Source: Minisyncoccia bacterium
Lineage (GTDB): Bacteria; Patescibacteriota; Minisyncoccia; Phycocordibacterales; UBA9973
Length of the DNA: 64,000 nt
Direction of reading: 5' to 3'
NCBI GenBank assembly: GCA_041737125.1
Contig: JBGSSJ010000014.1
Location: 68,375 to 132,374 of the forward strand
Shown here: positions 1 to 64,000 of the stretch, piece after piece
Layout: the number at the start of each line of letters is the position of its first letter
Position numbering within the stretch: the stretch's first letter is position 1
Position numbers and translations under genes: made by a program
Notes under the pieces: model-generated
What the model was told of the DNA's origin: nothing
What the model saw: only the letters and a program-made list of their open reading frames with translations
Databases searched by the model: none

Positions 1-565
1 GTCTTGGTATTTCAATTTGCTCAGTTCTTTTGGATCTTTGAGATTTATGATTTATTTCTTGCTCACGAATTGGTCTGTAAACAGAAAGTGCTTTACCAAT
101 TACACTACTCAAAACACTATTTACTTTTAAGAAATCATTTACGATGATGTGATAGATTTGTAATCGCTGTTCTTTAAGTAGCCCAAGAAGCCACACATTT
201 AAGGCGGTTTTTAATTTACCCCAAGAACGCTCTGGAGCAAACTTTTTATCCTCATCAATTTGTTTAGATATGATATTAAAACAGAAAAGATTATATAATC
301 TCTCTAAATCGTGCTGTGACATCTCTTGTTCATAACTGCTTCCCTCAGAAAGAAGCTCCTGCTTGAAATTATCATAGTCATCAATCTCAACATCAACAAT
401 AAGCCCATTTGTGACTTTTTTATCTAAAGAAAGTTTTTTATCATTAAACTTTTTTATAACATTTGCTTTTGTATCTTTTTCTATAATACCAAAATAATTA
501 TTTGCTACCTTTTTGAAAGTTTCTTGGAAGCTATCACCTAAATCGTTATAGTCAGTACGGCTCAT
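1..565 (-). CDS. hypothetical protein, partial (runs off window start); N-terminus MSRTDYNDLGDSFQETFKK
   Basis: Manual translation of the minus strand gives an open frame from ATG at 565..563 to the window edge with no stops. It is divergent from the 586..1806 ORF. Confidence 0.4.
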   Translation of the reverse strand, partial: MSRTDYNDLGDSFQETFKKVANNYFGIIEKDTKANVIKKFNDKKLSLDKKVTNGLIVDVEIDDYDNFKQELLSEGSSYEQEMSQHDLERLYNLFCFNIISKQIDEDKKFAPERSWGKLKTALNVWLLGLLKEQRLQIYHIIVNDFLKVNSVLSSVIGKALSVYRPIREQEINHKSQRSKRTEQIEIPR

Positions 566-585
566 AAACACTGAGTCAAGAACAA

Positions 586-1806
586 TTGGGTTCCTTGAAA
601 TACACCGACAACATAAAAATTACTATGGATACAGTTATTATTAAAATATATAGCCCTCATAATTTTAGGATTTCAAATTGGTCTTTATTTTTACCAGAAA
701 TTGTAAAAAGAAAATACGAAGATTTATCACCTACAGAGCGTTCGTCTACTCATCCCTATCTTAGACGATTTGTACTTCATCCTAAATCGCAAGAAGAGTA
801 TTTACCTCGTGTTGAGTTATTTGAAGCACTGACTGAAGACCGTAAAGATATACGTCATATTCTCAAGATTGAGTTTTCTGTCCCAAAGTTACTTTATTGG
901 AATAGTTTACAAGAAGCTGGAGAAAATGACGAGCAAAGAGTTTATTTATACTTAAAGTCAGCATTAGAAAGAGTTAGTATTTATGTAGAGATTGAAACAA
1001 TTAAAAACGCAACATTGTCATCAGTACACGCTTGTAAAAATATACCTCTACCTAAAACAATAAAAATGAGAGAAGTCATTAACGAACTTGCAAAGATGGA
1101 TATAAATAAAGCATTTGATATAAGTGATAAACAGTGCAAAAAAGGGGCTAGAGTTCTTAATATATATTCTGGGACGATAGATTGGTCTTTTTATGACAAG
1201 ATTTCTGACTCTCTTAGACCTAAGAATAAAAGAAGTGATAAAGGTCGTATAAATCAAGAAAGGGTTGTTATAGAAAGATATGGTTTACAGAATAGAGAGG
1301 TATTTCGTTATGAATACCGAATAAAGAAATCTCAAACAATCAAAAGAGAAATAAACGGTTTGCTTAATAGAAAATACGAAACTAAAGTTACTTTCAAAGA
1401 CCTATTTACTCCAAACTTATTAAAAACCCTAGTTCTTAATTCTTGGCATTCACTTATAGACCGACCTGAAAATCAATTGTCTCTTTTTAACACAATTGAT
1501 AAATTAGGACTTTTTCTGCATATATTGTCCGAAGCAAAAAAGAAGGGAGAAAAAGCTCACAGTATGAATAATGCTCTCATTTCATACGGATTAGCAACTG
1601 CCATAAGAGACCACGGAGTAAAGGAGGTTCGTGGAGCAATGTTTGATATATGGGATACAGACCATCCAGAAAGATTAACAAAGAAAATACGAACAGCTTC
1701 AGAACTAACCAAGGGCTTACCATATTCCAATAGTATCTCTTATCTTGATACAGCACTTAAAAGGTTTGAACTTATCAACTTAACTTCCTTGGAGAAAGGT
1801 ATATAA
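586..1806 (+). CDS. hypothetical protein (406 aa in ORF track; true start may be the internal Met near 625); cargo gene next to a serine recombinase
   Basis: Long uninterrupted ORF with no recognisable motif; lies immediately upstream of the recombinase gene. Confidence 0.45.
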   Translation: MGSLKYTDNIKITMDTVIIKIYSPHNFRISNWSLFLPEIVKRKYEDLSPTERSSTHPYLRRFVLHPKSQEEYLPRVELFEALTEDRKDIRHILKIEFSVPKLLYWNSLQEAGENDEQRVYLYLKSALERVSIYVEIETIKNATLSSVHACKNIPLPKTIKMREVINELAKMDINKAFDISDKQCKKGARVLNIYSGTIDWSFYDKISDSLRPKNKRSDKGRINQERVVIERYGLQNREVFRYEYRIKKSQTIKREINGLLNRKYETKVTFKDLFTPNLLKTLVLNSWHSLIDRPENQLSLFNTIDKLGLFLHILSEAKKKGEKAHSMNNALISYGLATAIRDHGVKEVRGAMFDIWDTDHPERLTKKIRTASELTKGLPYSNSISYLDTALKRFELINLTSLEKGI

Positions 1807-1947
1807 TGTATACATCTACCCGTTTTATGCAAAAGCATTTTTATTTAGACAACTTAATTGTTTTCTGTACAAATGGGCACCCTTGTCCGCTTTGCTTTTG
1901 CAAAATGGGTAGAGCAAGGTTGCCCTTTTGTGCCTTTATAAATAATT

Positions 1948-3591
1948 ATGGAAAATAAAAATACAATTAAATACTTTATCTATGCTCGTAAATCATCTGA
2001 GTCAGATGAAAAGCAAGTTCAATCTATTGATGACCAGATACTTGTTATGAATGGAATTGCAAAAAGTTATGGCTTTAAGATTGTAGATATTATTTCGGAG
2101 TCAAAATCAGCAAAAGAACCTCACGGACGACCAGAGTTTGAAAAAATGATTGAGCGTTTTCAAAAAGGTGAAGCACAGGGTGTACTTGTTTGGAAAATAG
2201 ACCGTCTCTCACGTAATCCAATAGATAGTGCAACTATTCAATGGTTTTTACAGAAAGGAGTTATTGCTTCAATTCGTACACCAGATAGAGAATACCGTCC
2301 AGAAGATAATGCTTTGCTTTTGAGTGTGGAGAGTAGTATGGCAAATCAATATATAAGAGATTTAAGTACAAATGTGAAGCGTGGTCTTAAAAGTAAACTA
2401 GAGAAAGGTTGGATGCCTTGTACTGCTCCACTTGGTTATTTGAATACAAAAACAGAAATACGGGGTGAGAATTATATTATTAAAGATACAGAACGTTTTG
2501 ATTTAATTCGTAAAGGTTGGGATTTATTACTTACTGGAAATTATAATGTAGTACAAGTAATGAGGAAACTTAATGAGTGGGGTTTTCGTACTAGAGCTTG
2601 GAAAAGGAGAGGTAACAAACCACTTGCTAAAAGCACTGTATATAAGATTTTTAATAACGTATTTTATGCTGGAATTATTCCGTATAAAGATTTATATGTT
2701 CAAGGCAAACACGACACAATGATTACTATTGAGGAGTTTGATAGAGTTCAAGTATTACTCGGTAAAAAAGGTAAGCCACGCCCACATAATTATGAATATG
2801 CTTATACAGGGCAAATAGTTTGTGGTGATTGTGGGGGTGTTGTTTCAGCTACATTCAAAGAAAAAATTATTAAGAAAACAAATAAACTCCAAAGTTATAT
2901 TTTGTATTATTGTATTTGTGCTCGTAAGCATAGTGATAAATGCCCAGACCAAAAACATTATACTAATTCAGATAAGATAGATGAAAAAATTGAGAAAGAA
3001 CTCATCTCCTTGACCATTTTACCAGAGTTCAAAGATTGGGCTCTTGCTATTATTGCTGAAAAGAATGATGAAGAAATTACAAACAGAACGAAGATTTATG
3101 AGACCCAACAAAAAGCTGTAAACGAAACACAGAAACAAATTGATAACCTCACACAACTACGTTTGAAAGATATGATAGATGATGATGAATATACGAAAGA
3201 AAAAACACGATTAAAAAATGAATTGGCTCTTTTAAGAACAAAGATGAAGGGTACAGAAGAAAGAGCTGATAATTGGCTAAAACTAACAGAACAAACATTT
3301 GAGTTCGCTTGTTATGCTCATAAGGCATTTATGTTTGGTGATATACAAACTAAGAGAGAAATACTAGGAACCATATCTCGTTTGAACTCAACATTAAAAG
3401 ACCACATACTCAATGTTACCAAAGTAGAATGGCTAGTACCCATAGAAAAACAGTATCCTTTGATAAAAGAGAAGTATGATGCGTTTGAACTGAAAAATAA
3501 GCATAACCCACAAAGACAAAAGGACGCTTTCGCGTCCTTGAGTCCCTTAATGCGCAGTCGAAGGGACTTGAACCCTCAACCTCCCACGTGA
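1948..3591 (+). CDS. large serine recombinase (resolvase/invertase-type catalytic domain, recombinase domain, zinc ribbon)
   Basis: N-terminal YARKSSESDEKQVQSIDDQ...VWKIDRLSRN serine-recombinase catalytic motif; CGDCGG Cys cluster; coiled-coil C-terminus. The 3' end reads through the antisense of tRNA-Asp. Confidence 0.85.
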   Translation: MENKNTIKYFIYARKSSESDEKQVQSIDDQILVMNGIAKSYGFKIVDIISESKSAKEPHGRPEFEKMIERFQKGEAQGVLVWKIDRLSRNPIDSATIQWFLQKGVIASIRTPDREYRPEDNALLLSVESSMANQYIRDLSTNVKRGLKSKLEKGWMPCTAPLGYLNTKTEIRGENYIIKDTERFDLIRKGWDLLLTGNYNVVQVMRKLNEWGFRTRAWKRRGNKPLAKSTVYKIFNNVFYAGIIPYKDLYVQGKHDTMITIEEFDRVQVLLGKKGKPRPHNYEYAYTGQIVCGDCGGVVSATFKEKIIKKTNKLQSYILYYCICARKHSDKCPDQKHYTNSDKIDEKIEKELISLTILPEFKDWALAIIAEKNDEEITNRTKIYETQQKAVNETQKQIDNLTQLRLKDMIDDDEYTKEKTRLKNELALLRTKMKGTEERADNWLKLTEQTFEFACYAHKAFMFGDIQTKREILGTISRLNSTLKDHILNVTKVEWLVPIEKQYPLIKEKYDAFELKNKHNPQRQKDAFASLSPLMRSRRDLNPQPPT

Positions 3592-3626
3592 CAGGCGGGT
3601 GCTCTAACCAGTTGAGCTACGACTGC
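3553..3626 (-). tRNA. tRNA-Asp (anticodon GTC)
   Basis: Manual cloverleaf: acceptor GCAGTCG/CGACTGC, D-arm GCTC..GAGC, anticodon loop CTGTCAC, T-arm GAGGG-TTCAAGT-CCCTT; CCA not encoded. Confidence 0.8.
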
Positions 3627-3671
3627 ATTTAATTTACTACTCAAGCCTAACTTAATTTACGAATATTGCCT

Positions 3672-3716
3672 AGGTGGGTGCTCGCTATATTCTAATTGAG
3701 TTGAGCTACGACTGCA
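3672..3716 (-). pseudogene. partial copy of the tRNA-Asp 5' half (acceptor 5' strand, D-arm and start of anticodon stem)
   Basis: The gggtgctc and agttgagctacgactgca blocks are identical to tRNA-Asp positions, but the D-loop is replaced and no 3' half is present. Confidence 0.4.
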
Positions 3717-3744
3717 AATTATTTTCCCGGCCAATTCCGGACTG

Positions 3745-3817
3745 TGTCGGCGACAGGGAATGATCCTGTGACCTCGGGCTTATGAGTCCCGCGCTCTACC
3801 AACTGAGCTACGCCGAC
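3745..3817 (-). tRNA. tRNA-Met-like (anticodon CAT)
   Basis: Acceptor GTCGGCG/CGCCGAC, D-arm GCTC-AGTTGGTA-GAGC, anticodon loop CTCATAA, unusual T-loop ATCATTC. Flanked by a CCGG..CCGG hairpin 3' of the gene. Confidence 0.7.
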
Positions 3818-3848
3818 ATATATTCTCGTGTCACTTGTCGCGACCTTG

Positions 3849-3919
3849 TTGCGGGGCCTAGAATCGAACTAGGGTCTTAAGGTTATGAGCCTTACGAGAT
3901 ACCATTTCTCTACCCCGCT
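3849..3919 (-). tRNA. tRNA with CAT anticodon (Met, initiator or Ile2/lysidine type), with A1/A72 mismatch
   Basis: Acceptor AGCGGGG/CCCCGCA, D-arm GAGA-AATGGTA-TCTC, anticodon loop CTCATAA, T-arm CCTAG-TTCGATT-CTAGG. Confidence 0.65.
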
Positions 3920-4048
3920 ATATAAAATAAGACATAAAAACGCTCAAACGAGCATAATAGCTATTATACTTAAAATAGAGAATTTTGCAATCATAGAATA
4001 TAATCCTTTGACTTTAATCCTAAATAGGTTTAGTCTATTTATGGTAAC

Positions 4049-4288
4049 TTGATTTTTTACAATCTAAACTCCCAAGTAATGATATGGCAAATATCTAACA
4101 TAACACGGCATCTTCTTTCTTGGGAATCAAATTATTCCCTAGATATATCACCAGACCTTGATTTTTATCATGGTATGGAAGATGAAGACTACTATTCACA
4201 AACTTATGATCTTTTCGATGAATTAGGCTATGCAAACGCCAAATCGATAGGGGAAGTAGGCATTGCGAGATTCTGTAGTGATTTATGA
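4049..4288 (+). CDS. hypothetical small protein
   Basis: ORF only; no motif recognised. Confidence 0.2.
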   Translation: MIFYNLNSQVMIWQISNITRHLLSWESNYSLDISPDLDFYHGMEDEDYYSQTYDLFDELGYANAKSIGEVGIARFCSDL

Positions 4289-4390
4289 TAATAAAAGTTT
4301 TCTCGGCCACCCAAAAGGTGGTCTTTTATATGGTATAAACATACCGTTTGACATTATTCTCAAATGGGTGCATTATGTTCCTAAGCGATT

Positions 4391-4801
4391 TTGCGAATAT
4401 TAAAAATAAATTTTATGTACGTTTTAATTCCTAACCGAAAGGTGGATATCATATTTAAATGGAATAAGTTGGGATTTTCTCTGGAAGAAGATCTGGAACT
4501 TTTTAAAAGAGAAAATAGTTTCGAGGAGCCGGAAAGTTTAGGGCTTCAAAAAATTAATTTTTCATACTTGTATTTAGAGGGATTGACTCTTCCAGTATGT
4601 AGTATTTGGGGGCAAACTTTCCAAATATCCTACGGGGATGTAGTAGTCCCGGAAGAGTTCTTTCAAACTAATTATTTTGAAATGGATAAAATATATCCAG
4701 GGCAAATAGTTAGTCCCAACTATCAAAAATTCGTTCTAACAGAAGATTGGCGAAAAATTGATCCAGATCTAAAGATTGTTTATATTTTTAGACCTTCCTA
4801 A
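4391..4801 (+). CDS. hypothetical protein
   Basis: ORF only; no motif recognised. Confidence 0.3.
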   Translation: MRILKINFMYVLIPNRKVDIIFKWNKLGFSLEEDLELFKRENSFEEPESLGLQKINFSYLYLEGLTLPVCSIWGQTFQISYGDVVVPEEFFQTNYFEMDKIYPGQIVSPNYQKFVLTEDWRKIDPDLKIVYIFRPS

Positions 4802-4903
4802 TTGCCTGTACTTTAAAAAATTTAACAAGGCTGTACTCTACATGAGGCAGCCTTTTTGTTTGGAAATAAACTTTAATTATAGTATTATCAGCATTATCTG
4901 CAC

Positions 4904-4978
4904 GCCGTCGTAGCTTAGTGGTAAAGCACTGTCTTGGTAAGACAGAGACCATGAGTCCGATTCTCATCGACGGCTCCA
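4904..4978 (+). tRNA. tRNA-Thr (anticodon GGT), CCA encoded
   Basis: Acceptor GCCGTCG/CGACGGC, D-arm GCTT-AGTGGTA-AAGC, anticodon loop TTGGTAA, T-arm ATGAG-TCCGATT-CTCAT, followed by TCCA. Confidence 0.85.
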
Positions 4979-4984
4979 AAATAA

Positions 4985-5030
4985 AAGGCCTCTTCTTATA
5001 AAAGAAGGGGCCTTAAGGGTTTGTTTTTTT
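4985..5030. terminator. bidirectional rho-independent terminator
   Basis: AAGGCCTCTTCTT-ataaa-AAGAAGGGGCCTT hairpin followed by a T-run; sits between the tRNA-Thr gene and the convergent proC-like gene. Confidence 0.55.
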
Positions 5031-6033
5031 ATTGCCAGAGGGGTAGCGCGTAAGGTTTAATGCTTTGCCCAGAAAGATTATCCGAATTGTTTTTCCTTCT
5101 CCATTCATTAAAATCATTGTTTATTTTACGTTTCATTGATTTAACCTTCTTGTACATAGCATCAAATGCTTTTGAAAGTTTTTCAACAGAGAGTATATCC
5201 TCAAGTGAGTTACATAAGGTTAATCCTCTCTCTGTGCATCCACCAGGTGTAGCTACAATCTTAATATAATCTTCAAGCTTGTCGCACCCATCATCCATAC
5301 CAATAGAAAGACATAGGGTGTAGTAAGTACTATCGAAGCTTAATCGAGCTGTTTGATGAAAACCCGAGCCAAATATTTTTAAAGTTGCCTCCTTTTTGGC
5401 GGTTAAATATTTTTCTATCAGGCCTTGTCTTGATTTCAATTGTCTCAGAAATACACCAAATGATTTATCTCCCCCTTCTATTTCATATCGAAGTTTTATG
5501 TATTGGGAATCAAACGCTGCCATTGATGCACATAACACTATGTATTTTTCAATATCTCCAGTAGAAACATCGAGCATTACTTGGTGTTTTAATTGTGGAA
5601 AAATTTTTTTCATTAATGAGACCTGATCTTCTTTTATGGCTCGATAGCAAATAATCCCATAACCATAAGCAATGTTTACATTTACTGTCGCTTTAACAAC
5701 ACTCTCCTCTGATATTTTTATTATCCTAGAAATTATTGTGATGTTAAGTCCTGTTACAAAGCTTATAATCTTAGCATCAGGGTTTATTCTACCTCTAAGA
5801 TCAACCAAAAGATTTACAGCATCAACTGGCCTTACAGCCAAAATAATATGTTTATAATCCTTTAGGTCGGGTGAGTTAATTTCCAGATTCCTTGCGTCTG
5901 GATTTTGAGGGTTGAAGTAGTCACGTTTTACTACAAAAATGTTTTCTTTTTTGTAGCCTGCGTAATTTATCAAGCCTTGAACAATTTCTTTACCAAGTTT
6001 ACCGTTGCCAATGATGGCGATTTGCTTACTCAT
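5029..6033 (-). CDS. proC: pyrroline-5-carboxylate reductase-like NAD(P)-binding oxidoreductase with a C-terminal extension
   Basis: N-terminal Rossmann motif IAIIGNGKLGKEI and C-terminal ATPGGCTERGL motif typical of ProC. Confidence 0.5.
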   Translation of the reverse strand: MSKQIAIIGNGKLGKEIVQGLINYAGYKKENIFVVKRDYFNPQNPDARNLEINSPDLKDYKHIILAVRPVDAVNLLVDLRGRINPDAKIISFVTGLNITIISRIIKISEESVVKATVNVNIAYGYGIICYRAIKEDQVSLMKKIFPQLKHQVMLDVSTGDIEKYIVLCASMAAFDSQYIKLRYEIEGGDKSFGVFLRQLKSRQGLIEKYLTAKKEATLKIFGSGFHQTARLSFDSTYYTLCLSIGMDDGCDKLEDYIKIVATPGGCTERGLTLCNSLEDILSVEKLSKAFDAMYKKVKSMKRKINNDFNEWRRKNNSDNLSGQSIKPYALPLWQ

Positions 6034-6304
6034 TTTTTCAGCCTCCTCTGGCTGTGTTTATTTGATTTTTAATGAACAAAAAAGAGCCCCACATTATGTA
6101 GAGCTCTTTTTTATAATTTAATCTTAGAAGGAGAATTACATTACAAAAAACAACCCTACATGTTTGTTCCATGGAGTACAGAAGGGAGTGTTATATTTTT
6201 GTATGTTTCTCGACATATTTTTAATGTATCATACACGTTTTCATATTGCAACAGTTGTGATAATCTATGTTTATCAGTTGGTAGACCTGCCCGCCATCGC
6301 CTAA

Positions 6305-6377
6305 GCCCATGTAGCTCAATTAGTAGAGCATCGGTATCGTAAACCGAAGGTTAGGAGTGCAATTCTCCTCGTGGGCT
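6305..6377 (+). tRNA. tRNA-Thr (anticodon CGT) embedded between GC-rich inverted-repeat arms
   Basis: Acceptor GCCCATG/CGTGGGC, D-arm GCTC-AATTAGTA-GAGC, anticodon loop ATCGTAA, T-arm AGGAG-TGCAATT-CTCCT (atypical T-loop). Confidence 0.65.
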
Positions 6378-6448
6378 CAGGCGTAGGCAGGCGGGGCGAC
6401 CCCTTCGTAAGGGGTAGGTCCGCAGTTCGATTCTGCGAGGTGGCTCCA
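6378..6448 (+). pseudogene. 5'-truncated tRNA-like element (anticodon arm with CGT, canonical T-arm TTCGATT, acceptor 3' strand plus encoded CCA) lacking a matching 5' acceptor strand or D-arm
   Basis: ACCCC-TTCGTAA-GGGGT anticodon arm, CGCAG-TTCGATT-CTGCG T-arm, AGGTGGC-T-CCA. No GCCACCT partner found upstream. Confidence 0.35.
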
Positions 6449-6467
6449 TATTTGCTATACTAGTCTG

Positions 6468-7352
6468 ATGGATACAGAAGAAATAAAAAGAGAAATAGAC
6501 AAGCTAGAGGAGGAAATAACAGCTCCAGATTTCTGGAATAATAAATTAGAAGCACAAACTAAGATAAAGAAATTAGGGGAACTGAAAGACGCTTTACTTG
6601 GTAGTCAGAAGTATGACAAAGGTAATGCAGTACTCTCTATTTTATCTGGGGCAGGGGGTGATGATGCAGAGGACTTCTCCTCTATGCTTCTTACTATGTA
6701 TCTCAAATATATGGCAAGAAAAGGTTGGCAAGTGAATCTCATCCATGAGAATAAGAATGATGTGGGTGGCTTCCGCAACATATCTATAGAAGTCGCAGGG
6801 AAGAACGCTTATGGCACGCTGAAGAACGAGTCTGGAGTACATAGACTGGTACGTATATCACCATTTAATGCGAAGTCTCTTCGTCATACATCATTCTCTC
6901 TCGTAGAGGTGATACCGAAGCTCACAGTGAACGATAGTGTAATAGAAATACCACCCGAAGACATGAAGATCGAGTTCTCCAAGTCTGGAGGTCCAGGAGG
7001 CCAGAATGTCAACAAGAGGGAGACAGCAGTTCGCATAGTCCATATACCGACCAATCTATCCGTTCACGTCGCTACCGAGCGTTCCCAAGAGCAGAATCGC
7101 GAACGAGCGCTTGAAATGCTTAAAGGCAAGCTTTTTAAGAAGCGCCAAGAGGATGAGGCCAAGCTAAAAGCCGGTCTTTCTGTGTCTACGAAGTCAACCG
7201 AGATAGAGTGGGGCAGTCAGATTCGCTCATATGTACTCCATCCTTATAAACAAATAAAAGATCATAGGACCGATGTCGAAGTTCGTGATGTTGACAGCGT
7301 ACTTCTGGATGGTGAACTAGATGTCTTCATTGAAGCGGAAGCTCATTTGTGA
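6468..7352 (+). CDS. prfB: peptide chain release factor 2, short form (N-terminal domain reduced)
   Basis: SPF tripeptide motif (RISPFNAKSLRHTSF) and GGQ motif (GGQNVNKRETAVRIVHIPT); TGA stop. Confidence 0.85.
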   Translation: MDTEEIKREIDKLEEEITAPDFWNNKLEAQTKIKKLGELKDALLGSQKYDKGNAVLSILSGAGGDDAEDFSSMLLTMYLKYMARKGWQVNLIHENKNDVGGFRNISIEVAGKNAYGTLKNESGVHRLVRISPFNAKSLRHTSFSLVEVIPKLTVNDSVIEIPPEDMKIEFSKSGGPGGQNVNKRETAVRIVHIPTNLSVHVATERSQEQNRERALEMLKGKLFKKRQEDEAKLKAGLSVSTKSTEIEWGSQIRSYVLHPYKQIKDHRTDVEVRDVDSVLLDGELDVFIEAEAHL

Positions 7353-7368
7353 TATCCTTAGTAAGTAA

Positions 7369-8046
7369 ATGATTTATTTCAATAACGTCACAAAGAAATA
7401 TACGGACAGTATGTCACTTGATAATGTGACTATCTCTATATCTGCCGGTGAGTTTGTCGCTATTGTTGGTCACTCTGGTGCAGGGAAGACTACGTTGACG
7501 AAGCTTATCCTCGCTGAAGAGAATCCGACCGAAGGAACTATATTCTTTGAATCTACTGACATCCACAAGCTATCTAGTCGTGATCTGACTAACTTCCGTC
7601 GCAAGGTGGGTGTTGTTTTCCAAGATTTCCGCTTACTTTCGAATAAGACAGCATATGAGAATATAGCATTTGCCATGGAAGCTACGGGCAAAGACGATGA
7701 AGAAATAAGAGAAGACATACCGCATGTACTCGACCTTGTCGACTTATCTCATCGTGCTACACATTTCCCTCATCAACTCTCAGGTGGAGAGAAGCAGCGC
7801 CTCGCTATCGCCCGCGCAATTATTACACAGCCAGAGCTTATCATTGCGGATGAACCTACGGGCAATCTCGACCCAGTGAATGCCCATGAAGTTATAAATA
7901 TTCTAAAGAAGATTAATGATCTAGGTACTACTGTTATACTCACTACTCATAACCGCGCTATTATCGACTCACTGAAGAAGAGGGTAATTACTCTTGATAA
8001 TGGGAAAGTTATTAGAGATGATAAAGACGGCAAGTATGTGATATAA
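7369..8046 (+). CDS. ftsE: cell-division ABC ATPase FtsE
   Basis: Walker [13 protein letters not shown] signature LSGGEKQR, Walker [12 protein letters not shown]; followed by ftsX. Confidence 0.85.
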
Positions 8047-8054
8047 TAAATTTT

Positions 8055-8978
8055 ATGTTCTGGACCCACACCAAAAGAATTATACGCTCAGGATATCGCA
8101 GTTTCGTGCGTAGTGGCTTCACCTCTCTTTCTTCTATCCTTATGATGGTAATAACTCTATTTGTTATTACTAGCCTTATCTTTGTAAAAACTACACTAAC
8201 TACAGCCCTCGGTAATATAAAAGACAAAGTTGATGTCACTGTTTACTTTATTCCAGATGCGAATGAAGAAGTGATTACTGATATAAAGACGGGCCTCGAG
8301 AAGCTACCAGAAGTAAAAGAAGTTTCTTATACTTCTGCAGATGAAGCATTAGAATCTTTCCGTGCAAGGCATGCGAACGACTATCTCGCCCTTCAGTCTC
8401 TAGATGAGCTCGGTGATAATCCATTAGGTGCGACACTCAATGTCAAAGCCAAAGACCCTTCACAATACGAAGGTATTGCAAGCTACCTAGGTAATGGCGA
8501 CGCACTATCCAAGGGTGCACTTACTATTATAGACAAGATAGATTACCATCAGAATAAAGTAGTTATAGATAGACTTACTGCAATTATCGCCGGAGCTGAA
8601 CGTTTAGGCTTCGTTATATCATTGGTACTCGTAATAATATCTATTATCATTACATTCTCTACAATACGCCTGATTATATATATGTCTCGTGAAGAGATCG
8701 GTGTCATGCGCCTTGTTGGTGCAGGTACAAGGTATATACAGGGACCTTTCGTTGTATCCGGAATACTCGTTGGTATTAGTGCGAGTATTATAAACTTGCT
8801 TTTGTTCATCCCTATTTCTATTTGGCTAGGGAACAAAGTCACCGACTTCATAGGGCTCAACCTATTCACTTATTTTAAAGATAATTTCTTTCAATTATTT
8901 ATTATTATGCTTGGTTCTGGAATTATCCTTGGTGGTATATCTAGTGCCTTTGCTATTGCCCGCTATCTGAAGAAATAA
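8055..8978 (+). CDS. ftsX: cell-division permease-like protein FtsX
   Basis: N-terminal TM segment, large extracytoplasmic loop, three C-terminal TM helices; position after ftsE. Confidence 0.8.
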   Translation: MFWTHTKRIIRSGYRSFVRSGFTSLSSILMMVITLFVITSLIFVKTTLTTALGNIKDKVDVTVYFIPDANEEVITDIKTGLEKLPEVKEVSYTSADEALESFRARHANDYLALQSLDELGDNPLGATLNVKAKDPSQYEGIASYLGNGDALSKGALTIIDKIDYHQNKVVIDRLTAIIAGAERLGFVISLVLVIISIIITFSTIRLIIYMSREEIGVMRLVGAGTRYIQGPFVVSGILVGISASIINLLLFIPISIWLGNKVTDFIGLNLFTYFKDNFFQLFIIMLGSGIILGGISSAFAIARYLKK

Positions 8979-8980
8979 AA

Positions 8981-10663
8981 ATGAAGAAGACGAAACCAAT
9001 AATTCCAAAGGAAGAAAAACAATGCAAATATATCTTTGTTATCGGTGGAGTCATCTCTGGTGTAGGTAAAGGAGTCGCAGCTTCTTCTATTGCTCGTATT
9101 TTACAAGACAGGGGACAGAAGGTAACTGCCATAAAAGTAGATCCATATATAAACCTTGATGCAGGTACTATGAACCCGACTGAGCACGGCGAAGTCTTTG
9201 TTCTGGATGATGGAGATGAATGCGACCAAGATATGGGTAACTACGAGAGATTTCTAGGTATTAATCTCTCTCGCATAAATTACATGACCACGGGCCGTGT
9301 ATATCAGACTGTTATAGAGAAGGAGCGCAACCTAGAGTATGCGGGTAAGTGTGTAGAAGTTGTGCCTCATATACCGCTCGAAGTAATTCGTCGTATAGAG
9401 CTTGCTCGTGATAATGCAGGCGCTGATGTAGTCGTCATAGAGATAGGGGGTACTGTCGGTGAGTATCAGAATATGCTTTTCCTCGAAGCTGCTCGTATGA
9501 TGAAGATCAAGCACAGAAGAGATGTATTCTTCGTCATGGTGTCCTATCTTCCTATACCTAGTAAAGTAGGAGAAATGAAAACAAAGCCGACTCAGTACGC
9601 TGTGCGCACACTTAATGCTTCAGGAATTCAGCCAGACATTATAATCGCTCGTAGTGTCATGCCACTAGATGATAGGCGCAAAGAGAAGCTCTCAATGTTC
9701 TGTAATCTTCCACCTGAGAATATTATATCTGCGCCCGATGTAGATAGCATATATGACATACCACTGAACTTCGAGAAGGAAGGTCTAGGTGACATGATTT
9801 GTGATGTCGTCGATATGAAATGTGAACCTACAGGCGGGGAAGGCTATAATAAATGGCGCAAATTCGCGAAAGCCACTCACTCTGCGAAAGAGAATTTAAA
9901 TATAGCTATCATTGGTAAGTATTTTAATACTGGTGATTTTACTTTATCTGATTCATATCTATCTGTTATAGAAGCTGTAAAATACTCTGCTTATACCCAA
10001 GGCAGAAAACCAGTCCTCACATGGATATCAGCAGTAGATTACGAGAAAGATCCGAAGAAGCTTAAAGAACTTAGTAAATACGATGGCATAATTGTGCCGG
10101 GTGGGTTCGGTTCACGCGGAGTAGAGGGTCTTATAATGGCTGTATCTTACGCTCGCACAAACAAGATTCCATACTTTGGGCTTTGCTACGGCATGCAACT
10201 TATGGTTATAGAGTATGCTCGTAATGTTCTCAAATACAAAGATGCCAATACACGTGAGATAAATCCGAATGGTGATCACTTGGTTATAGATGTAATGGAA
10301 GACCAGAAAGATAAAATCGAGAATAAGAAGATGGGTGGTACTATGAGACTTGGTGCATATGATGCAGTCCTCAAAAAGGGAAGCATAGCATATAAATCTT
10401 ACGGTAAAGATTTGATATCCGAGCGTCATCGCCACCGCTATGAAGTAAGTAATGTTTATAGGAGTGATATAGAGAAAGCCGGACTCATATTCTCAGGGCT
10501 CTCACCTGATGGCCACTTAGCTGAGATAGCAGAGCTGCCTACATCTGTACATCCATTCTTCCTTGGCACACAATTCCACCCAGAGTTCAAAGCACGGCCT
10601 CTTGATCCACACCCACTTTTCTCTGCCTTTGTGAAAGCTTGTGTAATTAATAAAAAGAAATAG
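8981..10663 (+). CDS. pyrG: CTP synthase
   Basis: N-terminal synthetase motif FVIGGVISGVGKG and C-terminal glutamine amidotransferase motif GLCYGMQ. Confidence 0.9.
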   Translation: MKKTKPIIPKEEKQCKYIFVIGGVISGVGKGVAASSIARILQDRGQKVTAIKVDPYINLDAGTMNPTEHGEVFVLDDGDECDQDMGNYERFLGINLSRINYMTTGRVYQTVIEKERNLEYAGKCVEVVPHIPLEVIRRIELARDNAGADVVVIEIGGTVGEYQNMLFLEAARMMKIKHRRDVFFVMVSYLPIPSKVGEMKTKPTQYAVRTLNASGIQPDIIIARSVMPLDDRRKEKLSMFCNLPPENIISAPDVDSIYDIPLNFEKEGLGDMICDVVDMKCEPTGGEGYNKWRKFAKATHSAKENLNIAIIGKYFNTGDFTLSDSYLSVIEAVKYSAYTQGRKPVLTWISAVDYEKDPKKLKELSKYDGIIVPGGFGSRGVEGLIMAVSYARTNKIPYFGLCYGMQLMVIEYARNVLKYKDANTREINPNGDHLVIDVMEDQKDKIENKKMGGTMRLGAYDAVLKKGSIAYKSYGKDLISERHRHRYEVSNVYRSDIEKAGLIFSGLSPDGHLAEIAELPTSVHPFFLGTQFHPEFKARPLDPHPLFSAFVKACVINKKK

Positions 10664-10675
10664 AAGTGATACAAA

Positions 10676-10703
10676 TTAAAAGAGGCTCGCATGAGCCTCT
10701 TTT
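10676..10703. terminator. bidirectional terminator hairpin between pyrG and the LOG-family gene
   Basis: Perfect hairpin AAAGAGGCTC-gcat-GAGCCTCTTT. Confidence 0.65.
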
Positions 10704-10713
10704 AATTTGTATA

Positions 10714-11442
10714 TTATTGTAATGCGTCTTGACCGTCGCGCATTCGGCTATCTGCTATGATATTTAGTATTTCATCTTCATTATCTGTGATTGTGTATAG
10801 GTTCATATCATTCGCACTGACGACTCCATACTTCTCTACGAGGACTTCTTTGATTATGTTCTGAATCGGAGTCCAGAATTCTACACCAAGGAGGATGATA
10901 GGTATTCTGCCAATTTTCTCTGTCTGTTGAAGTGTTAGCATTTCGAATAATTCATCAAGAGTACCGAATCCACCAGGGCAGAATACGCAAACTTCTGTTG
11001 TGTATGACATGGATACTTGGCGTGCAAAGAAGAAGTAGAAAGGTATCTCATCGGTTACGTACGGGTTCGTATGTTGCTCGTGGGGTAGGGTGATAGTCAG
11101 TCCTACAGATTTGCCTCCTGCTTCATAGGCCCCTCTGTTTGCAGCTTCCATGATGCCTCCTCCTCCACCAGAGAGTACTATGTAGCCTAGTTCCTTCGAT
11201 ATGCGGTAAGCAAGTGACCGAGCTTGCTTGTAAGCAGGGTGATCTTCATGAAGTCTTGCTGAGCCATAGAACGTGACAGAGGGGGTGAACTCACTTATCA
11301 TGTCTATTCCTTGGCGGAATTCTTCTTGAATCATGCAGAGCTTTGTCTCTTCTTTGCCTGCTCCATAGAGAGTCACACAGCCAGATTTTATATCATCGAT
11401 TGTTAATTTCTTCGGTCTATATACTTGTTTATTTGGTTCCAT
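10714..11442 (-). CDS. LOG-family (TIGR00730) Rossmann-fold nucleotide-binding protein / cytokinin riboside 5'-monophosphate phosphoribohydrolase-like
   Basis: GGGGGIMEAANRGAYEAGG and PGGFGTLDELFE motifs. Confidence 0.8.
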   Translation of the reverse strand: MEPNKQVYRPKKLTIDDIKSGCVTLYGAGKEETKLCMIQEEFRQGIDMISEFTPSVTFYGSARLHEDHPAYKQARSLAYRISKELGYIVLSGGGGGIMEAANRGAYEAGGKSVGLTITLPHEQHTNPYVTDEIPFYFFFARQVSMSYTTEVCVFCPGGFGTLDELFEMLTLQQTEKIGRIPIILLGVEFWTPIQNIIKEVLVEKYGVVSANDMNLYTITDNEDEILNIIADSRMRDGQDALQ

Positions 11443-11544
11443 ATCGTATGATTGTACCTTAAATTATTATTCTCAGCAATTTTGCATAAAAAAAGCCCAT
11501 TCGATTTGCATCGTAGGGCGGGGAATAAGGGTTAGCTTTGGATT

Positions 11545-11892
11545 TTAAGCTTTTCTAAGATCACGAATTGTACGTATTTTAGCCAGAACTATGGTAATTA
11601 TACATAGAACAGCGATAGTGCCGTTCATTATTGTTTCAGCCACAAATTTTTCTGTGTGACCTACGAAAACCATCCCTGTAAAAGCTAAAATCATAATAGC
11701 AAAATTAGTGATTCTTTCTTTCTCGAAAAGAATTCCTCTACCAGAGATAAAGATAACTGCTATATCCAGCAACCATCTAATAGCAGAAGAGTTGGAATGT
11801 GCATTATTCTTTTCTTGTTCGTGGAACAAGATAGCAATAGCTAATTCTAGGATTACCAATCCTAAAATTAAAAAATAATAATTTTTTTTCAT
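11545..11892 (-). CDS. small membrane protein, hypothetical
   Basis: Three hydrophobic helices; no motif recognised. Confidence 0.4.
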   Translation of the reverse strand: MKKNYYFLILGLVILELAIAILFHEQEKNNAHSNSSAIRWLLDIAVIFISGRGILFEKERITNFAIMILAFTGMVFVGHTEKFVAETIMNGTIAVLCIITIVLAKIRTIRDLRKA

Positions 11893-11983
11893 TTTTTCCC
11901 TAAACGGGTGTTTTATTTTTTTTCGAAATGTTCTTTGTCGGTTTTATTATAACCGATATGGCTCGCATTGTCAAGCAAAAAAA

Positions 11984-12066
11984 CTACACGTTTTTATGTT
12001 TTTTGTCGGCTTGTTTTTCGAGAATTTCTAGCTTTTTAGAGATTATTATCATTTCTTCTTTTATGT
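11984..12066 (-). pseudogene. ghost 3' gene fragment encoding ...IISKKLEILEKQADKKHKNV*, near-identical to the 3' end of the 15962..16411 gene
   Basis: About 60 bp matches 15986..16044 with roughly 5 mismatches. The minus-strand frame reproduces that gene's C-terminal peptide with its own stop, but there is no upstream coding body. Confidence 0.45.
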
Positions 12067-12117
12067 TTATGGTGGCCTAAAATATAATATTAATTCAAGT
12101 TATGATATAATTTTAAA

Positions 12118-15100
12118 ATGAAGTCTAAATATAACATTTTGTTGGGCCGTAAGCTTTTTTTAACAATAATAACACTATTGCTTTTCGTTCCATCCCTTAC
12201 TCATGCAGCACTCACGGACAACCTCATATCTTTCTGGAACTTAAATGAGAGCAGTGGTACTAGAAATGATGTAATAAGCACAAATCACCTAGCTGAGGTT
12301 GGTGGTGCTATCCCATCTGCAATAGGGGTAATAAATAACGCACCTGCTTTCTCTTCAAGTAAATATCTTTCTATTAACGATAATGCAGAACTCAGTACCG
12401 GTGACATTGATTTTACCGTTGCGGGATGGGTATACCTGGACTCTAAAGCTTCACCACAAGGTATTGTTTCTAAATATGACGGTTCATCAAACAGTGAATT
12501 TATGCTCTACTACGCATCCGGTACTGATAGACTTACCTTTTTAGTAACTTCCAGTGGGTCATCTGCAACTCAAGTGTCAGTTGCTGCTGAGGATCTCGGA
12601 TCTCCTGCGATCAACACATGGTACTACGTTGTGGGGTGGCATGACTCAGTAAATAATACGATTAATATTCAAGTTAATAACGGTGCTGTAAACAGTACCG
12701 CAACGACACTTGGAGTTTTTGATGGAACAGCTCCGTTTCTCATAGGTTCGTATTCTGGAGGGACAAGACCGCTGAGTGGTCGCGTCGACTCAGTAGGATT
12801 ATGGAAGCGAGTCTTAACAACAAATGAAAAAAATGAATTATATGCTAGCGGAGCAGGGTTTGAGCATCCATTTCTTCCTGCTACTGCTCCTGGAGCTCCG
12901 ACAGGCATAACATTTCAACCCAAAGATAATAGTGTTGCGCTACGATGGTTTGCTCCTGACAGTGGGAACAGTGCTATCACAGATTATATTATTCAATATA
13001 AACTAACAGCAAGTGGTTCATGGACAACCTTTAGTGATGGCACTAGTGTTTTGTCATCTACAACGGTTACTGGTCTTACAAATGAAAATAGTTATGATTT
13101 TAGAATCGCCGCTGTGAATAATGTTGGTACAGGTGAATACTCAACCCCAATGACGGGAACTATTCTTGCGACAACTCTCGATGATGATCTTATATCTTTT
13201 TGGAATTTAAATGAGACGAGTGGCGTTCGGTATGATGTGGTAAATTCAAATGATGTATCTCAGGTTGGTGGTACAATCTCATCAACAGTAGGAGTTATAG
13301 GCAATGCTCCCGCATTCTCTTCTGATAAATATCTTTCTATTAATGATAATGCAGAACTCAGTACCGGGAACATTGATTTTACCGTTGCGGGATGGGTGTA
13401 CCTGGACTCTAAAGCTTCACCACAAGGTATTGTTTCTAAATATGACGGAACAACGAACCGTGAATTTATGCTCTACTACGCATCCGGTACCGATAGACTT
13501 ACCTTTTTAGTAACCTCAGGAGGGTCAGTAGCAACACAGGTATTAGCTGCTGCAAATGATCTCGGATCTCCTGCGATCAACACATGGTACTACGTTGTGG
13601 GGTGGCATGACTCAGTAAATAATACGATTAATATTCAAGTTAATAATGGTGCTGTAAACAGTACCGCAACGACACTTGGAGTTTTTGATGGAACAGCTCC
13701 TTTTCGCATAGGTTCGTATTCTGGGACGACAGGACCACTTAATGGTCGCGTCGACTCAGTAGGATTATGGAAGCGAGTCTTAACAACACAGGAACGCACA
13801 GACCTTTATTTTGGTTCTTTAGGTGTTCAATACCCATTCGATCCTGATGCTTCAAATACAATTACTATTATAGGCCCGTTACAATATCAAACATTTCAGA
13901 GAAGTTCAGAAAGTAGCGGCTCAATACCCATCAGTGGTACCTATAGCGGAACCCCTACTACTATTGAAGCTAGTTGGAACGGGGGTGCGTATCAAGTAAT
14001 CGATAATTCATTGAGCAACGGGTTCTTTTCAGGTACACTTACAAGTCAAACCCCAGGACAGGGAACACTCACTGTGAGATTTACAAATGATACTGCAGTG
14101 ACTGCTACACAAACATACGTTGGACTCGGAGACGTGTATGTTGTTGCTGGTCAGTCAAATGCGATGGGACGTGGAGCATTCGCTCAACTATACACACACC
14201 CTACTCTAAAGGCATCAATTTTCAATCAAAATGATCAATGGCTAGAAGGGAATGATCCTACAGATATTGACACCAACGATGGATCTCCATGGCCACTTCT
14301 CTCAACATATATTATGGATGATCAATCCGTGCCAGTCGCATTTATTACTACCGCCACAGGGGGCACAGGTCTTGTTAGTCCAAACGACTGGGAAAAAGGT
14401 GGTGGAGGTGGAGAATATGAAAGAATGATTACACAAATTACAGATTCGGGCGTCAATAGCGTCAAAGCAGTTCTCTGGCACCAAGGAGAACAAGATGTAA
14501 ACAGCGGTGTATCACGGGCAACATATAATGCCGCAATAGATACACTTGCAGGTCATATGGCAGCTGATATTGTTGGTGCGCCTAAATTGGTGTTAGCACA
14601 AATAGGATACAAGACAACAAGTGGTGCAGTTCGTGACAATGTTGACGCAGTCAGATTAGCACAGTCAGACGCGTGGGATGATAATCCAGGAGTTGTCGCA
14701 GGCCCTATTCTCTATGACATTGGACCTCTCAGTGATGGTGTACACTTTAGTACAAACGAAGAAATAGAGGCTTTAGCAGAGCGATGGTGGGCGTCTCTAA
14801 ATAAAGAGTACTATGGTGGGACTGATGGGCGTGGTCCAATACTTACTGCCGCTGAACACAACGAAGCAAAATCAGAGATCACACTTACATTTTCAGATGA
14901 TTCTTTGCCGATTACCCCGTCAACAGGCTTAAGCGGGTTTAGGGTTGAGGAAGATACAGTGAGTGTTCCTATTAGTAGTGTCACACGAATTGCTAATAAT
15001 AAATTGAGAATAGTGCTTACCTCTGCAGCAACAGGAGCTTTGACTGTATCGCTCGGGAGTTTTAATGACGGTGCTGGTGTGACGATTCCTAAAGACTCTA

Positions 15101-15864
15101 GCGCATACGCACTTCCTGCTGAGATTTTTGTTGACTATCCAACAACACTTGCTGTTGATACCGGAGCGCCAACTATAGATTCTGTAACTTCAAATAAAAC
15201 TACAGGAACATATGGCGTAGGAGAAGTCATTGATATTGATGTGACGTTTTCTGAAGCCGTGACATCTGCGTCTGTAACTGTTACCTTAGAAACAGGGGAT
15301 ATTGATCGCACTTGTACGTTTTCAATATCTAATTCTTCTACGGGTTCGTGTGACTATACTGTTCAGGTAGGGGACACAAGTGCTGTGCTCACTGTAGCTA
15401 GTATCTCAGGGTCTATTGTTGATGAGGCAAATAATGCAATGACAGATTTTGAACCAACTATCAATCTCTTTAATAACCCCTTACTCGTGATTGATACGAC
15501 TACCTCATTTCGTTCTGCATATGGTTCGTATTCTAAAACATCTCCATTCTTTATCCAGAATCAAGTTATATCAAATTCTCCATTACAAAATATACAGAAA
15601 TATATATTTACAAGAAATTTTAAAATTATAATACCTAGAATAAAAGGGGAGGATGTGAAGGTGTTACAAGAATTCTTAAACTTTAAAGGCTATACTATAC
15701 CTCAGACTGCATATGAGAAAGCAAATAATATTCCATCCTCTGATGGCGTGTTTGGTCCTTTGACTAAGAAAGCCGTTATTTCCTTCCAGCTGGCCAATGG
15801 CCTAGTGCCAGATGGTATCGTAGGACCGAAGACTTTGGCGAAAATAAAGGAGTTAGCTCATTGA
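12118..15864 (+). CDS. large secreted multidomain protein: signal peptide, two LamG/ConA-like lectin repeats, FN3 domain, SGNH/sialate-O-acetylesterase-like (DUF303-like) domain, Ig-like domains, C-terminal peptidoglycan-binding (PG_binding_1-like) domain
   Basis: N-terminal hydrophobic leader; FN3-like APGAPTGITFQP...YDFRIAAVNNVGTGEYS; esterase-like GLGDVYVVAGQSNAMGRG and VLWHQGEQD; C-terminal LQEFLNFKGY...VFGPLTKKAVISFQ...PDGIVGPKTL. Confidence 0.8.
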   Translation: MKSKYNILLGRKLFLTIITLLLFVPSLTHAALTDNLISFWNLNESSGTRNDVISTNHLAEVGGAIPSAIGVINNAPAFSSSKYLSINDNAELSTGDIDFTVAGWVYLDSKASPQGIVSKYDGSSNSEFMLYYASGTDRLTFLVTSSGSSATQVSVAAEDLGSPAINTWYYVVGWHDSVNNTINIQVNNGAVNSTATTLGVFDGTAPFLIGSYSGGTRPLSGRVDSVGLWKRVLTTNEKNELYASGAGFEHPFLPATAPGAPTGITFQPKDNSVALRWFAPDSGNSAITDYIIQYKLTASGSWTTFSDGTSVLSSTTVTGLTNENSYDFRIAAVNNVGTGEYSTPMTGTILATTLDDDLISFWNLNETSGVRYDVVNSNDVSQVGGTISSTVGVIGNAPAFSSDKYLSINDNAELSTGNIDFTVAGWVYLDSKASPQGIVSKYDGTTNREFMLYYASGTDRLTFLVTSGGSVATQVLAAANDLGSPAINTWYYVVGWHDSVNNTINIQVNNGAVNSTATTLGVFDGTAPFRIGSYSGTTGPLNGRVDSVGLWKRVLTTQERTDLYFGSLGVQYPFDPDASNTITIIGPLQYQTFQRSSESSGSIPISGTYSGTPTTIEASWNGGAYQVIDNSLSNGFFSGTLTSQTPGQGTLTVRFTNDTAVTATQTYVGLGDVYVVAGQSNAMGRGAFAQLYTHPTLKASIFNQNDQWLEGNDPTDIDTNDGSPWPLLSTYIMDDQSVPVAFITTATGGTGLVSPNDWEKGGGGGEYERMITQITDSGVNSVKAVLWHQGEQDVNSGVSRATYNAAIDTLAGHMAADIVGAPKLVLAQIGYKTTSGAVRDNVDAVRLAQSDAWDDNPGVVAGPILYDIGPLSDGVHFSTNEEIEALAERWWASLNKEYYGGTDGRGPILTAAEHNEAKSEITLTFSDDSLPITPSTGLSGFRVEEDTVSVPISSVTRIANNKLRIVLTSAATGALTVSLGSFNDGAGVTIPKDSSAYALPAEIFVDYPTTLAVDTGAPTIDSVTSNKTTGTYGVGEVIDIDVTFSEAVTSASVTVTLETGDIDRTCTFSISNSSTGSCDYTVQVGDTSAVLTVASISGSIVDEANNAMTDFEPTINLFNNPLLVIDTTTSFRSAYGSYSKTSPFFIQNQVISNSPLQNIQKYIFTRNFKIIIPRIKGEDVKVLQEFLNFKGYTIPQTAYEKANNIPSSDGVFGPLTKKAVISFQLANGLVPDGIVGPKTLAKIKELAH
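12220..13800 (+). repeat. intragenic tandem duplication (about 620-bp unit at roughly 12220-12840 and 13177-13797) encoding the two lectin-like repeats
   Basis: Long stretches are nearly identical at nucleotide level between the two units (for example around 12380-12830 versus 13337-13790). Confidence 0.8.
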
Positions 15865-15961
15865 TTGATATGACTCTTATTAAATTTTAAAATTATTATA
15901 AATTCATTAATTTGATTTATTTTTTCGGCCTTCCTTCAAAAACCTTATACGAATCATAAAA

Positions 15962-16411
15962 CTATATATTTTTGTGGTTTTTATAAGCTTGTTTTTCGAG
16001 AATTTCGAGTTTTTTAGAGATTATTATCAGTTCTTCTTTTATGTCTGAAATAGCTGATACTTCACTTTTGAGTTCTGCGTCTGTTTTCTCTGTAAGCTTC
16101 CTTTCGCCTTTTAGACCTGCAAGTATAAGCTCATTACCAATGAAGCTTGAAGTGAAAGCTCCTGTTATATAGAGTGTGAAGGCCCCCACTACGAATGATA
16201 CTGGTCCATCCCACCAGTATGAATCTTTTAAGCTCAGCGAATGACTTTGCGCCAAATAGCCTATTGTGTCATGCATAACGTCCACAGTGTGCCAGACTCC
16301 TCTCCAGAAGAGCACAATACCTACTCCGACGATAAGTGCGTAGAGGGTAGGGTGGTGACTAAGGTGGCTTTGTATTTTGTGTTTTAATTCTTTCATCTCT
16401 CGATTATACAA
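15962..16411 (-). CDS. membrane protein with coiled-coil C-terminus, hypothetical
   Basis: Two TM helices followed by a charged helical tail; its 3' end is duplicated at 12008..12066. Confidence 0.5.
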   Translation of the reverse strand: MYNREMKELKHKIQSHLSHHPTLYALIVGVGIVLFWRGVWHTVDVMHDTIGYLAQSHSLSLKDSYWWDGPVSFVVGAFTLYITGAFTSSFIGNELILAGLKGERKLTEKTDAELKSEVSAISDIKEELIIISKKLEILEKQAYKNHKNI

Positions 16412-16423
16412 TATTTATAATTT

Positions 16424-17170
16424 TTAGAAAAATAGCATCTTTACTGCGGTTATGAGTATGACTATACCGAGCAGTGGTTTCAAAAATGCATCGCCTTTCT
16501 TTACTGCATAGCTTGTGCCCATATAGCCTCCGATTACCATACCCAAGAATAGTATTATAGCCACACGAAAATTTACAAAATCTGACTTTATAAATATAAT
16601 TACACTTCCAATAGTAGCAAGAATATGAGGAATTCGAGTAACAGCTTTTCCTTGTAGTATGGTATAGCCATATCCTCGCATTTTAATATAAGTTTCTGTT
16701 ATCCCTGACCCAGGAGAGAAGAATCCAGCCCATACACGAGCGAAGAAGAATGCTATGTGCGATACGACCCGCTTCCTGCCTACAGCTCTATCCTCTTTTA
16801 TGCCTAGATTTTTATTTATAAATAATAGCGGGATAATAATTAGAAGTATAACTCCTATTAATTTATTCAAAATTTCTGGATTAATAGATACTACCAAGCT
16901 CGCCCCAATTGCTGTAGCAGGCACAGCTATCAGTGTTAGGATTATTACATCCCTCCTTTTTATCCCTAGGTTTTTAATCTGAGCGAATTTAATTATGTTA
17001 CCAATTTTAAATCCTATATCACCAAAGTTGTAAGAGCCTAGGGCAATTTGTGTAGGTAGCCCTAGTGCTAGAAGTAGAGGCATAGCAACAAGCCCAGCTC
17101 CACCAGATACACTACCGACAAAGGCGCTAATAATACCGATTATGAAGAATAGGATATCGTTTAAGAACAT
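16424..17170 (-). CDS. TSUP-family (TauE/SafE, DUF81) membrane transporter
   Basis: Gly-rich repeated TM motifs GGAGLVAMPLLLALGLP. Confidence 0.7.
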   Translation of the reverse strand: MFLNDILFFIIGIISAFVGSVSGGAGLVAMPLLLALGLPTQIALGSYNFGDIGFKIGNIIKFAQIKNLGIKRRDVIILTLIAVPATAIGASLVVSINPEILNKLIGVILLIIIPLLFINKNLGIKEDRAVGRKRVVSHIAFFFARVWAGFFSPGSGITETYIKMRGYGYTILQGKAVTRIPHILATIGSVIIFIKSDFVNFRVAIILFLGMVIGGYMGTSYAVKKGDAFLKPLLGIVILITAVKMLFF

Positions 17171-17539
17171 CTATCTTGTTTGATTTAGTTTATGGAAAGA
17201 ATAATAAGACACAAAGAGTACGATAAGTGCGATGACAGGGAACAGTAAGTATACAGTGAATCCAGTCACTACCCACATGCTTATGAATGCTGCTATGAAG
17301 TCAAAAGTAAATCCAGCATATGCCCACTCTTTTATAGTTTTAGGAATATTAGGAATGATCAGCGCTATTCCTCCGAGGACTTTTGCGACTACGAGCATGA
17401 CTGCAAAGTAAGCCGGATATCCGAAGGATACTATCCCACTAACTGCTGCACCATTAAAATAGGCAACCAATTCAAGTACTACTTGTGTAATGAATATTAA
17501 TGAAGTCGCAACCCAGAACATGATTTTGTATTTTTTCAT
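17171..17539 (-). CDS. DoxX-family membrane protein
   Basis: Four TM helices and a GGIALIIP motif. Confidence 0.5.
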   Translation of the reverse strand: MKKYKIMFWVATSLIFITQVVLELVAYFNGAAVSGIVSFGYPAYFAVMLVVAKVLGGIALIIPNIPKTIKEWAYAGFTFDFIAAFISMWVVTGFTVYLLFPVIALIVLFVSYYSFHKLNQTR

Positions 17540-17563
17540 ATACTTTTATTATACATAATTTTT

Positions 17564-18178
17564 TTAATTTAATATTTTCTTCAGAGCTTCTATTACAGGT
17601 CCCATTTCTGTTATTTCATCTTCTTGTGTGTGCTGAATAGCTGGTTTACCTGTCGTCTTCGAGTAATACAGACATCGAACTGGCATATGTATATGTGGTG
17701 TACCAAATTCTTGGTTTGTTAGGACTACCTCTCTCCTAGATTCGATTTTCTTGACTTCACCGTTTGGATGTACCAATGCGAAAGCTTCTATCCAGGCAGC
17801 ATCCACTTGTCCTCCATGCCTAGTGGCAACTCCTTTCCAGAAGTTTAATAACTGCTTAGATATTTCTTCAGGGGATAAATTTTGTTCATCAATGCCTTCT
17901 AGGGCTTTTCTTTTGGGTACATCAGTGAAGCCATCACCTTCTACATAGAACCCCGTGTCGTTCGATATAATAGGGAAGTCTACTTTACCCAGGTAAGCTT
18001 GAGCTTTCAGAATAGCATTGTCCATTAAAGTTGTTCCATTCTCCTCTGTATCTAGAGTCTCGATTCCTAGTTCATCGGGGGAGAATAATTCAATATTAGG
18101 ATCAATATAATTTATCAATTTCCTAAATCTTTCTATTTTGCCTCCGTTATTAGTTGCAAGTAATACTTTCATCTTCAT
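17564..18178 (-). CDS. non-canonical purine NTP pyrophosphatase (RdgB/Ham1/ITPase family)-like
   Basis: N-terminal VLLATNNGGKIERF motif. Confidence 0.5.
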   Translation of the reverse strand: MKMKVLLATNNGGKIERFRKLINYIDPNIELFSPDELGIETLDTEENGTTLMDNAILKAQAYLGKVDFPIISNDTGFYVEGDGFTDVPKRKALEGIDEQNLSPEEISKQLLNFWKGVATRHGGQVDAAWIEAFALVHPNGEVKKIESRREVVLTNQEFGTPHIHMPVRCLYYSKTTGKPAIQHTQEDEITEMGPVIEALKKILN

Positions 18179-18205
18179 ATTGTAGCATTTTTATAAATTT
18201 CTAAT

Positions 18206-18240
18206 AAAATTAAAAAGAGCAGGCTTTAACCTTGCTCTTT
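18206..18240 (-). terminator. rho-independent terminator after the SIMPL-like gene
   Basis: AAAAGAGCAGG-ctttaac-CTTGCTCTTTTT hairpin with a T-run. Confidence 0.55.
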
Positions 18241-18264
18241 TTAATGATATTTTCTGAAAACTTC

Positions 18265-18948
18265 CTACTTTAGCAAGAATCTAAGTGTAGAAACAAGACG
18301 AATCTTCTTGTATTCAGGAGAGCCTGGATCTTTGTCTGTGATGTCGAATACTCCCTGATTACCCCGAGTGACACTACCAACAGATGAAGATGAATTCTCT
18401 GCGAATTGGTCAGCTGTAGCACGTGCGTTCTTGATGGCCTCGGCTAGCATTTCAGGCTTGATACTGTTTAAGTCAGAGAACTCGAAGGATATACTGTTCT
18501 GACTGAGTACAACACCTTTCTTCACTAATAGCAAAGTTTCATTTGATACTGATTTTGCTAGATCTACTTTTTTTGTATAGACAGAGACTTGGTTGTTCGA
18601 ATTGTATCTGAATGCTGCATCTCTGTATGTATCTTGGTAGATGTTCACTGGAGCTACATTTATCTCACTGTCTTCGAAACCTTTCTCTTTGAGGAAAGTT
18701 TTGATTGTGACTATATTCTTCTCTATACCTCCGTAGAGTGAATCTACATCATTGGTCTTCACATCAAAGCTCATAGACCAGATGGCAGTATCTGCCTTTA
18801 CTATCCTCTCTGATAATCCCTTCACTTCTACATACGCACCCTGATCAGAGAAGTCATGCGCTGATATATAGAATGCTCCTGAGAGCAAAATTGCGAGTAC
18901 TAATATCGCCCCACCTATAAAGTTGTAATTGTTTTTTGTATTTTCCAT
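18265..18948 (-). CDS. SIMPL-domain (DUF541)-like secreted or membrane-anchored protein
   Basis: N-terminal TM segment; VEVKGLSERIVKADTAIWSMSF pattern typical of SIMPL. Confidence 0.4.
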   Translation of the reverse strand: MENTKNNYNFIGGAILVLAILLSGAFYISAHDFSDQGAYVEVKGLSERIVKADTAIWSMSFDVKTNDVDSLYGGIEKNIVTIKTFLKEKGFEDSEINVAPVNIYQDTYRDAAFRYNSNNQVSVYTKKVDLAKSVSNETLLLVKKGVVLSQNSISFEFSDLNSIKPEMLAEAIKNARATADQFAENSSSSVGSVTRGNQGVFDITDKDPGSPEYKKIRLVSTLRFLLK

Positions 18949-19031
18949 ATGTTAAGTATAGCACATAAAAAATTTTATTCTGTAAAGCTTTTTTGTGCAA
19001 GGCATAATTACTTTTCTGTTATAATATTTCT

Positions 19032-19655
19032 ATGGAACAATTAAGTATATACCTAGAGCAATTATTTTTCCTCGTATCTCCCACAGCTCGCATTGTGCTT
19101 ATATTCTTATCATCCTTCGTAGAAGGACTACCTATCATAGGCTCGATACTTCCTGGCGGAACTATTGCGCTTCTTGTAGGCACACTTGCAAAAGATGGCT
19201 TTATATCTATACCTCTCTCTATAGCTATGATAGGTATCGGAGGATTCCTGGGCGACATAACTGGTTACTTGATAGGCCGGCGCTTTAAGGATTCGAAGTG
19301 GCTCCATAAACTTGTTTTCCAAGAGAAGCATCAGACCAAGTGGGACGTCTTCGACAGGCACCTAGCTATTATTGTAATCTTCGGCAAGCTCATCCCTGTG
19401 GTTCGTTCTACTCCATCAATATTTGCAGGAGCTCGCAATATCCATGTAAGGAAATATTTATTCCTGAGCTTCATTGGGTCATTCATTTGGGCATTTTTTG
19501 GAGTATATGGGGGAGTATTACTTGCTAAATTCTTTGGCCCTTCAGCTGTGGGTATCATTATCGGCATACTTATAATTACTGGAATTATCGCGCTTATAGT
19601 GAACCGTAGAAAGAATAAGCGAAAATCAAAGAAGCAAGAGGAAATTATTAAATAG
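19032..19655 (+). CDS. DedA/VTT-family membrane protein
   Basis: DedA core GGFLGDITGYLIGRRF. Confidence 0.7.
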   Translation: MEQLSIYLEQLFFLVSPTARIVLIFLSSFVEGLPIIGSILPGGTIALLVGTLAKDGFISIPLSIAMIGIGGFLGDITGYLIGRRFKDSKWLHKLVFQEKHQTKWDVFDRHLAIIVIFGKLIPVVRSTPSIFAGARNIHVRKYLFLSFIGSFIWAFFGVYGGVLLAKFFGPSAVGIIIGILIITGIIALIVNRRKNKRKSKKQEEIIK

Positions 19656-19674
19656 ATAATTTTTTATTTTCTTA

Positions 19675-21528
19675 TTATTTAAATAAATATAGATACTTTT
19701 CATATCCTTGCGCTCTCATCTCTTCTTTTGGAATAAAGAGAAGTGATGCTGAATTAGTACAGAATCTGCGACCGCCTTCTGTAACTGGGCCGTCATTAAA
19801 TACATGTCCTACGTGTCCAGCGTCGCTACGTACTTCAGTACGGGTTGTGGACAAAGAATTATCCTCATGGAGTGTCACCGAGTCATCATCAATTGTTCTC
19901 CAGAAGCTCGGCCAACCAGTACCAGAGTCGTACTTATGCGTACTAGAAAAGAGGGGCTTTTTGGTAATGATATCTACATAAATTCCTTCTGCTTTATTGT
20001 CCCAATATTTGTTATTAAACGGAGATTCAGTACCATTTTCTGCGACGACGTGATACGCAAGCGGATCGAGATTCTTGAGCAGCAACGCTATCTCTTCTTC
20101 TGTATAGTCATAATCATTTTTTACTTCTTTTTTTAGAGAAGCAGTTTGTTCATCTTTTAGGAATTTGATCGCTGCATCTTTTGCCCATGTTTCTTCGACA
20201 AAGTCGGCTCTACCTGATCCTTTTTTGTATCTCTCGTAATGATCGGAAGCTTTTTTGTAATAGTCCTGATGATATTCTTCAGCTTTGAAGAAATGAGTAA
20301 ATGGTAAAATCTCTGTCGCTACAGGCTTTGCGAAAAGTTTACTTTTTTGAAGTCGTACTTTAGAATCTAACGCTACTTCTTTCTGTGTATTATTATGATA
20401 GAGGATTGCAGTAGTGTATTGGAATCCTTTATCTGCAAATTGACCTTCAGCGTTTGTAGGATCGATATGTGACCAGTAGATGTCTAGTATTTCTTCAGTG
20501 GAAATAATGGTAGGGTCATATGTTATCTGCACAGCCTCTCGGTGCATGGTAGTACCTTTTGAAACTTTGAGATATGTCGCATCTTGTTCCTTTCCGCCTG
20601 TATACCCGGAGACTGCATCTATGACACCTCCATTTTCTTGAAAATACGCTTCAGTACACCAGAAGCATCCACCAGCCAAAGTGATTGTTTCGTAGCCTTC
20701 AGTATTCACTACACTTTCTTTTACTAAAGATTCGTCTTCACGTATTTCTTTTGGTGCAAACTTTTCTATCAACTTATCTTCTAGTTGTATAGTTGCTCCG
20801 TATCCTGAATCGAGGATTAAGGTCTGAATCTTTTTGTCGTAGCCAGTGAGTATAAGAACACCGACGATAACAATAATTATTCCGAATACTCGTTTTATCT
20901 TTCCGGTTGATTGCATATGAGTATTTATTTTATTTATAATTTTTTGTCCGAAGTATGCAATAAGCAGTAGTGCAAGTGCAAGCCCAAATGTAAATCCGAG
21001 AAGATATATAATTCCAACAATAAAGCTTGCCGGTAGTGTGGTCGCAATGATGAATAGATATGTCGGAGAGCATGTCGTAAATACTGGCCCAAGTGCAAGA
21101 CCTATCAGCATATCACCCTTGTAACTTTTCTTTTGATATCCAGCCCCGACTACTTTATTGCTCGCTATACTAAGCTTCTCTACGAAAGGTATATTTGCCC
21201 AAAGTGATGGAAATACTATTGCCAAACCAACCAAGATGATAATTACCCCTGAAAAGCTAGTCCAGAATACTTGAGGAATGTTTATGAACAGTGTCGTCGC
21301 CTTCAGGAGAAGAGTGAACAGAATCACCGATAAAGAAAGTGATCCGATAACGGTAATTGCTCGCTTTGATATACGCTGTTCACCTGCCTCCGAAGCGCCA
21401 ATAACAATCGGAAGGAGTGGCAATATGCACGGAGCTACTACTGTGAATATTCCTGCTAGTACAGCTATAAGAAAGAAAATCATACTACTGTATTTGGGAA
21501 AGGAGGCTATCGAGACTTCCGCTTCCAC
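19675..21528 (-). CDS. msrAB: fusion protein: CcdA/DsbD-like thiol-disulfide transporter, peptide methionine sulfoxide reductase MsrA and MsrB (likely start at internal Met near 21483)
   Basis: CcdA Cys motifs APCILP and TTCSP; MsrA GGCFWC; MsrB HVGHVFNDGP and RFC. Confidence 0.85.
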   Translation of the reverse strand: MEAEVSIASFPKYSSMIFFLIAVLAGIFTVVAPCILPLLPIVIGASEAGEQRISKRAITVIGSLSLSVILFTLLLKATTLFINIPQVFWTSFSGVIIILVGLAIVFPSLWANIPFVEKLSIASNKVVGAGYQKKSYKGDMLIGLALGPVFTTCSPTYLFIIATTLPASFIVGIIYLLGFTFGLALALLLIAYFGQKIINKINTHMQSTGKIKRVFGIIIVIVGVLILTGYDKKIQTLILDSGYGATIQLEDKLIEKFAPKEIREDESLVKESVVNTEGYETITLAGGCFWCTEAYFQENGGVIDAVSGYTGGKEQDATYLKVSKGTTMHREAVQITYDPTIISTEEILDIYWSHIDPTNAEGQFADKGFQYTTAILYHNNTQKEVALDSKVRLQKSKLFAKPVATEILPFTHFFKAEEYHQDYYKKASDHYERYKKGSGRADFVEETWAKDAAIKFLKDEQTASLKKEVKNDYDYTEEEIALLLKNLDPLAYHVVAENGTESPFNNKYWDNKAEGIYVDIITKKPLFSSTHKYDSGTGWPSFWRTIDDDSVTLHEDNSLSTTRTEVRSDAGHVGHVFNDGPVTEGGRRFCTNSASLLFIPKEEMRAQGYEKYLYLFK

Positions 21529-22045
21529 TCCATTTCTTTATTAAATTGCCATTCTTATCAACTTGCACGAGTGTGTGTTGGTAGGTCACACCATATTTCT
21601 TCTTTAGCTCTGTTTCTTTATCATAGTCAGTTTTCAGAATAGTTACGTCTGCTGGAATCGACTTCGTATTACTTTCTATATTTGTATTCAGTCCACGACA
21701 TGAAGGACACCATGAAGCGTGGAAGAAGAGTACGACATCGCCATCTTCTGCACGAGCTATCTTCTCGGCACTATACGCCTCATATTTACCGACGTTCATC
21801 ACTGTGTCTTGGTTCTCTATCGTGCTTGTCTCATTCTTTTTCATCATGCTCTCGTTTGAAGTCACATCATCTTTCTCCATTACCACTTCATCTTTTTGCA
21901 TTACTGCTTTGTCTTCCATACTTTTCTGCTCCATAGCCTCTTTTGTGAGCGCATTATTCTCCTTATCATTCATTGATGCATATACACCTCCGACAATTAC
22001 TAACAATATGATAATCCCGATGATAACACTTGTGTTTTTATTCAT
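21485..22045 (-). CDS. membrane-anchored thioredoxin-like protein (TlpA/ResA-like)
   Basis: N-terminal TM segment and WCPSC active site; directly upstream of the CcdA-MsrAB gene. Confidence 0.75.
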   Translation of the reverse strand: MNKNTSVIIGIIILLVIVGGVYASMNDKENNALTKEAMEQKSMEDKAVMQKDEVVMEKDDVTSNESMMKKNETSTIENQDTVMNVGKYEAYSAEKIARAEDGDVVLFFHASWCPSCRGLNTNIESNTKSIPADVTILKTDYDKETELKKKYGVTYQHTLVQVDKNGNLIKKWSGSGSLDSLLSQIQ

Positions 22046-22145
22046 ACAATATATTCTTAAATTATTTATATGTATTTAGTATAAATAAAAGAAAAATAAA
22101 TGTAAAGTTTACTTTACATTTACTATGTGGATAACTTATAGAATA

Positions 22146-22550
22146 TTATAAATTCTTTTCACTCCAGTAGCGTGTAATGAATTTAACAACTACCATTCCG
22201 ATAAGAGCAACGACCAACCATGGATCTACTGTATGAGTGTAGCCTTGTACTATAATACCTATCATAAGTATTCCAGAACCAGCGAGGAACGCATTTCTCC
22301 CTGCTAGGGATTTGTGTTGGTGCTCTCTTTCATCAGTTGATTTCTCTTGAATAATATAACTCGCAAATATTCCAAATAGTGCTAATGCTGTGGCAAGCAT
22401 GCATATGACCATCATATCTGGCATCCAGAAATGAAAAGGATTAAGTAGTAGGATAGCGATTGCTATGAGAGCGGCAGTAACAATTGTTTCTTTTATATTA
22501 TTTTTCATATGATATTTTAAATATTTTTTCGACTGGCACCTTGAAGACAC
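22146..22550 (-). CDS. small membrane protein (DUF2178-like partner of an XRE regulator), hypothetical
   Basis: Four TM helices; overlaps the 3' end of the XRE gene (likely start at Met near 22511). Confidence 0.4.
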   Translation of the reverse strand: MSSRCQSKKYLKYHMKNNIKETIVTAALIAIAILLLNPFHFWMPDMMVICMLATALALFGIFASYIIQEKSTDEREHQHKSLAGRNAFLAGSGILMIGIIVQGYTHTVDPWLVVALIGMVVVKFITRYWSEKNL

Positions 22551-22710
22551 CAGCGATTTTTAGAGCTAGTAATATCGACGGGGTGTAATTCCCTTTTTCC
22601 AATGCGATAATAGTCTGTCTACTAACATTCACTTTGGAAGCTAGATCTTCTTGTGTTACACCCATATCAGACCTGTATTTAACTACTTCATTTTTTATCT
22701 TTTCTTGCAT
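22498..22710 (-). CDS. XRE-family helix-turn-helix transcriptional regulator
   Basis: GVTQEDLASKVNVSRQTIIALEKG HTH motif. Confidence 0.8.
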   Translation of the reverse strand: MQEKIKNEVVKYRSDMGVTQEDLASKVNVSRQTIIALEKGNYTPSILLALKIAGVFKVPVEKIFKISYEK

Positions 22711-22790
22711 ATGCTTATGTTAAGTTGATTATACATAGAATAAATAACAATGCAAAATAATTCTCTTTTTGAGATCAGAGTATCTATTAA

Positions 22791-23813
22791 TCAAAACCCC
22801 ATAAGATAATTTTTCACATTTTCTATTGATTGCATTTTGTTCTTCTTGTGGAAAATAGGGAATTTCGTATATGCGATAAATATTAGGAAGTTCTTTAAGA
22901 CCGCTCTGTCATAGATACCACGATCAGCACTGAAGTAGCCCTCGATTATCTGCTCGGATACTCTTGGATCTGCATACTGATCAAGAGTCTGGATTATGCT
23001 TTTGCTCAAGTCTATATATGGATGATTAACTACGCATACTGGATCAAATACTGTAATAGGACCAGTGTTGAATATATTATACGGAGAGAAGTCGAAGTGA
23101 CAGTAAGTACTTCTATTATCTTTATCTACATAGTTAACCATGGTATTTATAATCTCATCGATTGAGCCATAGACTTCTATAGGTAGCAGATTGTGCTCTT
23201 TTACATATGCCTTTTGATTGTTCACATATTTATCATGAGTAAGCCAGTCACTAAATGTCGCATATTTTGCTACTTCATCCTCTGTCCATAGTCCGAAGCC
23301 TTGTGCCTCGAGATTGTGCATTTTCCGCAGTGTTTGCCCCATAGAGAAGAATATATTCTTCTCTATAAGTTCTTCCTCTGTGTATGCTTGTGCGAGAGTA
23401 TCCGCCTCGATGTATTCCATCAGTGTATAGTTATATCCATCTATCTTACCGTATTCATATATATGAGGAACTTTTATGATACTTGCCCACTTCTTTAGAA
23501 AGCTTGCTTCCATGTTTGTATCACTCGGACGGAGCTTCATTTTCAAGATATATTTATCTGAATCTGTACTAAGTAATGCGACGAGCGAAGACACTCCTCC
23601 GGTAGGGAACGATACTGATACATTTTTGTTTTGGAATAATGGGTTACTCTCGATAAAGCCCTCTATCTTTGGGGCGAGTATAACTCTTACTTCATTGAGC
23701 TCTTTGTCTGTAATGTGCCCTGAGAGTTTCGGTTGATTCAAAAATGTCACAGTGGATGTATTTGCCATAAGGTTAATTATATACAAAAATATTGTATTTG
23801 TATAAACCCTCAA
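22791..23813 (-). CDS. aminoglycoside/choline kinase-like phosphotransferase (APH family)
   Basis: Brenner motif HFDFSPYNIF (HxDxxxxN) and downstream FDP. Confidence 0.6.
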   Translation of the reverse strand: MRVYTNTIFLYIINLMANTSTVTFLNQPKLSGHITDKELNEVRVILAPKIEGFIESNPLFQNKNVSVSFPTGGVSSLVALLSTDSDKYILKMKLRPSDTNMEASFLKKWASIIKVPHIYEYGKIDGYNYTLMEYIEADTLAQAYTEEELIEKNIFFSMGQTLRKMHNLEAQGFGLWTEDEVAKYATFSDWLTHDKYVNNQKAYVKEHNLLPIEVYGSIDEIINTMVNYVDKDNRSTYCHFDFSPYNIFNTGPITVFDPVCVVNHPYIDLSKSIIQTLDQYADPRVSEQIIEGYFSADRGIYDRAVLKNFLIFIAYTKFPIFHKKNKMQSIENVKNYLMGF

Positions 23814-23919
23814 TATAAATCATATGGTTCCAAGAGGAATTTTTTCGTCTTATTTGAGTAATAAAAAAAGCACCAAATACTTTGTGTACTGGTGCTTCCA
23901 TGTTTTCTTGGTTGCGACG

Positions 23920-24264
23920 CTATGCGTTATTTTGTTTTTCGATGTCCGTTAGCTTCGATATTCTAGGATGAAAAACTTTTCTTAAAATAGCATAAAGCTC
24001 TTCAAGGGTTATTTCCGTTAAGTCAAAACGAAAATCGTCGGGGTCACATTCATCGTAATCAATAAGAATCCTAAAAAGTTTTTCAAGTTTCTCTATGAGA
24101 TGAAAGGATTCAAATTGTATTTGAATTCTAGATCTAGGGTCATGAGCTTCAGGTTGGAATATCGTTAACTGATATTTTTTTCTGTATACACTAAATATGT
24201 CCGTTACGCGTTTTTCCTTTTCTGTCAACTCCCGGTCGACGAGAAAGATAGTTAAATCTTCCAT
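23920..24264 (-). CDS. hypothetical protein
   Basis: ORF only. Confidence 0.35.
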   Translation of the reverse strand: MEDLTIFLVDRELTEKEKRVTDIFSVYRKKYQLTIFQPEAHDPRSRIQIQFESFHLIEKLEKLFRILIDYDECDPDDFRFDLTEITLEELYAILRKVFHPRISKLTDIEKQNNA

Positions 24265-24372
24265 ATTTTTTGATTTTATGTTTTAGAATAACAATACAAT
24301 TAGGAATACCTTATAACATATATAGTTCAATGTCAATTTTTTCATAATACAGATTCTTTTCAGTATCTATCA

Positions 24373-25062
24373 ATGCTGTCCAAAAAGCGAAAATGTAGTA
24401 CAATTTACCCATTCATGGACTTTCAGGTATCGGCACAATTTCTTTCTGCTTTTCCTCCCGCATTTATATATGTAGGGGTCCTTGTCGCTGGATTCTTGTC
24501 GAACATGGTAATTCCTGTTCCGGAGGAAATTGTGTTCATAGGGCTTGGCTACCTGGTAGGGAGTGGAAGTCTGGCATACTTGCCTACAGTACTATTTATT
24601 ATCCTCGGATTACTTTTCAACGATGCACTACTGTACTACTTGGCACGAAAGGGGAACAAATTTACCCGCTCCATATACAATAGACTTTTTGCTGATATTC
24701 TTCCGCTTGATTCTCCATTCCTACACAGGCATTTACGTACAGTTATCATATCCTCACGCTTTCTCATGCAGTTCCGATTTCTTGGGCCGTTCTTTGCAGG
24801 GACGCTCCATGTGCCGCTGAAGACATTTTTAAAATGGGATTTGATTGCACTCATAGTGTATGTGCCACTTTTCGTAGGGCTTGGTGCATTCTTCCAATCG
24901 CGAGTAGAGCGCGTCATCGGCGGGCTTGGAAGCTTTCATAATATCCTCTTCATTTTCGTGGGATTAATTGTGGTTATTGCACTCCTCAAATATATCAAGA
25001 AGTTTGCATTTAGGATGTATAAAAAGGTGAGAGACGAAGAGGGTATACGAAACGATTTGTAA
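24373..25062 (+). CDS. DedA-like membrane protein
   Basis: IPVPEEIVFIGLGYLVGSG motif and multiple TM segments. Confidence 0.45.
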   Translation: MLSKKRKCSTIYPFMDFQVSAQFLSAFPPAFIYVGVLVAGFLSNMVIPVPEEIVFIGLGYLVGSGSLAYLPTVLFIILGLLFNDALLYYLARKGNKFTRSIYNRLFADILPLDSPFLHRHLRTVIISSRFLMQFRFLGPFFAGTLHVPLKTFLKWDLIALIVYVPLFVGLGAFFQSRVERVIGGLGSFHNILFIFVGLIVVIALLKYIKKFAFRMYKKVRDEEGIRNDL

Positions 25063-25203
25063 ACTTAGATTAGCGAGGACTGCCTTAGCCATTTTGAAAT
25101 TATAAATTACTTTACATTTTTTTATTCTACTGTTACTCTTTAAGTAAGTACCGTCGGAAAAACAAAAAAACACGCTACCGTCTTATGATGGGAAACGTGT
25201 TTT

Positions 25204-25536
25204 TTATTTTAGTGGTTCGAATTCGAATGCTATAATTTTTACTTCGGTATCTTCGTTTACTTTGTCGCCGTAAAAGTTCCTATAATTCGCATACATCGCT
25301 TCGTTAGAAGGGAACTTCTCATGACCTACCCAGTCCTCATCTGTTAGTGTGCCGAGTGTCTTCGTGTGTAGGGAAGTGATAACTGCGGTGCCGAATGGCT
25401 CTAGTGTTGCTTTATTTATAAAAGTTAATTCGTCTCCCACTTTCAAATCCTTATCGTCGAACAGCCTCCAGGTTATCGTCTTCTCTCCTTGGAGTATCAT
25501 TTGCGCTAGGCTTGGCATAAATTTGAGGGATTTCAT
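25204..25536 (-). CDS. ASCH-domain (PUA-like) protein
   Basis: MILQGEKTITWR motif. Confidence 0.6.
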   Translation of the reverse strand: MKSLKFMPSLAQMILQGEKTITWRLFDDKDLKVGDELTFINKATLEPFGTAVITSLHTKTLGTLTDEDWVGHEKFPSNEAMYANYRNFYGDKVNEDTEVKIIAFEFEPLK

Positions 25537-25655
25537 GTTTTTTATTATAGCAAAAAAATAAAGACTAGCTAGTCATAGATAGTCATTACCCGAGCCATAT
25601 CTTGACAAGTTGGTATTTATTTGTTAGTGTAAGACGAATTAAAAAAATCAAATCA

Positions 25656-25829
25656 ATGAAGCAAATCAAAAAATTTGTAGCAGCAGTAGTACTTTTGTCG
25701 TTCTTATCTTTGAGCGAAAAATCGTTCGCGACCGAGCCGGTGAAGGTGCCACCACCTCCACCGCAAAAGTCAGAGCCACAGCCAAAGCCAGGTCGTGGGC
25801 GAACAATCATACCCATAATAGTGGTTTAA
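25656..25829 (+). CDS. small secreted proline-rich peptide, hypothetical
   Basis: Signal-peptide-like MKQIKKFVAAVVLLSFLSLS followed by a PPPPPQKSEPQPKP tract; terminator downstream. Confidence 0.3.
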   Translation: MKQIKKFVAAVVLLSFLSLSEKSFATEPVKVPPPPPQKSEPQPKPGRGRTIIPIIVV

Positions 25830-25879
25830 ACCATATATGGTGTTTGGACTTTGGAAATATCCTAAGGTCAAAAAATTAG

Positions 25880-25912
25880 TATAAATAGCAGGCATCTTTA
25901 TGATGTCTGCCT
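25880..25912 (+). terminator. rho-independent terminator
   Basis: GCAGGCATC-tttatg-ATGTCTGCC hairpin followed by TTTTTTT. Confidence 0.6.
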
Positions 25913-26142
25913 ATTTTTTTATTATTTTTCTTAGATTATATTAAAACTAATTATTTGGAACGTTCTTCCTTTAACCTCGATTTAATTATCTTGGTTATGA
26001 GGGGAAGTGGGAGAGATTTGTCGTAAGGGAACCTGATGCACCCCTTGGAGAAACTGATTCCTTTTTTCGTAAGTTCGTTCTCGAAAGGCTTTATTCTGGA
26101 CGAGAGTAGTAAGGATGGTACTTGCTACTCATTCGCTAGTTG

Positions 26143-26180
26143 AATTAAAAAAGGCACCTCAAGATTGCTCTCAAGGTGCC
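26143..26180 (-). terminator. terminator of the Na+/H+ antiporter gene
   Basis: GGCACCT..AGGTGCC stem followed by a T-run on the minus strand. Confidence 0.5.
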
Positions 26181-26188
26181 ATATAAAA

Positions 26189-27490
26189 TTAAATCCTTTT
26201 CTTCCTACCCAAAAAATAGGCAAGAATAGGTGGAGTCAGAAGTGTCGTCATAATGACCATTATGACGATAACCGAAAATAGGTTATCGTTCAGCACCCCC
26301 AATTCTCTACCTGCTGTGGCGAAGATAAGACCCACTTCTCCGCGGGGAACCATTCCGAACCCGATAATATTCTTATCGAGCCCTTTAGTCCCCAATGAGG
26401 AAACATATTTGCCGATAAAGGCAAATAGGGTTACCACTAGTGCGACAAGTAGGACCTGTGGGTCAAATAAGACCCGTAAATCTACCTGTAACCCAGTGTA
26501 GACGAAGAATACAGGGACAATAAAGTGCCCGATGGGCTCGATCAGTTTATCGACATGTTCCTCCTTCGCTTTCTCTCTTTCGTTTTTAAAGAAAGTTCTG
26601 AAGTGCACGGGATCAAGCACAAGTCCCGCAGCGAATGCCCCTATTATCGGATCTAAGCCAATCCATCCAGCAATTGCTGAGTAAATAAAGCATAAGGTCA
26701 GACATAAGGTTACCCTCGACCCTAGTCCGTCGTGCATTCTAGAAAAGATTGACCCCAAGTATGGCGCAGCTTTTGTGCCTAGGTATATTGATCCTACTAG
26801 GAACAATAACGCCTTGCCCGTGATAAGTGCTACTGTCATAGGACTTACTGTTCCCAATGTCACAATCGCCGAAACAACGGCGAGTATGATGAGTCCAAAG
26901 ACGTCATCAATAACCGCAGCCCCCAATACAATTTTAGCTTCTTTTGTATTGAGCTTCCCGAAGTCTTTAAAGACCCGAGATGTTATCCCCACTGAAGTTG
27001 CCGTTAAAGCAGCCCCAAGGAATAAATGGGTTTCAAACCTAGACCCTGGGAAGAGCCATGGGCCTGCAACCCAGGTACCCAACACGAAGGGGACTATTAC
27101 CCCTACAGTGGCCACTTTAAAGGCGCTACCACCAACCTTCCTCATTTCTCCCAGGTTAGACTCAAGTCCAACTTGGAACAGTAGGATTAACAGACCCACT
27201 TGTCCTAGAAAGGACACATATTGATCTTCTTTTATTCCTTCGAAGAAAGATAGACCCACTAATCCTAGATTCCCCAGAAGTACCCCTATAAGGAGCTCTC
27301 CTAAGACTCCTGGTTGTTTGAACTTTTCGACTAACCTGCCAATTATGGCAAGCAGCAGTATCAAACCGATCCAAAAGAATGTCTGGGTAGGGCCATGCCC
27401 TCCACCCTCATTACCTCCATTCGCAAATGTTTGCGATGAAGTAACAAGTAAACATGCGGTGGCCAGTATGGCCGTTTTTTTATTCTTCAC
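26189..27490 (-). CDS. cation:proton antiporter (Na+/H+ exchanger family)
   Basis: 10-12 TM helices, N-terminal signal-like segment, typical CPA composition. Confidence 0.75.
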   Translation of the reverse strand: MKNKKTAILATACLLVTSSQTFANGGNEGGGHGPTQTFFWIGLILLLAIIGRLVEKFKQPGVLGELLIGVLLGNLGLVGLSFFEGIKEDQYVSFLGQVGLLILLFQVGLESNLGEMRKVGGSAFKVATVGVIVPFVLGTWVAGPWLFPGSRFETHLFLGAALTATSVGITSRVFKDFGKLNTKEAKIVLGAAVIDDVFGLIILAVVSAIVTLGTVSPMTVALITGKALLFLVGSIYLGTKAAPYLGSIFSRMHDGLGSRVTLCLTLCFIYSAIAGWIGLDPIIGAFAAGLVLDPVHFRTFFKNEREKAKEEHVDKLIEPIGHFIVPVFFVYTGLQVDLRVLFDPQVLLVALVVTLFAFIGKYVSSLGTKGLDKNIIGFGMVPRGEVGLIFATAGRELGVLNDNLFSVIVIMVIMTTLLTPPILAYFLGRKKRI

Positions 27491-27672
27491 TATCCCAGCC
27501 CTCCTAGGCCGTTATTATTGGTTTTTTAAAATCAAATTCAGGCTAATATAAACATATTTTTCTACAAAAGTCGAGAAAAGGTTCTATTGGGTAGCAAGGA
27601 CTGTACTTGTTAGTTATGTTTGACTTTAAGGGTTTTATAATGTAGTTTAACTATAAACAAAGGAGGTTTTTA

Positions 27673-28059
27673 TTGAAACAAAAATTATTACAAATCGGAC
27701 GCTTCCTTATTGGTGGACACACTGCTGTACTTATTTACTATGCAATTCTGTACTTCCTTACGGAACACATGAGGGTCTGGTATCTATTGTCATCGGTCAT
27801 AGGCTTTTTGGGTTATGTAGGAATAAATTTCTACATCCAAAAAAACTGGGTTTTCAAGAATAGTGAGAAGGGAATGAAAACAAAGGCACAGATTATAAGA
27901 TACTTTATAATGATGATTATTTTCTTCGTTGTGAATACTATTCTTATGTATTTACTTGTTGAAGGTCTTCATTTGAAGTATTTACTTGCCCAAGTTTTCC
28001 TCACTATTTTTTTAAGCGCGATAAGTTTCGTGCTTACCAAGAAGATCTTAAGCAAATGA
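27673..28059 (+). CDS. GtrA-family polysaccharide-biosynthesis membrane protein
   Basis: Four TM helices and GtrA-like FLIGGHTAVLIYYAILYFL. Confidence 0.65.
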   Translation: MKQKLLQIGRFLIGGHTAVLIYYAILYFLTEHMRVWYLLSSVIGFLGYVGINFYIQKNWVFKNSEKGMKTKAQIIRYFIMMIIFFVVNTILMYLLVEGLHLKYLLAQVFLTIFLSAISFVLTKKILSK

Positions 28060-28424
28060 ATCACATACGTAACCCGCGTGTGATTTTTTTATTGAATTTA
28101 AAGTTTAGGAAAATCTTCTTCAGGTAAAGGCAAAGAATTATTTATTCTAAATGAAATAAATCTATCAATAATCATCCAGCTTCTTTTAAGTATTCCTCTC
28201 CTCTCTTCGCCACTTAATAGAATACCTATATGTCCATGTCTAATTTTTTTCATTTCGTCTGAATAAATTATTTGAATGAAATCGTCAGTTATCCTTAATG
28301 TTTCTTTAAATTTTATCCACGCTTTTTCTTCTTTTTCATATGGATATAATGAATTTCTTAGCCTTTCAATAGCCCGATGACATCCCGATATATCAGTAGT
28401 GCCGTCTCTTAAATTAGGGACTAT

Positions 28425-28859
28425 TTAAGATATTGATAAAAAAAGCTGAGGTTCTTTCCTTACCAAGTTAAGTGCTAAGTGAAAACCGCTTGTATTTTCA
28501 ATAGAGAAAGATTTACAACTATCTTTTAAATACCCATTTTTTGAAAAATTACATTCTATGTTATTTGGAGTGATTACTCTATTTAAAAAAACATCAAAAT
28601 AAATACCAAGAGAAAAACTATATAGCTGAACAATTGTACGTACAAAATCTGAAGCATAATCCAAATAATAGCCTAAATTTTCTTCTTTATATAGATCGAT
28701 TTCACAGCGAACTGTTACAATAGAATTTTCTATGCTTATCAAATAACTAATTGTTTGATTAATTGGTTGAATTGTATAAATTATTTTTGGTATTTCTTTT
28801 ACAATTAAAATTTTTTCATCATTAGGGAATATTCGTCCTGTAAATTTGAATGTTTGCAT
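28425..28859 (-). CDS. hypothetical protein (last gene of the LexA-headed operon)
   Basis: ORF only; co-directional with the upstream defense-like genes. Confidence 0.3.
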   Translation of the reverse strand: MQTFKFTGRIFPNDEKILIVKEIPKIIYTIQPINQTISYLISIENSIVTVRCEIDLYKEENLGYYLDYASDFVRTIVQLYSFSLGIYFDVFLNRVITPNNIECNFSKNGYLKDSCKSFSIENTSGFHLALNLVRKEPQLFLSIS

Positions 28860-29015
28860 GTTTATTGTGAATTAAGATAACATCCTCCAGATTCCTTTTC
28901 TTATTGCTAATTTTATATACAAAGCTGGCGTCTTTGAGCCAGAACGGTGCTCGGTCAAGCCCTGCAAGGACATTTTCAATACTTTTAGACCATGATTTCG
29001 ACGATCTTTGAGCAC

Positions 29016-29207
29016 CTATAAAGTTACCTCGTTTCCATGTCCGTCTAACACCACTCCTTTTGGAAGCTTATACAGATCAGGGTTCTGCTTCTTATCCATT
29101 TTGATCAGCAGATCAAACAGACCAACGACTCTATCTCGTTCTTCCTCAGTCCAGTTATTAGGATTTTTCTTATCTTCTTGATTCATAAAAAGTGACAAAA
29201 GTGACAC
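29016..29207 (-). CDS. hypothetical small protein
   Basis: ORF only. Confidence 0.2.
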   Translation of the reverse strand: MSLLSLFMNQEDKKNPNNWTEEERDRVVGLFDLLIKMDKKQNPDLYKLPKGVVLDGHGNEVTL

Positions 29208-29243
29208 GGATTAGGCTTATAAAATTACAGTCATGTGTCACTT

Positions 29244-29969
29244 TCAACCTAGTGGATGATTCTTCATATCCTCCTCCGCTTTCTTTGGGTTTGTAGCAAA
29301 AAACACTTGCCCAATATACCCAGGTTCATCAATCAGCATAATGCCACCATCCAGATCGTATTTAGTGCAGACTTCTTTCAAGCTCATTAGTGTAATGACA
29401 CAAGTGTCTGCTCTGACTATTCTCTTCAAGTTCTCAACAAAAGGTCTCTTCTCTTTAAAATCAATCTTTGATGGTCTGTACGTTGGGTGAATAAACTCTG
29501 ACAACCTTTGATATGACGTTAGGTATTGGGACTCAGAATTTACGGCTGTAAACTTCTCACGAATCTTAGTCTCCTTGTAGCCTTTCAGTTGCTCCTTAAA
29601 AAATTCATACATTTCCTTTGCCTCAGGTGTGTATTCATCTAGTGCTTCGAACTTTTTCGCCATGCCTTTGACTTGTGTCAGCTTAAAGTTTGTCGCTCTC
29701 TTTTCAGTGTCCTCCTTGTAGATGTATTGGAGATTGATTGAGTTTTCTAAGATTGATCTAGATAGCTTTATACACCCCTCAAAATCATTTCTCATGATCA
29801 ACGTGTCCATTGATTCAAATATCCCAATGAACTCTTCTATAGAAAATTTGGTCACATCAAAAACGTCCTCGGGTATGGATTTCCGCTTTTCCTGAATCTG
29901 CTCCAGATGATCCTGAAGAATCGACTTCATGGCTCCGAACACTGTCTTTTTCTTGAAGAGGTTAAACAT
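29244..29969 (-). CDS. hypothetical protein (operon member, unknown function)
   Basis: ORF only; tightly packed with neighbours. Confidence 0.4.
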   Translation of the reverse strand: MFNLFKKKTVFGAMKSILQDHLEQIQEKRKSIPEDVFDVTKFSIEEFIGIFESMDTLIMRNDFEGCIKLSRSILENSINLQYIYKEDTEKRATNFKLTQVKGMAKKFEALDEYTPEAKEMYEFFKEQLKGYKETKIREKFTAVNSESQYLTSYQRLSEFIHPTYRPSKIDFKEKRPFVENLKRIVRADTCVITLMSLKEVCTKYDLDGGIMLIDEPGYIGQVFFATNPKKAEEDMKNHPLG

Positions 29970-29983
29970 TGTTTTACTATTAA

Positions 29984-30199
29984 TTACTTTCCGTTAGTCT
30001 TTTCAAATTTCTCTAGCTCCTGTTTGATCACATTCCTACAAAGGACTTCGAGGTAATTCAATCTTTTCAATATCTGTTCTTCGGTACTTGTTTCGTCAGA
30101 CATTATTTTCCTATACTCCTCTATAGAGATCGACATGTTAAATGAGTACGATAAGTTGAAGTATGAATCCACTAAGAAGTAGTACGCCTCCAATAACAC
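29984..30199 (-). CDS. hypothetical small protein (likely start at internal Met near 30136)
   Basis: ORF overlaps the upstream gene unless the internal Met is used. Confidence 0.2.
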   Translation of the reverse strand: MLLEAYYFLVDSYFNLSYSFNMSISIEEYRKIMSDETSTEEQILKRLNYLEVLCRNVIKQELEKFEKTNGK

Positions 30200-30929
30200 C
30201 CCATTTTCTTTGAGTCAGACGATCTTGAACTTGCGGTAGTTTTAGATTCTCTTCATCAGTACCACCCCAACGAGAAACACCCAATCGTAGTGCTTCTTTT
30301 TGAGAAATAAACAAACCTTTTGCAAAAGCGATACTTCCTAGAAAGCTCAATGTGAGTCCAGCGATATTTAAGTACCCATCAATACCAGTCAATTGAACTG
30401 TAGGTATATCAAAGAAACCAGACAAAGCTGACCACGGGATAACCGACAGGATCAATGCGAGATAAATAACGATGAATATTTTTGGAACATATAATTCGAT
30501 GTGACTGAACGGCCAGTAAACTTTCTTATCTTCTCCACGACCCAACATTTCCCATTCCGTATCGTACAGAGCAAGTGGTAGTCGCATTTCAATCGCGTGG
30601 ACTACTTTGAATTTCGCACTGTTCAGCCCCTTGTATGATGCGATGATTCTGTACCACAAGTAACAGATGGTTATACCTGCAATCGAAGATACACCAAGCA
30701 TAAGACTTATTTCGGACTGACTTGTCTTTGTTGCAATAAATCCCAAAAGAGCAACAAGTGCGGTATTCAAACCAAGAAAGAACTCGTTAGTCTTTTGTCT
30801 GCGATCACTTATCTTCTCAGTAGCGTTGATATAAATCTTGTACTGATCCAAAAGGTGCTCAATATACTTATCACCGTATTTTTCCGATGCAGAGATAAAT
30901 AATATTTTTTCAATATCTTCTTTTTGCAT
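30138..30929 (-). CDS. multi-TM membrane protein with short N-terminal cytoplasmic helix; SLATT/DUF4231-like putative pore-forming effector
   Basis: N-terminal KYIEHLLDQYKIYINATEKISDRRQKTNEFFLGLNTAL pattern followed by about 5 TM helices; 4-bp gap to the TIR-like gene. Confidence 0.45.
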   Translation of the reverse strand: MQKEDIEKILFISASEKYGDKYIEHLLDQYKIYINATEKISDRRQKTNEFFLGLNTALVALLGFIATKTSQSEISLMLGVSSIAGITICYLWYRIIASYKGLNSAKFKVVHAIEMRLPLALYDTEWEMLGRGEDKKVYWPFSHIELYVPKIFIVIYLALILSVIPWSALSGFFDIPTVQLTGIDGYLNIAGLTLSFLGSIAFAKGLFISQKEALRLGVSRWGGTDEENLKLPQVQDRLTQRKWGVIGGVLLLSGFILQLIVLI

Positions 30930-30932
30930 AAA

Positions 30933-31340
30933 TTATGACAGCTCACGGATACCAGCCACGATAGAACTTGTGTTCCATTTGACTATTTTGTCCGCATTTT
31001 TCTTTACGACCAATGATGTTTTTTCACTCGCCCAAGGTTCGATAGCAAGAATCGGTTTCGGATTTGTGAACCCTTTTGCAAGTGCAATCTCTTTATTAAT
31101 CCAATCGCTGTAACTTGAGTATACTCCCGCAAGAATTATGATCACATCACAAAAACGCATCTGATCTTGTATAGCTCGTGATAAAGCAATAGAGCTTGGA
31201 GCGTTGTGAATGGGATCATTCTTCGGTACAGAATAGTCCTTAAAATTAAATCGTGGGTCTGCGTTGAGCATTTTAATGAGCTTATCGTATGCATCACCGT
31301 ACGCCCAAGAGTGACTTATGAATATGTTGTAGTGTCTCAT
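30933..31340 (-). CDS. TIR-like domain protein (DUF1863/ThsB-type)
   Basis: N-terminal YNIFISHSWAYGD and conserved W..KEIALAKG glutamate region; 135 aa. Confidence 0.6.
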   Translation of the reverse strand: MRHYNIFISHSWAYGDAYDKLIKMLNADPRFNFKDYSVPKNDPIHNAPSSIALSRAIQDQMRFCDVIIILAGVYSSYSDWINKEIALAKGFTNPKPILAIEPWASEKTSLVVKKNADKIVKWNTSSIVAGIRELS

Positions 31341-31343
31341 ATA

Positions 31344-32285
31344 TTATATCTTTCCCTCCTTAACTAACCTCCAATAATGGTAACCGAGCGCCGTTAACTT
31401 ACATGTCTTTGAATTTTGAGCAACATAATACATATGCTCCTCTCCCACAGGCATCACCAAACCTATGCTCACCAACTTCTGCAGATTTTTTAGTATCGCG
31501 ACTTTTTCAGGAACAGCGATATCCTTATTATCAAATTCATAGGTTGGATCGAGTTGATACTCTTGCTCTGGTACCGAAAAATACTCCGTCATCTTTCTTA
31601 AGACTTCTACTGGTACCTGCGGACTAATGGTTCGCAAAGAAGTGAATCTTGTGACATTTGTTTTAAAAACTGGTCGCTGATCCCATGGACCAAGAGCTTG
31701 ATCAATATAGGCGTAGACACTGCCTGGTGTTATGTGACCACGCAAATCCGCCGCACCCCCTTGTAGTGCGTCAATAAGTAAATTAGTGAAGATGCCATGA
31801 CCATTAACCTCAATAGCACTTTCCGCAGACCTGCTCGCAGTCAGAATTACTACACCTTCGATTATTTGAGCAGAACCATTTCCAATTATCGCAGGAGATC
31901 CAAATGCTCCAGAATGACAACAATCCAAAATTATCACCTTATCTTTCGCTTTGGATTTATTTGCCAAAGTAAGTATTTCGTCCATTGAAACACCCTCATC
32001 ATTCTGCTGGTAATCTGGTGTCACTATATAACCACCAAGATCATTGAAGAATCCGTGACCTGAAAAGTAAAACAAGGCAATGTCACTATCACCCTCAAAC
32101 AATTCTCTGACCATGGTTTTTAGCTGTGACTTTGTTGTAACATCAGTCTCCAATTTCACGGCAAAATTAGGAGCGCCGTCACCATTCTTCTCAATTGTGG
32201 TAGCAAAGGCTGTGGCATCATTAACACACCCCTTAAGAGGTGCTGTTGGATAGTTATTTATACCGATAACAAGTGCCTTTCTCAT
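31344..32285 (-). CDS. caspase-family (peptidase C14, metacaspase-like) cysteine protease
   Basis: ALVIGINNY...GCVNDA, FYFSGHG (His) and ILDCCHSG (Cys) catalytic dyad motifs. Confidence 0.75.
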   Translation of the reverse strand: MRKALVIGINNYPTAPLKGCVNDATAFATTIEKNGDGAPNFAVKLETDVTTKSQLKTMVRELFEGDSDIALFYFSGHGFFNDLGGYIVTPDYQQNDEGVSMDEILTLANKSKAKDKVIILDCCHSGAFGSPAIIGNGSAQIIEGVVILTASRSAESAIEVNGHGIFTNLLIDALQGGAADLRGHITPGSVYAYIDQALGPWDQRPVFKTNVTRFTSLRTISPQVPVEVLRKMTEYFSVPEQEYQLDPTYEFDNKDIAVPEKVAILKNLQKLVSIGLVMPVGEEHMYYVAQNSKTCKLTALGYHYWRLVKEGKI

Positions 32286-32289
32286 GTTG

Positions 32290-32661
32290 TTAAAGTTTGC
32301 TCAAGAATGATTTTATGTTTGTCCAACTCCAAACATTAATAAGTCGTGTGTTCAGAGGATATGAAAGTGTAGGACGATCACTGGTTGAGTACATCAACAT
32401 TGTCGGGATCTTTTCTTCCTCTGCGGTTTTAATTTCAAATAGCTGACCTGTTGCTGATGGCGTATTTTTACTTATGAGTGCAATAACGCCGTCACAGCCT
32501 TTGATTTTTGTTCGACACTTCGATTCCCAGTCTGTCTCCCATGGTGTCTTTACAGACATATCAACAAACTCAAATGGTGAGTTGTCGTTTTTTGCTTGCC
32601 CTACAAGAAAATCTCGAGATGTCTTGTCTTCAATAGCGAATGCGATAAATATTCTTTTCAT
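32290..32661 (-). CDS. TIR-like domain protein (DUF1863/ThsB-type), second copy
   Basis: MKRIFIAFAIEDK N-terminus and GVIALISKNTPSATGQLFEIKTAEEE conserved Glu region. Start moved to the internal Met, which leaves a 4-bp gap to the LexA stop. Confidence 0.6.
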   Translation of the reverse strand: MKRIFIAFAIEDKTSRDFLVGQAKNDNSPFEFVDMSVKTPWETDWESKCRTKIKGCDGVIALISKNTPSATGQLFEIKTAEEEKIPTMLMYSTSDRPTLSYPLNTRLINVWSWTNIKSFLSKL

Positions 32662-32665
32662 AATT

Positions 32666-33283
32666 TTAATAGAGATCTCCGGGAAGTACCGCAACTACTA
32701 CTCCTTGGATCATGCAGTTATCTGTTAATACGATCGGCTTGTAGGTTTTGTTGCTCGACTTTGGTCTGAGAACAACTACGCCGTCTGCCTTTTCAAAAAC
32801 CTTCACAGTAGCCTCGTCATTGATGAGTGCAACTACTTTGTCTCCGTCCTGTGCAGTATCTTGCTGACGAATCAGTAAGAGATCGCCACTGTCGATACCT
32901 GCCTCATTCATTGAGTCGCCAACCGCACGCAGAATAAAATACTTTGAACCTTTCTTTGCCAGACCTGTAGAGACTGGGATATAGGTTTGTATATTCTCTT
33001 CTGCAAGCGCTGGAGTACCGCAGGTAACAGCTCCGATCAGAGGAACATTCACAGTGCTTACTGAAGCTACCGACTGTGTACCAATGATCACGAGCTGTCT
33101 CCCGATCTTCTTTACCAATCCTGCTTCGATCAAACGATCAATCACAAGACTAGCGGAGCGTGGAGATTTTCCTCCCGTTACCTCGTTTATTTCACGAAGC
33201 GATGGGCTTTCACCATAATGGATAATCTTGTTGCGGATAAGGGCAAAAGCTTTTTTGTCTTTGTCACTAAGGTTATTTGTCAT
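32666..33283 (-). CDS. lexA: LexA-like repressor (winged HTH plus S24 peptidase); likely start at Met of MTNNLSDKDKKAFALIRNKI
   Basis: LexA-like N-terminal domain, cleavage-site region VTCGTPALAEEN, Ser motif VGDSMNEAGI and Lys in ATVKVF. Confidence 0.75.
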   Translation of the reverse strand: MTNNLSDKDKKAFALIRNKIIHYGESPSLREINEVTGGKSPRSASLVIDRLIEAGLVKKIGRQLVIIGTQSVASVSTVNVPLIGAVTCGTPALAEENIQTYIPVSTGLAKKGSKYFILRAVGDSMNEAGIDSGDLLLIRQQDTAQDGDKVVALINDEATVKVFEKADGVVVLRPKSSNKTYKPIVLTDNCMIQGVVVAVLPGDLY

Positions 33284-33373
33284 GGTATAAACAGTATAAA
33301 ATATCGTATACAAAAAAGCAAGACTCCCTACTGAGGGGGAGAACACTGTCAAGGATTCTTTTGACTCTTCCAC

Positions 33374-33607
33374 TTTTAAAGCGTCAGAATCTTCACGACT
33401 GCAAATAACTCAAAGAACGTTTATATCCTTTATTACAAGGATATTTTTATGCTGACGCATTCAGCGTGCGTACACGCAGGAGCTTGCACATTACTTTCCC
33501 CAAAAATCCAAACGCACTTTCTTAGTATCGTGACTATGTAACACAGTGCTGTCATTTTCTAGAGATGACACCCCTGATTACATCATTATCACTAATTCAC
33601 ACACATT
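33374..33607. promoter_or_regulatory. divergent control region between the LexA-like gene and the ParB-MTase/terminase genes, with several palindromes (candidate operators)
   Basis: TATCCTT-attac-AAGGATA, ACACAGTGCTGTCA, GCTGACGCATTCAGCGTGCG and GAACGTTT-like elements in a 234-bp non-coding gap between divergent genes. Confidence 0.4.
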
Positions 33608-34888
33608 ATGAAAAAAGAAACATTGGAATGGATTTCAGGAATTGAGGACGTTAAAAAGTTAAAGCCTTGGAAAGACAATCCCAGGGACATAACGAATGCA
33701 GGGTTTGAAAGATTGAAAGACAGAATCAGACTGCGTGGTTTTCACAGTTCGATAGTTGTTGATATTGATAACACCATCCTCTCAGGAAACATGAGATGGC
33801 GGGCACTTAATGCACTCGGTATTAAAAGGGTCAATATTCTCAGACCGAATAGAAAACTAACGAACGAGGAGCGAAAAAAGATTGCACTCGAAAGTAATTT
33901 GAACGACGGCGAGTGGAACATGGAAGCCTTGAAGTCATTTAACTTGGAGCTACTGACTGATGTCGGGTTCGATCAGATGAAGCTCGTGGAGTTCTGGGAC
34001 AAGGATGCGAAGGTTGCGAATGAACCTTTTGATCTTGAGAAAGAAATCAAGATTGCTCAGAAGACTGATATTAAACACGGGAACATGTATCAGCTCGGTC
34101 GCCACAGATTAATTTGCAGTGACGCTACGGATCCAAATACCGTCATCAGGTTGATGAACGGAGCAAAGGTAGACCTCATCAATCAAGATCCACCTTTTAA
34201 TATAGGGCTGTCATACGACAAAGGAGTTGGTGGAAAGAAGAGCAACAAGAACTACGGCGGTGGAACGAACGACAACATGAGCGATGAGGGATACAAGGAC
34301 TTCATCAGGAAGATGATCACGAATGCGTTGTCCGTCAGTAAGAAGGACTGTCATGTTGCCTATTGGGCAGATGAGAGGTTCGTCTGGATTTTTCAAACCT
34401 TATACAAAGAATTGGGTGTCGCTTCCAAGAGACTTCTCATATGGGTTAAGAACAATGCGAGTCCGACACCTAGAACTGCTTTTAACAAAGCAACGGAATA
34501 CATTATCTATGGCACAGTTGGCTCTCCGTACCTTTCTCCAAATGTCCACAATGCCAATGAAATAATAAATCCCGATACGACAACGGGAAATGATCTGCTC
34601 GACGAGTTGAGTAACATCATTCTCCAAAAGAGATTGCCGAGCAACCAATATAATCACCCCACACAAAAGGATCCTCAGGTGCACACCAAGATACTCAAAC
34701 GCTGTACCAAGATCGGTGATGTGGTGCTTGATCTAACCGCTGGTTCTGGAAGTATCATGTCCGCCTGTGAGCAGTTAGGCAGAGTCGCCTACATGTGTGA
34801 CTACGAGCCTATTTTCTGCCAAGTAATCCTGAATAGATACAAGAAGATGACTGGACTTAATCCTGTACAGATATATGAAGAAAAATAA
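33608..34888 (+). CDS. ParB-like nuclease domain fused to a beta-class DNA (N6-adenine or N4-cytosine) methyltransferase
   Basis: N-terminal ParB/Srx-like region; motif IV DPPF (LINQDPPFNIG) precedes motif I VVLDLTAGSGS, the order typical of beta-class amino-MTases. Confidence 0.7.
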   Translation: MKKETLEWISGIEDVKKLKPWKDNPRDITNAGFERLKDRIRLRGFHSSIVVDIDNTILSGNMRWRALNALGIKRVNILRPNRKLTNEERKKIALESNLNDGEWNMEALKSFNLELLTDVGFDQMKLVEFWDKDAKVANEPFDLEKEIKIAQKTDIKHGNMYQLGRHRLICSDATDPNTVIRLMNGAKVDLINQDPPFNIGLSYDKGVGGKKSNKNYGGGTNDNMSDEGYKDFIRKMITNALSVSKKDCHVAYWADERFVWIFQTLYKELGVASKRLLIWVKNNASPTPRTAFNKATEYIIYGTVGSPYLSPNVHNANEIINPDTTTGNDLLDELSNIILQKRLPSNQYNHPTQKDPQVHTKILKRCTKIGDVVLDLTAGSGSIMSACEQLGRVAYMCDYEPIFCQVILNRYKKMTGLNPVQIYEEK

Positions 34889-35264
34889 GATACAGGATAA
34901 ATTTTTTGAAGAACTCAAAACTATCCCGATCGTTCAGGTCGCTTGTGAAAAATCAGGGGTTTCCAGAAACAGCGTGTATCGTTGGAAGAAAGAAGATAAG
35001 TCGTTCTCAAAGAAAATGGATCAGGCGCTTGCTGACGGCGTGGCATTCGTGAGTGATATGAGTGAAAGCCAGCTCCTCACGCTAATCAAAGAAAAGAGTT
35101 TCCCTGCACTTAGCTTTTGGCTACGGCACAGGAATGACAACTACAAAACCAAGGTCGAAGTATCGGGATCAATATCAACAAAAGAAGATCCGCTCACCAA
35201 AGAACAGAAGAATCTCGTACGGCAAGCACTGAAATTATCTTCTCTCAAACACCATGAGAAATGA
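34875..35264 (+). CDS. phage terminase small subunit-like HTH protein
   Basis: HTH CEKSGVSRNSVYRWKKED, and position immediately upstream of the terminase large subunit with an overlapping start. Confidence 0.5.
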   Translation: MKKNKIQDKFFEELKTIPIVQVACEKSGVSRNSVYRWKKEDKSFSKKMDQALADGVAFVSDMSESQLLTLIKEKSFPALSFWLRHRNDNYKTKVEVSGSISTKEDPLTKEQKNLVRQALKLSSLKHHEK

Positions 35265-36696
35265 AAGTAAGCAGATCTTCGAGCGAGTCCTGAAAGATCA
35301 GCGGTTTCGGCAAGAAGTCGTTAGAAAAAGTTTGGAGTTTTTCTTTCCTATATATCTGCACGAATACATCAAGTACGAAACACCACCCTTTCACAATGAG
35401 ATATTTCGTATTCTTCAAAATGAGAAAAACAAGCTTGCTGTCATCGCTGCATTTCGAGGTTCAGCAAAATCAACTATCGTAACAACCGCATATGTTCTGT
35501 GGTCTATCTTAGGAGTACAACAAAAAAAGTTCATCATCGTATGTTCACAGACTGAAGCAAAAGCAAGACAACATCTGAACAATATTAAATATCAACTTCT
35601 CAATAATGAACTCTTAAAGAAAGACCTTGGACCATTCGAAGAAGAGAAGAATAATCTTGGGAATGCCACTGCTCTGATTATTAAACGAATGAATGTGAAG
35701 ATTATGATCTGCTCCATTGAGCAGAGTATTCGTGGTATGCGACATAATGAGCATCGTCCTGATCTTATTATTCTCGATGACATTGAAGATATGAACTCAG
35801 TCAAAACAAAGGAGGGTCGAAACAAAACATTTGACTGGCTCACTGGCGATATTATCCCTGCAGGTACCCGAAAGACTCGGATCATCGCTATCGGCAACCT
35901 GCTCCACGAAGACTGTGTATTGAAACGACTGGAGAAGAAGATTGAAAAAGGTGAAGTGAAATTAATGAATGGTATCTATCGCGAGTATCCAATTATAGAC
36001 AACAAAGGCAACGCACTTTGGGCTGGTAAATACCCAACCACTGAATCTATTGAGGAAGAGCGAGAAAAGGCTCTGAACGATATTGCGTGGCATCGAGAGT
36101 ACCTACTCAAGATCATTTCAAGCGATGAGCAGATCGTAAAACCAGAATGGATAAAGTTGTATGACAAATTTCAAACTGATGGATTCAGGGGTATCTATAT
36201 TGGCGTAGACTTGGCTATCGGCGAGAAAGAAACGAATGATTGCACAGCTATGGTTATCGGGTATGTCTTTGGTATCGGAAAGAAGATGAAAATATACATC
36301 CGTCCAAAACCATTTAATGCCAGAGTTCCATTTCCTGAGCAAGCTGAGTATTTAGCAAATTTGATTGCAAGGGAAAAAATCACACACAATAGAGTCAAAG
36401 TATACGTCGAGGACGTTGGGTATCAGCGAGCACTTGTGCAGTACTTCGATAGCAACAAGTACGATATCGAAGCTGTGCCAGTTGGCAGAATGAGTAAGTC
36501 ATTGCGACTGCAATTGACCACACCACTCCTCAAAGAAAGTAGAGTTCTCTTTCCAGAGGAAGGGTGCGAAGAACTTATTGAGCAGTTACTTGGATTTGGA
36601 AAAGAAAAGCATGACGATCTGGTCGATGCGTTTTCTTTGCTAGTGATGAAAGTGATCGATAATAACCCGAGTAACGCAGGAATAATATTTGGATAG
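35254..36696 (+). CDS. phage terminase large subunit
   Basis: ATPase Walker A-like AFRGSAKST, Walker B-like LIILDDIED, and C-terminal nuclease motif EKHDDLVDAFSLLV. Confidence 0.7.
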   Translation: MRNESKQIFERVLKDQRFRQEVVRKSLEFFFPIYLHEYIKYETPPFHNEIFRILQNEKNKLAVIAAFRGSAKSTIVTTAYVLWSILGVQQKKFIIVCSQTEAKARQHLNNIKYQLLNNELLKKDLGPFEEEKNNLGNATALIIKRMNVKIMICSIEQSIRGMRHNEHRPDLIILDDIEDMNSVKTKEGRNKTFDWLTGDIIPAGTRKTRIIAIGNLLHEDCVLKRLEKKIEKGEVKLMNGIYREYPIIDNKGNALWAGKYPTTESIEEEREKALNDIAWHREYLLKIISSDEQIVKPEWIKLYDKFQTDGFRGIYIGVDLAIGEKETNDCTAMVIGYVFGIGKKMKIYIRPKPFNARVPFPEQAEYLANLIAREKITHNRVKVYVEDVGYQRALVQYFDSNKYDIEAVPVGRMSKSLRLQLTTPLLKESRVLFPEEGCEELIEQLLGFGKEKHDDLVDAFSLLVMKVIDNNPSNAGIIFG

Positions 36697-36700
36697 ATTT

Positions 36701-37618
36701 TTATTCGTTTATCTTAAAAGAGACAATCGCAAGCAGTAGCTCAAAGTCATTCATTGAAATAATAAATGGAGCTTCTTTTCCTTTCTTGAATAGATACAAA
36801 AATCCATCTCTAATATCCAAAGAAGATATTTTATCGTAAGGAATACTAAGATGTTTATTAAGACCAATGTACCCAAGATTATCTGTGGTTAGATATAGAG
36901 TACCTGCATCATCAGTCATCATCACATTCACTTTTTGTGGATTAATTTTGATGTTACCAACTCGATACCTTAATCCCTTGGCGATCTTTATAGATGCAGA
37001 AAAGCCACTATAGTTGTAACTCTTCGTTATTGATTTGTTTTTAACAATAAATGCCTTATTTACACAGTGCAGTTTTTCACCTGCCTTTAAATTGACATTC
37101 AGATTTGGAACATCAATGGTCGGTAGCTTTCCCTCGTCTATTAAATAAAGCGTATGGTATTTATTAAAATCACTTTGATTATACGCAAGATTATCTGTAG
37201 AGAGATTCAGATCAGAATAAATTTTAACAAGCTCTTTTCTCTCGGCTTCTGTAATTCTTGAGTCGTCCGTAATTTTATCAAAGAAAGTTTTGAATCCTAT
37301 GAGATTATATTTTTCGACATCCTTGTCAGACAAATTATGATCTTTTTTAATTCCCTCTAAAACTACCTTGTCGTCTTCTGACAGGTTTCCATCAATCAGT
37401 AATTCTTTGATTTTTTCTGAATATAAACTTAACGCTTTTCTTTTAGGTGATCTAAATACTTTTGTAAATAGAAAATAAACTGCACCTATGGCGATACCTA
37501 TGTAGAGGAGATCTTTAAATAAACTGAAATTGACGATGATTATCGTGAGCACTATAAGAGTAAGTATTATCTGCTTGGCAAGAGATAAATCCTTAAACTT
37601 TTGTAAAAGATTTTTCAT
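36701..37618 (-). CDS. membrane-anchored hypothetical protein
   Basis: Two N-terminal TM helices and an unknown C-terminal domain. Confidence 0.4.
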   Translation of the reverse strand: MKNLLQKFKDLSLAKQIILTLIVLTIIIVNFSLFKDLLYIGIAIGAVYFLFTKVFRSPKRKALSLYSEKIKELLIDGNLSEDDKVVLEGIKKDHNLSDKDVEKYNLIGFKTFFDKITDDSRITEAERKELVKIYSDLNLSTDNLAYNQSDFNKYHTLYLIDEGKLPTIDVPNLNVNLKAGEKLHCVNKAFIVKNKSITKSYNYSGFSASIKIAKGLRYRVGNIKINPQKVNVMMTDDAGTLYLTTDNLGYIGLNKHLSIPYDKISSLDIRDGFLYLFKKGKEAPFIISMNDFELLLAIVSFKINE

Positions 37619-37977
37619 TAACTTTGGACGGTTTTTCTAATAATGAACTGGGCAGGTAGCAAAAAACTCCTAGCCAGATCCGACATACCCCGTGAGGTAT
37701 GCCCACATCAGTTTCCCGATGTGACCGTCCAAAGTAGACCCCTGACTAGGAGATCTTTGCTTTGGACGGATTTGCAACCATATCCTTTGGCGAACCAAAG
37801 GGGTTAGGTCGACTGATATTCAGTTGTAAATGAATAATAACATTTTCAGAGTTATTACTCTAGATTGATTGTATCGCTGATACGTGGTTTTGCTAAGGAT
37901 AGTATCGCGAGTATGCGACGTATTTCTTAGTCTGCATAGTCTTAGCAAAATAGATGATCTGCGTCATTAATTAATAT
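37619..37977. promoter_or_regulatory. palindrome-rich non-coding region upstream of the second serine recombinase (candidate attachment site and promoter)
   Basis: CTTTGGACGG at 37621 and 37758 with its inverse CCGTCCAAAG at 37725; CTCCTAG / CTAGGAG inverted pair; TTGCTAAG..CTTAGCAA inverted pair. Confidence 0.35.
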
Positions 37978-39300
37978 ATGGAAACGCAGTACATAAGTAA
38001 CCTTGGTGTTAAGACGGAGGTAATTCAAGCGAAAGTAAGATATGTCTTATACGCCAGAAAATCAACTGAATCTGATGAGAAGCAAGCCCTTTCGATTGAG
38101 TCTCAAGTAAAGGAGATGTTAACTATCGCAGATCGAGACGGTTTAACAGTCGTCGATATTAGGCGTGAATCTCATTCTGCAAAAGAGTCAGGGCAACGAC
38201 CAGTATTTAAAGAATTACTTGAGGATATTCGGCGAGGTAGATATACAGGAATTCTGACCTGGGCACCTGATCGTCTTTCTCGAAATGCCGGTGATCTTGG
38301 TTCAGTTGTTGACCTTATGGACGAAAACAAGCTTATAGAGATTAGGACATATGGACAACACTTTAAGAATTCACCAAACGAGAAGTTTCTTTTAATGATT
38401 TTATGCTCACAAGCAAAACTCGAGAACGATAATAAAAGTATCAATGTAAAACGAGGATTACGGACAAGATGTGAAATGGGGCTTCGCCCAGGTCCTGCAA
38501 TATTTGGATATTTAAACGAAAAGCATGTAGATAAAAAATGTGAAGTTATTATCGACACAGAGCGAGCACCTGTAGTTAAAAAGATATTTGAAAAAGTAGC
38601 ATATGAAAAATGGAGTGGGAGAAAAATATATCACTGGTTAAAGTTTGAGTTAAATCTAAAAACTCGTAACGGAAACAAAGGACTTACCCTCAGCAACATC
38701 TATATGATTTTAGAAAACCCCTTTTACTACGGGGTTTTTGAATATCCCAAGAAAAGTGGAAATTTTTATAAAGGTAGACACGAACCAATCATCACAAAAG
38801 AACTGTTTGATACTGTGCAAGAACAAGTTAAATCACAAACTCTTCGTACTCAAGAGCCAAAAGAATTCGCTTTTATTAAAATGATGAATTGTGGTCTTTG
38901 TGGATCAGGAATTACCGCAGAAGAAAAATTTAAGAAACTTAAAGACGGCAGCATAAACAGACATGTGTATTATGGCTGTGCCAAATCTAAGGATAGATTT
39001 TGTAAGTGTGGGTATATTAATGAGAATGATTTGATTCAACAATTTGAAAAACTAATTGATCAAATTGATATCAATGAAATTGGAATGAAAGAAAAAATTA
39101 AATACGAAGTTGAGCGAATTAAAAGATTTAACCATTCTGTATTAAATATAAAACAACAAATACAGATAAAAGATGTGGATGTAAGGGACTACGCCAAGTT
39201 TATTTTGAAAGATAGCTCGATTGAAGACAAGCGAGAATTACTCATGTGCTTTAAAAACAACATTTTGTTAGATAATAAAACTATTAGGTTGAGTTATTAA
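37978..39300 (+). CDS. large serine recombinase (paralog of 1948..3591)
   Basis: YVLYARKSTESDEKQALSIESQ...WAPDRLSRN catalytic domain and a Cys cluster CGLCGS...CAKSKDRFCKCG. Confidence 0.85.
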   Translation: METQYISNLGVKTEVIQAKVRYVLYARKSTESDEKQALSIESQVKEMLTIADRDGLTVVDIRRESHSAKESGQRPVFKELLEDIRRGRYTGILTWAPDRLSRNAGDLGSVVDLMDENKLIEIRTYGQHFKNSPNEKFLLMILCSQAKLENDNKSINVKRGLRTRCEMGLRPGPAIFGYLNEKHVDKKCEVIIDTERAPVVKKIFEKVAYEKWSGRKIYHWLKFELNLKTRNGNKGLTLSNIYMILENPFYYGVFEYPKKSGNFYKGRHEPIITKELFDTVQEQVKSQTLRTQEPKEFAFIKMMNCGLCGSGITAEEKFKKLKDGSINRHVYYGCAKSKDRFCKCGYINENDLIQQFEKLIDQIDINEIGMKEKIKYEVERIKRFNHSVLNIKQQIQIKDVDVRDYAKFILKDSSIEDKRELLMCFKNNILLDNKTIRLSY

Positions 39301-39379
39301 CAGTGTATTATCATAAAGCTTAGACTTTCGGTTTTATTTCGGATATAATTGAATTGTAGCAAATTAGATTTCTAAACAA

Positions 39380-40957
39380 ATGACCACACTAACCAAAAAA
39401 CAAAAAGAAGTATTTGATTATATAAGCACATATATCGCTGAAAATGGTATTTCTCCAACCATTGATCAGATTCGTAAAAAATTAAAGCTGAAGGCAGTCT
39501 CTACTGTTCATGAACATATCGCTTCCCTAAGAGAAAAAGGATACCTTTCAAAGTCAGATAGTACAGATCGAGGGATGACACCAAAAAAAGAAATCAAATC
39601 GGTAATTGAGATTCCTATAGTTGGTAAAATTGCTGCTGGTCAACCAATTGAGGCATTAGAAGATCATCAGGCTACTATTTCAATAATAAATCCCTCTATT
39701 AAGAGTGCTAAGGATCATTATGCTTTACGAGTAGTTGGTGACAGTATGATCGATGAAGGTATTTTTAATGGAGATATTGTGGTTATTAAAAAACAATCCG
39801 TAGCAGAGAATGGACAAACTGTTGTCGCGATTATTGACGATAACCAAGCAACCCTCAAAAAATTATATAAGGAGGATAAAAAAATAAGGCTACAGCCTGG
39901 AAATCCTGACATGAAGCCTTTGTTTAGAGTAGATGTTGAGATCAGAGGTGTTGTTGTTCAAGTTATAAGAAATATCGATAATGAAGCAGAAGTGTTACCT
40001 ACAAAGAAACAGAAGCATGGTTTTAGAACAATAGACTTATTTGCTGGAGTAGGAGGCATCCGAAAAGGATTTGAAAATGCAGGTTTTAAAACAGTCTTTG
40101 CAAATGATTTTGATGCCCCTTGTAAGCAGACATATGATTTGAATTTTAAAGATTCTAAATTAATAATTGAAGACATTAGAAAAATTGGTATCAATGATTT
40201 ACCAGAGTTTGACTTTATACTCGGAGGTTTTCCTTGTCAGGCATTTTCTATAGCAGGCTATCGCAAAGGCTTTGATGATCCTAAAAATAGAGGTAACCTG
40301 TTTTTTGATATTGCGAAGATTATTGAAGCAAGAAAACCAGCAGGCTTCATGTTGGAAAATGTTAAAAATCTAAAAAGCCATGATGATGGAAATACTTTTA
40401 GAATTATCGAAGAGACCCTCAGAGATCTTGGTTACCATGTAAAATCCAAAGTACTAAACACTATGGAATATGGAAATGTTCCCCAAAATCGTGAGAGAAT
40501 TTATATTGTAGGATTTAGAAATAAAGATTACTTTGATAGGTTTAACTTTCCAGAACCAGTAAAACTCACAAAAAAAATAACAGATCTCTTAGAGAAAAAT
40601 GTTCCTGAAAAATACTATTACAATGGCAAACCTCTTTTTGATAAATTAAAGAAAGACGTAAAAGAAGAAGGTAAGGTATACCAATGGCGAAGGCAATATG
40701 TTCGCGAAAATAAAAGTGGGGTTTGCCCTACTCTCACAGCAAATATGGGAATGGGTGGACACAATGTACCAATTATCAAAGATAAGAAAGGTATCAGAAA
40801 ACTTACGCCATTAGAGTGCTTTAGAATACAAGGATTTCCTGCAACTTATATTTTACCCAAGATCGCAGACTCTTCTTTGTATAAACAAGCTGGCAATTCA
40901 GTTAGTGTCCCTGTTATTGAAGCCGTTGCTAAAAAAATGATGGAGGCAATGAAGTAG
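39380..40957 (+). CDS. fusion of a full-length LexA repressor (wHTH plus S24 autopeptidase) to a cytosine-5 DNA methyltransferase
   Basis: LexA part: LTKKQKEVFDYI, cleavage site KIAAGQP, VGDSM Ser, TLKKL Lys. MTase part: motif I DLFAGVGG, motif IV GFPCQAFS (PCQ), ENV, C-terminal QAGNSVSVPV. Confidence 0.85.
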   Translation: MTTLTKKQKEVFDYISTYIAENGISPTIDQIRKKLKLKAVSTVHEHIASLREKGYLSKSDSTDRGMTPKKEIKSVIEIPIVGKIAAGQPIEALEDHQATISIINPSIKSAKDHYALRVVGDSMIDEGIFNGDIVVIKKQSVAENGQTVVAIIDDNQATLKKLYKEDKKIRLQPGNPDMKPLFRVDVEIRGVVVQVIRNIDNEAEVLPTKKQKHGFRTIDLFAGVGGIRKGFENAGFKTVFANDFDAPCKQTYDLNFKDSKLIIEDIRKIGINDLPEFDFILGGFPCQAFSIAGYRKGFDDPKNRGNLFFDIAKIIEARKPAGFMLENVKNLKSHDDGNTFRIIEETLRDLGYHVKSKVLNTMEYGNVPQNRERIYIVGFRNKDYFDRFNFPEPVKLTKKITDLLEKNVPEKYYYNGKPLFDKLKKDVKEEGKVYQWRRQYVRENKSGVCPTLTANMGMGGHNVPIIKDKKGIRKLTPLECFRIQGFPATYILPKIADSSLYKQAGNSVSVPVIEAVAKKMMEAMK

Positions 40958-40959
40958 GG

Positions 40960-41523
40960 TTACCAAACCTTTACATCAGTCGCGATTGGCTTAAGGTCAT
41001 ATTTTGCAATCACATCTTTTTTGATACAAAATCTAGGTCGTCTCTTTTCTTCTTGTTGCTGTTTTAGCGTTTGAAGTTTATTGACCGGGTTATCATAGAT
41101 AAAATTATTAGGTATTTTATATACCTTAAAAGTTCCGTCGACTCTGCCGTCAGCATAAAAATCTAAAAAATATAAATCGTCCCACTTAGATTTTGGACCA
41201 AAAGAAGTAAGATCATTTTCTACACTACAAGCTTTGATTTGTTCTGCTCTCTTTGTTTTAGTATTAAACGTATCAAATGATGTATTAGAAAGTTTTTTAG
41301 CACTTATTAATCTTGTGGATCCAGACCATAAACAAAAAGCAACCTCAGATAATCCTTCAGGAAAATTTGGTTCACGCGATTTATAATCACGCATTCCCAT
41401 CTTTAATCCTTTCCATAGATCAAATAGTGTTTTCCATTTTTTTCCATCAGAAGAATCAAACTCCATTAGATCAACGGTGCAGTCTTCATCAAAAATAGTA
41501 GTGTTTACTTTAACTAAGTTCAT
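40960..41523 (-). CDS. putative type II restriction endonuclease partner of the C5-MTase (small, possibly Bsp6I-like)
   Basis: Convergent with only a 3-bp gap to the C5-MTase gene; 187 aa with acidic/Lys clusters compatible with a PD-(D/E)xK enzyme. The call rests on context only. Confidence 0.35.
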   Translation of the reverse strand: MNLVKVNTTIFDEDCTVDLMEFDSSDGKKWKTLFDLWKGLKMGMRDYKSREPNFPEGLSEVAFCLWSGSTRLISAKKLSNTSFDTFNTKTKRAEQIKACSVENDLTSFGPKSKWDDLYFLDFYADGRVDGTFKVYKIPNNFIYDNPVNKLQTLKQQQEEKRRPRFCIKKDVIAKYDLKPIATDVKVW

Positions 41524-41628
41524 GATGTATTTATACTATATTTTTATCAATTTCTCAAACAAAAACACCTTTTTAATTAAAGGTGTTTTTGTTTTAAAAC
41601 TAGCTATCTTTGAGCTAGCTCTTGTTTG

Positions 41629-41728
41629 CTGCCAGACCTGGACTCGAACCAAGGAAGTGTCCTACCCGCCCGCCATTGCAAGCATGAGCTTGCTCAGGCG
41701 TTGCGGGCGGGCCATTAGACGATCACTG
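41629..41728 (-). pseudogene. degenerate tRNA-Gln paralog: T-arm and acceptor 3' strand intact, anticodon arm deleted, 47-nt GC-rich palindrome inserted in the D-loop, 5' acceptor mutated
   Basis: Aligns base-for-base with tRNA-Gln at 41743..41813 except for the missing anticodon arm and the inserted CCCGCCCGCC...GCGGGCGGG hairpin (41665..41711). Confidence 0.45.
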
Positions 41729-41742
41729 ATTTCTGCACAAAG

Positions 41743-41813
41743 CTGCCAGACCTGGACTCGAACCAAGATAACCTCCTCCAGAGGGAGGTGTCCTACCATT
41801 AGACGATCTGGCA
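41743..41813 (-). tRNA. tRNA-Gln (anticodon CTG)
   Basis: Acceptor TGCCAGA/TCTGGCA, D-arm GTCT-AATGGTA-GGAC, anticodon arm CCTCC-CTCTGGA-GGAGG, T-arm CTTGG-TTCGAGT-CCAGG. Confidence 0.8.
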
Positions 41814-41828
41814 GCTTTGTGCATAAAT

Positions 41829-42065
41829 TTATATTCTCTCTTTTAAAAATCTTCTCCCAAAACCTGTTTTAAAATACTTTTCTCTTTTCAATGCTTTTTC
41901 TTTACTATTACAAGCTTCATAATATAAAATTTCTAAAGGTCTTCTATTCTCAGTAGCTGGTACTTTGCCTGCAGAATGAAGATTAAATCTATTCTTCAGG
42001 TCTTCGGTATAACCTACATATAAATCACCATCCTTTAAACTTTTTAATACATATGTGTAATACAT
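41829..42065 (-). CDS. GIY-YIG nuclease superfamily small protein (YhbQ/UPF0213-like)
   Basis: YTYVLKS...GDLYVGYTEDLKNRFNLHSAG GIY-YIG motif and C-terminal REKYFKTGFGRRFL. Confidence 0.75.
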   Translation of the reverse strand: MYYTYVLKSLKDGDLYVGYTEDLKNRFNLHSAGKVPATENRRPLEILYYEACNSKEKALKREKYFKTGFGRRFLKERI

Positions 42066-42073
42066 AAATTAAA

Positions 42074-42136
42074 GTCCTACCCGCCCGCCATCGCAAGTAT
42101 GAGCTTGCTCAGGCGTTGCGGGCGGGCTATTAGACG
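42074..42136. repeat. second copy of the GC-rich ~47-nt palindromic element with tRNA D-arm-like flanks (gtcctac...attagacga)
   Basis: 42079..42125 matches 41665..41711 with 3 substitutions; the flanks gtcctac and c(t/c)attagacga are conserved. Confidence 0.55.
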
Positions 42137-42162
42137 AGCCGGCAATGCGATCGGCAAATACT

Positions 42163-42213
42163 GCTCAATGTCGATATATTACCACAAAAAAGCTAAAAAA
42201 CAATTAAAAATAT
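42163..42213. repeat. ~50-bp direct repeat, copy 1 (CTCAATGTCGATATATTACCACAAAA...TAAAAAACAATTAAAAATA); copy 2 at 43586..43636
   Basis: Two near-identical copies bracket the 42264..43523 gene. Confidence 0.7.
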
Positions 42214-42263
42214 GCTCTTGAATCAATTCCTAGAATAACTATTCATACTAACTTACAGTTAGG

Positions 42264-43523
42264 TTATTCTTGTTTAGGTTCGTAAATTACAGTACCTTTT
42301 GCTATCTTATTATTTTTTTCATCTTCTTCATCTACGGTATTAAATAAAATGTTAAATTCTAAATTATCACCAGTAGAATTTTTTTGAATATCCACAGACT
42401 TTGGCTCTCCCTCTGTTGGCTTATCAGATGCAATCACTTTTACATTATAAACCTTGGACATTTCCTCTGCGAGTCCACCCTCAACACCTGTAAGACAACT
42501 CGATAATACTAGTTCCGCATTATTTTCAAATAATTCTTTGACTCTCTGTATACCTTTACCACTTAAATCTTTTTGCTGGAGCATGCGGTTATCACCCTCT
42601 CTATCGCCAAATCCTACAACATCTGTATTGCCATGAACATGCATATACATGAACTTTATTTTTTGATTATATTTATCTCGAAGATATAGTAGTCGTTTTG
42701 CTAAATCAATTTTTCCATTTGACTCAATAATTCTTATCATAAAGGAATTTTCTTCCACTTTCTCTCTGATACCTTCTGATTGATTCGATTGGGAGAAGGA
42801 ACCATTCCAATCCATAACTGCCTGAAAAAATAAACCATAAGGACCTTTCGCATCTCTCTCCTCATACTGTTTTTTAAGTTCATGTATTGTATATCTCCCA
42901 AAACCACGAATACCAAAATTATCAAATAAATACTTTACAGATCCTTTTTCAAAATTTTGAAGAAATCTTATTTTTCTAAATGTTTCATATATGTACCAGT
43001 CAGCTATTTCGTCATCCTTAACTGTAAGCCAGCTCTGAATAAGATCTTCTGCTTCGTGTTCAGAAAAACCAAACTGTTTTAATATGTAATCAGCCAAATA
43101 CTCTTTATACTCTAAATCTTTTTCTTTTGAAGTATATAATTCTCTCTTTCTTAAAATATCGCGAGCTAGTGTATGATCAATATCATTTGATATCATATAC
43201 AATCTTGCAGTTATTTCTTTATTTGAATCAGTAAGCAAATCAAGTTTATCAATAAGTTCAAAATAAAACTCGTATTCTCGGGATATACTAAAATGTAATT
43301 CTCCTGTTTCTTCTCTTTCTATATATTTTCGAATTTCACTTTCAACTACCGGTTGAATTTTTATAAAATTTTCTTTTATTTCATTAAACTTTCTGGTTCC
43401 AGGTGAAGATTTTAAAATATCTTTTGCTAATACCTCTAGTTTAGACTTTATATCTTCAGGAGTTTTCATCTCTTCAAGATCTATGCTTCCTGTTTTTATT
43501 ATATTAGGGTTAGGTTCTTTCAT
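42264..43523 (-). CDS. hypothetical 419-aa protein bracketed by 50-bp direct repeats; possible His/Cys-dyad hydrolase in its C-terminal half
   Basis: Long ORF; HVHGNTDVVGFGD and LVLSSCLTGVEGG segments about 45 residues apart (weak caspase-like His...Cys spacing); no firm motif. Confidence 0.45.
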   Translation of the reverse strand: MKEPNPNIIKTGSIDLEEMKTPEDIKSKLEVLAKDILKSSPGTRKFNEIKENFIKIQPVVESEIRKYIEREETGELHFSISREYEFYFELIDKLDLLTDSNKEITARLYMISNDIDHTLARDILRKRELYTSKEKDLEYKEYLADYILKQFGFSEHEAEDLIQSWLTVKDDEIADWYIYETFRKIRFLQNFEKGSVKYLFDNFGIRGFGRYTIHELKKQYEERDAKGPYGLFFQAVMDWNGSFSQSNQSEGIREKVEENSFMIRIIESNGKIDLAKRLLYLRDKYNQKIKFMYMHVHGNTDVVGFGDREGDNRMLQQKDLSGKGIQRVKELFENNAELVLSSCLTGVEGGLAEEMSKVYNVKVIASDKPTEGEPKSVDIQKNSTGDNLEFNILFNTVDEEDEKNNKIAKGTVIYEPKQE

Positions 43524-43585
43524 GTCTCTTTACTTATAGATTTATTACTAAAGTTTTAATATGATATATTGTTTCTCACAAGAAT

Positions 43586-43636
43586 CCTCAATGTCGATAT
43601 ATTACCACAAAATTAGTAAAAAACAATTTAAAAATA
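43586..43636. repeat. ~50-bp direct repeat, copy 2; also carries promoter-like elements for the CDF transporter gene
   Basis: Matches 42163..42213; followed by an extended -10 TGCTATAAT at 43641..43649. Confidence 0.7.
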
Positions 43637-43654
43637 AAAGGAAAATTTGCTATA

Positions 43655-44668
43655 ATGGGTGACATGGCAACAAAAACTCATGGGAAGAAATCAGTTATAG
43701 CAGCATTGCTCGGGAATACATTCGTCACTATCATCAAAGGAACAATATTCTTCATTACAGGCTCGGCTAGTATGTTCGCGGAGAGCGTGCACTCATTGGC
43801 AGACACTCTCAACCAATCACTCCTCCTCATCGGCCTTAACCGTTCGAAAAGACCAGCTGACCATATACGAGGTTATGGCTATGGTATCGAGAGGTTCTTC
43901 TGGTCACTCATATCTGCTTGCGGAATATTATTCATCGGTGCAGGGGTGACTATATACCACTCGATAGATTCACTGATGCATGTAGATAAAGAATTACATC
44001 CTTTCAGTTACCTCAGTATGATAGTGCTATTCGTCGCTCTTATTATCGAAGGTATTACTCTATGGCTTGCAATTAAAGAATTGAAAAAGGGTAGAAAGTT
44101 TTCGAAAGAAATATTCCGAGATGCAGATCCTGTAATACTTGCTATAGTATATGAAGACGGTGCCGCAGTGCTCGGTGTGCTCATAGCTTTGCTTGCACAA
44201 TGGCTCGCTTACCTTACTGGCAATGTGGTGTATGATGCAATAGGAGGAATAGTCGTAGGACTTATACTTGGCTTCCTCGCAGTAATACTGATAATTAAGA
44301 ACCATCAGTATATAATAGGTAAGGCCTTGGATGAGGAGATAACAGAGGAGATAGTAGAATTCCTAGGCCAAGATCCTTGTATAGAACGAATACTCGAATT
44401 CAAATCAGTAGCAGTCGATGTCGGTAAGTATAGAATATTCGCAACTGTTGAGTGGAACGGCTCGCCCCTCTATGAAGAGATATACGAAGCAGGGGATTTG
44501 CAAGAAGAGTGGATAAATATTAAAGACGATTTTGGTGAATTTGCTAAACTAATGTTCAAGACGACAGATCGCATACCACGCCTCGTCGGTAGCCACATAG
44601 ATGAGATAGAGAAAGAGATAGTGAATAAATTCCCACAAGTAGCTTATGTAGATATAGAAATTAATTAA
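43655..44668 (+). CDS. cation diffusion facilitator (CDF) family divalent-cation efflux transporter
   Basis: SASMFAESVHSLADTLNQ signature; six TM helices plus a cytoplasmic C-terminal domain. Confidence 0.8.
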   Translation: MGDMATKTHGKKSVIAALLGNTFVTIIKGTIFFITGSASMFAESVHSLADTLNQSLLLIGLNRSKRPADHIRGYGYGIERFFWSLISACGILFIGAGVTIYHSIDSLMHVDKELHPFSYLSMIVLFVALIIEGITLWLAIKELKKGRKFSKEIFRDADPVILAIVYEDGAAVLGVLIALLAQWLAYLTGNVVYDAIGGIVVGLILGFLAVILIIKNHQYIIGKALDEEITEEIVEFLGQDPCIERILEFKSVAVDVGKYRIFATVEWNGSPLYEEIYEAGDLQEEWINIKDDFGEFAKLMFKTTDRIPRLVGSHIDEIEKEIVNKFPQVAYVDIEIN

Positions 44669-44675
44669 TTATTTT

Positions 44676-45806
44676 ATGAGTAACATCACACGATTCATAT
44701 ATAAGAATATAGTCAAACGGATACTTTTCTTATTTCCGGCTGATAGTGTGCATAGCTTATTCCTTCGTACTGGGCGGTATCTAGGAGCGAGTGACTTTGC
44801 GAAGAATTTTATAAGGCGCATTTGGCACTATGGTGACCCGCGACTCGTGCAAGAAATATCCGGACTCAAATTCGATAATCCGATCGGGCTATCGGCAGGC
44901 TTCGACTATAATGCTGACCTAGGCGCGATACTTCCTCATGTAGGCTTTGGTTTCCATACTGTTGGCACACTTTCTTATGAGCGATATGAAGGGAACCCGA
45001 TGCCTATGCTTGCAAGATTACCGAAGTCAAAGTCCTTACTCGTGAATAAGGGATTTAAGAATGAAGGAGTGGCGAAAGTGCTTGCCAATATGAGCGAAGG
45101 GAAGAGGCGCGCTATTCGCGGAGTAAGTATAGGAGTCACCAATAAGTCATACGAATCTTTCGAGGAGATGGTGGATAACTTGATTGCCGGGTTCAAAGAA
45201 GCGGATAAGTTCGCGAACTTCGACTACTATGAATTTAATATTAGCTGTCCTAACTTACGCAATGTGAAAGGCTTCGCTACTGATTTAGGCTCACCTGAAG
45301 GGCTCAAGCATGCACTACAGAGGATACATACACTCGGACTCAAGCGCCCAGTATGGATGAAGATGCCACTCGAGCGCTCCAATCAAGACATGATCAAACT
45401 TATCGACACTATTAAGCTCTTCTCATTCGTCGAAGGATTAATATTCTCGAACTTAGTGAAAGACCGCACGAATAAAGCATTCGATAGGTGCGAGGTAGAG
45501 AATGCAGGCGCAGGGAACTTCAGCGGTAAGCCAGTCGAGAGTCAGTCCAATATCCTCATTCGTTTTGCTTATAAATTATACGGCGATCGATTTGTAATTA
45601 TAGGTACTGGCGGAGTGTTCTCTGCAGAGGATGCGTATATGAAGATCCGAAGTGGTGCAAGCTTGGTGCAACTTATTACAGGTATGGTCTACGAAGGACC
45701 ACAATTAATAGGTGATATAAATCGGGGACTCGCTCAAATGCTTGAGCGTGATGGGTACAATCATATAAATGAGGCGATAGGTGTAGATGTCCTTCTTGAT
45801 AGGTAG
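44676..45806 (+). CDS. pyrD: dihydroorotate dehydrogenase (class 2-like)
   Basis: GLSAGFDYNADL and IIGTGGVFSAEDAYMKIRSGASLVQLITGMVYEGPQLI motifs. Confidence 0.75.
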   Translation: MSNITRFIYKNIVKRILFLFPADSVHSLFLRTGRYLGASDFAKNFIRRIWHYGDPRLVQEISGLKFDNPIGLSAGFDYNADLGAILPHVGFGFHTVGTLSYERYEGNPMPMLARLPKSKSLLVNKGFKNEGVAKVLANMSEGKRRAIRGVSIGVTNKSYESFEEMVDNLIAGFKEADKFANFDYYEFNISCPNLRNVKGFATDLGSPEGLKHALQRIHTLGLKRPVWMKMPLERSNQDMIKLIDTIKLFSFVEGLIFSNLVKDRTNKAFDRCEVENAGAGNFSGKPVESQSNILIRFAYKLYGDRFVIIGTGGVFSAEDAYMKIRSGASLVQLITGMVYEGPQLIGDINRGLAQMLERDGYNHINEAIGVDVLLDR

Positions 45807-45846
45807 GTCTTTCAATTTATCCAAAAACAATGTATTGTAGTAACAC

Positions 45847-47319
45847 ATGGCACACGGCGAAGTAGTAATACGTTTCGAGAACGTATCATTTGAATATGGA
45901 CACAATAAACACATTCTAGATAATGTGGATTTTTCTATTCGTCGTGGTATGAAGGTGACTATCATGGGGCAGAATGGTGCAGGGAAGAGTACAATCTTCT
46001 CTCTTATTACCGGCGCGAATACTCCTGAAGATGGCCAAGTGCACCTCGCTCAGAGGACTACTATCGCACACTCTCGCCAAGTCATCCCTCGCGATGAACT
46101 CGACCTCACAGTCCGCGCATTCTTCGAGAAATGCTTCAAAGAGAAAGTTTACGACATAGATCCACGTATTGATGAAGTGCTCGAAGTTGTGAACCTAAAA
46201 GGCCACGAAAAGGTCCATGACCGCATAGTGAAGTCTTTCTCTGGTGGCCAGCAAGCACGCCTACTCCTCGCATCTGCACTTATCCAAGCACCAGACATAC
46301 TACTACTCGATGAGCCGACGAATAATCTCGACAAAGCAGGTATTGCACACTTAACAGACTTCCTCGTTAAATACAAGAAGACCGTTCTAGTCATTTCTCA
46401 CGATGCGCATTTCTTAAATGCATTTACTGACGCCGTGCTGTATCTCGATGTATACACAAGGAAGATCGAGCAATACGTCGGGAACTATACAGATGTACGC
46501 GATCAGATAGCCGCTCGTATGGAGCGCGAGAATAGGAAGAATGCACTCCTATCGAAAGAAATTCAAGCGAAGAAAGATCAAGCGAATGCTTTCGCGATGA
46601 AAGGAGGTAATCTCCGTGCAGTAGCGAAAAGAATGCGCGACCTAGCCGAAGAACTCGAAGAAGAGAAGGTGGACGTAAGGAAAGAAGACAAAACTATTAA
46701 AAATTTTATTATTCCTGCACAGCCCGACCAGATAGGTGACATAGTAGTGCTCACTTCTGTAGGGATATTAAAAAACGGCAAACCAAAGAAAGTGAAAGTA
46801 AATATAAAGCTCAGGAAGAACAAGCACTTACTACTCTCAGGTCCAAACGGCATAGGGAAGAGTACATTACTCGAAGCTCTCGCAAGTGGGAAGGCTGAAG
46901 GTGCAGACATTACAGCTGGGGTCCGAGTCGGCTACTATAGGCAGGATTTCTCGACGCTTAATTTCAATGACACTGTCTATGAATCACTTGCTGATGTATC
47001 TCGCAAAGTCACAGGTAGAGTAGACGAAGAGAAGATCCGTGCAGTAGCCGCAGGATTCCTGATAGTAGGGGATATGGTTCATACGAAAATAGGAAGCCTA
47101 TCCGAAGGGCAGAAGGGCTTGGTGGCATTCGCACGACTAGTACTCGAAGCACCCGGATTACTCATACTCGATGAGCCGACGAATCATATAAACTTCCGTC
47201 ACTTACCAGTGATAGCTAAAGCTCTCGACTCCTACATGGGTGCGATGATCCTAGTATCGCACGTGCCAGAATTCGTAGAACAGATTCGCATAGATGAGAC
47301 ACTCGATCTCGATAAATAA
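45847..47319 (+). CDS. ABC-F family ATPase (two tandem ABC domains, no TM domain)
   Basis: Two Walker A motifs (GQNGAGKST; GPNGIGKST), two ABC signatures (FSGGQQARL; LSEGQKGL), and a charged inter-domain linker. Confidence 0.85.
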   Translation: MAHGEVVIRFENVSFEYGHNKHILDNVDFSIRRGMKVTIMGQNGAGKSTIFSLITGANTPEDGQVHLAQRTTIAHSRQVIPRDELDLTVRAFFEKCFKEKVYDIDPRIDEVLEVVNLKGHEKVHDRIVKSFSGGQQARLLLASALIQAPDILLLDEPTNNLDKAGIAHLTDFLVKYKKTVLVISHDAHFLNAFTDAVLYLDVYTRKIEQYVGNYTDVRDQIAARMERENRKNALLSKEIQAKKDQANAFAMKGGNLRAVAKRMRDLAEELEEEKVDVRKEDKTIKNFIIPAQPDQIGDIVVLTSVGILKNGKPKKVKVNIKLRKNKHLLLSGPNGIGKSTLLEALASGKAEGADITAGVRVGYYRQDFSTLNFNDTVYESLADVSRKVTGRVDEEKIRAVAAGFLIVGDMVHTKIGSLSEGQKGLVAFARLVLEAPGLLILDEPTNHINFRHLPVIAKALDSYMGAMILVSHVPEFVEQIRIDETLDLDK

Positions 47320-47830
47320 AAATATGAAAAAAATTGTCGTAAACGATGCATTCCAGAAGAATTATTCTTACACACTTTCCGAACCTATGGGGAAGAATTT
47401 CGATAAGGAATTTAAGCCTGACTTAACTCCGAAGCAAATGCTTGGGCTTGGTGTGTTTGGTGGTGTATATTTCCATGATGAACCGAAAGAGATACCAAAG
47501 GCGTGGTTTAAAAAAGCGAAGCAGTCGCCCGATGGCAAACAGCATAAAGAATTAAATTACTTTGGAGTGCTCGCAAGTCAACCCCTCTCTGTCTGGCAGA
47601 AGAAAGGATGGATATACAAAGATGATCCACGTGGATGGTTCCAGTGGTATGTGCGATATTATCTAGGTAGGAGAATAAAGGAAGAAGATGCTCGCCAAAT
47701 AAAAAGATGGAAAGCTATAAGTAGGCATGTAGCTCAAGTAGCAAAGAATTGTAGAGTAGGGGACATTAATTGCCGTCCACGCCAACGCCAAGCCCTCCTC
47801 CATTGGGCTTATGATAGTAGGAAGATATAG
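47294..47830 (+). CDS. hypothetical protein
   Basis: ORF only (likely start at MKKIVVND). Confidence 0.35.
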   Translation: MRHSISINKNMKKIVVNDAFQKNYSYTLSEPMGKNFDKEFKPDLTPKQMLGLGVFGGVYFHDEPKEIPKAWFKKAKQSPDGKQHKELNYFGVLASQPLSVWQKKGWIYKDDPRGWFQWYVRYYLGRRIKEEDARQIKRWKAISRHVAQVAKNCRVGDINCRPRQRQALLHWAYDSRKI

Positions 47831-49882
47831 TTATTTATTACCTTTTGCTAAGCCATCTTGGTACATTTTTGTATCGGCTGATCTACTGTAACGAGGTCCT
47901 ACGTGTTCTGGTAGTTTTTCAAGACCTGTAATACTAATACTAGTATTATTTTTTAATTTTTTTTCATAAGTATTTACTAACGCATATTCCTGAGTTGCTA
48001 TCTCTTCTTTTAATAGATCTATATTTTTGTTTTTATTATTACCAAGGGTGTTAATAATTCCTTGTATCTTTATTTTATTTTCTCTATAATTTTTGTTTAG
48101 GGCTGTCATTGCTTTTTGTAATGCTGTTTTGTCTTCTTGATATCTTGTATTTAGTTTTTGAATTTCCATAATTAAGACATCTCTATTTAAACTCTCTTCT
48201 CCTGTTTGCACTTCATCAGGTGTGCTAATTTTTTTAGCAGAAATTTTTTCTTTTAAAGATTCTTCAATTACCTTATATTCTTTATCTAATTTTTCAATCT
48301 TTTGTTCCAAATTTTCCTTATTTATTTTGTATGATGAATCGTATGCTGCAATTTTTTCATTTAGATTTTTTTCTATATTTTTCTCATCTTCAATATAACT
48401 TTTTAATTCAGATATATATTTTTTTGTATCCTCTACATTTGCTGTTAATCTCGTTATGTTTTCCTTAAGCTTTTCTTGATAATAAGTATCAAAGATTGTT
48501 CTTATATCTTCAAGAGATAATACTTTGATACCTTCTTTTGTTCTCATTCTTATTTCAAAATTTATATTTTGTTCTCTTGCTATTGATTCTAAACGAGTAA
48601 GATTATCATTTGTTACATTCTGCAATTCTTCATCAGTTTGCCATATCATTAAGTTGTTTTCATTTGATTTGAAGCTAAATTCGTTCTTCTCGGACAAAAC
48701 TTTAATCGCAATATCAATAGCGTATTCTTTACCATCTCTAGAAGATTTTAGTTCAAGAATCTTCTGTGCTGCTTCTTTAGAATTTTTCACCGTAAATCTA
48801 CCTTCAATTGTAGAAGCAAATCCTATTATTTCGAAAGGCTTTTCTTGGTTTAAACTCTCTATCTCTTTTGCAACAGCCTGTCTGTCATTATTCATAGAAC
48901 TACTGAGGTCCAAAAGCAATTTTACATTCTGGGCTTTCTCTAAGCTTGTAGAATCTTTTACTTCCGGAGTTTTCTGGTTGGGGATAGCAAGCTCGAGCGT
49001 GACAAAGCGCATGTTCTTATAAGCTTCTAAAAGCTTGGATTCATTACCTGGTTTATTTAATTCTGCCCATTGTTCAGTGCTATAATTTAGTTGATGATAA
49101 TCAATTACTCCACCAGGTGGTATATCTACTCCTATGTTTTGCAATTTCTCTTTAACACTTTTTAGTTTTTCTTGAGTTAAATTACTATTTTCTATATTAT
49201 AACTTTTTATTATTCCCATAGCCTCCTTCGCGCGAGCTTCTGCTAGTCCAACGTTTCCATTCTCGTATGAATTAGTCGGTCTTGGGTCACAACTTACACG
49301 CAAAGTAACTTCTTTTTTTAAGAATTCATCTACATTACTCATATCTAAATTATCTGTATATTGGGATATAAGTCTAAGCATTTCTTTTGCATCCTCGGGT
49401 GAGATGTTTGCTTTATCTGTCTCGAAATAATTTGCTAGTTTTATCTGTACTCTGTCTGCTGTTTTAACAACCTCAGCTTTTAATTTATTTATATCATCCC
49501 TGTTTTCTACTTTATTTTTCTCTTTACCTGTAAAAGTCTCGTCGGCTGTGGCTCCTTTAGCAAGGTTGGGGAATAGACTGGAAATTAATACACTAGCAGC
49601 AACTGACATGTTAGTAAATTTTTTAAAAAGTTTTGCCACTTTGCCAGTCTCTGATTTTACACCTGGAGTTTTTGCTTTTTCAATATTGGTATTTACTATA
49701 ACAGGCTCATCAGGAGGATATTTTTCAATTACGCCTTGTTTTGCTATAGCAATTGCTTGTTCTTTTTCTAATTTACTTAAAACAGCCTCAGGTTTTGCTC
49801 CAGATTCATTTTTTTTAGGAGATTCTTTGTTTCTAGCAACTTTATTTTCTCCATGCTCTAAATTTTTTTTCTTTTCTATCAT
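47831..49882 (-). CDS. large coiled-coil protein with a vWA-like domain, hypothetical
   Basis: DxSxS-like MIDAS motif LLLDLSSSM and an extensive Lys/Glu-rich coiled-coil C-terminal half. Confidence 0.45.
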   Translation of the reverse strand: MIEKKKNLEHGENKVARNKESPKKNESGAKPEAVLSKLEKEQAIAIAKQGVIEKYPPDEPVIVNTNIEKAKTPGVKSETGKVAKLFKKFTNMSVAASVLISSLFPNLAKGATADETFTGKEKNKVENRDDINKLKAEVVKTADRVQIKLANYFETDKANISPEDAKEMLRLISQYTDNLDMSNVDEFLKKEVTLRVSCDPRPTNSYENGNVGLAEARAKEAMGIIKSYNIENSNLTQEKLKSVKEKLQNIGVDIPPGGVIDYHQLNYSTEQWAELNKPGNESKLLEAYKNMRFVTLELAIPNQKTPEVKDSTSLEKAQNVKLLLDLSSSMNNDRQAVAKEIESLNQEKPFEIIGFASTIEGRFTVKNSKEAAQKILELKSSRDGKEYAIDIAIKVLSEKNEFSFKSNENNLMIWQTDEELQNVTNDNLTRLESIAREQNINFEIRMRTKEGIKVLSLEDIRTIFDTYYQEKLKENITRLTANVEDTKKYISELKSYIEDEKNIEKNLNEKIAAYDSSYKINKENLEQKIEKLDKEYKVIEESLKEKISAKKISTPDEVQTGEESLNRDVLIMEIQKLNTRYQEDKTALQKAMTALNKNYRENKIKIQGIINTLGNNKNKNIDLLKEEIATQEYALVNTYEKKLKNNTSISITGLEKLPEHVGPRYSRSADTKMYQDGLAKGNK

Positions 49883-50104
49883 TTATTTTTCAGGTTCCTT
49901 ATAAAACACTGATTTTATTTTTTCTAAGTCGTCTGCCTCTGGAAGAGGATTTTCGTAATATATATCAGAATCTTTGAGTGGTTCAGGAATCTCTGCTGGG
50001 GCACTTTGTGATACGTATTCATTATTACCACCATTCTTTCTATCTTCTGGTGATATTTTTTTTTCTGGGCCACTTGTATTAAAAAAATTCTCAAATATAG
50101 ACAT
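49883..50104 (-). CDS. hypothetical small protein
   Basis: ORF only. Confidence 0.2.
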   Translation of the reverse strand: MSIFENFFNTSGPEKKISPEDRKNGGNNEYVSQSAPAEIPEPLKDSDIYYENPLPEADDLEKIKSVFYKEPEK

Positions 50105-50188
50105 ATTATTATAAGATTATATTGTAATGTGCATATTATATCACGCTATTATTAGCTTGGCTAGTAAGGTGTATGATATAATCTCTAC

Positions 50189-50803
50189 ATGAAAGACGAG
50201 AAGAAACATTTAAAAAGAGAGAAGAACATCCTCTATACCGGCTTTGGCGATAAAGGTACGACTACTCTTTATGGCAAGAACAGGGAGCGCGTATCGAAAA
50301 GCTCACATATTATAGAGGCCCTGGGCTCCGTAGATGAACTAAATGCATATCTGGGTGTAGTTAAGGTTTATTCAGAGAAAGATAATCTCTCCATAAAGAT
50401 AGGATCTAAAAAAGTTATGTATACGAGTATTATAGGTGACATACAGCAAGTGCTATTCATCGTGCAAGCCGAGCTTGCAGGTTCTGATATGACAGTAGGT
50501 AAAGCGCCACTAAATGATATAGAGAAAGTTATCGAGAGTATAAGCGACTTACTACCTCCGATCACTTCATTCACTATCTCAGGTGGGACTATTGCCGGGG
50601 CGAAGCTCGATGTCGCTCGCACACTTGCACGAAGAGCCGAGCGTAGAATAGTATCTGTTCTTGAAGATAAGATAAGGATAATGGGTGAGGGGACTATTGC
50701 ATACCTCAATCGTTTATCAAGTGTATTATTTGCATTATCTAGATATGCGAACCATTTATCATCTGTTACTGAAGAGCATCCAACTTATTTAAAGAAAAAA
50801 TAA
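50189..50803 (+). CDS. ATP:cob(I)alamin adenosyltransferase, PduO-type
   Basis: ILYTGFGDKGTTTL N-terminal motif and overall PduO-type fold signature. Confidence 0.7.
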   Translation: MKDEKKHLKREKNILYTGFGDKGTTTLYGKNRERVSKSSHIIEALGSVDELNAYLGVVKVYSEKDNLSIKIGSKKVMYTSIIGDIQQVLFIVQAELAGSDMTVGKAPLNDIEKVIESISDLLPPITSFTISGGTIAGAKLDVARTLARRAERRIVSVLEDKIRIMGEGTIAYLNRLSSVLFALSRYANHLSSVTEEHPTYLKKK

Positions 50804-50804
50804 T

Positions 50805-51728
50805 ATGAAAATTTTCAAAAATATAAACGGTCCACTGCTTATTATTATTGCTGCGACCCTGTGGGCTCTTGATGGGGTAATCCGAAGGAATCTCTACAGT
50901 CTGCCACCTATCACTATTATATTCTTCGAACATATTATAGGGCTTGCTATACTTCTACCTTTTGTAATTAAAAGTCTGAAAATTGAACGACCGAGCAAGC
51001 GTGAAATGTGGCTACTACTTCTCATTGCCGTACTAAGCGGACTACTTGGTACGCTATGGTTTACAACAGCATTACTCAAAGTGCATTTCATATCATTCTC
51101 CGTCGTCTTCCTCATACAGAAGCTCCAGCCAATATTCGCTATAACTACAGCTTCTATATTCCTCAAAGAGAAGCTAGATCGGCGCTATATAAAGTGGGCA
51201 GTGCTCGCACTCATTGGTGCATTCTTCGTGACATTCCCGAACGGTCAGGTGAACTTATCTACAGGAGAGGGTACAATCATCGCTGCTCTCTACGCGCTAG
51301 GGGCTGCATTTGCTTGGGGGTCTTCTACTACATTTTCTAAAATGGTGCTTACGAAGCTATCCTACAAAGTCAGCACTTTCTACCGCTTCCTCTTCACTAG
51401 TATCATCGCGTTCATCATCATAATGGTCCTGGGTTATAGTCCGTCACTATCTCTGCCGACGATGCCACAGCTAGGATTGTTCTTCGTCATTGCTTTATCG
51501 ACGGGGCTTGTGGCACTTATGATATACTACAGAGGACTTTCGAAAACTTCAGTTCATGTCGCTACAATTCTTGAGCTTATGTTCCCACTCATCGCAATCA
51601 TCATAGATATGACTATCTATGACACCACACTTTCATTCTCACAATACCTTGCAACTTGTGTATTATTAATATCTATTTATAAAATCTCTAAATTAAAGTC
51701 CGATGATATTCGTTTCCAAGCAAATTAA
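50805..51728 (+). CDS. EamA/DMT-family transporter
   Basis: Ten TM helices arranged as duplicated EamA halves. Confidence 0.7.
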   Translation: MKIFKNINGPLLIIIAATLWALDGVIRRNLYSLPPITIIFFEHIIGLAILLPFVIKSLKIERPSKREMWLLLLIAVLSGLLGTLWFTTALLKVHFISFSVVFLIQKLQPIFAITTASIFLKEKLDRRYIKWAVLALIGAFFVTFPNGQVNLSTGEGTIIAALYALGAAFAWGSSTTFSKMVLTKLSYKVSTFYRFLFTSIIAFIIIMVLGYSPSLSLPTMPQLGLFFVIALSTGLVALMIYYRGLSKTSVHVATILELMFPLIAIIIDMTIYDTTLSFSQYLATCVLLISIYKISKLKSDDIRFQAN

Positions 51729-52077
51729 AGGCAAAGGCAGGGGAGTCAAAATCGGCTTTCCTACTATTAACATGCGCATACCCGATGACTTTATACTTGA
51801 TGAAGGTATCTATTCTGCATGGGTAGCAATTCACAATAAGACATACAAAGGCGCCCTTCACTATGGACCAGTACCGACTTTCGGTGAGAAAGAGGTGAAC
51901 TTGGAAGTTTTCTTGATTGATGTCACAAGTAGTGACTTCCCAGATATAGACAAGGATACGGATATAGAGGTAGATATTGTTTCTTTTGTTCGTGATGTGA
52001 AGAAGTTCACAAATGTAGAAGATCTCACTATACAGATAGATTATGATGTGAATAATATTCGTAGCATTCTAAGCTAA
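51703..52077 (+). CDS. riboflavin kinase domain protein
   Basis: GKGRGVKIGFPTINM motif, matching the RibF C-terminal GxGRG..GFPTAN. Confidence 0.6.
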   Translation: MIFVSKQIKGKGRGVKIGFPTINMRIPDDFILDEGIYSAWVAIHNKTYKGALHYGPVPTFGEKEVNLEVFLIDVTSSDFPDIDKDTDIEVDIVSFVRDVKKFTNVEDLTIQIDYDVNNIRSILS

Positions 52078-53724
52078 TTACTTATTACACCCTTCGTCCA
52101 CCGGTACTTTCACGAAAGTGAATAATTGTTTACACAAATCTTGTATCGTATCTTTCCTTTTATACACATGATCTTCCCCAACGTATGCCACTAGTTCTAC
52201 CTTTTTCTTTTCTTCTTTTAATTTGTCATACATGAGTGTCGCTTGAGTGTAAGGGATAGTCCTATCTGAGACGCCTGAGATAATAGAGATCCTCTGCTTC
52301 TTTATATTGTCTACTTTGTCTAATATTGAGGCTTTCTTGTATAAATCTTTGTTAGCTTCATTTGGTGCACCATTAAAATGCACGTTGAATATTGAAGTTT
52401 GCATATCATTTAGTAATTTCTCCCAATCAGTGACACCATTTATAGATACAACTCCAGCAAATGCACTCGGATGCTCAACTAGTGCTCGGAGTGCCATGTA
52501 CCCACCATAGCTATTACCCATGAGGTATACATCAGTTACTCCGTACTTATTCTTTGTATAAGTGATAGCTGTCATGATATCTTCTGTATCTCCTATACCA
52601 ACTGTATTCTTGATACCTTCAGAATATGTACGACCGAAGCCAAAGCTTCCTCTGTAGTCGAGTTTGAGAACCATCACATCATTCTTCCGGAGTAATTCTA
52701 GGATAGAATCATAAGTACCATAACTATGAAATGGGTGATAGCCGTAGCTCGTCTGCCTATATGGTCCACCGTGTAGCCATATGACGAGTGGGTAGCTTCG
52801 AGCAAAAGTATCAGGATCGGGCTTCATGATCACTCCTTTGATTGTGTCATGTTTTATAATTTCTTGCTTTAGGATATTTGTATTTTGTTTTATGTAGGGA
52901 GTTTGGAATTGTTTGATAGCTTTCGTCTTTACATTGTATGCTTTCGGACTATAGCCATCCTCTTGGAGGTGATTGTATATAATATTGGAACCAATTTTTA
53001 CCAATGGATCACTATAAGACACCATTGTGTCTAGTACTGTCTCTTCCTTTCTACTTAAATCATAACGATAAAGCGACCACATGTAAGGATTACTCTTATC
53101 ATTACCGATATAGTATATAGTGTCGTTATCAGTAAAAATGAAGTCGTCTACTTGTAATGCACTAGTATTTATCTTCGTACTGTTCCAGCCTTCAGTTTTC
53201 AATCTAGTAGTATCTACGATGTATAGAGCAAAGGCTCCATCTGTATCATCTGTATAAATGAGTTTCTTGTCATTGGGGGAGAATGCATAGACTCTTGCTT
53301 GCTCGGAAACTAGATCCCAGTAAGTGGAAGTTTTAGTTTGGGTATATTCCTTCTTTGTCTTTACATCTTTTATACCGAAAGTACGAGTATCTCTACCTTC
53401 TTTATTCCTTATATAGTATGCGACCCATTTGGAAGTATTAGAGAGAGTGAGGTGGTTCGCTCCTTTATTATAGAGCTCACGTCGTAATGTGGTAGAGATG
53501 GATGAAGGTTTGCTTTTGCTTATCGTCTCTTTGGTCGTCTTTGTACATACGAAAGTATTTACATTACATAGATATCTCTCTTTGGCTTCTATCTTGTTGT
53601 ATTCTACTAATATGTGGGTATTATTTTTGTCTATTATCGTGCTGTAATTTATATCTAGAGCTTCGCTTTTGTTATATACAAAAAGTATGAGGGCTATTAT
53701 AAGTAGGTATTTGTATTTAATCAT
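52078..53724 (-). CDS. S9-family serine peptidase (prolyl oligopeptidase / dipeptidyl-peptidase-like) with N-terminal beta-propeller
   Basis: Nucleophile elbow LMGNSYGGYMA with downstream Asp/His; signal peptide. Confidence 0.8.
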   Translation of the reverse strand: MIKYKYLLIIALILFVYNKSEALDINYSTIIDKNNTHILVEYNKIEAKERYLCNVNTFVCTKTTKETISKSKPSSISTTLRRELYNKGANHLTLSNTSKWVAYYIRNKEGRDTRTFGIKDVKTKKEYTQTKTSTYWDLVSEQARVYAFSPNDKKLIYTDDTDGAFALYIVDTTRLKTEGWNSTKINTSALQVDDFIFTDNDTIYYIGNDKSNPYMWSLYRYDLSRKEETVLDTMVSYSDPLVKIGSNIIYNHLQEDGYSPKAYNVKTKAIKQFQTPYIKQNTNILKQEIIKHDTIKGVIMKPDPDTFARSYPLVIWLHGGPYRQTSYGYHPFHSYGTYDSILELLRKNDVMVLKLDYRGSFGFGRTYSEGIKNTVGIGDTEDIMTAITYTKNKYGVTDVYLMGNSYGGYMALRALVEHPSAFAGVVSINGVTDWEKLLNDMQTSIFNVHFNGAPNEANKDLYKKASILDKVDNIKKQRISIISGVSDRTIPYTQATLMYDKLKEEKKKVELVAYVGEDHVYKRKDTIQDLCKQLFTFVKVPVDEGCNK

Positions 53725-53746
53725 ATATACATAGTATTATATATGC

Positions 53747-54373
53747 ATGGATAATCAAAGCTTGAGGGACAAAGAATTAGTATTAGTTCAAATACTTTAT
53801 ATATTCATATTACCAATACTACTTCTGTACTATGGTGTCATCTCAGGTGATTATCGTATTGTATTACTCGTTAGTGTAACTGCACTGCTATTCGGCATCA
53901 TTCACCATGCACATTGGACCCATCAAGATTTGGGAATAAAGAAAGATTTTCTGAAAGATTTGATTCCGTACACCCTATTCACTATTGTAGGTGTTGTGTT
54001 TATCCTTTACTTGGGCAGTATTCTACCTACAAGTAGACCGATAGAACAATATAAATGGTGGGAAGATGTGCGATTCCTTTTACTATTTATTCCTATTAGT
54101 GTATTGCAAGAAGTTATCTTCCGTGGAGTGCTCATGCACATGCTACTTCGTGCTTTCCATAACATACCTTTTATTATTATCGTGAATGCTTCTCTTTTTG
54201 CTCTTATACATATTATATACCTCAATGTAAACATTGTATTACCAATTACATTTATTGGGGGGATAGGATTCGCTCTTATGTATTACAAATATCCGAACTT
54301 AATAATGATTTCTATCTCACACACCATATTGAATTTCACTGCAATGATACTAGGCTTCTTCGTCTTGCGTTAA
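53747..54373 (+). CDS. CPBP-family (CAAX protease-like) intramembrane metalloprotease
   Basis: EEVIFRGVLMHML motif and a second conserved His in a TM helix. Confidence 0.7.
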   Translation: MDNQSLRDKELVLVQILYIFILPILLLYYGVISGDYRIVLLVSVTALLFGIIHHAHWTHQDLGIKKDFLKDLIPYTLFTIVGVVFILYLGSILPTSRPIEQYKWWEDVRFLLLFIPISVLQEVIFRGVLMHMLLRAFHNIPFIIIVNASLFALIHIIYLNVNIVLPITFIGGIGFALMYYKYPNLIMISISHTILNFTAMILGFFVLR

Positions 54374-54441
54374 TATATTTATATTGACAACTTTTTCTAA
54401 ATTTTTAAAATTAATATGTTATCATAAGTTATAGATAAAAT

Positions 54442-55767
54442 ATGCAAAATTTCAATATAAACACATATAAAATAAAGAAAATATTTAGAAGTGCAATATT
54501 TCGTATTGCCCTGGTCAGTTTCATAACCATTATACTTACTTTAGGAATTATTTTCTCCATAGCTTGGCATTATCGAGAACAAGTTTTCGATGTTCTAGCT
54601 GTGCAATACAATAATAAATATAAGCCTGCTCCCCAAACTTTCGTCCTCGATGAAAAGGATGAGTTAGTAGTGGCAGATGAATCAATTATGGCAACTGATA
54701 TTCCAGTAGAAGAGGACACAGTAGTAGGCGCAGTGAAGAAAGCAAAGCCAGCGGTAGTATCTATTGTAGTAAGTAAAGAAATTCCTAAATACGAAATAGC
54801 GTACGAACAGAGGAATGCGACGAATCCATTTGGGGTGCCTATCCCTGATCTTTTCTTGCAGGTTCCGGTACAGAAGCAAGTGGGTACAGAGAGGAAGCAA
54901 ATAGGTAGTGGTTCCGGCTTTTTCATATCTTCCTCTGGCACTATTATTACAAACCGTCATGTGGTCAGTGATAAGACTGCTATATATGAAGTCCAGCTAA
55001 ATAACGGGAAGAAGTATGATGCAGAAGTGCTTGCTCGTGATGGAGTGCTCGATGTAGCTATGATGAAAATTAAAGGCTCCAACTTCCCATATCTAGAATT
55101 GGGTGATTCTGATACTCTCGATGTAGGTGAGAGTGTGATAGCGATAGGTAACTCGCTTGGAGAATTTAAGAACACAGTATCGGTTGGTGTAGTATCGGGG
55201 CTTTCTCGCTCGGTCACTGCGTCGGATAATTCTGGCCAAGTCGAAAGATTAGATAAAGTCATACAAACAGATGCAGCTATTAACCCAGGGAATTCCGGGG
55301 GACCTTTACTTAACCTGAAGGGCCAAGTGATAGGTATCAATGTGGCTATCATTAGAGGGTCTTCAAATGTAGGCTTCGCCTTACCAGTGAATAATGTGAA
55401 GAGTATTATTGATTCCGTAAATAAGACAGGGAAGATAGTGAGGCCTTATGTGGGAGTAAGATATGTAAATGTAACACCGGCACTTAAGACTAAGAATAAT
55501 TTATCTGTTGACTATGGTGTATTAATACAAAGAGGTGAGAATCCGGCTGATATAGCCATAGTTCCTGGTTCACCTGCTGTTAATGCAGGTATTGTGGAAG
55601 GGGATATAATACTTGCGATAGATGGAGTAAAAATTGATGAAGATAACAACTTCACCTCAGTAATTCGTTCGAAGAAAGTAGGTAATACAATAAAAGTTAA
55701 ATTATTATCAAATGGAGTGGAGAGGACCGTGTCTGTAAAGCTCGCCCAAGCCCCAGAAGATCTGTAG
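54442..55767 (+). CDS. HtrA/DegP-family serine protease with PDZ domain
   Basis: GNSGGPLLNLKGQVIGIN and a C-terminal PDZ-like domain. Confidence 0.85.
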   Translation: MQNFNINTYKIKKIFRSAIFRIALVSFITIILTLGIIFSIAWHYREQVFDVLAVQYNNKYKPAPQTFVLDEKDELVVADESIMATDIPVEEDTVVGAVKKAKPAVVSIVVSKEIPKYEIAYEQRNATNPFGVPIPDLFLQVPVQKQVGTERKQIGSGSGFFISSSGTIITNRHVVSDKTAIYEVQLNNGKKYDAEVLARDGVLDVAMMKIKGSNFPYLELGDSDTLDVGESVIAIGNSLGEFKNTVSVGVVSGLSRSVTASDNSGQVERLDKVIQTDAAINPGNSGGPLLNLKGQVIGINVAIIRGSSNVGFALPVNNVKSIIDSVNKTGKIVRPYVGVRYVNVTPALKTKNNLSVDYGVLIQRGENPADIAIVPGSPAVNAGIVEGDIILAIDGVKIDEDNNFTSVIRSKKVGNTIKVKLLSNGVERTVSVKLAQAPEDL

Positions 55768-55802
55768 TTTGATTATTCATAATAAAGGCATATAATAGTT
55801 CC

Positions 55803-56294
55803 ATGGTAGATCAAGATTCACATAAAAGACCTTCTTGGGATGAATACTTTCTTCAGATGGCTGAAATGATTGGTTCGCGTGGTACTTGTGACCGTGGACA
55901 CGCGGGCGCTGTTATTGTAAAAGATAAAAGAATCCTTTGCACAGGTTATGTGGGTGCTCCGGTAGGTCTTGCTCATTGTGATGATGTCGGCCATGAAATG
56001 CATACTGTTAAGCAAGAAGATGGCACTGAATCTCGCCACTGTATACGCACTGCACACGCAGAACAAAATGCTATAAATAATGCCGCTCGTGTCGGTGTTG
56101 CCGTGGAAGGCGGAACTATGTATTGCAAAATGATACCGTGTTATAAATGTGCGCAGAGTGTTTTAAATTCTGGTATAGTTAGAGTTGTGGCATTGAAAGA
56201 TTATCACGGAGCAGGTAGAACTAAAGAAATATTCAAAGAAGCAGGAATAGAATATGAAATTTTAGGAGAAATGGAAGTTTATAAAGATATGTAA
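55803..56294 (+). CDS. dCMP deaminase (cytidine/deoxycytidylate deaminase family)
   Basis: HAEQNAI and PCYKCAQ zinc-binding motifs. Confidence 0.8.
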   Translation: MVDQDSHKRPSWDEYFLQMAEMIGSRGTCDRGHAGAVIVKDKRILCTGYVGAPVGLAHCDDVGHEMHTVKQEDGTESRHCIRTAHAEQNAINNAARVGVAVEGGTMYCKMIPCYKCAQSVLNSGIVRVVALKDYHGAGRTKEIFKEAGIEYEILGEMEVYKDM

Positions 56295-56299
56295 ATATT

Positions 56300-56629
56300 A
56301 TGGTAGATCTCAAAGAACTTCAAAAAGAAGTAATGCGTAATAAAATAGAAAAAGGTTTTAATACTACAGACGTAGCGTTAGAATTTTGTCGTGCACATGA
56401 AGAACTTTCTGAAGCCTTTTCAAAACACAATAAGAATCAAGATGGTGTAGCAGAAGAGTTCGCAGATGTGGCTATATTCCTACTCGGCATGTGTGAGATA
56501 CTTGGTTATGATTTAGAAAAAGAGTTAGTAAGTAAAATGGAAACAAATAAAAATCGTAAATATAAGAAGCTTAAATCTCCAGATGGTAAAGACATTTTTA
56601 TAAGAGAAAAGACAGACATAGACCCATAA
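56300..56629 (+). CDS. MazG-like nucleotide pyrophosphohydrolase
   Basis: EExSE...EEFADVAIFLLG pattern. Confidence 0.55.
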   Translation: MVDLKELQKEVMRNKIEKGFNTTDVALEFCRAHEELSEAFSKHNKNQDGVAEEFADVAIFLLGMCEILGYDLEKELVSKMETNKNRKYKKLKSPDGKDIFIREKTDIDP

Positions 56630-56645
56630 AAAAACTGCTTAATAA

Positions 56646-57158
56646 TTAAGCAGTTTTTTTATAAATTACAAATGAGTAAGCGGGGTTTTGATCCATGCGA
56701 TCGTTTCTTGATGTTTCTTGCCAAATACTTTTATCAATAATAGGGAAGAGGGTGTCACCTTCAAAATCTTGATGAACTTCAGTGATGTAAAGCTTGTTTG
56801 CTTTATCCATGGCTTGTCTATATATCTCGCCTCCACCGATGATGAAGACTTCTACTTCATCTTGATTCTCTTCAAATTCTCTACCTTGTTCAAGGGAAGC
56901 TAAACGTAGTGCTTCCTCGAGTGATGTCACAACTTCAATCCCTTGTGCACCGTATGTAGCATCACGAGTGATAACAATATTCTTCCTTTTCGGCAAAGGT
57001 CTACCTATGCTTTCATAAGTCTTCCTTCCCATTATGACAGTGTGCCCACGTGTGGTATCTAAGAAGTACTTCATATCCTCGGGAATATCCCAAAGCAAAG
57101 TATTACCTCCACCTATAATATTATTCTTTGCAACTGCAGCAATGAGAGAGATGATCAT
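56646..57158 (-). CDS. folA: dihydrofolate reductase
   Basis: IAAVAKNNIIGGGNTLLW and VIMGRKTYESIG motifs. Confidence 0.85.
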   Translation of the reverse strand: MIISLIAAVAKNNIIGGGNTLLWDIPEDMKYFLDTTRGHTVIMGRKTYESIGRPLPKRKNIVITRDATYGAQGIEVVTSLEEALRLASLEQGREFEENQDEVEVFIIGGGEIYRQAMDKANKLYITEVHQDFEGDTLFPIIDKSIWQETSRNDRMDQNPAYSFVIYKKTA

Positions 57159-57160
57159 AA

Positions 57161-58033
57161 TTATATTGCAATCTCAAAAGGGATACGATCATAACTTTCA
57201 TAACCAGAAATTTTTGTATCTTCTGCTTTCCATTCAAATATTGATTTCCAATTATTTGTTTCTATTTTAGCTAATGGATATTTATTAGGGTCACGTGATA
57301 ATTGTTCTCTTGCTCCTTCAACATGATTTTCAAAAAGATGAACATCAGCTAGAAATCCCACAAGCTTGCCTTCTTTCAATCCTGCTTCTTTGGCAATCAA
57401 GTGAAGAAGTATTGCATAACTTGCAATATTAAAAGGAAGTCCAAGCATTGTATCGACAGATCTTTGATTCCAAAGTAAATTTACTCTTCCATTTATCGTG
57501 GTAACTTGAAAAGAGTAGTGGCAAGGTGGTAATCCCATTTCTTCTAGCTGTTGAGGATTCCAAGCATTCACAATCATTCGACGGTCTCTTGGATTTCTTT
57601 TTAAAGTATCTATTAATTTTTTTAATTGATCTATTCCTTGACCTGCATAATCTGTATCATAGTTTTCATATTTTGCATTGAAATGACGCCATTGGAATCC
57701 ATATATAGGACCAAGGTCACGCTCTTCTAGCATTCTTTTTTTGGATTCTTCATCGTGTCCATAAGGAGCTTTCTTCGGACTTGCCCACTCATCCCAAATA
57801 TGATTGTTTCTATCTAATAACCATTGTTTGTCTGTAATACCATTAATAAAAAATTCTAGCTCAGTAGAAATAAGTCTAAAGGGCATTTTTTTAGTTGTAA
57901 GCAAAGGAAAACCTTTGGACATATCATGTTCAAATATCGCTCCAGCCATGGTATATGCTTTAGTTCCTTGTCTTGTTTCTACTAATTCACCAGTTTCTAA
58001 TACTTTTTTTACAATGTCTAAATATGCTCTCAT
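57161..58033 (-). CDS. thyA: thymidylate synthase
   Basis: LPPCH motif with active-site Cys and overall ThyA similarity. Confidence 0.9.
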   Translation of the reverse strand: MRAYLDIVKKVLETGELVETRQGTKAYTMAGAIFEHDMSKGFPLLTTKKMPFRLISTELEFFINGITDKQWLLDRNNHIWDEWASPKKAPYGHDEESKKRMLEERDLGPIYGFQWRHFNAKYENYDTDYAGQGIDQLKKLIDTLKRNPRDRRMIVNAWNPQQLEEMGLPPCHYSFQVTTINGRVNLLWNQRSVDTMLGLPFNIASYAILLHLIAKEAGLKEGKLVGFLADVHLFENHVEGAREQLSRDPNKYPLAKIETNNWKSIFEWKAEDTKISGYESYDRIPFEIAI

Positions 58034-58084
58034 GTCCTCATTATACAGTTTTTATTTTCTTCTTCAACATGGTAAAATCTCTGT

Positions 58085-59344
58085 ATGAATTACATCAAAC
58101 TACAAGACGAGGAGGTATTACAAGCAATAGAGGGTGAGGCACGTCGTGAAGAGGATGGACTAGAACTTATCCCTTCCGAGAACTATGTGTCCATGGCAGT
58201 GCGCGAAGCGAACGGTTCTGTATTTACTAACAAATACTCTGAAGGTTATCCAGGTAAGCGCTACTACGGTGGGCAGGATTTCACTGACCAAGTAGAGAGG
58301 CTAGCTATAGCTCGCGCCTGTGAACTATTTAATTGTAAGTTTGCTAACGTCCAGCCTCACTCTGGTGCACCTGCGAACCTCGCTGTCTACTCTGCATTAC
58401 TTGAGCCGGGCGACACAGTGCTCGGTATGGATCTCTCACACGGTGGGCACCTTACTCATGGCCACCCGATGACACTACCTGCGAAGATTTATAATTTCGT
58501 CACTTATAAAATGAAGGACCCCGACACAGGAGAGATAGATTACGATGCCCTACGCCAGGTGGCTATTGAGACGAAGCCAAAAATTATCCTTGCTGGATTC
58601 TCTGCTTATTCCCGAACTCTGGATTACCAGAAGTTTGTAGATATTGCAAAAGAAGTCGGAGCTATAACTATGGCTGACATGGCGCACATTGCAGGGCTGA
58701 TAGCTGCGAAAGCACTTCCAAATCCATTTGATTTCGGTTTCGATATTATTACCACTACTACACACAAGACACTTCGTGGTCCACGCGGAGGTATGATACT
58801 GACAAGAGAGAATGAAGATATAGCAAAGAAGATCGACAAATCTATCTTCCCAGGTATCCAAGGTGGCCCACATATGCACACGATAGCTGCGAAAGCTATT
58901 GCTTTCGGTGAAGCATTGAGACCTGAATTTAAAAAATATGCACAGCAAATATTAAAAAATGCGAAAGCTATGGAAGAAGTTTTGCGAGAGAGTGGTGTCC
59001 GTATGATTGGTGGAGGTACAGACAATCACCTTATACTTGCTGATGTCTTCGGCTCACTCGGAGTCACAGGTAAAGAAGCACAAACAGTGCTTGATGAAGT
59101 AGGTATTACACTCAATATGAACTCTATAGCAGGTGACACAAGGAAGCCTCTTGATCCATCCGGCATACGCTTCGGTACTCCAGCTATAACTACACGAGGT
59201 TTCAAAGAAGAAGATTGCAAAGAAGTAGCAAGGCTCCTCATCGAGACGTTGAAGAACAAAGATGATTCCACAAAGAAAGCAGAAATAAAAGCAAAAATTA
59301 AAACCCTCGCCCACGCCCACCCAATACCTGAAAGCTTCATATAA
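58085..59344 (+). CDS. glyA: serine hydroxymethyltransferase
   Basis: PLP-lysine region TTTTHKTLRGPRGG. Confidence 0.9.
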   Translation: MNYIKLQDEEVLQAIEGEARREEDGLELIPSENYVSMAVREANGSVFTNKYSEGYPGKRYYGGQDFTDQVERLAIARACELFNCKFANVQPHSGAPANLAVYSALLEPGDTVLGMDLSHGGHLTHGHPMTLPAKIYNFVTYKMKDPDTGEIDYDALRQVAIETKPKIILAGFSAYSRTLDYQKFVDIAKEVGAITMADMAHIAGLIAAKALPNPFDFGFDIITTTTHKTLRGPRGGMILTRENEDIAKKIDKSIFPGIQGGPHMHTIAAKAIAFGEALRPEFKKYAQQILKNAKAMEEVLRESGVRMIGGGTDNHLILADVFGSLGVTGKEAQTVLDEVGITLNMNSIAGDTRKPLDPSGIRFGTPAITTRGFKEEDCKEVARLLIETLKNKDDSTKKAEIKAKIKTLAHAHPIPESFI

Positions 59345-59347
59345 TTT

Positions 59348-59722
59348 ATGGGATCATTTATTGAAATAAACGACACATTGCAAATAAACAAGGAACAAGG
59401 TTTCCCCGTTGATGTTTTAGATATTCATAAGCATTTAGAAGATCCATACACTACAGAGCAGTTTGTAGATAAAGTTTTTAGTTTTAAAGATAAGCCACAA
59501 ATCCGTTTATATAAAGTACCACCTGTTAGGAATTTTCTGGTAGAGAATAGAGATTGTAAATGGATTTACTGGGGTCTGTGTCATATAACAGAAACAACTT
59601 GTGATTATGTAAACAAAATAACTTCAGGTAAATTCAAAATAATATACATAAACACACCCGAGGAAATGAAGAAAGCACATGAATTAATAGATCGAAACCC
59701 AGATACTAACTACTTTAGTTAA
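59348..59722 (+). CDS. hypothetical protein
   Basis: ORF only. Confidence 0.35.
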   Translation: MGSFIEINDTLQINKEQGFPVDVLDIHKHLEDPYTTEQFVDKVFSFKDKPQIRLYKVPPVRNFLVENRDCKWIYWGLCHITETTCDYVNKITSGKFKIIYINTPEEMKKAHELIDRNPDTNYFS

Positions 59723-59740
59723 GTAAAGTATATAAATAAT

Positions 59741-60343
59741 ATGATTGAAGTAGAAAAGAAAACTCAACCCACAGAAGAACAACTTGAGGTCTTACTAAAA
59801 GAAGCAGAGTTTATCCAAGAAAAAATAATACACGATATGTATTATGATTTTCCAGATTATAGTTTATTTAAAAAAGGTATCAGATTACGTAAACGTGACT
59901 CAGGATTTGAATTAAAAGGATATTTAGGTAATTCGGACTCTGTATCTATAAGAGCTGCAAGAGAAATAGAAGATGAATCTGAAATTAAAAAACATTTAAA
60001 CATGGGTGACGATAAATCTCTTGAAGAAATAATAAATAAAGATTTTATATTATTGTGTGGATACACAACAAAAAGAAAAAAATATAAAAAAGAGGGTTTT
60101 ATTATCGACGTGGATGAAACAGATTTTGGGTACAATATGACTGAAATTGAAATACCCGTAGAAGATGAAACTAAAATTAAAGAAGCTGAGGATAGATTAA
60201 TATCTTTTGCTAAGAAATATAATTTAGAAATACTAGACCTGCCGATTAAGCCTGATGAATATTTAAGAAGACTAAAGCCTGAAATATATAATCTTATTCA
60301 CAGGAAGGAGGATGAAAAAAGTAAAGAGTTTAAAATGAAATGA
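59741..60343 (+). CDS. CYTH-domain (triphosphate tunnel metalloenzyme) protein
   Basis: N-terminal EVEKK (ExExK) motif and C-terminal EIEIPVEDE acidic motif. Confidence 0.5.
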   Translation: MIEVEKKTQPTEEQLEVLLKEAEFIQEKIIHDMYYDFPDYSLFKKGIRLRKRDSGFELKGYLGNSDSVSIRAAREIEDESEIKKHLNMGDDKSLEEIINKDFILLCGYTTKRKKYKKEGFIIDVDETDFGYNMTEIEIPVEDETKIKEAEDRLISFAKKYNLEILDLPIKPDEYLRRLKPEIYNLIHRKEDEKSKEFKMK

Positions 60344-61029
60344 ACAATATGAACCTAAAAGATAAAATTGTAGTAATAACAGGAGGGGTAAGTGGCTTAG
60401 GCAGATATATGGCCGAAGTATTTATTTCTCGTGGGGCTATAGTTATCGTCACTACACATAGCGAGGTATCAGAGGCTTCTACAGACAAACTTATTATTAT
60501 GCAGTCCGATATTCGGAATGAGGACGATGTGAACAAATTAGCAGATGAAGTCGTAGCGAAATTCGGCCGGACAGATATCTGGGTGAATAATGCCGGTATC
60601 TGGTACCCGAATATGCCTATTGAAGAAGTTGATATGAATCGCGCACATGACGTATTCGAGACGAATGTGTTCGGCACTATGTACGGCTCTCGGTCTGCGA
60701 TGATTCAAATGCGTAAACAACAATCTGGGGCTATTGTGAATATAGTGTCGACGGCTGTTTTAAAGCTGCGACTGATGACTTCTATCTATACTGCTAGTAA
60801 GTGCGCAGTCGATGGATTTACGAAAGGCTTGCGCATGGAGCTTGAAGGTAGTGGTGTGAAGGTGTTTAGTATTTACCCAGGAGGAATGAAAACAAATCTT
60901 TTCGACGAGAAGAAGCCTGCGGACTTCGATGACTATATGGACCCAAATGATATCGCAAAAAAAATTGTAGATAATATAGAATCTGAGAATGGAGAGCTTG
61001 AGTTAATTATCAGAAGACCGAAAAAGTAA
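60340..61029 (+). CDS. SDR-family short-chain dehydrogenase/reductase
   Basis: TGGVSGLGRYMA cofactor motif and YTASK catalytic motif. Confidence 0.8.
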   Translation: MNNMNLKDKIVVITGGVSGLGRYMAEVFISRGAIVIVTTHSEVSEASTDKLIIMQSDIRNEDDVNKLADEVVAKFGRTDIWVNNAGIWYPNMPIEEVDMNRAHDVFETNVFGTMYGSRSAMIQMRKQQSGAIVNIVSTAVLKLRLMTSIYTASKCAVDGFTKGLRMELEGSGVKVFSIYPGGMKTNLFDEKKPADFDDYMDPNDIAKKIVDNIESENGELELIIRRPKK

Positions 61030-61613
61030 TGCTACCGAATTACTTCGCCTATATATCCATAGTCACTTCGCTCATAGGCGGGATTTCATATATTCGGTCG
61101 ACTTTGAAAGGTGACACTAAGCCGAATCAAGCAAGCTGGCTTATATGGTTCCTAGCGGCGACCACTGCGTCATTCGTACAGCTCGCTTATGGAGCGAAAG
61201 CTTCATTTATACCAATATTCATGGCTGGGTTCATACCACTCATTGTCCTTATTGCTTCATTTAGGAATAAGAATTCATACTGGGAAGCGGGTAGATTAGA
61301 ATATGTTTGTCTTGTCTTAGCAATACTTTCTATTATTATGTTTGTAGTTTTCAAGACGGGGATTTGGGCTACAGTGTTCGCTATCCTTGCTGATGGATTG
61401 GGCTTTATACCTACATTCGTGAAATCTTGGCGCGAGCCGAAGACGGAGAACCTTGGTCCTTTTGTTTCCGGTATATTTAATCCTACTGTTACGATGCTGA
61501 CACTTCCTATATTGTCGTTTAACACAGCAGGATTTGCTATCTATCTATTCTTTGGGAACTTGATGGAGATTATTATTGTTTTATACAGAAAAAGAGTATT
61601 ATATAAATCATAA
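61029..61613 (+). CDS. membrane protein, hypothetical
   Basis: Five to six TM helices. Confidence 0.4.
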   Translation: MLPNYFAYISIVTSLIGGISYIRSTLKGDTKPNQASWLIWFLAATTASFVQLAYGAKASFIPIFMAGFIPLIVLIASFRNKNSYWEAGRLEYVCLVLAILSIIMFVVFKTGIWATVFAILADGLGFIPTFVKSWREPKTENLGPFVSGIFNPTVTMLTLPILSFNTAGFAIYLFFGNLMEIIIVLYRKRVLYKS

Positions 61614-61617
61614 ACAT

Positions 61618-62079
61618 ATGGCTCACATACACGACAAAATAGATTTCACTGTAGAAGTATTTATTGTTCACAAGAACAAAGTTCTTCTTCGTATGCATGA
61701 CAAGCATAATATCTGGCTATCTGTCGGTGGGCATATAGAGCTCGATGAAGATCCAATAGAGGCAGCCTATAGAGAAGTGAAAGAAGAGGTAGGCTTGGAT
61801 ATAAAGATTGCAGGTGAAGCGCTTTCTTTCGGCGAAGATGATTATTCATACCTAGTAACTCCGAAGTATTTAGGTCGCCACAAAGTAAATGATAATCATG
61901 AGCATGTAGTGTTCGTATATTTTGCTACTGCAAATACAGATATACTTACTGACTCTACTCTCGAACACGAGAAAGGAGCAGAGACGAAGTGGGCGACACT
62001 TGCTGATCTACAAAGTATGAACTTACGACCCAATATCCTACACTTGGCAACTGAAGCATTAAAAGAATTAGGAGAATAA
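61618..62079 (+). CDS. NUDIX hydrolase
   Basis: NUDIX box GGHIELDEDPIEAAYREVKEEVGL; start moved to Met of MAHIHDK. Confidence 0.75.
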   Translation: MAHIHDKIDFTVEVFIVHKNKVLLRMHDKHNIWLSVGGHIELDEDPIEAAYREVKEEVGLDIKIAGEALSFGEDDYSYLVTPKYLGRHKVNDNHEHVVFVYFATANTDILTDSTLEHEKGAETKWATLADLQSMNLRPNILHLATEALKELGE

Positions 62080-62185
62080 TTAATTTATTTTTTTAATTAC
62101 ACTTAAAACAGGGGAACCAAGTTTTTCTGGATCCATTTCTTTTTCGAATAGTATATAAGGATTATTTTGATTGTCATATTTAATC

Positions 62186-62848
62186 TCAGCATTTAATTCT
62201 TTTATTTTCAGGGTCAATAATTTCGTTTGGGACCCAATAAGGGTCCTTCATATAATTATCATGTTTTATTTGTATAGGTATCAGCGAGTATAAATTAGGA
62301 TCATTTAATCGATTTAAAATAAGATCAAGATTATCTACGGGTTGGTAGTTATTTTTTAAAAACCAATTTAAAACTCGTAGTTGTGATATTTCACCAAATA
62401 ATAAATGAGTATCTATTTTTTTATTTTTTATTAAAATTTTAAAATAATTTTCTATCCAAGAATAAATATCACTACCAGAAATACCCTCATTTTTTGCGTG
62501 AGCTAGTCTATGTTCTAAATCCCAGACTTCTTGTTCTTGATTATTAATTATTTTTTTCTTTTTATTAAAAGTGAATTCTGAAATATTTATATCATCACGT
62601 GCAAGTTCAAAAGTTATTTTTTCTAAATTATAATTATATTCTTGTGTGCTGATATAGTATTCAAATTCATTATCTATACCAAATTTCTTTTGGTATCTTT
62701 TTTTAAGTCCAAGTGATTCACCTCCCGGAACATTTGTAGAATTATTCCACTCAGATAAAACTTCTTTTTCTGGGGGTTGGCCTTTGAAAAAAGTCTCTAA
62801 ATCACTCTTCTTTTCTATTTTTGGGTTGGTTGATAAGTATTCTTTCAT
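62186..62848 (-). CDS. hypothetical protein
   Basis: ORF only. Confidence 0.35.
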   Translation of the reverse strand: MKEYLSTNPKIEKKSDLETFFKGQPPEKEVLSEWNNSTNVPGGESLGLKKRYQKKFGIDNEFEYYISTQEYNYNLEKITFELARDDINISEFTFNKKKKIINNQEQEVWDLEHRLAHAKNEGISGSDIYSWIENYFKILIKNKKIDTHLLFGEISQLRVLNWFLKNNYQPVDNLDLILNRLNDPNLYSLIPIQIKHDNYMKDPYWVPNEIIDPENKRIKC

Positions 62849-62903
62849 AATGCTTAGTTTAGCAGATTTTTATTTTTTGACTAATATGTAGTATAGTCTC
62901 TAT

Positions 62904-63623
62904 ATGAGAAAAGGCAAATTAATAGTCATAGACGGCACAGACGGCAGTGGTAAGGCTACGCAAGTGGAACTTTTGCGCAAGCGCTTGGTGGCAGAAGGGA
63001 ATAAGGTGCGAGTTATAGACTATCCAGAATACTACAAGAACTTTTTCGGTAAATTCATCGGGCACTGTCTGTCCGAGCAGTATTATAACTTCGTGAAAGT
63101 ACATCCGAAGATTGCATCAGTACTTTATGCTGCAGACAGATTTGAGTCGAAAGACGAGACGGTAGGCTGGCTTTCGAAAGGCTATGTCGTGATAGCGAAT
63201 CGTTATGTCTCTGCGAATCAGATTCACCAAGGAGGCAAGATAAAGAGTCCGAAGAAGCGCCAAGCATTCATAGAGTGGCTAGAAGAGATGGAGTATAAAG
63301 TTTTCAAAATTCCAAAGCCTGATGTGGTGTTCTATTTAGACTTGCCGATAAAGTTATCGAAAGCTCTCATCAAAGAGAGGAATAAGAATGCCGTACGTTC
63401 ATATCTAGGGAATAAAAAAGATGTTCACGAGAAAGATCTTGAGTTTCTCGAGAATTCTAGGAAGAGCGCTCTTTGGCTTGCCAAGACTCAGAAGAATTTC
63501 CTAAAGATAGATTGCGCACAGGGTGCCTCTATCCGCATGCGTGAAGACATACATGAAGAGATTTATAATAAAGTAAAGATTTTGGTAAAAAAAATCCAGC
63601 ACCAAAAGGTACTGGATCTGTGA
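62904..63623 (+). CDS. tmk: thymidylate kinase family protein
   Basis: P-loop IVIDGTDGSGKATQ and overall NMP-kinase layout. Confidence 0.7.
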   Translation: MRKGKLIVIDGTDGSGKATQVELLRKRLVAEGNKVRVIDYPEYYKNFFGKFIGHCLSEQYYNFVKVHPKIASVLYAADRFESKDETVGWLSKGYVVIANRYVSANQIHQGGKIKSPKKRQAFIEWLEEMEYKVFKIPKPDVVFYLDLPIKLSKALIKERNKNAVRSYLGNKKDVHEKDLEFLENSRKSALWLAKTQKNFLKIDCAQGASIRMREDIHEEIYNKVKILVKKIQHQKVLDL

Positions 63624-63829
63624 CATCAAAGAGTTACTTATTAACCCAAACTCTCTTCGATGCCAATTACTTTGGTTTTTTGCCAGCGTTCATCGCTGGT
63701 GTTACTTTTTTGGAGGGTGGGGTATTTTTTACCCTAACCCTTTTATGCCTTGTTTTTTCTGATCCACGCCCTTTAAGGCTTTGGGGCGTAGGACCGTACT
63801 TTTTGCCCATCGGTTTTTGTATTAGTTAA
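63620..63829 (+). CDS. hypothetical small membrane protein
   Basis: ORF only. Confidence 0.2.
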   Translation: MTSKSYLLTQTLFDANYFGFLPAFIAGVTFLEGGVFFTLTLLCLVFSDPRPLRLWGVGPYFLPIGFCIS

Positions 63830-63899
63830 AACCAAATTATCATGAATACCATTATTTGTCAAATAAATTCTTAAAACAAATTATGGTATATTTATAATA

Positions 63900-64000
63900 T
63901 GAAGATTCCAGTTATAAATGAAGATGGAGAAGTAATAGGCTATGAAGAAAGAACTATTGTTCACGAAAAAGGAATGCTTCATCCAGAAGTTTTCGTCCTT
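63900..64000 (+). CDS. partial CDS (N-terminus MKIPVINEDGEVIGYEERTIVHEKGMLH), possibly NUDIX/Idi-like; runs off window
   Basis: ATG at 63900, open to the window end. Confidence 0.25.

Follow-up and report, generated by a model that had tools for sequence, protein, structure and literature searches.

The palindromes found at the tRNA-Gln locus of the analyzed DNA (a stretch of 64,000 nucleotides from a Minisyncoccia bacterium, hereafter the window) most likely belong to one copy of a selfish cassette that resides in the tRNA genes of Patescibacteria (CPR bacteria). In the interpretation that we consider the best supported, GC-rich palindromic hairpins (HPs), broken copies of tRNA-Gln and a gene encoding a small GIY-YIG protein together form a single selfish unit lodged between a tRNA gene and its promoter. 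This anatomy and its recurrence beside 18 tRNA species were directly observed.

Organization of the Cassette at the tRNA-Gln Locus

Two 47-nt palindromes occur at this locus (41665-41711 and 42080-42126, + strand coordinates), none comparable being found in 100 shuffles (chance expectation, none). Both sit in the D-loop of tRNA-Gln fragments, with a 78-aa GIY-YIG gene and an intact tRNA-Gln between them, and the whole cassette reads on the minus strand. The 64-nt repeat made up of the palindrome and its flank is 95% identical between copies 1 and 2. The locus is found again, with both palindromes, in a separately named assembly contig (L001, Logan SRR28170474). Its features, in minus-strand order, are:

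42168..42183, minus strand: promoter-like 16-mer GGTAATATATCGACAT, with an extended -10 (TGgTAATAT); the same 16-mer lies directly 5' of the cassette-free tRNA-Gln of the relative L213
42148..42156, minus strand: first short tRNA-Gln 5' fragment TGCCGATCG, matching positions 1-7 of the L213 tRNA-Gln
42127..42144, minus strand: tRNA-Gln 5' fragment TGCCGGCTCGTCTAATAG, tRNA positions 1-19 (from repeat and excision alignments)
42080..42126, minus strand: palindrome copy 2 (HP2), between D-loop G19 and U20 of the tRNA-Gln fragment
42074..42079, minus strand: TAGGAC, the tRNA-Gln fragment resuming after HP2 (positions 20-25)
41829..42065, minus strand: gene of the 78-aa stand-alone GIY-YIG nuclease, UPF0213/YhbQ-like (from Pfam PF01541, PDB relatives and catalytic residues)
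41743..41813, minus strand: intact tRNA-Gln(CTG), 58.3 bits, beginning 15 nt past the nuclease stop codon
41712..41724, minus strand: short 5' D-arm fragment GATCGTCTAATGG, positions 6-19, ahead of palindrome copy 1
41665..41711, minus strand: palindrome copy 1 (HP1), at the same D-loop position as HP2
41628..41664, minus strand: tRNA-Gln 3' remnant, consisting of TAGGACAC, TTC replacing the anticodon arm, and the T-arm and acceptor strand
41545..41620, minus strand: two hairpins (inverted repeat), putative terminators of the cassette unit, a function that is inferred

Copy 1 thus reads GATCGTCTAATGG, palindrome, TAGGACAC, TTC and CTTGGTTCGAGTCCAGGTCTGGCAGC. Its 13 nt of 5' D-arm and the 8 nt past the insertion match tRNA-Gln, and its final 26 nt are identical to the T-arm and acceptor strand of the intact gene (26/26, 100% identity). 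The anticodon arm is absent, TTC standing in its place, and the 5' acceptor strand has not been kept, so that copy 1 cannot fold as a tRNA. Since this remnant is identical to the intact tRNA-Gln over 26/26 nt and both differ from the tRNA-Gln of L213, which of the two is the resident copy and which the cargo remains undecided. Copy 2 consists of TGCCGGCTCGTCTAATAG, palindrome and TAGGAC, without T-arm, and the GIY-YIG start codon lies 14 nt past the last base of its palindrome. The flanks of the intact tRNA-Gln (41729-41750 and 41807-41828) lengthen its acceptor stem to a 22-nt pairing that extends 15 nt past the stem.

The 16-mer GGTAATATATCGACAT was not called by a promoter consensus scan; that it acts as a promoter driving the cassette unit is inferred from the comparison with L213. 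The fragment TGCCGATCG is probably the vestige of an earlier round of insertion, which is also an inference.

A first-pass annotation of the window had described a palindrome inserted in a degenerate tRNA-Gln copy and repeated beside the GIY-YIG gene. The palindromes themselves, the deletion of the anticodon arm from copy 1, the position of copy 2 beyond the 78-aa gene, its lack of a T-arm and the presence at 6.3 kb of a palindrome with a tRNA inside it were all confirmed. Two details had to be corrected: copy 2 had been placed at 42079..42125, one base off, and only two of the three substitutions reported between the copies fall within the 47 nt, the third difference belonging to the flank. 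The description as a degenerate copy held only in part, copy 1 being a remnant, displaced or duplicated, of a kind found after the intact tRNA in five of 40 cassettes.

A Small Stand-Alone GIY-YIG Protein

The 78-aa protein belongs to the UPF0213/YhbQ-like stand-alone branch of the GIY-YIG superfamily and has a single domain, its nuclease activity being inferred from sequence. It matches Pfam PF01541 (GIY-YIG) with E=5.6e-16 and 59.1 bits (cutoff 22.6), residues 1-69 aligning with profile positions 1-72 of 78. Its closest PDB relatives are both UPF0213 proteins (1ZG2, BH0048, E=5.9e-7; 1YWL, EF2693, E=1.7e-4); no NCBIfam model matches it. The catalytic residues, which include the metal-binding Glu, are conserved: Y5, Y16, G18, R26, H30, E62 and K66 are each found in at least 98% of 120 unique nuclease homologs. 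As the catalytic-domain model spans the whole protein, a separate DNA-binding domain is absent, and the protein is therefore not a classical sequence-specific homing endonuclease.

A tRNA-Thr Gene Enclosed in a Palindrome

The window carries a second locus, at 6.3 kb, where a palindrome of the same family encloses a complete tRNA and interrupts another one:

6274..6285, plus strand: TCAGTTGGTAGA, the D-loop remainder on the 5' side of the resident tRNA-Thr(CGT), whose positions 1-11 are lost (intact orthologs are present in L205, L207 and L208)
6286..6395, plus strand: same-family palindrome in the opposite orientation, with a complete, different tRNA-Thr(CGT) (6305-6378) in its loop
6396..6448, plus strand: 3' part of the resident tRNA-Thr(CGT), positions 22-76, intact-looking and orthologous to the uninterrupted gene of relatives

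The palindrome arms (6286-6304 and 6378-6395) surround the inner tRNA-Thr(CGT), which ARAGORN places at 6305-6378 and whose last base is put at 6377 by Rfam. Palindrome and inner tRNA together sit in the D-arm of the second tRNA-Thr(CGT), the 3' part of which is intact. The inner tRNA has clearly diverged from those of L205, L207 and L208 (about 60% identity, judged by eye on the alignment). The same arrangement, a tRNA inside an HP inside the same tRNA, was found for tRNA-Gly at another locus (L043).

Insertion Mode and Empty Sites

Insertion of HPs is clean, free of duplication and possible in either orientation. In silico removal of the HP rejoins a contiguous tRNA sequence without any duplicated base for 66 of 132 copies, indicating that no target duplication was generated. 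The insertion points in tRNAs cluster at positions 17-23, others being found at 6-13, 35, 57 and 72. Of the HPs compared with their tRNA and gene, 13 share the strand and 19 are on the opposite one. The picture is mixed outside tRNAs, a few non-tRNA copies (L046, L123) being flanked by direct repeats of 7 nt.

HPs can also be nested in other HPs, arranged in tandem arrays or present as solo copies. Four lie inside long reading frames that read through. Solo HPs insert 16 aa in frame in ValRS and in a FAD protein, and another solo HP is located in the open frame of a glycosyltransferase. Others occur in unrelated intergenic DNA, some solo copies being followed by T-runs or lying between genes.

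Orthologous sites devoid of any insertion were found for both loci of the window. In L213, a relative whose ABC-F protein is 91% identical, the same 16-mer is followed by an intact tRNA-Gln with neither HP nor nuclease gene, which reveals a presence/absence polymorphism at a conserved site in a close relative. Synteny upstream of ABC-F is poor and L212, L214 and L215 were uninformative, the empty tRNA-Gln site being documented from L213 only. At the Thr locus, L205, L207 and L208 (RF2 80-81% identical) carry an uninterrupted tRNA-Thr(CGT) in a syntenic position before prfB.

Overall, these elements likely constitute a mobile palindrome family coupled to an UPF0213-type mini-nuclease, mobility being inferred from comparisons, with no transfer seen.

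Prevalence and Diversity of the HP Family

HPs form a family of GC-rich palindromic mini-elements with a core of about 47 nt, CCCGCCCGCAACGCCTGAGCAAGCTCATGCTTGCGATGGCGGGCGGG, and a size ranging from 30 to 113 nt. Their 9-nt arms (CCCGCCYGC/GCRGGCGGG) are conserved, the inner hairpin being variable yet still paired. A pattern scan of metagenomes yielded at least 120 loci. About 15 of the matches were due to chance in GC-rich coding DNA (e.g., L012, L015, L020, L028 and L033); the later counts, which required a flanking arm sequence missing from these matches, do not include them.

A GIY-YIG gene starts 9-29 nt from the palindrome for 32 of 96 HPs, and on all contigs that are long enough this gene is followed by a tRNA located 250-285 nt from the HP. 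Among the 59 HPs with at least 450 nt of flank on each side, 22 have a GIY-YIG gene within 400 nt and 25 have neither a nuclease gene nor a tRNA within this distance. The converse, protein-first search retrieved 80 unique homologs (at least 55% identity), of which 52 are followed by a tRNA within 130 nt and 44 are preceded by a strict-arm HP within 140 nt.

The common layout, repeated around CPR nuclease homologs with at least 56% identity, consists of a tRNA 5' fragment split by the palindrome, followed by the nuclease gene and then by a complete tRNA. The HP lies 9-30 nt from the nuclease ATG, and the median distance from the nuclease stop codon to the tRNA 5' end is 4 nt among CPR homologs. 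According to ungapped alignments made after palindrome removal, the duplicated tRNA fragment starts at tRNA position +1 (range -9 to +2) and ends at position 14-41. In five of 40 units, the GIY-YIG gene and the tRNA are located between two HPs in direct orientation, and no classical transposase was seen. In one case (L180), two different palindromes occupy a single 39-nt remnant.

The association between GIY-YIG gene and palindrome spans many CPR phyla and extends to a Flavobacterium with a different palindrome. At least one Flavobacteriaceae genome harbors the cassette, and Marixanthotalea marina XHP0103 shows the same architecture (L180). Nuclease similarity tracks tRNA identity only weakly (0.652 versus 0.626). 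The HP arm type co-varies with the nuclease clade (permutation p=0.0002), a relationship in which host phylogeny is a confounding factor. Nothing points to a phage vector: the pattern scan of the viral IMG/VR collection returned a single chance match in GC-rich coding DNA (L004), and in the INPHARED phage collection no DNA matched and the GIY-YIG protein matches were all distant (at most 44% identity).

These results bear on the proposal of the first-pass annotation, which had left the choice between a mobile or homing-associated element with tRNA affinity and a tRNA-derived family of structured RNAs. The former is supported by clean insertion, coupling to GIY-YIG genes and empty sites; the latter is not supported by orientation, folding, arm conservation, in-frame copies or Rfam. 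The proposal would have been refuted if only the copies of the window existed or if GIY-YIG homologs of related genomes were never adjacent to such palindromes; many further copies exist, and adjacency is routine.

Proposed Mode of Spread

In the scenario that we favor, the nuclease gene is placed between the promoter of a tRNA gene and the mature 5' end of this tRNA, with a copy of the first 14-41 nt of the tRNA, split by an HP, upstream of it and, in some loci, a second HP and the 3' remainder of the tRNA downstream. In this view, the host survives through retention or import of a complete tRNA, and at 6.3 kb the replacement tRNA is carried by the HP itself. The cassette is predicted to be transcribed from the tRNA promoter, RNase P freeing the tRNA from the nuclease mRNA. 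A break made by the nuclease may then start recombinational copying, either in a homing-like way or by integration of an excised circle; this is an inference, and neither activity nor cleavage site was observed. The tRNA sequence would serve as portable homology, provided by the 5' fragment at one end and by the full tRNA at the other, and the HP, by splitting the leftover target, may both block re-cutting and disrupt a direct repeat prone to cassette deletion. The same activity could spread HPs in trans to further sites. A counterpoint is that, if the D-arm is the target, the intact tRNA of the cassette itself ought to remain cleavable.

A bolder reading, which is merely possible, is that the 78-aa UPF0213-type GIY-YIG protein is the dedicated mobilizing enzyme of the palindromes: a minimal nuclease, specific for structure or arms, would cut and paste or copy the 47-nt hairpins, together with any tRNA cargo in the loop, without target duplication.

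Alternative Explanations

One explanation that we regard as unlikely is that HPs are non-autonomous elements moved by an unrelated enzyme of the Y1/HUH type (REP/RAYT or IS200/IS605), the GIY-YIG cassette being a favored landing site owing to the neutrality of its tRNA remnant. HPs do resemble elements based on single-strand DNA hairpins in their clean insertion without target duplication, their hairpin structure and their freedom of orientation, and the two palindromes of the L180 remnant point in the same direction. Furthermore, roughly half of the HPs lie at a distance from both nuclease genes and tRNAs (25 of the 59 with adequate flanks) and may therefore be moved by something else. However, no Y1/HUH transposase was seen next to HPs at the inspected loci (this was not a systematic search), the association with GIY-YIG genes holds across many CPR phyla and in the Flavobacterium with a different palindrome, and the arm type follows the nuclease clade.

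Host-domesticated processing, terminator or insulator repeats of tRNA genes, with only a secondary link to the GIY-YIG gene, are similarly improbable. In favor of this idea, some solo copies precede T-runs or are intergenic, the intact tRNA-Gln and the nested tRNAs lie inside long leader/trailer stems that look like processing stems, and GC-rich palindromes flanking tRNAs are already known from AT-rich genomes (Yin et al. 1981, cited in PMC4478555). However, orthologous tRNAs of relatives lack palindromes, HPs interrupt the tRNA sequence instead of flanking it, the coupling to one nuclease family is seen from both search directions, and nested copies, tandem arrays and insertions within the frame of proteins are typical signs of selfish spread.

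It is very unlikely that the palindrome and its tRNA-like flanks are a functional structured RNA, either a tRNA-derived non-coding RNA or a regulatory or stabilizing 5' leader of the nuclease mRNA. Some observations do favor this hypothesis: the palindrome folds far better than shuffled sequences (z = -3.5 to -4.7), in local folding the D-stem encloses it, the pairing of the inner helix is kept by compensatory changes in four of six pairs (on a hand-specified structure), and the HP is without exception part of the 5' untranslated region, 9-30 nt ahead of the ATG. However, orientation relative to gene and tRNA is mixed (13 versus 19), so that the conserved asymmetric loop is present as its complement in about half of the mRNAs, and folding energy shows no preference between sense and antisense strands across 72 unique palindromes (p=0.81). 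The outer arms are invariant or vary in a non-compensatory manner (a recurrent non-compensatory variant in 43 copies versus no compensatory one); being conserved as sequence and not by compensatory pairing, they indicate a DNA-level element. RNAalifold, run on 46 palindromes, returned a covariation term of about 0; indels put the inner part out of alignment and the search pattern biases the set, which accounts for this value. Moreover, the acceptor stem of the pseudo-tRNA is broken, copies occur in frame within proteins and in unrelated intergenic DNA, and Rfam gave no match on the palindromes, either over the whole window at the gathering threshold or over 41400-42400 at E up to 10.

A tRNA intron (group I or archaeal bulge-helix-bulge) was also considered and rejected: the HP-bearing copies are without the rest of the tRNA, lacking the 5' acceptor strand or the anticodon arm or being followed by the nuclease gene, and Rfam gave no match to an intron family.

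Finally, islands often integrate at tRNA genes and duplicate tRNA 3' ends, and an island (37.9-41.5 kb) encoding a large serine recombinase, LexA-Dcm and a Bsp6I-like endonuclease lies directly downstream of copy 1, but the idea that the partial tRNA-Gln copies are att-site duplications made by this island, with the palindrome as part of att, is all but excluded by the absence of a third copy of the tRNA-Gln 3' end where it was searched at the far side of the island, by the distance between the two tRNA-Gln copies (114 nt, not an island length), by the same architecture in L002 and at dozens of loci without a recombinase beside the unit (inspected loci, with no systematic screen of neighbors) and by the lack of any island at the 6.3-kb locus.

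Comparison with Known Systems

Several known systems resemble the selfish cassette that we propose. The GIY-YIG homing endonuclease SegB is encoded by a free-standing phage gene in the tRNA gene cluster of T4, recognizes a 27-bp site that includes a conserved tRNA motif, leaves 2-nt 3' overhangs and, by homing, brings neighboring tRNA genes into genomes that lack it (PMC2330249). The window cassette likewise sits at tRNA genes, is found again at many tRNA species and travels with a working tRNA. However, SegB is reported to be a multi-domain protein with a DNA-binding part, whereas the window protein is a bare 78-aa catalytic domain (UPF0213) found in cellular CPR genomes; the motif of the cassette is mostly the D-loop and not the T-loop, and neither a palindrome nor a duplicated and interrupted tRNA fragment accompanies SegB.

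In mitochondria, comparable elements include the GC clusters of yeast (GC42, PMC4478555), the GC-rich palindromes flanking tRNAs in Neurospora (Yin et al. 1981, cited in PMC4478555), the repetitive hairpin elements of sponges (PMC2800124) and, reportedly, the double-hairpin elements of Allomyces (Paquin et al. 2000, listed among palindromic GC clusters in PMC4478555). Similarly to HPs, mitochondrial GC clusters are GC-rich palindromes of about 40 nt that occur in compact AT-rich genomes, have a constrained hairpin and undergo merging and nesting, and endonucleases of the same genome are suspected of being the mobilizing activity. Nevertheless, they are organellar, yeast clusters show a putative AG target duplication whereas HPs show none, and the relevant passages of those papers mention neither tight one-to-one physical coupling to a particular nuclease gene nor interruption or carriage of tRNAs. 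Allomyces also provides a parallel for gene replacement: a mobile GIY-YIG element of atp6 is reported to supply a replacement gene end that displaces the resident one (Paquin et al. 1994). In both cases an essential gene is invaded, a substitute is supplied and the displaced resident piece is left as a remnant. The target in Allomyces is a mitochondrial protein-coding gene and the nuclease is larger.

Among bacterial repeats, Rickettsia palindromic elements (RPEs) share one point with the HPs found inside ValRS and the FAD protein. RPEs measure 100-150 nt, are restricted to Rickettsia and are not known to be linked to a nuclease gene or to replace tRNAs. REP/BIME sequences and the ends of IS200/IS605 elements are imperfect palindromes of about 35 nt, dispersed and often in tandem or inverted, that generate no target duplication; they combine a sequence-specific arm with a structural hairpin, carry a conserved GTAG and are mobilized by Y1/HUH enzymes. 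In contrast, the HP consensus has no visible GTAG and the linked gene encodes a GIY-YIG nuclease (RAYT genes were not screened in the genomes). HPs also share with MITEs terminal inverted repeats, a small size and the absence of coding capacity, but differ from them by the lack of target-site duplication in 66 of 132 copies.

Implications

No description of this cassette was found in the literature that we searched; subscription journals were largely outside this search, and a prior description is thus not excluded. The papers on mobile DNA in CPR that could be reached concern insertions in rRNA genes and not in tRNA genes, and the one on CPR rRNA insertions mentions GIY-YIG proteins only in these insertions. 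What appears new is a palindromic repeat distributed across many phyla of CPR, whose genomes are tiny; the invasion of tRNA genes with provision of a replacement tRNA, a route for horizontal tRNA replacement and for "addictive" retention; in-frame insertions of 16 aa in essential proteins such as ValRS; and a bacterial equivalent of mitochondrial mobile GC clusters, which have long lacked an explanation.

Mini GIY-YIG proteins of the UPF0213/YhbQ type are common and two were solved by structural genomics, with no agreed function. A consistent palindromic partner and an address at the 5' leader of tRNAs provide a testable hypothesis on the function of UPF0213. If the bolder reading were true, HP and GIY-YIG gene would represent a new class of autonomous bacterial mobile elements, this widespread orphan family would be assigned a function and exchange of tRNA genes between CPR lineages would be explained. 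At a practical level, fragments of tRNA pseudogenes and 47-nt GC spikes may confuse tRNA annotation and MAG assembly.

Organization of the Gln and Thr loci

Our analysis indicates that the Gln locus carries what is likely a selfish cassette, composed of a mobile palindrome and a nuclease. All the features of this locus lie on the minus strand and include two copies, HP1 and HP2, of a GC-rich palindrome of ~47 nt.

Features of the Gln locus, from 5′ to 3′
42183-42168, minus: promoter-like 16-mer GGTAATATATCGACAT, 5′-most part of the unit
42156-42148, minus: 9-nt piece of the 5′ end of tRNA-Gln
42144-42127, minus: 18-nt 5′ fragment of tRNA-Gln, TGCCGGCTCGTCTAATAG
42126-42080, minus: palindrome HP2
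42079-42074, minus: TAGGAC, directly after HP2
42065-41829, minus: 78-aa GIY-YIG ORF, whose ATG lies 8 nt past TAGGAC
41813-41743, minus: intact tRNA-Gln(CTG), 15 nt past the GIY-YIG ORF
41724-41712, minus: GATCGTCTAATGG, 18 nt past the intact tRNA-Gln
41711-41665, minus: palindrome HP1
41664-41628, minus: tRNA-Gln remnant after HP1, TAGGACAC-TTC-CTTGGTTCGAGTCCAGGTCTGGCAGC
3′ of the remnant, minus: two terminator-like hairpins

The first-pass annotation had described palindromes inserted in a tRNA-Gln D-loop and bracketing a GIY-YIG mini-ORF; this description is correct except for an offset of one base and the choice of strand. The palindrome pattern never arose by chance (0 in 100 shuffles). 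Over its final 26 nt, the remnant shows no difference from the 3′ end of the intact tRNA-Gln, and the window has no third copy of this end. The flanks of the intact tRNA-Gln (41729-41750 and 41807-41828) prolong its acceptor stem into a 22-nt pairing (95% complementary) that reaches 15 nt past the stem; it resembles a processing stem and parallels the palindrome arms around the tRNA cargo of the 6.3-kb element and of L043, a comparison locus.

At 6.3 kb, the order is TCAGTTGGTAGA, CCTGCCCGCCATCGCCTAA, tRNA-Thr(CGT) (6305-6378, plus strand), CAGGCGTAGGCAGGCGGG and GCGACCCC…GGTGGCTCCA. This palindrome belongs to the same family as HP1 and HP2 (with GCCCGCCATYGC and GCTCAGGCGT in common), in opposite orientation, and its inner hairpin is replaced by a whole tRNA-Thr(CGT); the element is inserted past position 21-23 of a second tRNA-Thr(CGT). 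The same nesting of a tRNA inside a palindrome inside the same tRNA was found in L043 for tRNA-Gly(CCC). The cargo tRNA-Thr has a non-canonical T-loop (TGCAATT versus TTCGAAT-like) and still scores 63.9 bits; the T-loop of the disrupted resident copy is canonical.

Empty sites in related genomes

For the Thr locus, relatives encode RF2 proteins that are 80-81% identical and keep the downstream synteny prfB-ftsE-ftsX-pyrG; one of them (L207) also has the ProC-like gene upstream. All carry, ~22 nt before prfB, an uninterrupted tRNA-Thr(CGT), GCCACCTTAGCTCAGTTGGTAGAGCAC…GGTGGCTCA. Since this gene aligns with the outer 3′ part of the window's element, the inner tRNA-Thr is clearly diverged from it (~60% identity, estimated by eye) and homology of the intergenic DNA on the upstream side extends to a deletion that removed resident positions 1-11, the resident tRNA-Thr gene was interrupted. 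From this comparison, we infer that a foreign tRNA-Thr now serves in its place.

At the Gln site of L213, whose ABC-F is 91% identical, the identical 16-mer is directly followed by an intact tRNA-Gln(CTG), and both the nuclease gene and the palindrome are absent. Relative to that of L213, the window's intact tRNA-Gln carries several paired changes in its acceptor stem and T stem; these suggest a replacement of the tRNA-Gln but do not prove it.

Prevalence and diversity of the cassette

In another MAG (L002, GCA_964639185.1), a nuclease 74% identical to the window's lies between TTGGGAGATCGTCTAATGG-palindrome-TAGGACAAC and a tRNA-Gln. The interrupted fragment corresponds to the first 27 nt of this tRNA-Gln plus 4 nt of leader; since it matches its own tRNA-Gln, the fragment varies together with the resident tRNA.

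Searching metagenome contigs for the pattern ACGCCTGAGC-N8-38-GCRATGGCGGGC retrieved at least 120 loci, ~100 matches being true palindromes and the remainder chance matches in GC-rich coding DNA. A GIY-YIG gene starts 9-29 nt from the palindrome in 32 of 96 cases (same strand in 13, opposite strand in 19), and a tRNA lies downstream of the gene, 250-285 nt from the palindrome, wherever the contig is long enough. A protein-first search (80 loci in GTDB species genomes) revealed the same layout. Homologs with ≥56% identity have a CCCGCCYGC…GCRGGCGGG palindrome within a 5′ fragment of the tRNA downstream of the gene; their hosts are Patescibacteria: Magasanik-, Kerfeld-, Komeili-, Zambryski-, Buchanan-, Berkel-, Gottesman-, Falkow-, Woese- and Roizmanbacteria, Saccharibacteria and others.

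Among 120 unique proteins, the palindrome lies 9-30 nt from the ATG, the stop codon a median of 4 nt from the tRNA 5′ end, and the cassette adjoins 18 tRNA species. Nucleases next to the same tRNA are only slightly more similar to each other than other pairs (0.652 versus 0.626), and in 10 of 53 cases (4.5 expected) a nuclease shares its tRNA species with its nearest neighbour. Nuclease and tRNA identity being weakly linked, the cassette therefore switches tRNA species often.

The same architecture occurs outside the CPR, in the cultured Flavobacteriaceae Marixanthotalea marina XHP0103 (L180, 1420-1811), a possible experimental system. Two different GC-rich palindromes lie in its tRNA-Arg 5′ fragment, one at positions 9/10 and the other at 21/22. 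The duplicated stretch extends from -5 to +34, and the GIY-YIG ORF, lacking its own stop, runs into the tRNA-Arg and ends at a TAG within it.

Some loci (L037 9683-9828, L065, L094 5435-6277 and L125/L061) contain tandem units of a tRNA 5′ fragment and a palindrome, with or without a nuclease gene or stump, upstream of one intact tRNA, suggesting repeated invasion or unequal recombination. In L037, the nuclease gene has apparently shrunk to a mini-ORF, its start fused to its end.

More remote GIY-YIG homologs (sharing <60% identity with the window nuclease; L151, L154, L158, L160, L163, L165, L169, L177, L181 and L189) lack the palindrome and have another conserved motif upstream of their start (…CACCCTGTTAAAT… / …GCCCTGTGAAATAG…). 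Their MAGs are labelled Cloacimonadota, Bdellovibrionales, Melioribacter, Thermodesulfobacteriota, Pirellulales, Bathyarchaeota, Saccharibacteria and others. At some loci, this motif is preceded by a gene fragment, tentatively of a 23S-rRNA-intervening-sequence-type four-helix-bundle gene.

The nuclease and the palindrome

The window nuclease matches the Pfam GIY-YIG domain over its full length and, without a DNA-binding domain, does not qualify as a classical homing endonuclease. Among proteins of solved structure, it is closest to the UPF0213 proteins 1ZG2 and 1YWL, and conservation of the catalytic residues extends across 120 homologs. The arm type of the palindrome and the clade of the nuclease co-vary (p=0.0002), a result confounded by host phylogeny.

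In 66 of 132 copies, in silico removal of the palindrome restored a contiguous tRNA sequence at the junction, mostly with 100% identity, and no target duplication or deletion was found at these 66 junctions. Insertion points cluster in the D-loop (positions 17-23) and also occur at positions 6-13, 35 (anticodon loop), 57 and 72, in both orientations. On the palindrome's own strand, the base step past the GGGCGGG end is TA in 29 of 58 tRNA cases, and D-loop insertions read GG^TA or GGTA^G, depending on orientation. This pattern would be compatible with a 2-nt staggered break around TA; the link to the GIY-YIG enzyme SegB, whose reported break has a 2-nt stagger, is inferred.

Palindromes are nested in each other's loops (L035, L066, L115, L144 and L166) or form tandem arrays (L011, L031, L074 and L106). 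Four of the 25 solo copies, with neither tRNA nor nuclease gene nearby, lie in long read-through ORFs, a pattern that resembles Rickettsia palindromic elements.

Solo in-frame palindromes in long ORFs
L009, 3754-3800: valyl-tRNA synthetase
L088, 837-884: FAD-dependent protein
L119, 4874-4921: GT4 glycosyltransferase
L075, 1824-1871: long ORF

Relative to its profile, the insertion-bearing Pfam domain is longer by 14 residues in the synthetase and by 16 in the FAD protein. In 46 diverse copies, the inner helix shows compensatory changes in four of six pairs (covariation score above all 500 shuffles); covariation was never seen in the outer arms. A frequent arm variant, CCCGCCTGC/GCGGGCAGG (43 copies), is non-compensatory, and compensatory arm combinations are absent. 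The two strands show no difference in folding energy (p=0.81). Taken together, clean insertion in both orientations, nesting, solo in-frame copies, the arm and inner-helix pattern and the lack of strand bias point to a DNA-level element, likely combining sequence-specific arms with a structural hairpin. The alternative, a palindrome acting as a one-strand RNA, is disfavoured by the insertion, orientation, nesting, in-frame, arm-conservation and strand-energy evidence.

Proposed mechanism and comparison with known systems

The upstream fragment starts at tRNA +1 (range -9 to +2), adjoins the native promoter and ends at position 14-41. The nuclease gene lies within the tRNA leader, without space for a separate promoter before the tRNA. 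By inference, nuclease and tRNA would be co-transcribed, RNase P freeing the tRNA. Five of 40 units continue past the tRNA with a second palindrome and a 3′ remnant. This composite form, found in the window, would be the expected product of a break-induced crossover of a tRNA gene with a donor, circular or linear, of the type [tRNA fragment-palindrome-fragment]-gene-(tRNA); the common simple form would arise from it by deletion between the duplicated 3′ parts. The tRNA sequence itself would supply portable homology on both sides, and the palindrome would break up the leftover target and direct repeat. We lean slightly against rather than for this specific route of crossover followed by deletion.

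The nearest precedents are T4 SegB for the logic of the cassette, and mitochondrial GC clusters, Rickettsia palindromic elements and REP elements for the palindrome. None of these brings together a conserved palindrome, interrupted tRNA duplicates, a tRNA cargo and a nuclease consisting of the bare catalytic domain. No prior description of the cassette was found in the literature searched, and a study of rRNA insertions in CPR mentions GIY-YIG proteins in these insertions only.

Apparent neighbouring island

At the edge of an apparent integrated restriction-modification island, a full-length LOOT RNA (37682-37810, minus strand; Rfam RF03000, 79 bits versus a gathering score of 46.4) adjoins a large serine recombinase gene (37978-39300). 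The region 39380-41523 encodes an unusual 525-aa fusion of a LexA DNA-binding domain, an S24 peptidase and a C-5 cytosine methyltransferase, adjoined by a Bsp6I-like restriction endonuclease. Judging from its sequence, this fusion resembles an SOS-style self-cleaving regulator joined to a restriction-modification methylase.

Follow-up and report, generated by a model that had tools for sequence, protein, structure and literature searches.

Why should a single gene be set so precisely between two copies of a direct repeat, next to a cation diffusion facilitator (CDF) gene, and what kind of protein does it encode? This question was raised by a 419-aa open reading frame (42264-43523, minus strand) in the window, that is, the whole 64,000-nt stretch of Minisyncoccia DNA analyzed here. 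The first-pass annotation had proposed that direct repeats of about 50 bp bracket this gene, that they also carry the CDF promoter, and that an insertion with duplication of the CDF promoter region was likely. The bracketing itself was readily recognized: a repeat search reported, as the sole family for the locus, a 54-nt pair, 85% identical and spaced by 1423 nt (copy 1, 42157-42210; copy 2, 43580-43633; neither assigned to a strand), and a word search of the 64-kb window located an exact 26-mer core, CTCAATGTCGATATATTACCACAAAA, at 42164-42189 and 43587-43612. Copy 1 lies 53 nt from the stop codon of the 419-aa gene and copy 2 lies 56 nt from its start codon (63 nt when measured to the exact core), in agreement with the distances of "about 50" and "about 65" bp given originally, and this gene is the only long open reading frame between the copies. 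It had been feared that copies might turn up at many unrelated loci; within the window, only these two exist, since no further copy of the 26-mer was detected with 3 mismatches allowed and no third repeat copy was found in the 64 kb, even for a 17-mer with 3 mismatches. The 26-mer was obtained in 0 of 100 shuffles of the sequence. When JGI metagenomes were scanned with the 19-mer TCGATATATTACCACAAAA, 8 matches were returned, all of them in unrelated contexts.

The nature of the repeat became apparent from the upstream regions of tRNA-Gln(CTG) in related loci, to which copy 1 is homologous; copy 2 was additionally characterized by promoter scan and alignment. In L010, the repeat motif abuts the 5' end of the tRNA (19/19 nt), in L067 and L025 it lies 30-95 nt upstream of it (90-93% over ~40 nt), and in L048 a copy of the 17-nt core abuts the tRNA, with a 39-nt copy some 650 nt away. 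Read on the minus strand, both copies in the window present the arrangement TTGTTT-16 nt-TGGTAATAT, which by alignment and consensus resembles an extended -10 promoter, and which is kept upstream of tRNA-Gln in these four loci. In copy 1, the -35 TTGTTT spans 42203-42198 and the extended -10 spans 42184-42176, while in copy 2 the latter is found at 43607-43599, the promoter-like segment preceding the ATG of the 419-aa gene by 76 nt. The consensus scan omitted this arrangement because its -35 matches at only 3/6 positions. In the alignment of the motif, the blocks CAATTGTTTTTTA and TTTTGTGGTAATATAT are conserved and the 4-nt spacer between them is variable, which, read as sequence, is a typical promoter footprint. 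Consensus and conservation thus point to each copy being a putative minus-strand promoter, and the fact that the differences between the copies fall mostly in the promoter spacer suggests that both have been kept functional. A partial look-alike, ATATTACCACAAAATAATAAAAAAACAAT, was also seen to precede an unrelated gene at L048:3840-3868.

The proposal that the repeats carry the CDF promoter therefore had to be amended. The repeat is homologous to the tRNA-Gln(CTG) upstream region, with its extended -10 on the opposite strand, and its only contribution to CDF is an internal -35-like TTTAAA (43627-43632, plus strand), at the right end of copy 2. The CDF gene (43664-44668, plus strand; Pfam Cation_efflux, E 1.8e-29) does have an extended -10, TGCTATAAT (43648-43656, plus strand), following copy 2, as had been recognized from the outset. 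This element is the best promoter-like match of the region in the consensus scan (10/12 positions, TG present), and it lies outside the repeat, after copy 2 only. A public assembly places the start at the ATG at 43664, and 43655, inside the -10, is also possible; an exact-product look-up retrieved the 334-aa form only, the 337-aa form being absent.

It could be argued from the conserved blocks, which correspond to -35 and -10 elements, and from the look-alike in L048, that there was no insertion at all, that the repeat is a strong promoter type placed before two unrelated minus-strand units, and that the 419-aa gene is an old resident. We consider this very improbable: the exact 26 nt, including 12 nt downstream of the -10, exceeds what a promoter consensus needs, a third copy is absent from the 64 kb, the gene has a foreign composition, and, L087 excepted, it is not found beside CDF or tRNA-Gln in related loci. 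In addition, the alignment showed that a 12-nt extension, ATCGACATTGAG, is common to both copies and missing from the relatives, and the copies would therefore have arisen from each other in this lineage.

The evidence on the insertion itself came from composition and from relatives. The 419-aa gene has a foreign-looking composition, with a GC3 of 0.198; that of CDF is 0.391, and core genes have values of 0.37-0.51. The gene was absent within 8 kb of CDF in 80/80 related species, and the only homolog beside CDF or tRNA-Gln among related loci was that of L087, at 2.5 kb from tRNA-Gln. In L063, tRNA-Gln (minus strand) and CDF (plus strand) are directly divergent, ~170 nt apart and with no gene between them, and L076 shows the same layout except for one small ORF. 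However, the order of genes near CDF differs widely from one relative to another, and absence elsewhere, taken alone, is therefore weak evidence. An exact empty site, consisting of a single near-identical repeat copy beside CDF, was found in none of the 80 GTDB CDF loci, the intergenic region of L063 being too diverged. The search for the unoccupied form, recommended in the first-pass annotation, likewise yielded no such copy in JGI data or in the one other contig reached through the 334-aa CDF product; this contig, 5.1 kb long, differs from the window only at its tip and is likewise occupied. Of the original idea, the insertion was thus supported, by composition, the 80 loci and L063, and its likely place is between tRNA-Gln and CDF; the part that fell was the identity of the duplicated stretch, which corresponds to the putative tRNA-Gln promoter. 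The direct repeats directly flank the bracketed DNA, as in an insertion with duplication of its target.

The intact tRNA-Gln(CTG) (41742-41813, minus strand; ARAGORN; Rfam tRNA, 58 bits) was the only feature above threshold in an Rfam scan of 41400-43700. Downstream of copy 1 on the minus strand, a tRNA 5' remnant, a GIY-YIG gene and tRNA-Gln follow one another. The remnant is a tRNA-Gln-like 5' fragment with acceptor and D-arm (42074-42144, minus strand), recognized from its sequence and the 64-nt repeat described below; it is interrupted by a 47-nt GC-rich hairpin, found just twice in the window, and, by its position, the fragment would be the first thing transcribed from the putative promoter of copy 1. 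The GIY-YIG gene encodes 78 aa and this nuclease domain only (41829-42065, minus strand; Pfam GIY-YIG, E 5.6e-16). Next door to the 419-aa gene there is a second repeat-flanked unit, in which 64-nt, 95% identical repeats (one at 41659-41722) surround GIY-YIG and tRNA-Gln. In this clade, tRNA-Gln is a demonstrable hot spot of recombination: its segment is inverted between L048 and L025 (~93% identical), the 3' end of the tRNA is duplicated on either side of a 235-nt insert in L048, and a 3' fragment of tRNA-Gln is present in L063. On the 3' side of tRNA-Gln, an island (37978-41523; GC3 0.23-0.30 versus 0.37-0.51 in core genes) comprises a large serine recombinase (37978-39300, plus strand), a LexA/S24-C5 methyltransferase fusion (39380-40957, plus strand) and a Bsp6I-like restriction endonuclease (40960-41523, minus strand), all three assigned by Pfam. 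That the whole 36.7-43.6 kb is low in GC3 counts against a lone arrival of the 419-aa gene, which may belong to a larger island.

In a broader reading, the entire low-GC3 block (~36.7-43.6 kb), containing a 305-aa ORF, the serine recombinase, the LexA-methylase, the restriction enzyme, the tRNA pieces, GIY-YIG and the 419-aa gene, would be a composite island resulting from serial integrations at tRNA-Gln, and the promoter duplication would be a by-product, for example of an element-borne tRNA-Gln and promoter replacing the resident ones. This proposal draws on the uniformly low GC3 from 36701 to 43523, on the tRNA-Gln fragments at either side of the intact tRNA, on the presence of restriction-modification, recombinase and GIY-YIG genes, and on the L004 homolog, which is likewise located in a defense- or SOS-like block (Mrr, NERD, AAA_15/21, S24, IMS, GIY-YIG). 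Nevertheless, we deem it unlikely, because the repeat brackets exactly one gene, with spacers of only 53 and 56 nt, and because island-end repeats, looked for near 36.7 kb, were not found. Furthermore, the copies are each other's closest relatives, with the 12-nt extension absent from other genomes, and such mutual closeness is easier to reconcile with a local duplication than with an element-borne promoter having met a resident one.

The serine recombinase 3 kb away opens still another possibility, namely that the copies are its sites and that a 1.4-kb circle is excised and re-inserted as an on/off or copy-number switch, so that the duplication would be a working mechanism and not a scar. A comparable situation is offered by L001, where the nearest well-assembled homolog (73% identical) and a small HTH gene lie between ~230-nt perfect inverted repeats adjoining a large serine recombinase, 35% identical to that of the window; the same inverted repeats are also present in two independent short contigs. 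The comparison of L048 and L025, with motif copies at both ends of the inverted tRNA-Gln segment, points in the same direction. However, by inspection of its sequence, the repeat core lacks the dyad symmetry expected of serine-recombinase sites, the copies are merely 85% identical, five other homolog loci have neither recombinase nor flanking repeats, the sole other assembly of the strain shows the same occupied form, and the conserved promoter fully explains the repeat, all of which makes a switch distinctly unlikely. The bracketed unit contains no recombinase, transposase or integrase and no terminal inverted repeats, the nearest recombinase being 2.9 kb outside. Two further candidates were dropped: a transposon-type target-site duplication, since nothing shows the repeat to be one and 54 nt is longer than any ordinary target-site duplication, and an integron-like attC in the 3' spacer, where two short palindromes are all that is present and an integrase is lacking.

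The explanation that we favor, and hold to be probable, is that of a foreign single-gene insert in the divergent tRNA-Gln/CDF promoter region, with the tRNA-Gln promoter on both sides and a clan CD protease as product; the direction and mechanism of the insertion are those we infer here. In the clade of this Patescibacteria (Paceibacteria-like) genome, tRNA-Gln(CTG) and CDF are near neighbors, with back-to-back putative promoters between the tRNA and the divergent gene. Inside this region, 1.37 kb of foreign DNA with only the 419-aa gene would have become established, and the ~55 nt present on both sides of the insert would represent the tRNA-Gln promoter, reaching from the A/T-rich -35 part to a point ~12-19 nt beyond the -10. 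Copy 1 would still drive the tRNA cluster, copy 2 would now drive the incoming gene, and CDF would retain its own -10, located right after copy 2. Most likely, a small circular or linear intermediate would have recombined at the promoter segment, by a Campbell-type or site-specific event rather than by transposition with target-site duplication. In every other genome examined, homologs sit in unrelated contexts, and a comparison of their upstream and downstream flanks revealed no cassette ends in common with the window; therefore, the repeat would not be part of a travelling cassette.

As for the product of the insert, the 419-aa gene was defined by its ORF, its homologs and the predicted fold of its protein, which consists of an N-terminal all-helical domain (residues 22-221; 42861-43460, minus strand) and a C-terminal alpha/beta domain (residues 229-414; 42282-42839, minus strand). 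For the latter, an alpha/beta/alpha sandwich with a caspase-like central sheet is predicted, as in clan CD. A possible His...Cys pair, about 45 residues apart and weakly reminiscent of caspases, had been pointed out previously, together with the advice to look for a protease-like fold in a predicted structure, and this suspicion proved well founded. The putative catalytic residues are His297, within HVHGNTD (codon 42633-42635, minus strand), and Cys343, within SSCLTG (codon 42495-42497, minus strand), separated by 46 residues. Both are invariant in alignments of 36/36 family members and also of 133 distant representatives. In the prediction, H297-G298 follows the strand formed by residues 289-295 and S342-C343 follows that of residues 332-341, which is the placement of the clan CD dyad. 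We infer that the product is a caspase-like (clan CD) cysteine protease with a His297/Cys343 dyad, its protease activity being predicted from the model. It would be a cytoplasmic, two-domain protein, in which the helical N-domain is probably regulatory or substrate-binding, and most likely a regulated endopeptidase, acting as an effector or toxin or as a stress- or defense-linked protease.

Around 45 close homologs, 52-76% identical, were collected, none with an informative name and with a Patescibacteria MAG as the sole organism-naming record, and a profile search with a cutoff of E<=0.001 gathered ~1,550 representatives (50%-identity clusters). Pfam offered no family for the 419-aa protein at E<=0.01, nor for 10 distant relatives at E<=0.1, and no NCBIfam, PADLOC or PDB sequence match ties it to any protease family. 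Two family profiles matched no PDB chain in the protease domain, a homology search started from the C-domain alignment brought up nothing but fragments belonging to this close family, and PHROGs gave noise only. A phage origin is unsupported because no relative was found when IMG/VR contigs were scanned with the family alignment. A weak N-terminal match to Legionella WipA (E 0.006) was set aside, as it looks like coiled-coil bias.

Patescibacteria rely on host cells, and a function has been assigned to only a minority of their proteins. The present work gives a likely enzymatic class, from the predicted His/Cys dyad, to a sizeable family without a Pfam, NCBIfam or PADLOC model, makes this family a concrete experimental target regarding host attack, phage defense or self-regulation in these bacteria, and brings to light a predicted caspase-like cysteine protease gene that was previously unannotated. 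The locus itself would clearly illustrate how, in nature, an incoming gene gains expression signals through a duplicated resident tRNA promoter; it is a modest but real case of a gene acquired at a hot spot of recombination, and does not overturn current ideas. A much bolder view, to which we grant only a small chance, is that of a large clan CD protease family with helical N-domains, shuffled as single-gene cassettes by small-genome, host-dependent bacteria under switchable control, with the 419-aa protein as its founding described member; its examples of such control would be the direct repeats here and the 230-nt inverted repeats and serine recombinase in L001. If true, episymbiotic bacteria would possess in this protein a phase-variable effector or a self-destruct protease.

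Among known systems, Tce1 (PA0256, DUF4347) and Tce2 are Hcp3-loaded T6SS effectors of Pseudomonas aeruginosa (PDB 9qpe; PMC13323088). The structure-based identity between Tce1 and the 419-aa protein is only 18%, the latter has no sequence match to the Pfam family DUF4347, and its N-domain comprises 200 helical residues, in contrast to the beta-sandwich of Tce1. Among the ORFs examined in the neighborhood of the 419-aa gene, none was noted as a T6SS gene. T6SS is not known in Patescibacteria. The CHAT-domain proteases (PF12770), represented by SAVED-CHAT of CBASS-type defense and TPR-CHAT/Csx29 of type III-E CRISPR, differ in that the 419-aa protein has no Pfam CHAT or PADLOC match, a much smaller protease domain than typical CHAT domains and no SAVED sensor domain, and its gene has no CRISPR or cyclase partner. 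With caspases and metacaspases (C14), gingipains (C25), clostripain (C11), legumain (C13) and toxin CPDs (C80), there is no detectable relationship at the sequence level, profiles included. With regard to the locus, the tRNA-targeted genomic islands share with it the direct repeats flanking the insert (here with an exact 26-nt core, there with att cores), as well as tRNA fragments, a recombinase and restriction-modification genes. Unlike in those islands, the bracketed unit comprises one gene only and no integrase, and the neighboring recombinase is a serine recombinase; these enzymes normally leave only 2-bp identity. Finally, the repeat of tRNA-targeted islands is an att core from the 3' part of the tRNA, whereas here it corresponds to the tRNA promoter and leader.

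The 419-aa gene (42264-43523, minus strand) is the sole long ORF between two copies of a direct repeat that a repeat search of the window located at 42157-42210 (copy 1, on the tRNA-Gln side) and 43580-43633 (copy 2, on the side of the cation diffusion facilitator gene, CDF). The copies are 54 nt long, 85% identical and spaced by 1423 nt, with 53 nt between copy 1 and the stop codon of the gene and 56 nt between its start codon and copy 2. The 26-mer CTCAATGTCGATATATTACCACAAAA occurs exactly in both copies (42164-42189 and 43587-43612) and nowhere else in the window, even at up to 3 mismatches, and was found 0 times in 100 shuffles; a shorter 17-mer of the repeat, with 3 mismatches permitted, yielded the same two window sites. 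Just past copy 2, at 43648-43656, lies the -10 of the CDF gene, TGCTATAAT, the top promoter-like site of the region in a promoter scan. As the region 41500-44800 was inspected directly at the sequence level and the positions of repeat, ORF, gaps and TGCTATAAT all check out, the first-pass annotation was correct in every detail when it described direct repeats bracketing a single 419-aa ORF, with an extended -10 after copy 2.

The same annotation took the repeats to carry the CDF promoter, and here a different identity emerged. With the CDF protein, 80 related loci (65-78% identity) were retrieved from species-representative genomes, all of them Patescibacteria/Paceibacteria-type MAGs, and a short-word BLAST of both repeat copies against these loci gave matches in four related genomes: 90-93% over about 40 nt in L067 (11235-11276), L025 (15465-15504) and L048 (14735-14773), and 19/19 nt in L010 (4551-4569). 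In L010 the motif sits immediately next to the 5' end of tRNA-Gln(CTG), a gene that there runs in the opposite direction, and it lies about 30 nt and about 95 nt upstream of this tRNA in L067 and L025, respectively; the tRNA-Gln of L048 is adjoined by a 17-nt core copy, and a 39-nt copy is found about 650 nt away, upstream of a LOG-like gene. On the tRNA strand the motif reads CAATTGTTTTTTA, 4 variable nt and TTTTGTGGTAATATAT (alignment A3), that is, in promoter terms, TTGTTT, a 16-nt spacer and the extended -10 TGGTAATAT. This alignment shows two conserved blocks around a variable spacer, a pattern that we interpret as a promoter footprint. The simple consensus scan did not list the minus-strand repeat promoter because its -35 fits at only 3/6 positions. 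In the window, copy 1 is followed on the minus strand by the 5' remnant of a tRNA-Gln, then by a small GIY-YIG gene and the complete tRNA-Gln (41742-41813), and copy 2 by the 419-aa gene, whose ATG lies 76 nt after the copy 2 -10. Copy 2 contains just one part of the CDF promoter, the -35-like TTTAAA, and the CDF -10 has no counterpart after copy 1. Since the motif precedes tRNA-Gln in relatives and the CDF -10 falls outside the repeat, the latter is best described as a putative tRNA-Gln promoter that has been duplicated in a region of back-to-back promoters, and not as the CDF promoter. As for the CDF gene itself, its TATAAT ends at 43656 and its ATG stands at 43664 (plus strand, feature span 43648-43666); because only 7 nt separate them, the CDF mRNA is probably leaderless. 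The same -10-to-start spacing is seen in genes divergent from tRNA-Gln in L010 and L076.

Several observations make an insertion of the 419-aa gene likely. Its GC3 is 0.198, and every gene from 36701 to 43523 is low in GC3 (0.17-0.30); the CDF gene has 0.391, the next two genes 0.45-0.46 and most other sampled core genes 0.37-0.51. None of the 80 CDF loci includes, up to 8 kb from CDF, any gene related to the 419-aa gene, and its homologues have differing neighbourhoods in each genome examined. In many relatives, no more than a few kb separate tRNA-Gln(CTG) from CDF; in L063 the two are directly divergent, about 170 nt apart with no gene between them, and in L076 one small ORF lies in between. 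The L063 layout resembles the unoccupied type that the first-pass annotation proposed to look for, but its intergenic sequence is too diverged to reveal a single near-identical repeat copy. An exact single-copy site was not found among the 80 CDF loci, in the sole other contig with the same CDF protein (same strain, same occupied arrangement) or in a 19-mer scan of JGI, which gave unrelated matches only. The proposed insertion with promoter duplication is partly supported: an insertion is likely, and the duplicated promoter would be that of tRNA-Gln. The 12 nt past the -10 (ATCGACATTGAG) are common to both copies and occur in no relative (alignment A3), which argues that the copies arose from one another within this lineage, and against a resident promoter having met an imported one.

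The surroundings point to a locus that rearranges often. A second repeat-flanked unit adjoins copy 1 (repeat search; 41659-41722 and 42074-42137, 64 nt, 95% identity), enclosing the GIY-YIG gene and the intact tRNA-Gln, and each 64-nt repeat is a tRNA D-arm broken by a 47-nt GC-rich hairpin. The tRNA-Gln-like fragments concerned (41628-41722 and 42074-42144, minus strand) bear the same hairpin (CCCGCCCGC...GCGGGCGGG) in the D-loop, GC-rich in a 38% GC genome and present at just these two window sites; the 3' fragment has no anticodon arm, and no Rfam family matched them. The intact tRNA-Gln(CTG) has complementary flanks (41729-41828, minus strand; GCACAAAGC before, GCTTTGTGC after) that lengthen its acceptor stem to about 19 bp (fold z-score -6.8 against shuffles), which could be a processing or recombination structure. 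Between L048 (13990-14780) and L025 (15170-15510), from genomes about 93% identical, the tRNA-Gln segment is inverted, with promoter motif copies at both ends; L048 also has the tRNA 3' end duplicated around a 235-nt insert holding a tandem repeat, and in L063 the intact gene is accompanied by a 3' fragment of tRNA-Gln. The window has, 3' of the tRNA, genes for a large serine recombinase, a fusion of LexA/S24 with a C5-methylase and a restriction enzyme of the Bsp6I-like kind. Thus, the 419-aa gene lies at the edge of a composite island. The fusion ORF (39380-40957, plus strand) joins LexA DNA-binding and S24 autopeptidase domains to a C-5 cytosine methyltransferase and adjoins the restriction enzyme gene (40960-41523), an arrangement suggestive of restriction-modification in which the methylase, in the manner of LexA, might undergo cleavage or regulation in response to DNA damage. 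Neither a recombinase nor terminal inverted repeats are present within the bracketed segment, and a 54-nt duplication is too long for ordinary transposition; most economically, a single crossover or site-specific event at the promoter segment would account for the arrangement, which on this reading is an ordinary though neat case of a gene acquired at a tRNA hot spot together with a duplication of the promoter. A second compositionally foreign gene (47831-49882, minus strand; 683 aa, lysine-rich, GC3 0.205, coiled-coil-like repeats) is positioned 3 kb downstream of CDF.

The 419-aa protein had no match in Pfam, NCBIfam or PDB sequences, and none of its approximately 45 close homologues (52-76% identity) is informatively named, the single record naming an organism being a Patescibacteria MAG. 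An AlphaFold2 model from a 36-sequence alignment was confident (pLDDT 87.2, pTM 0.86); in it, residues 22-221 form an all-helical N-domain and residues 229-414 an alpha/beta C-domain. Lower-scoring fold matches included TPR-CHAT, GPI transamidase, MALT1, metacaspases, toxin CPDs, Raptor and separase. Independently, the top Foldseek matches were mostly caspases (probability 0.9-1.0), save two low-probability cannabinoid-receptor matches. In the model, H297-G298 lie at the end of predicted strand 289-295 and S342-C343 follow strand 332-341, and both pairs are invariant in 36/36 aligned sequences. When 1.84 billion cluster representatives were searched with a profile, 1,548 relatives emerged at E<=0.001 (1,122 at E<=1e-10), mostly of about 500 aa and matching chiefly the C-domain; in 133 of them conservation is 100% for the His, the Cys and a Glu (E267) and at least 90% for 'SCxTG'. 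Ten sampled relatives had neither Pfam domain nor name (0/10), PADLOC and PHROGs did not recognise the family, and its profiles matched no solved structure by sequence. The tentative suggestion of a caspase fold is therefore supported by fold and dyad. By sequence, the protein falls into no named family in Pfam, NCBIfam, PDB, PADLOC or PHROGs; it belongs to a new, sizeable sequence family inside a known fold class.

No conserved partner gene was found across the homologue loci examined, and their contexts give only hints as to function: the window's island with its restriction-modification, recombinase and GIY-YIG genes; in L004, genes for Mrr, NERD, AAA_15/21, S24, IMS and GIY-YIG; and, in L005 and L087, photolyase genes close to the homologue. 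In L001, another Patescibacteria contig, perfect inverted repeats of about 230 nt (7431-7657 and 9276-9505) enclose a homologue of 73% identity together with a 70-aa HTH gene and adjoin a 506-aa large serine recombinase, and this segment may be invertible; the ends of two short contigs from other samples fall within these same repeats. A promoter-like element with the palindrome ATAGCAC-N5-GTGCTAT is common to L087 (~5930-5990, directly upstream of the homologue) and L005 (9320-9360 and 9725-9747, downstream of the homologue and before two other genes), and could serve as operator in a regulon for stress or DNA damage. We settle on a regulated endopeptidase of clan CD as the likely identity of the 419-aa protein, with the helical N-domain serving either to control access or to bind substrate, protease activity as such being somewhat favoured; the role of the putative peptidase would be that of an effector or toxin, or lie in a stress- or defence-type response. 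For comparison, Tce1 and Tce2 have recently been described as putative effectors of the cysteine-protease type, with His/Cys pairs that line up with those of the protease domain of TcdB, the yeast toxicity of Tce2 being Cys-dependent (PMC13323088), and PA0256 (Tce1) is a DUF4347 protein (PMC8262886).
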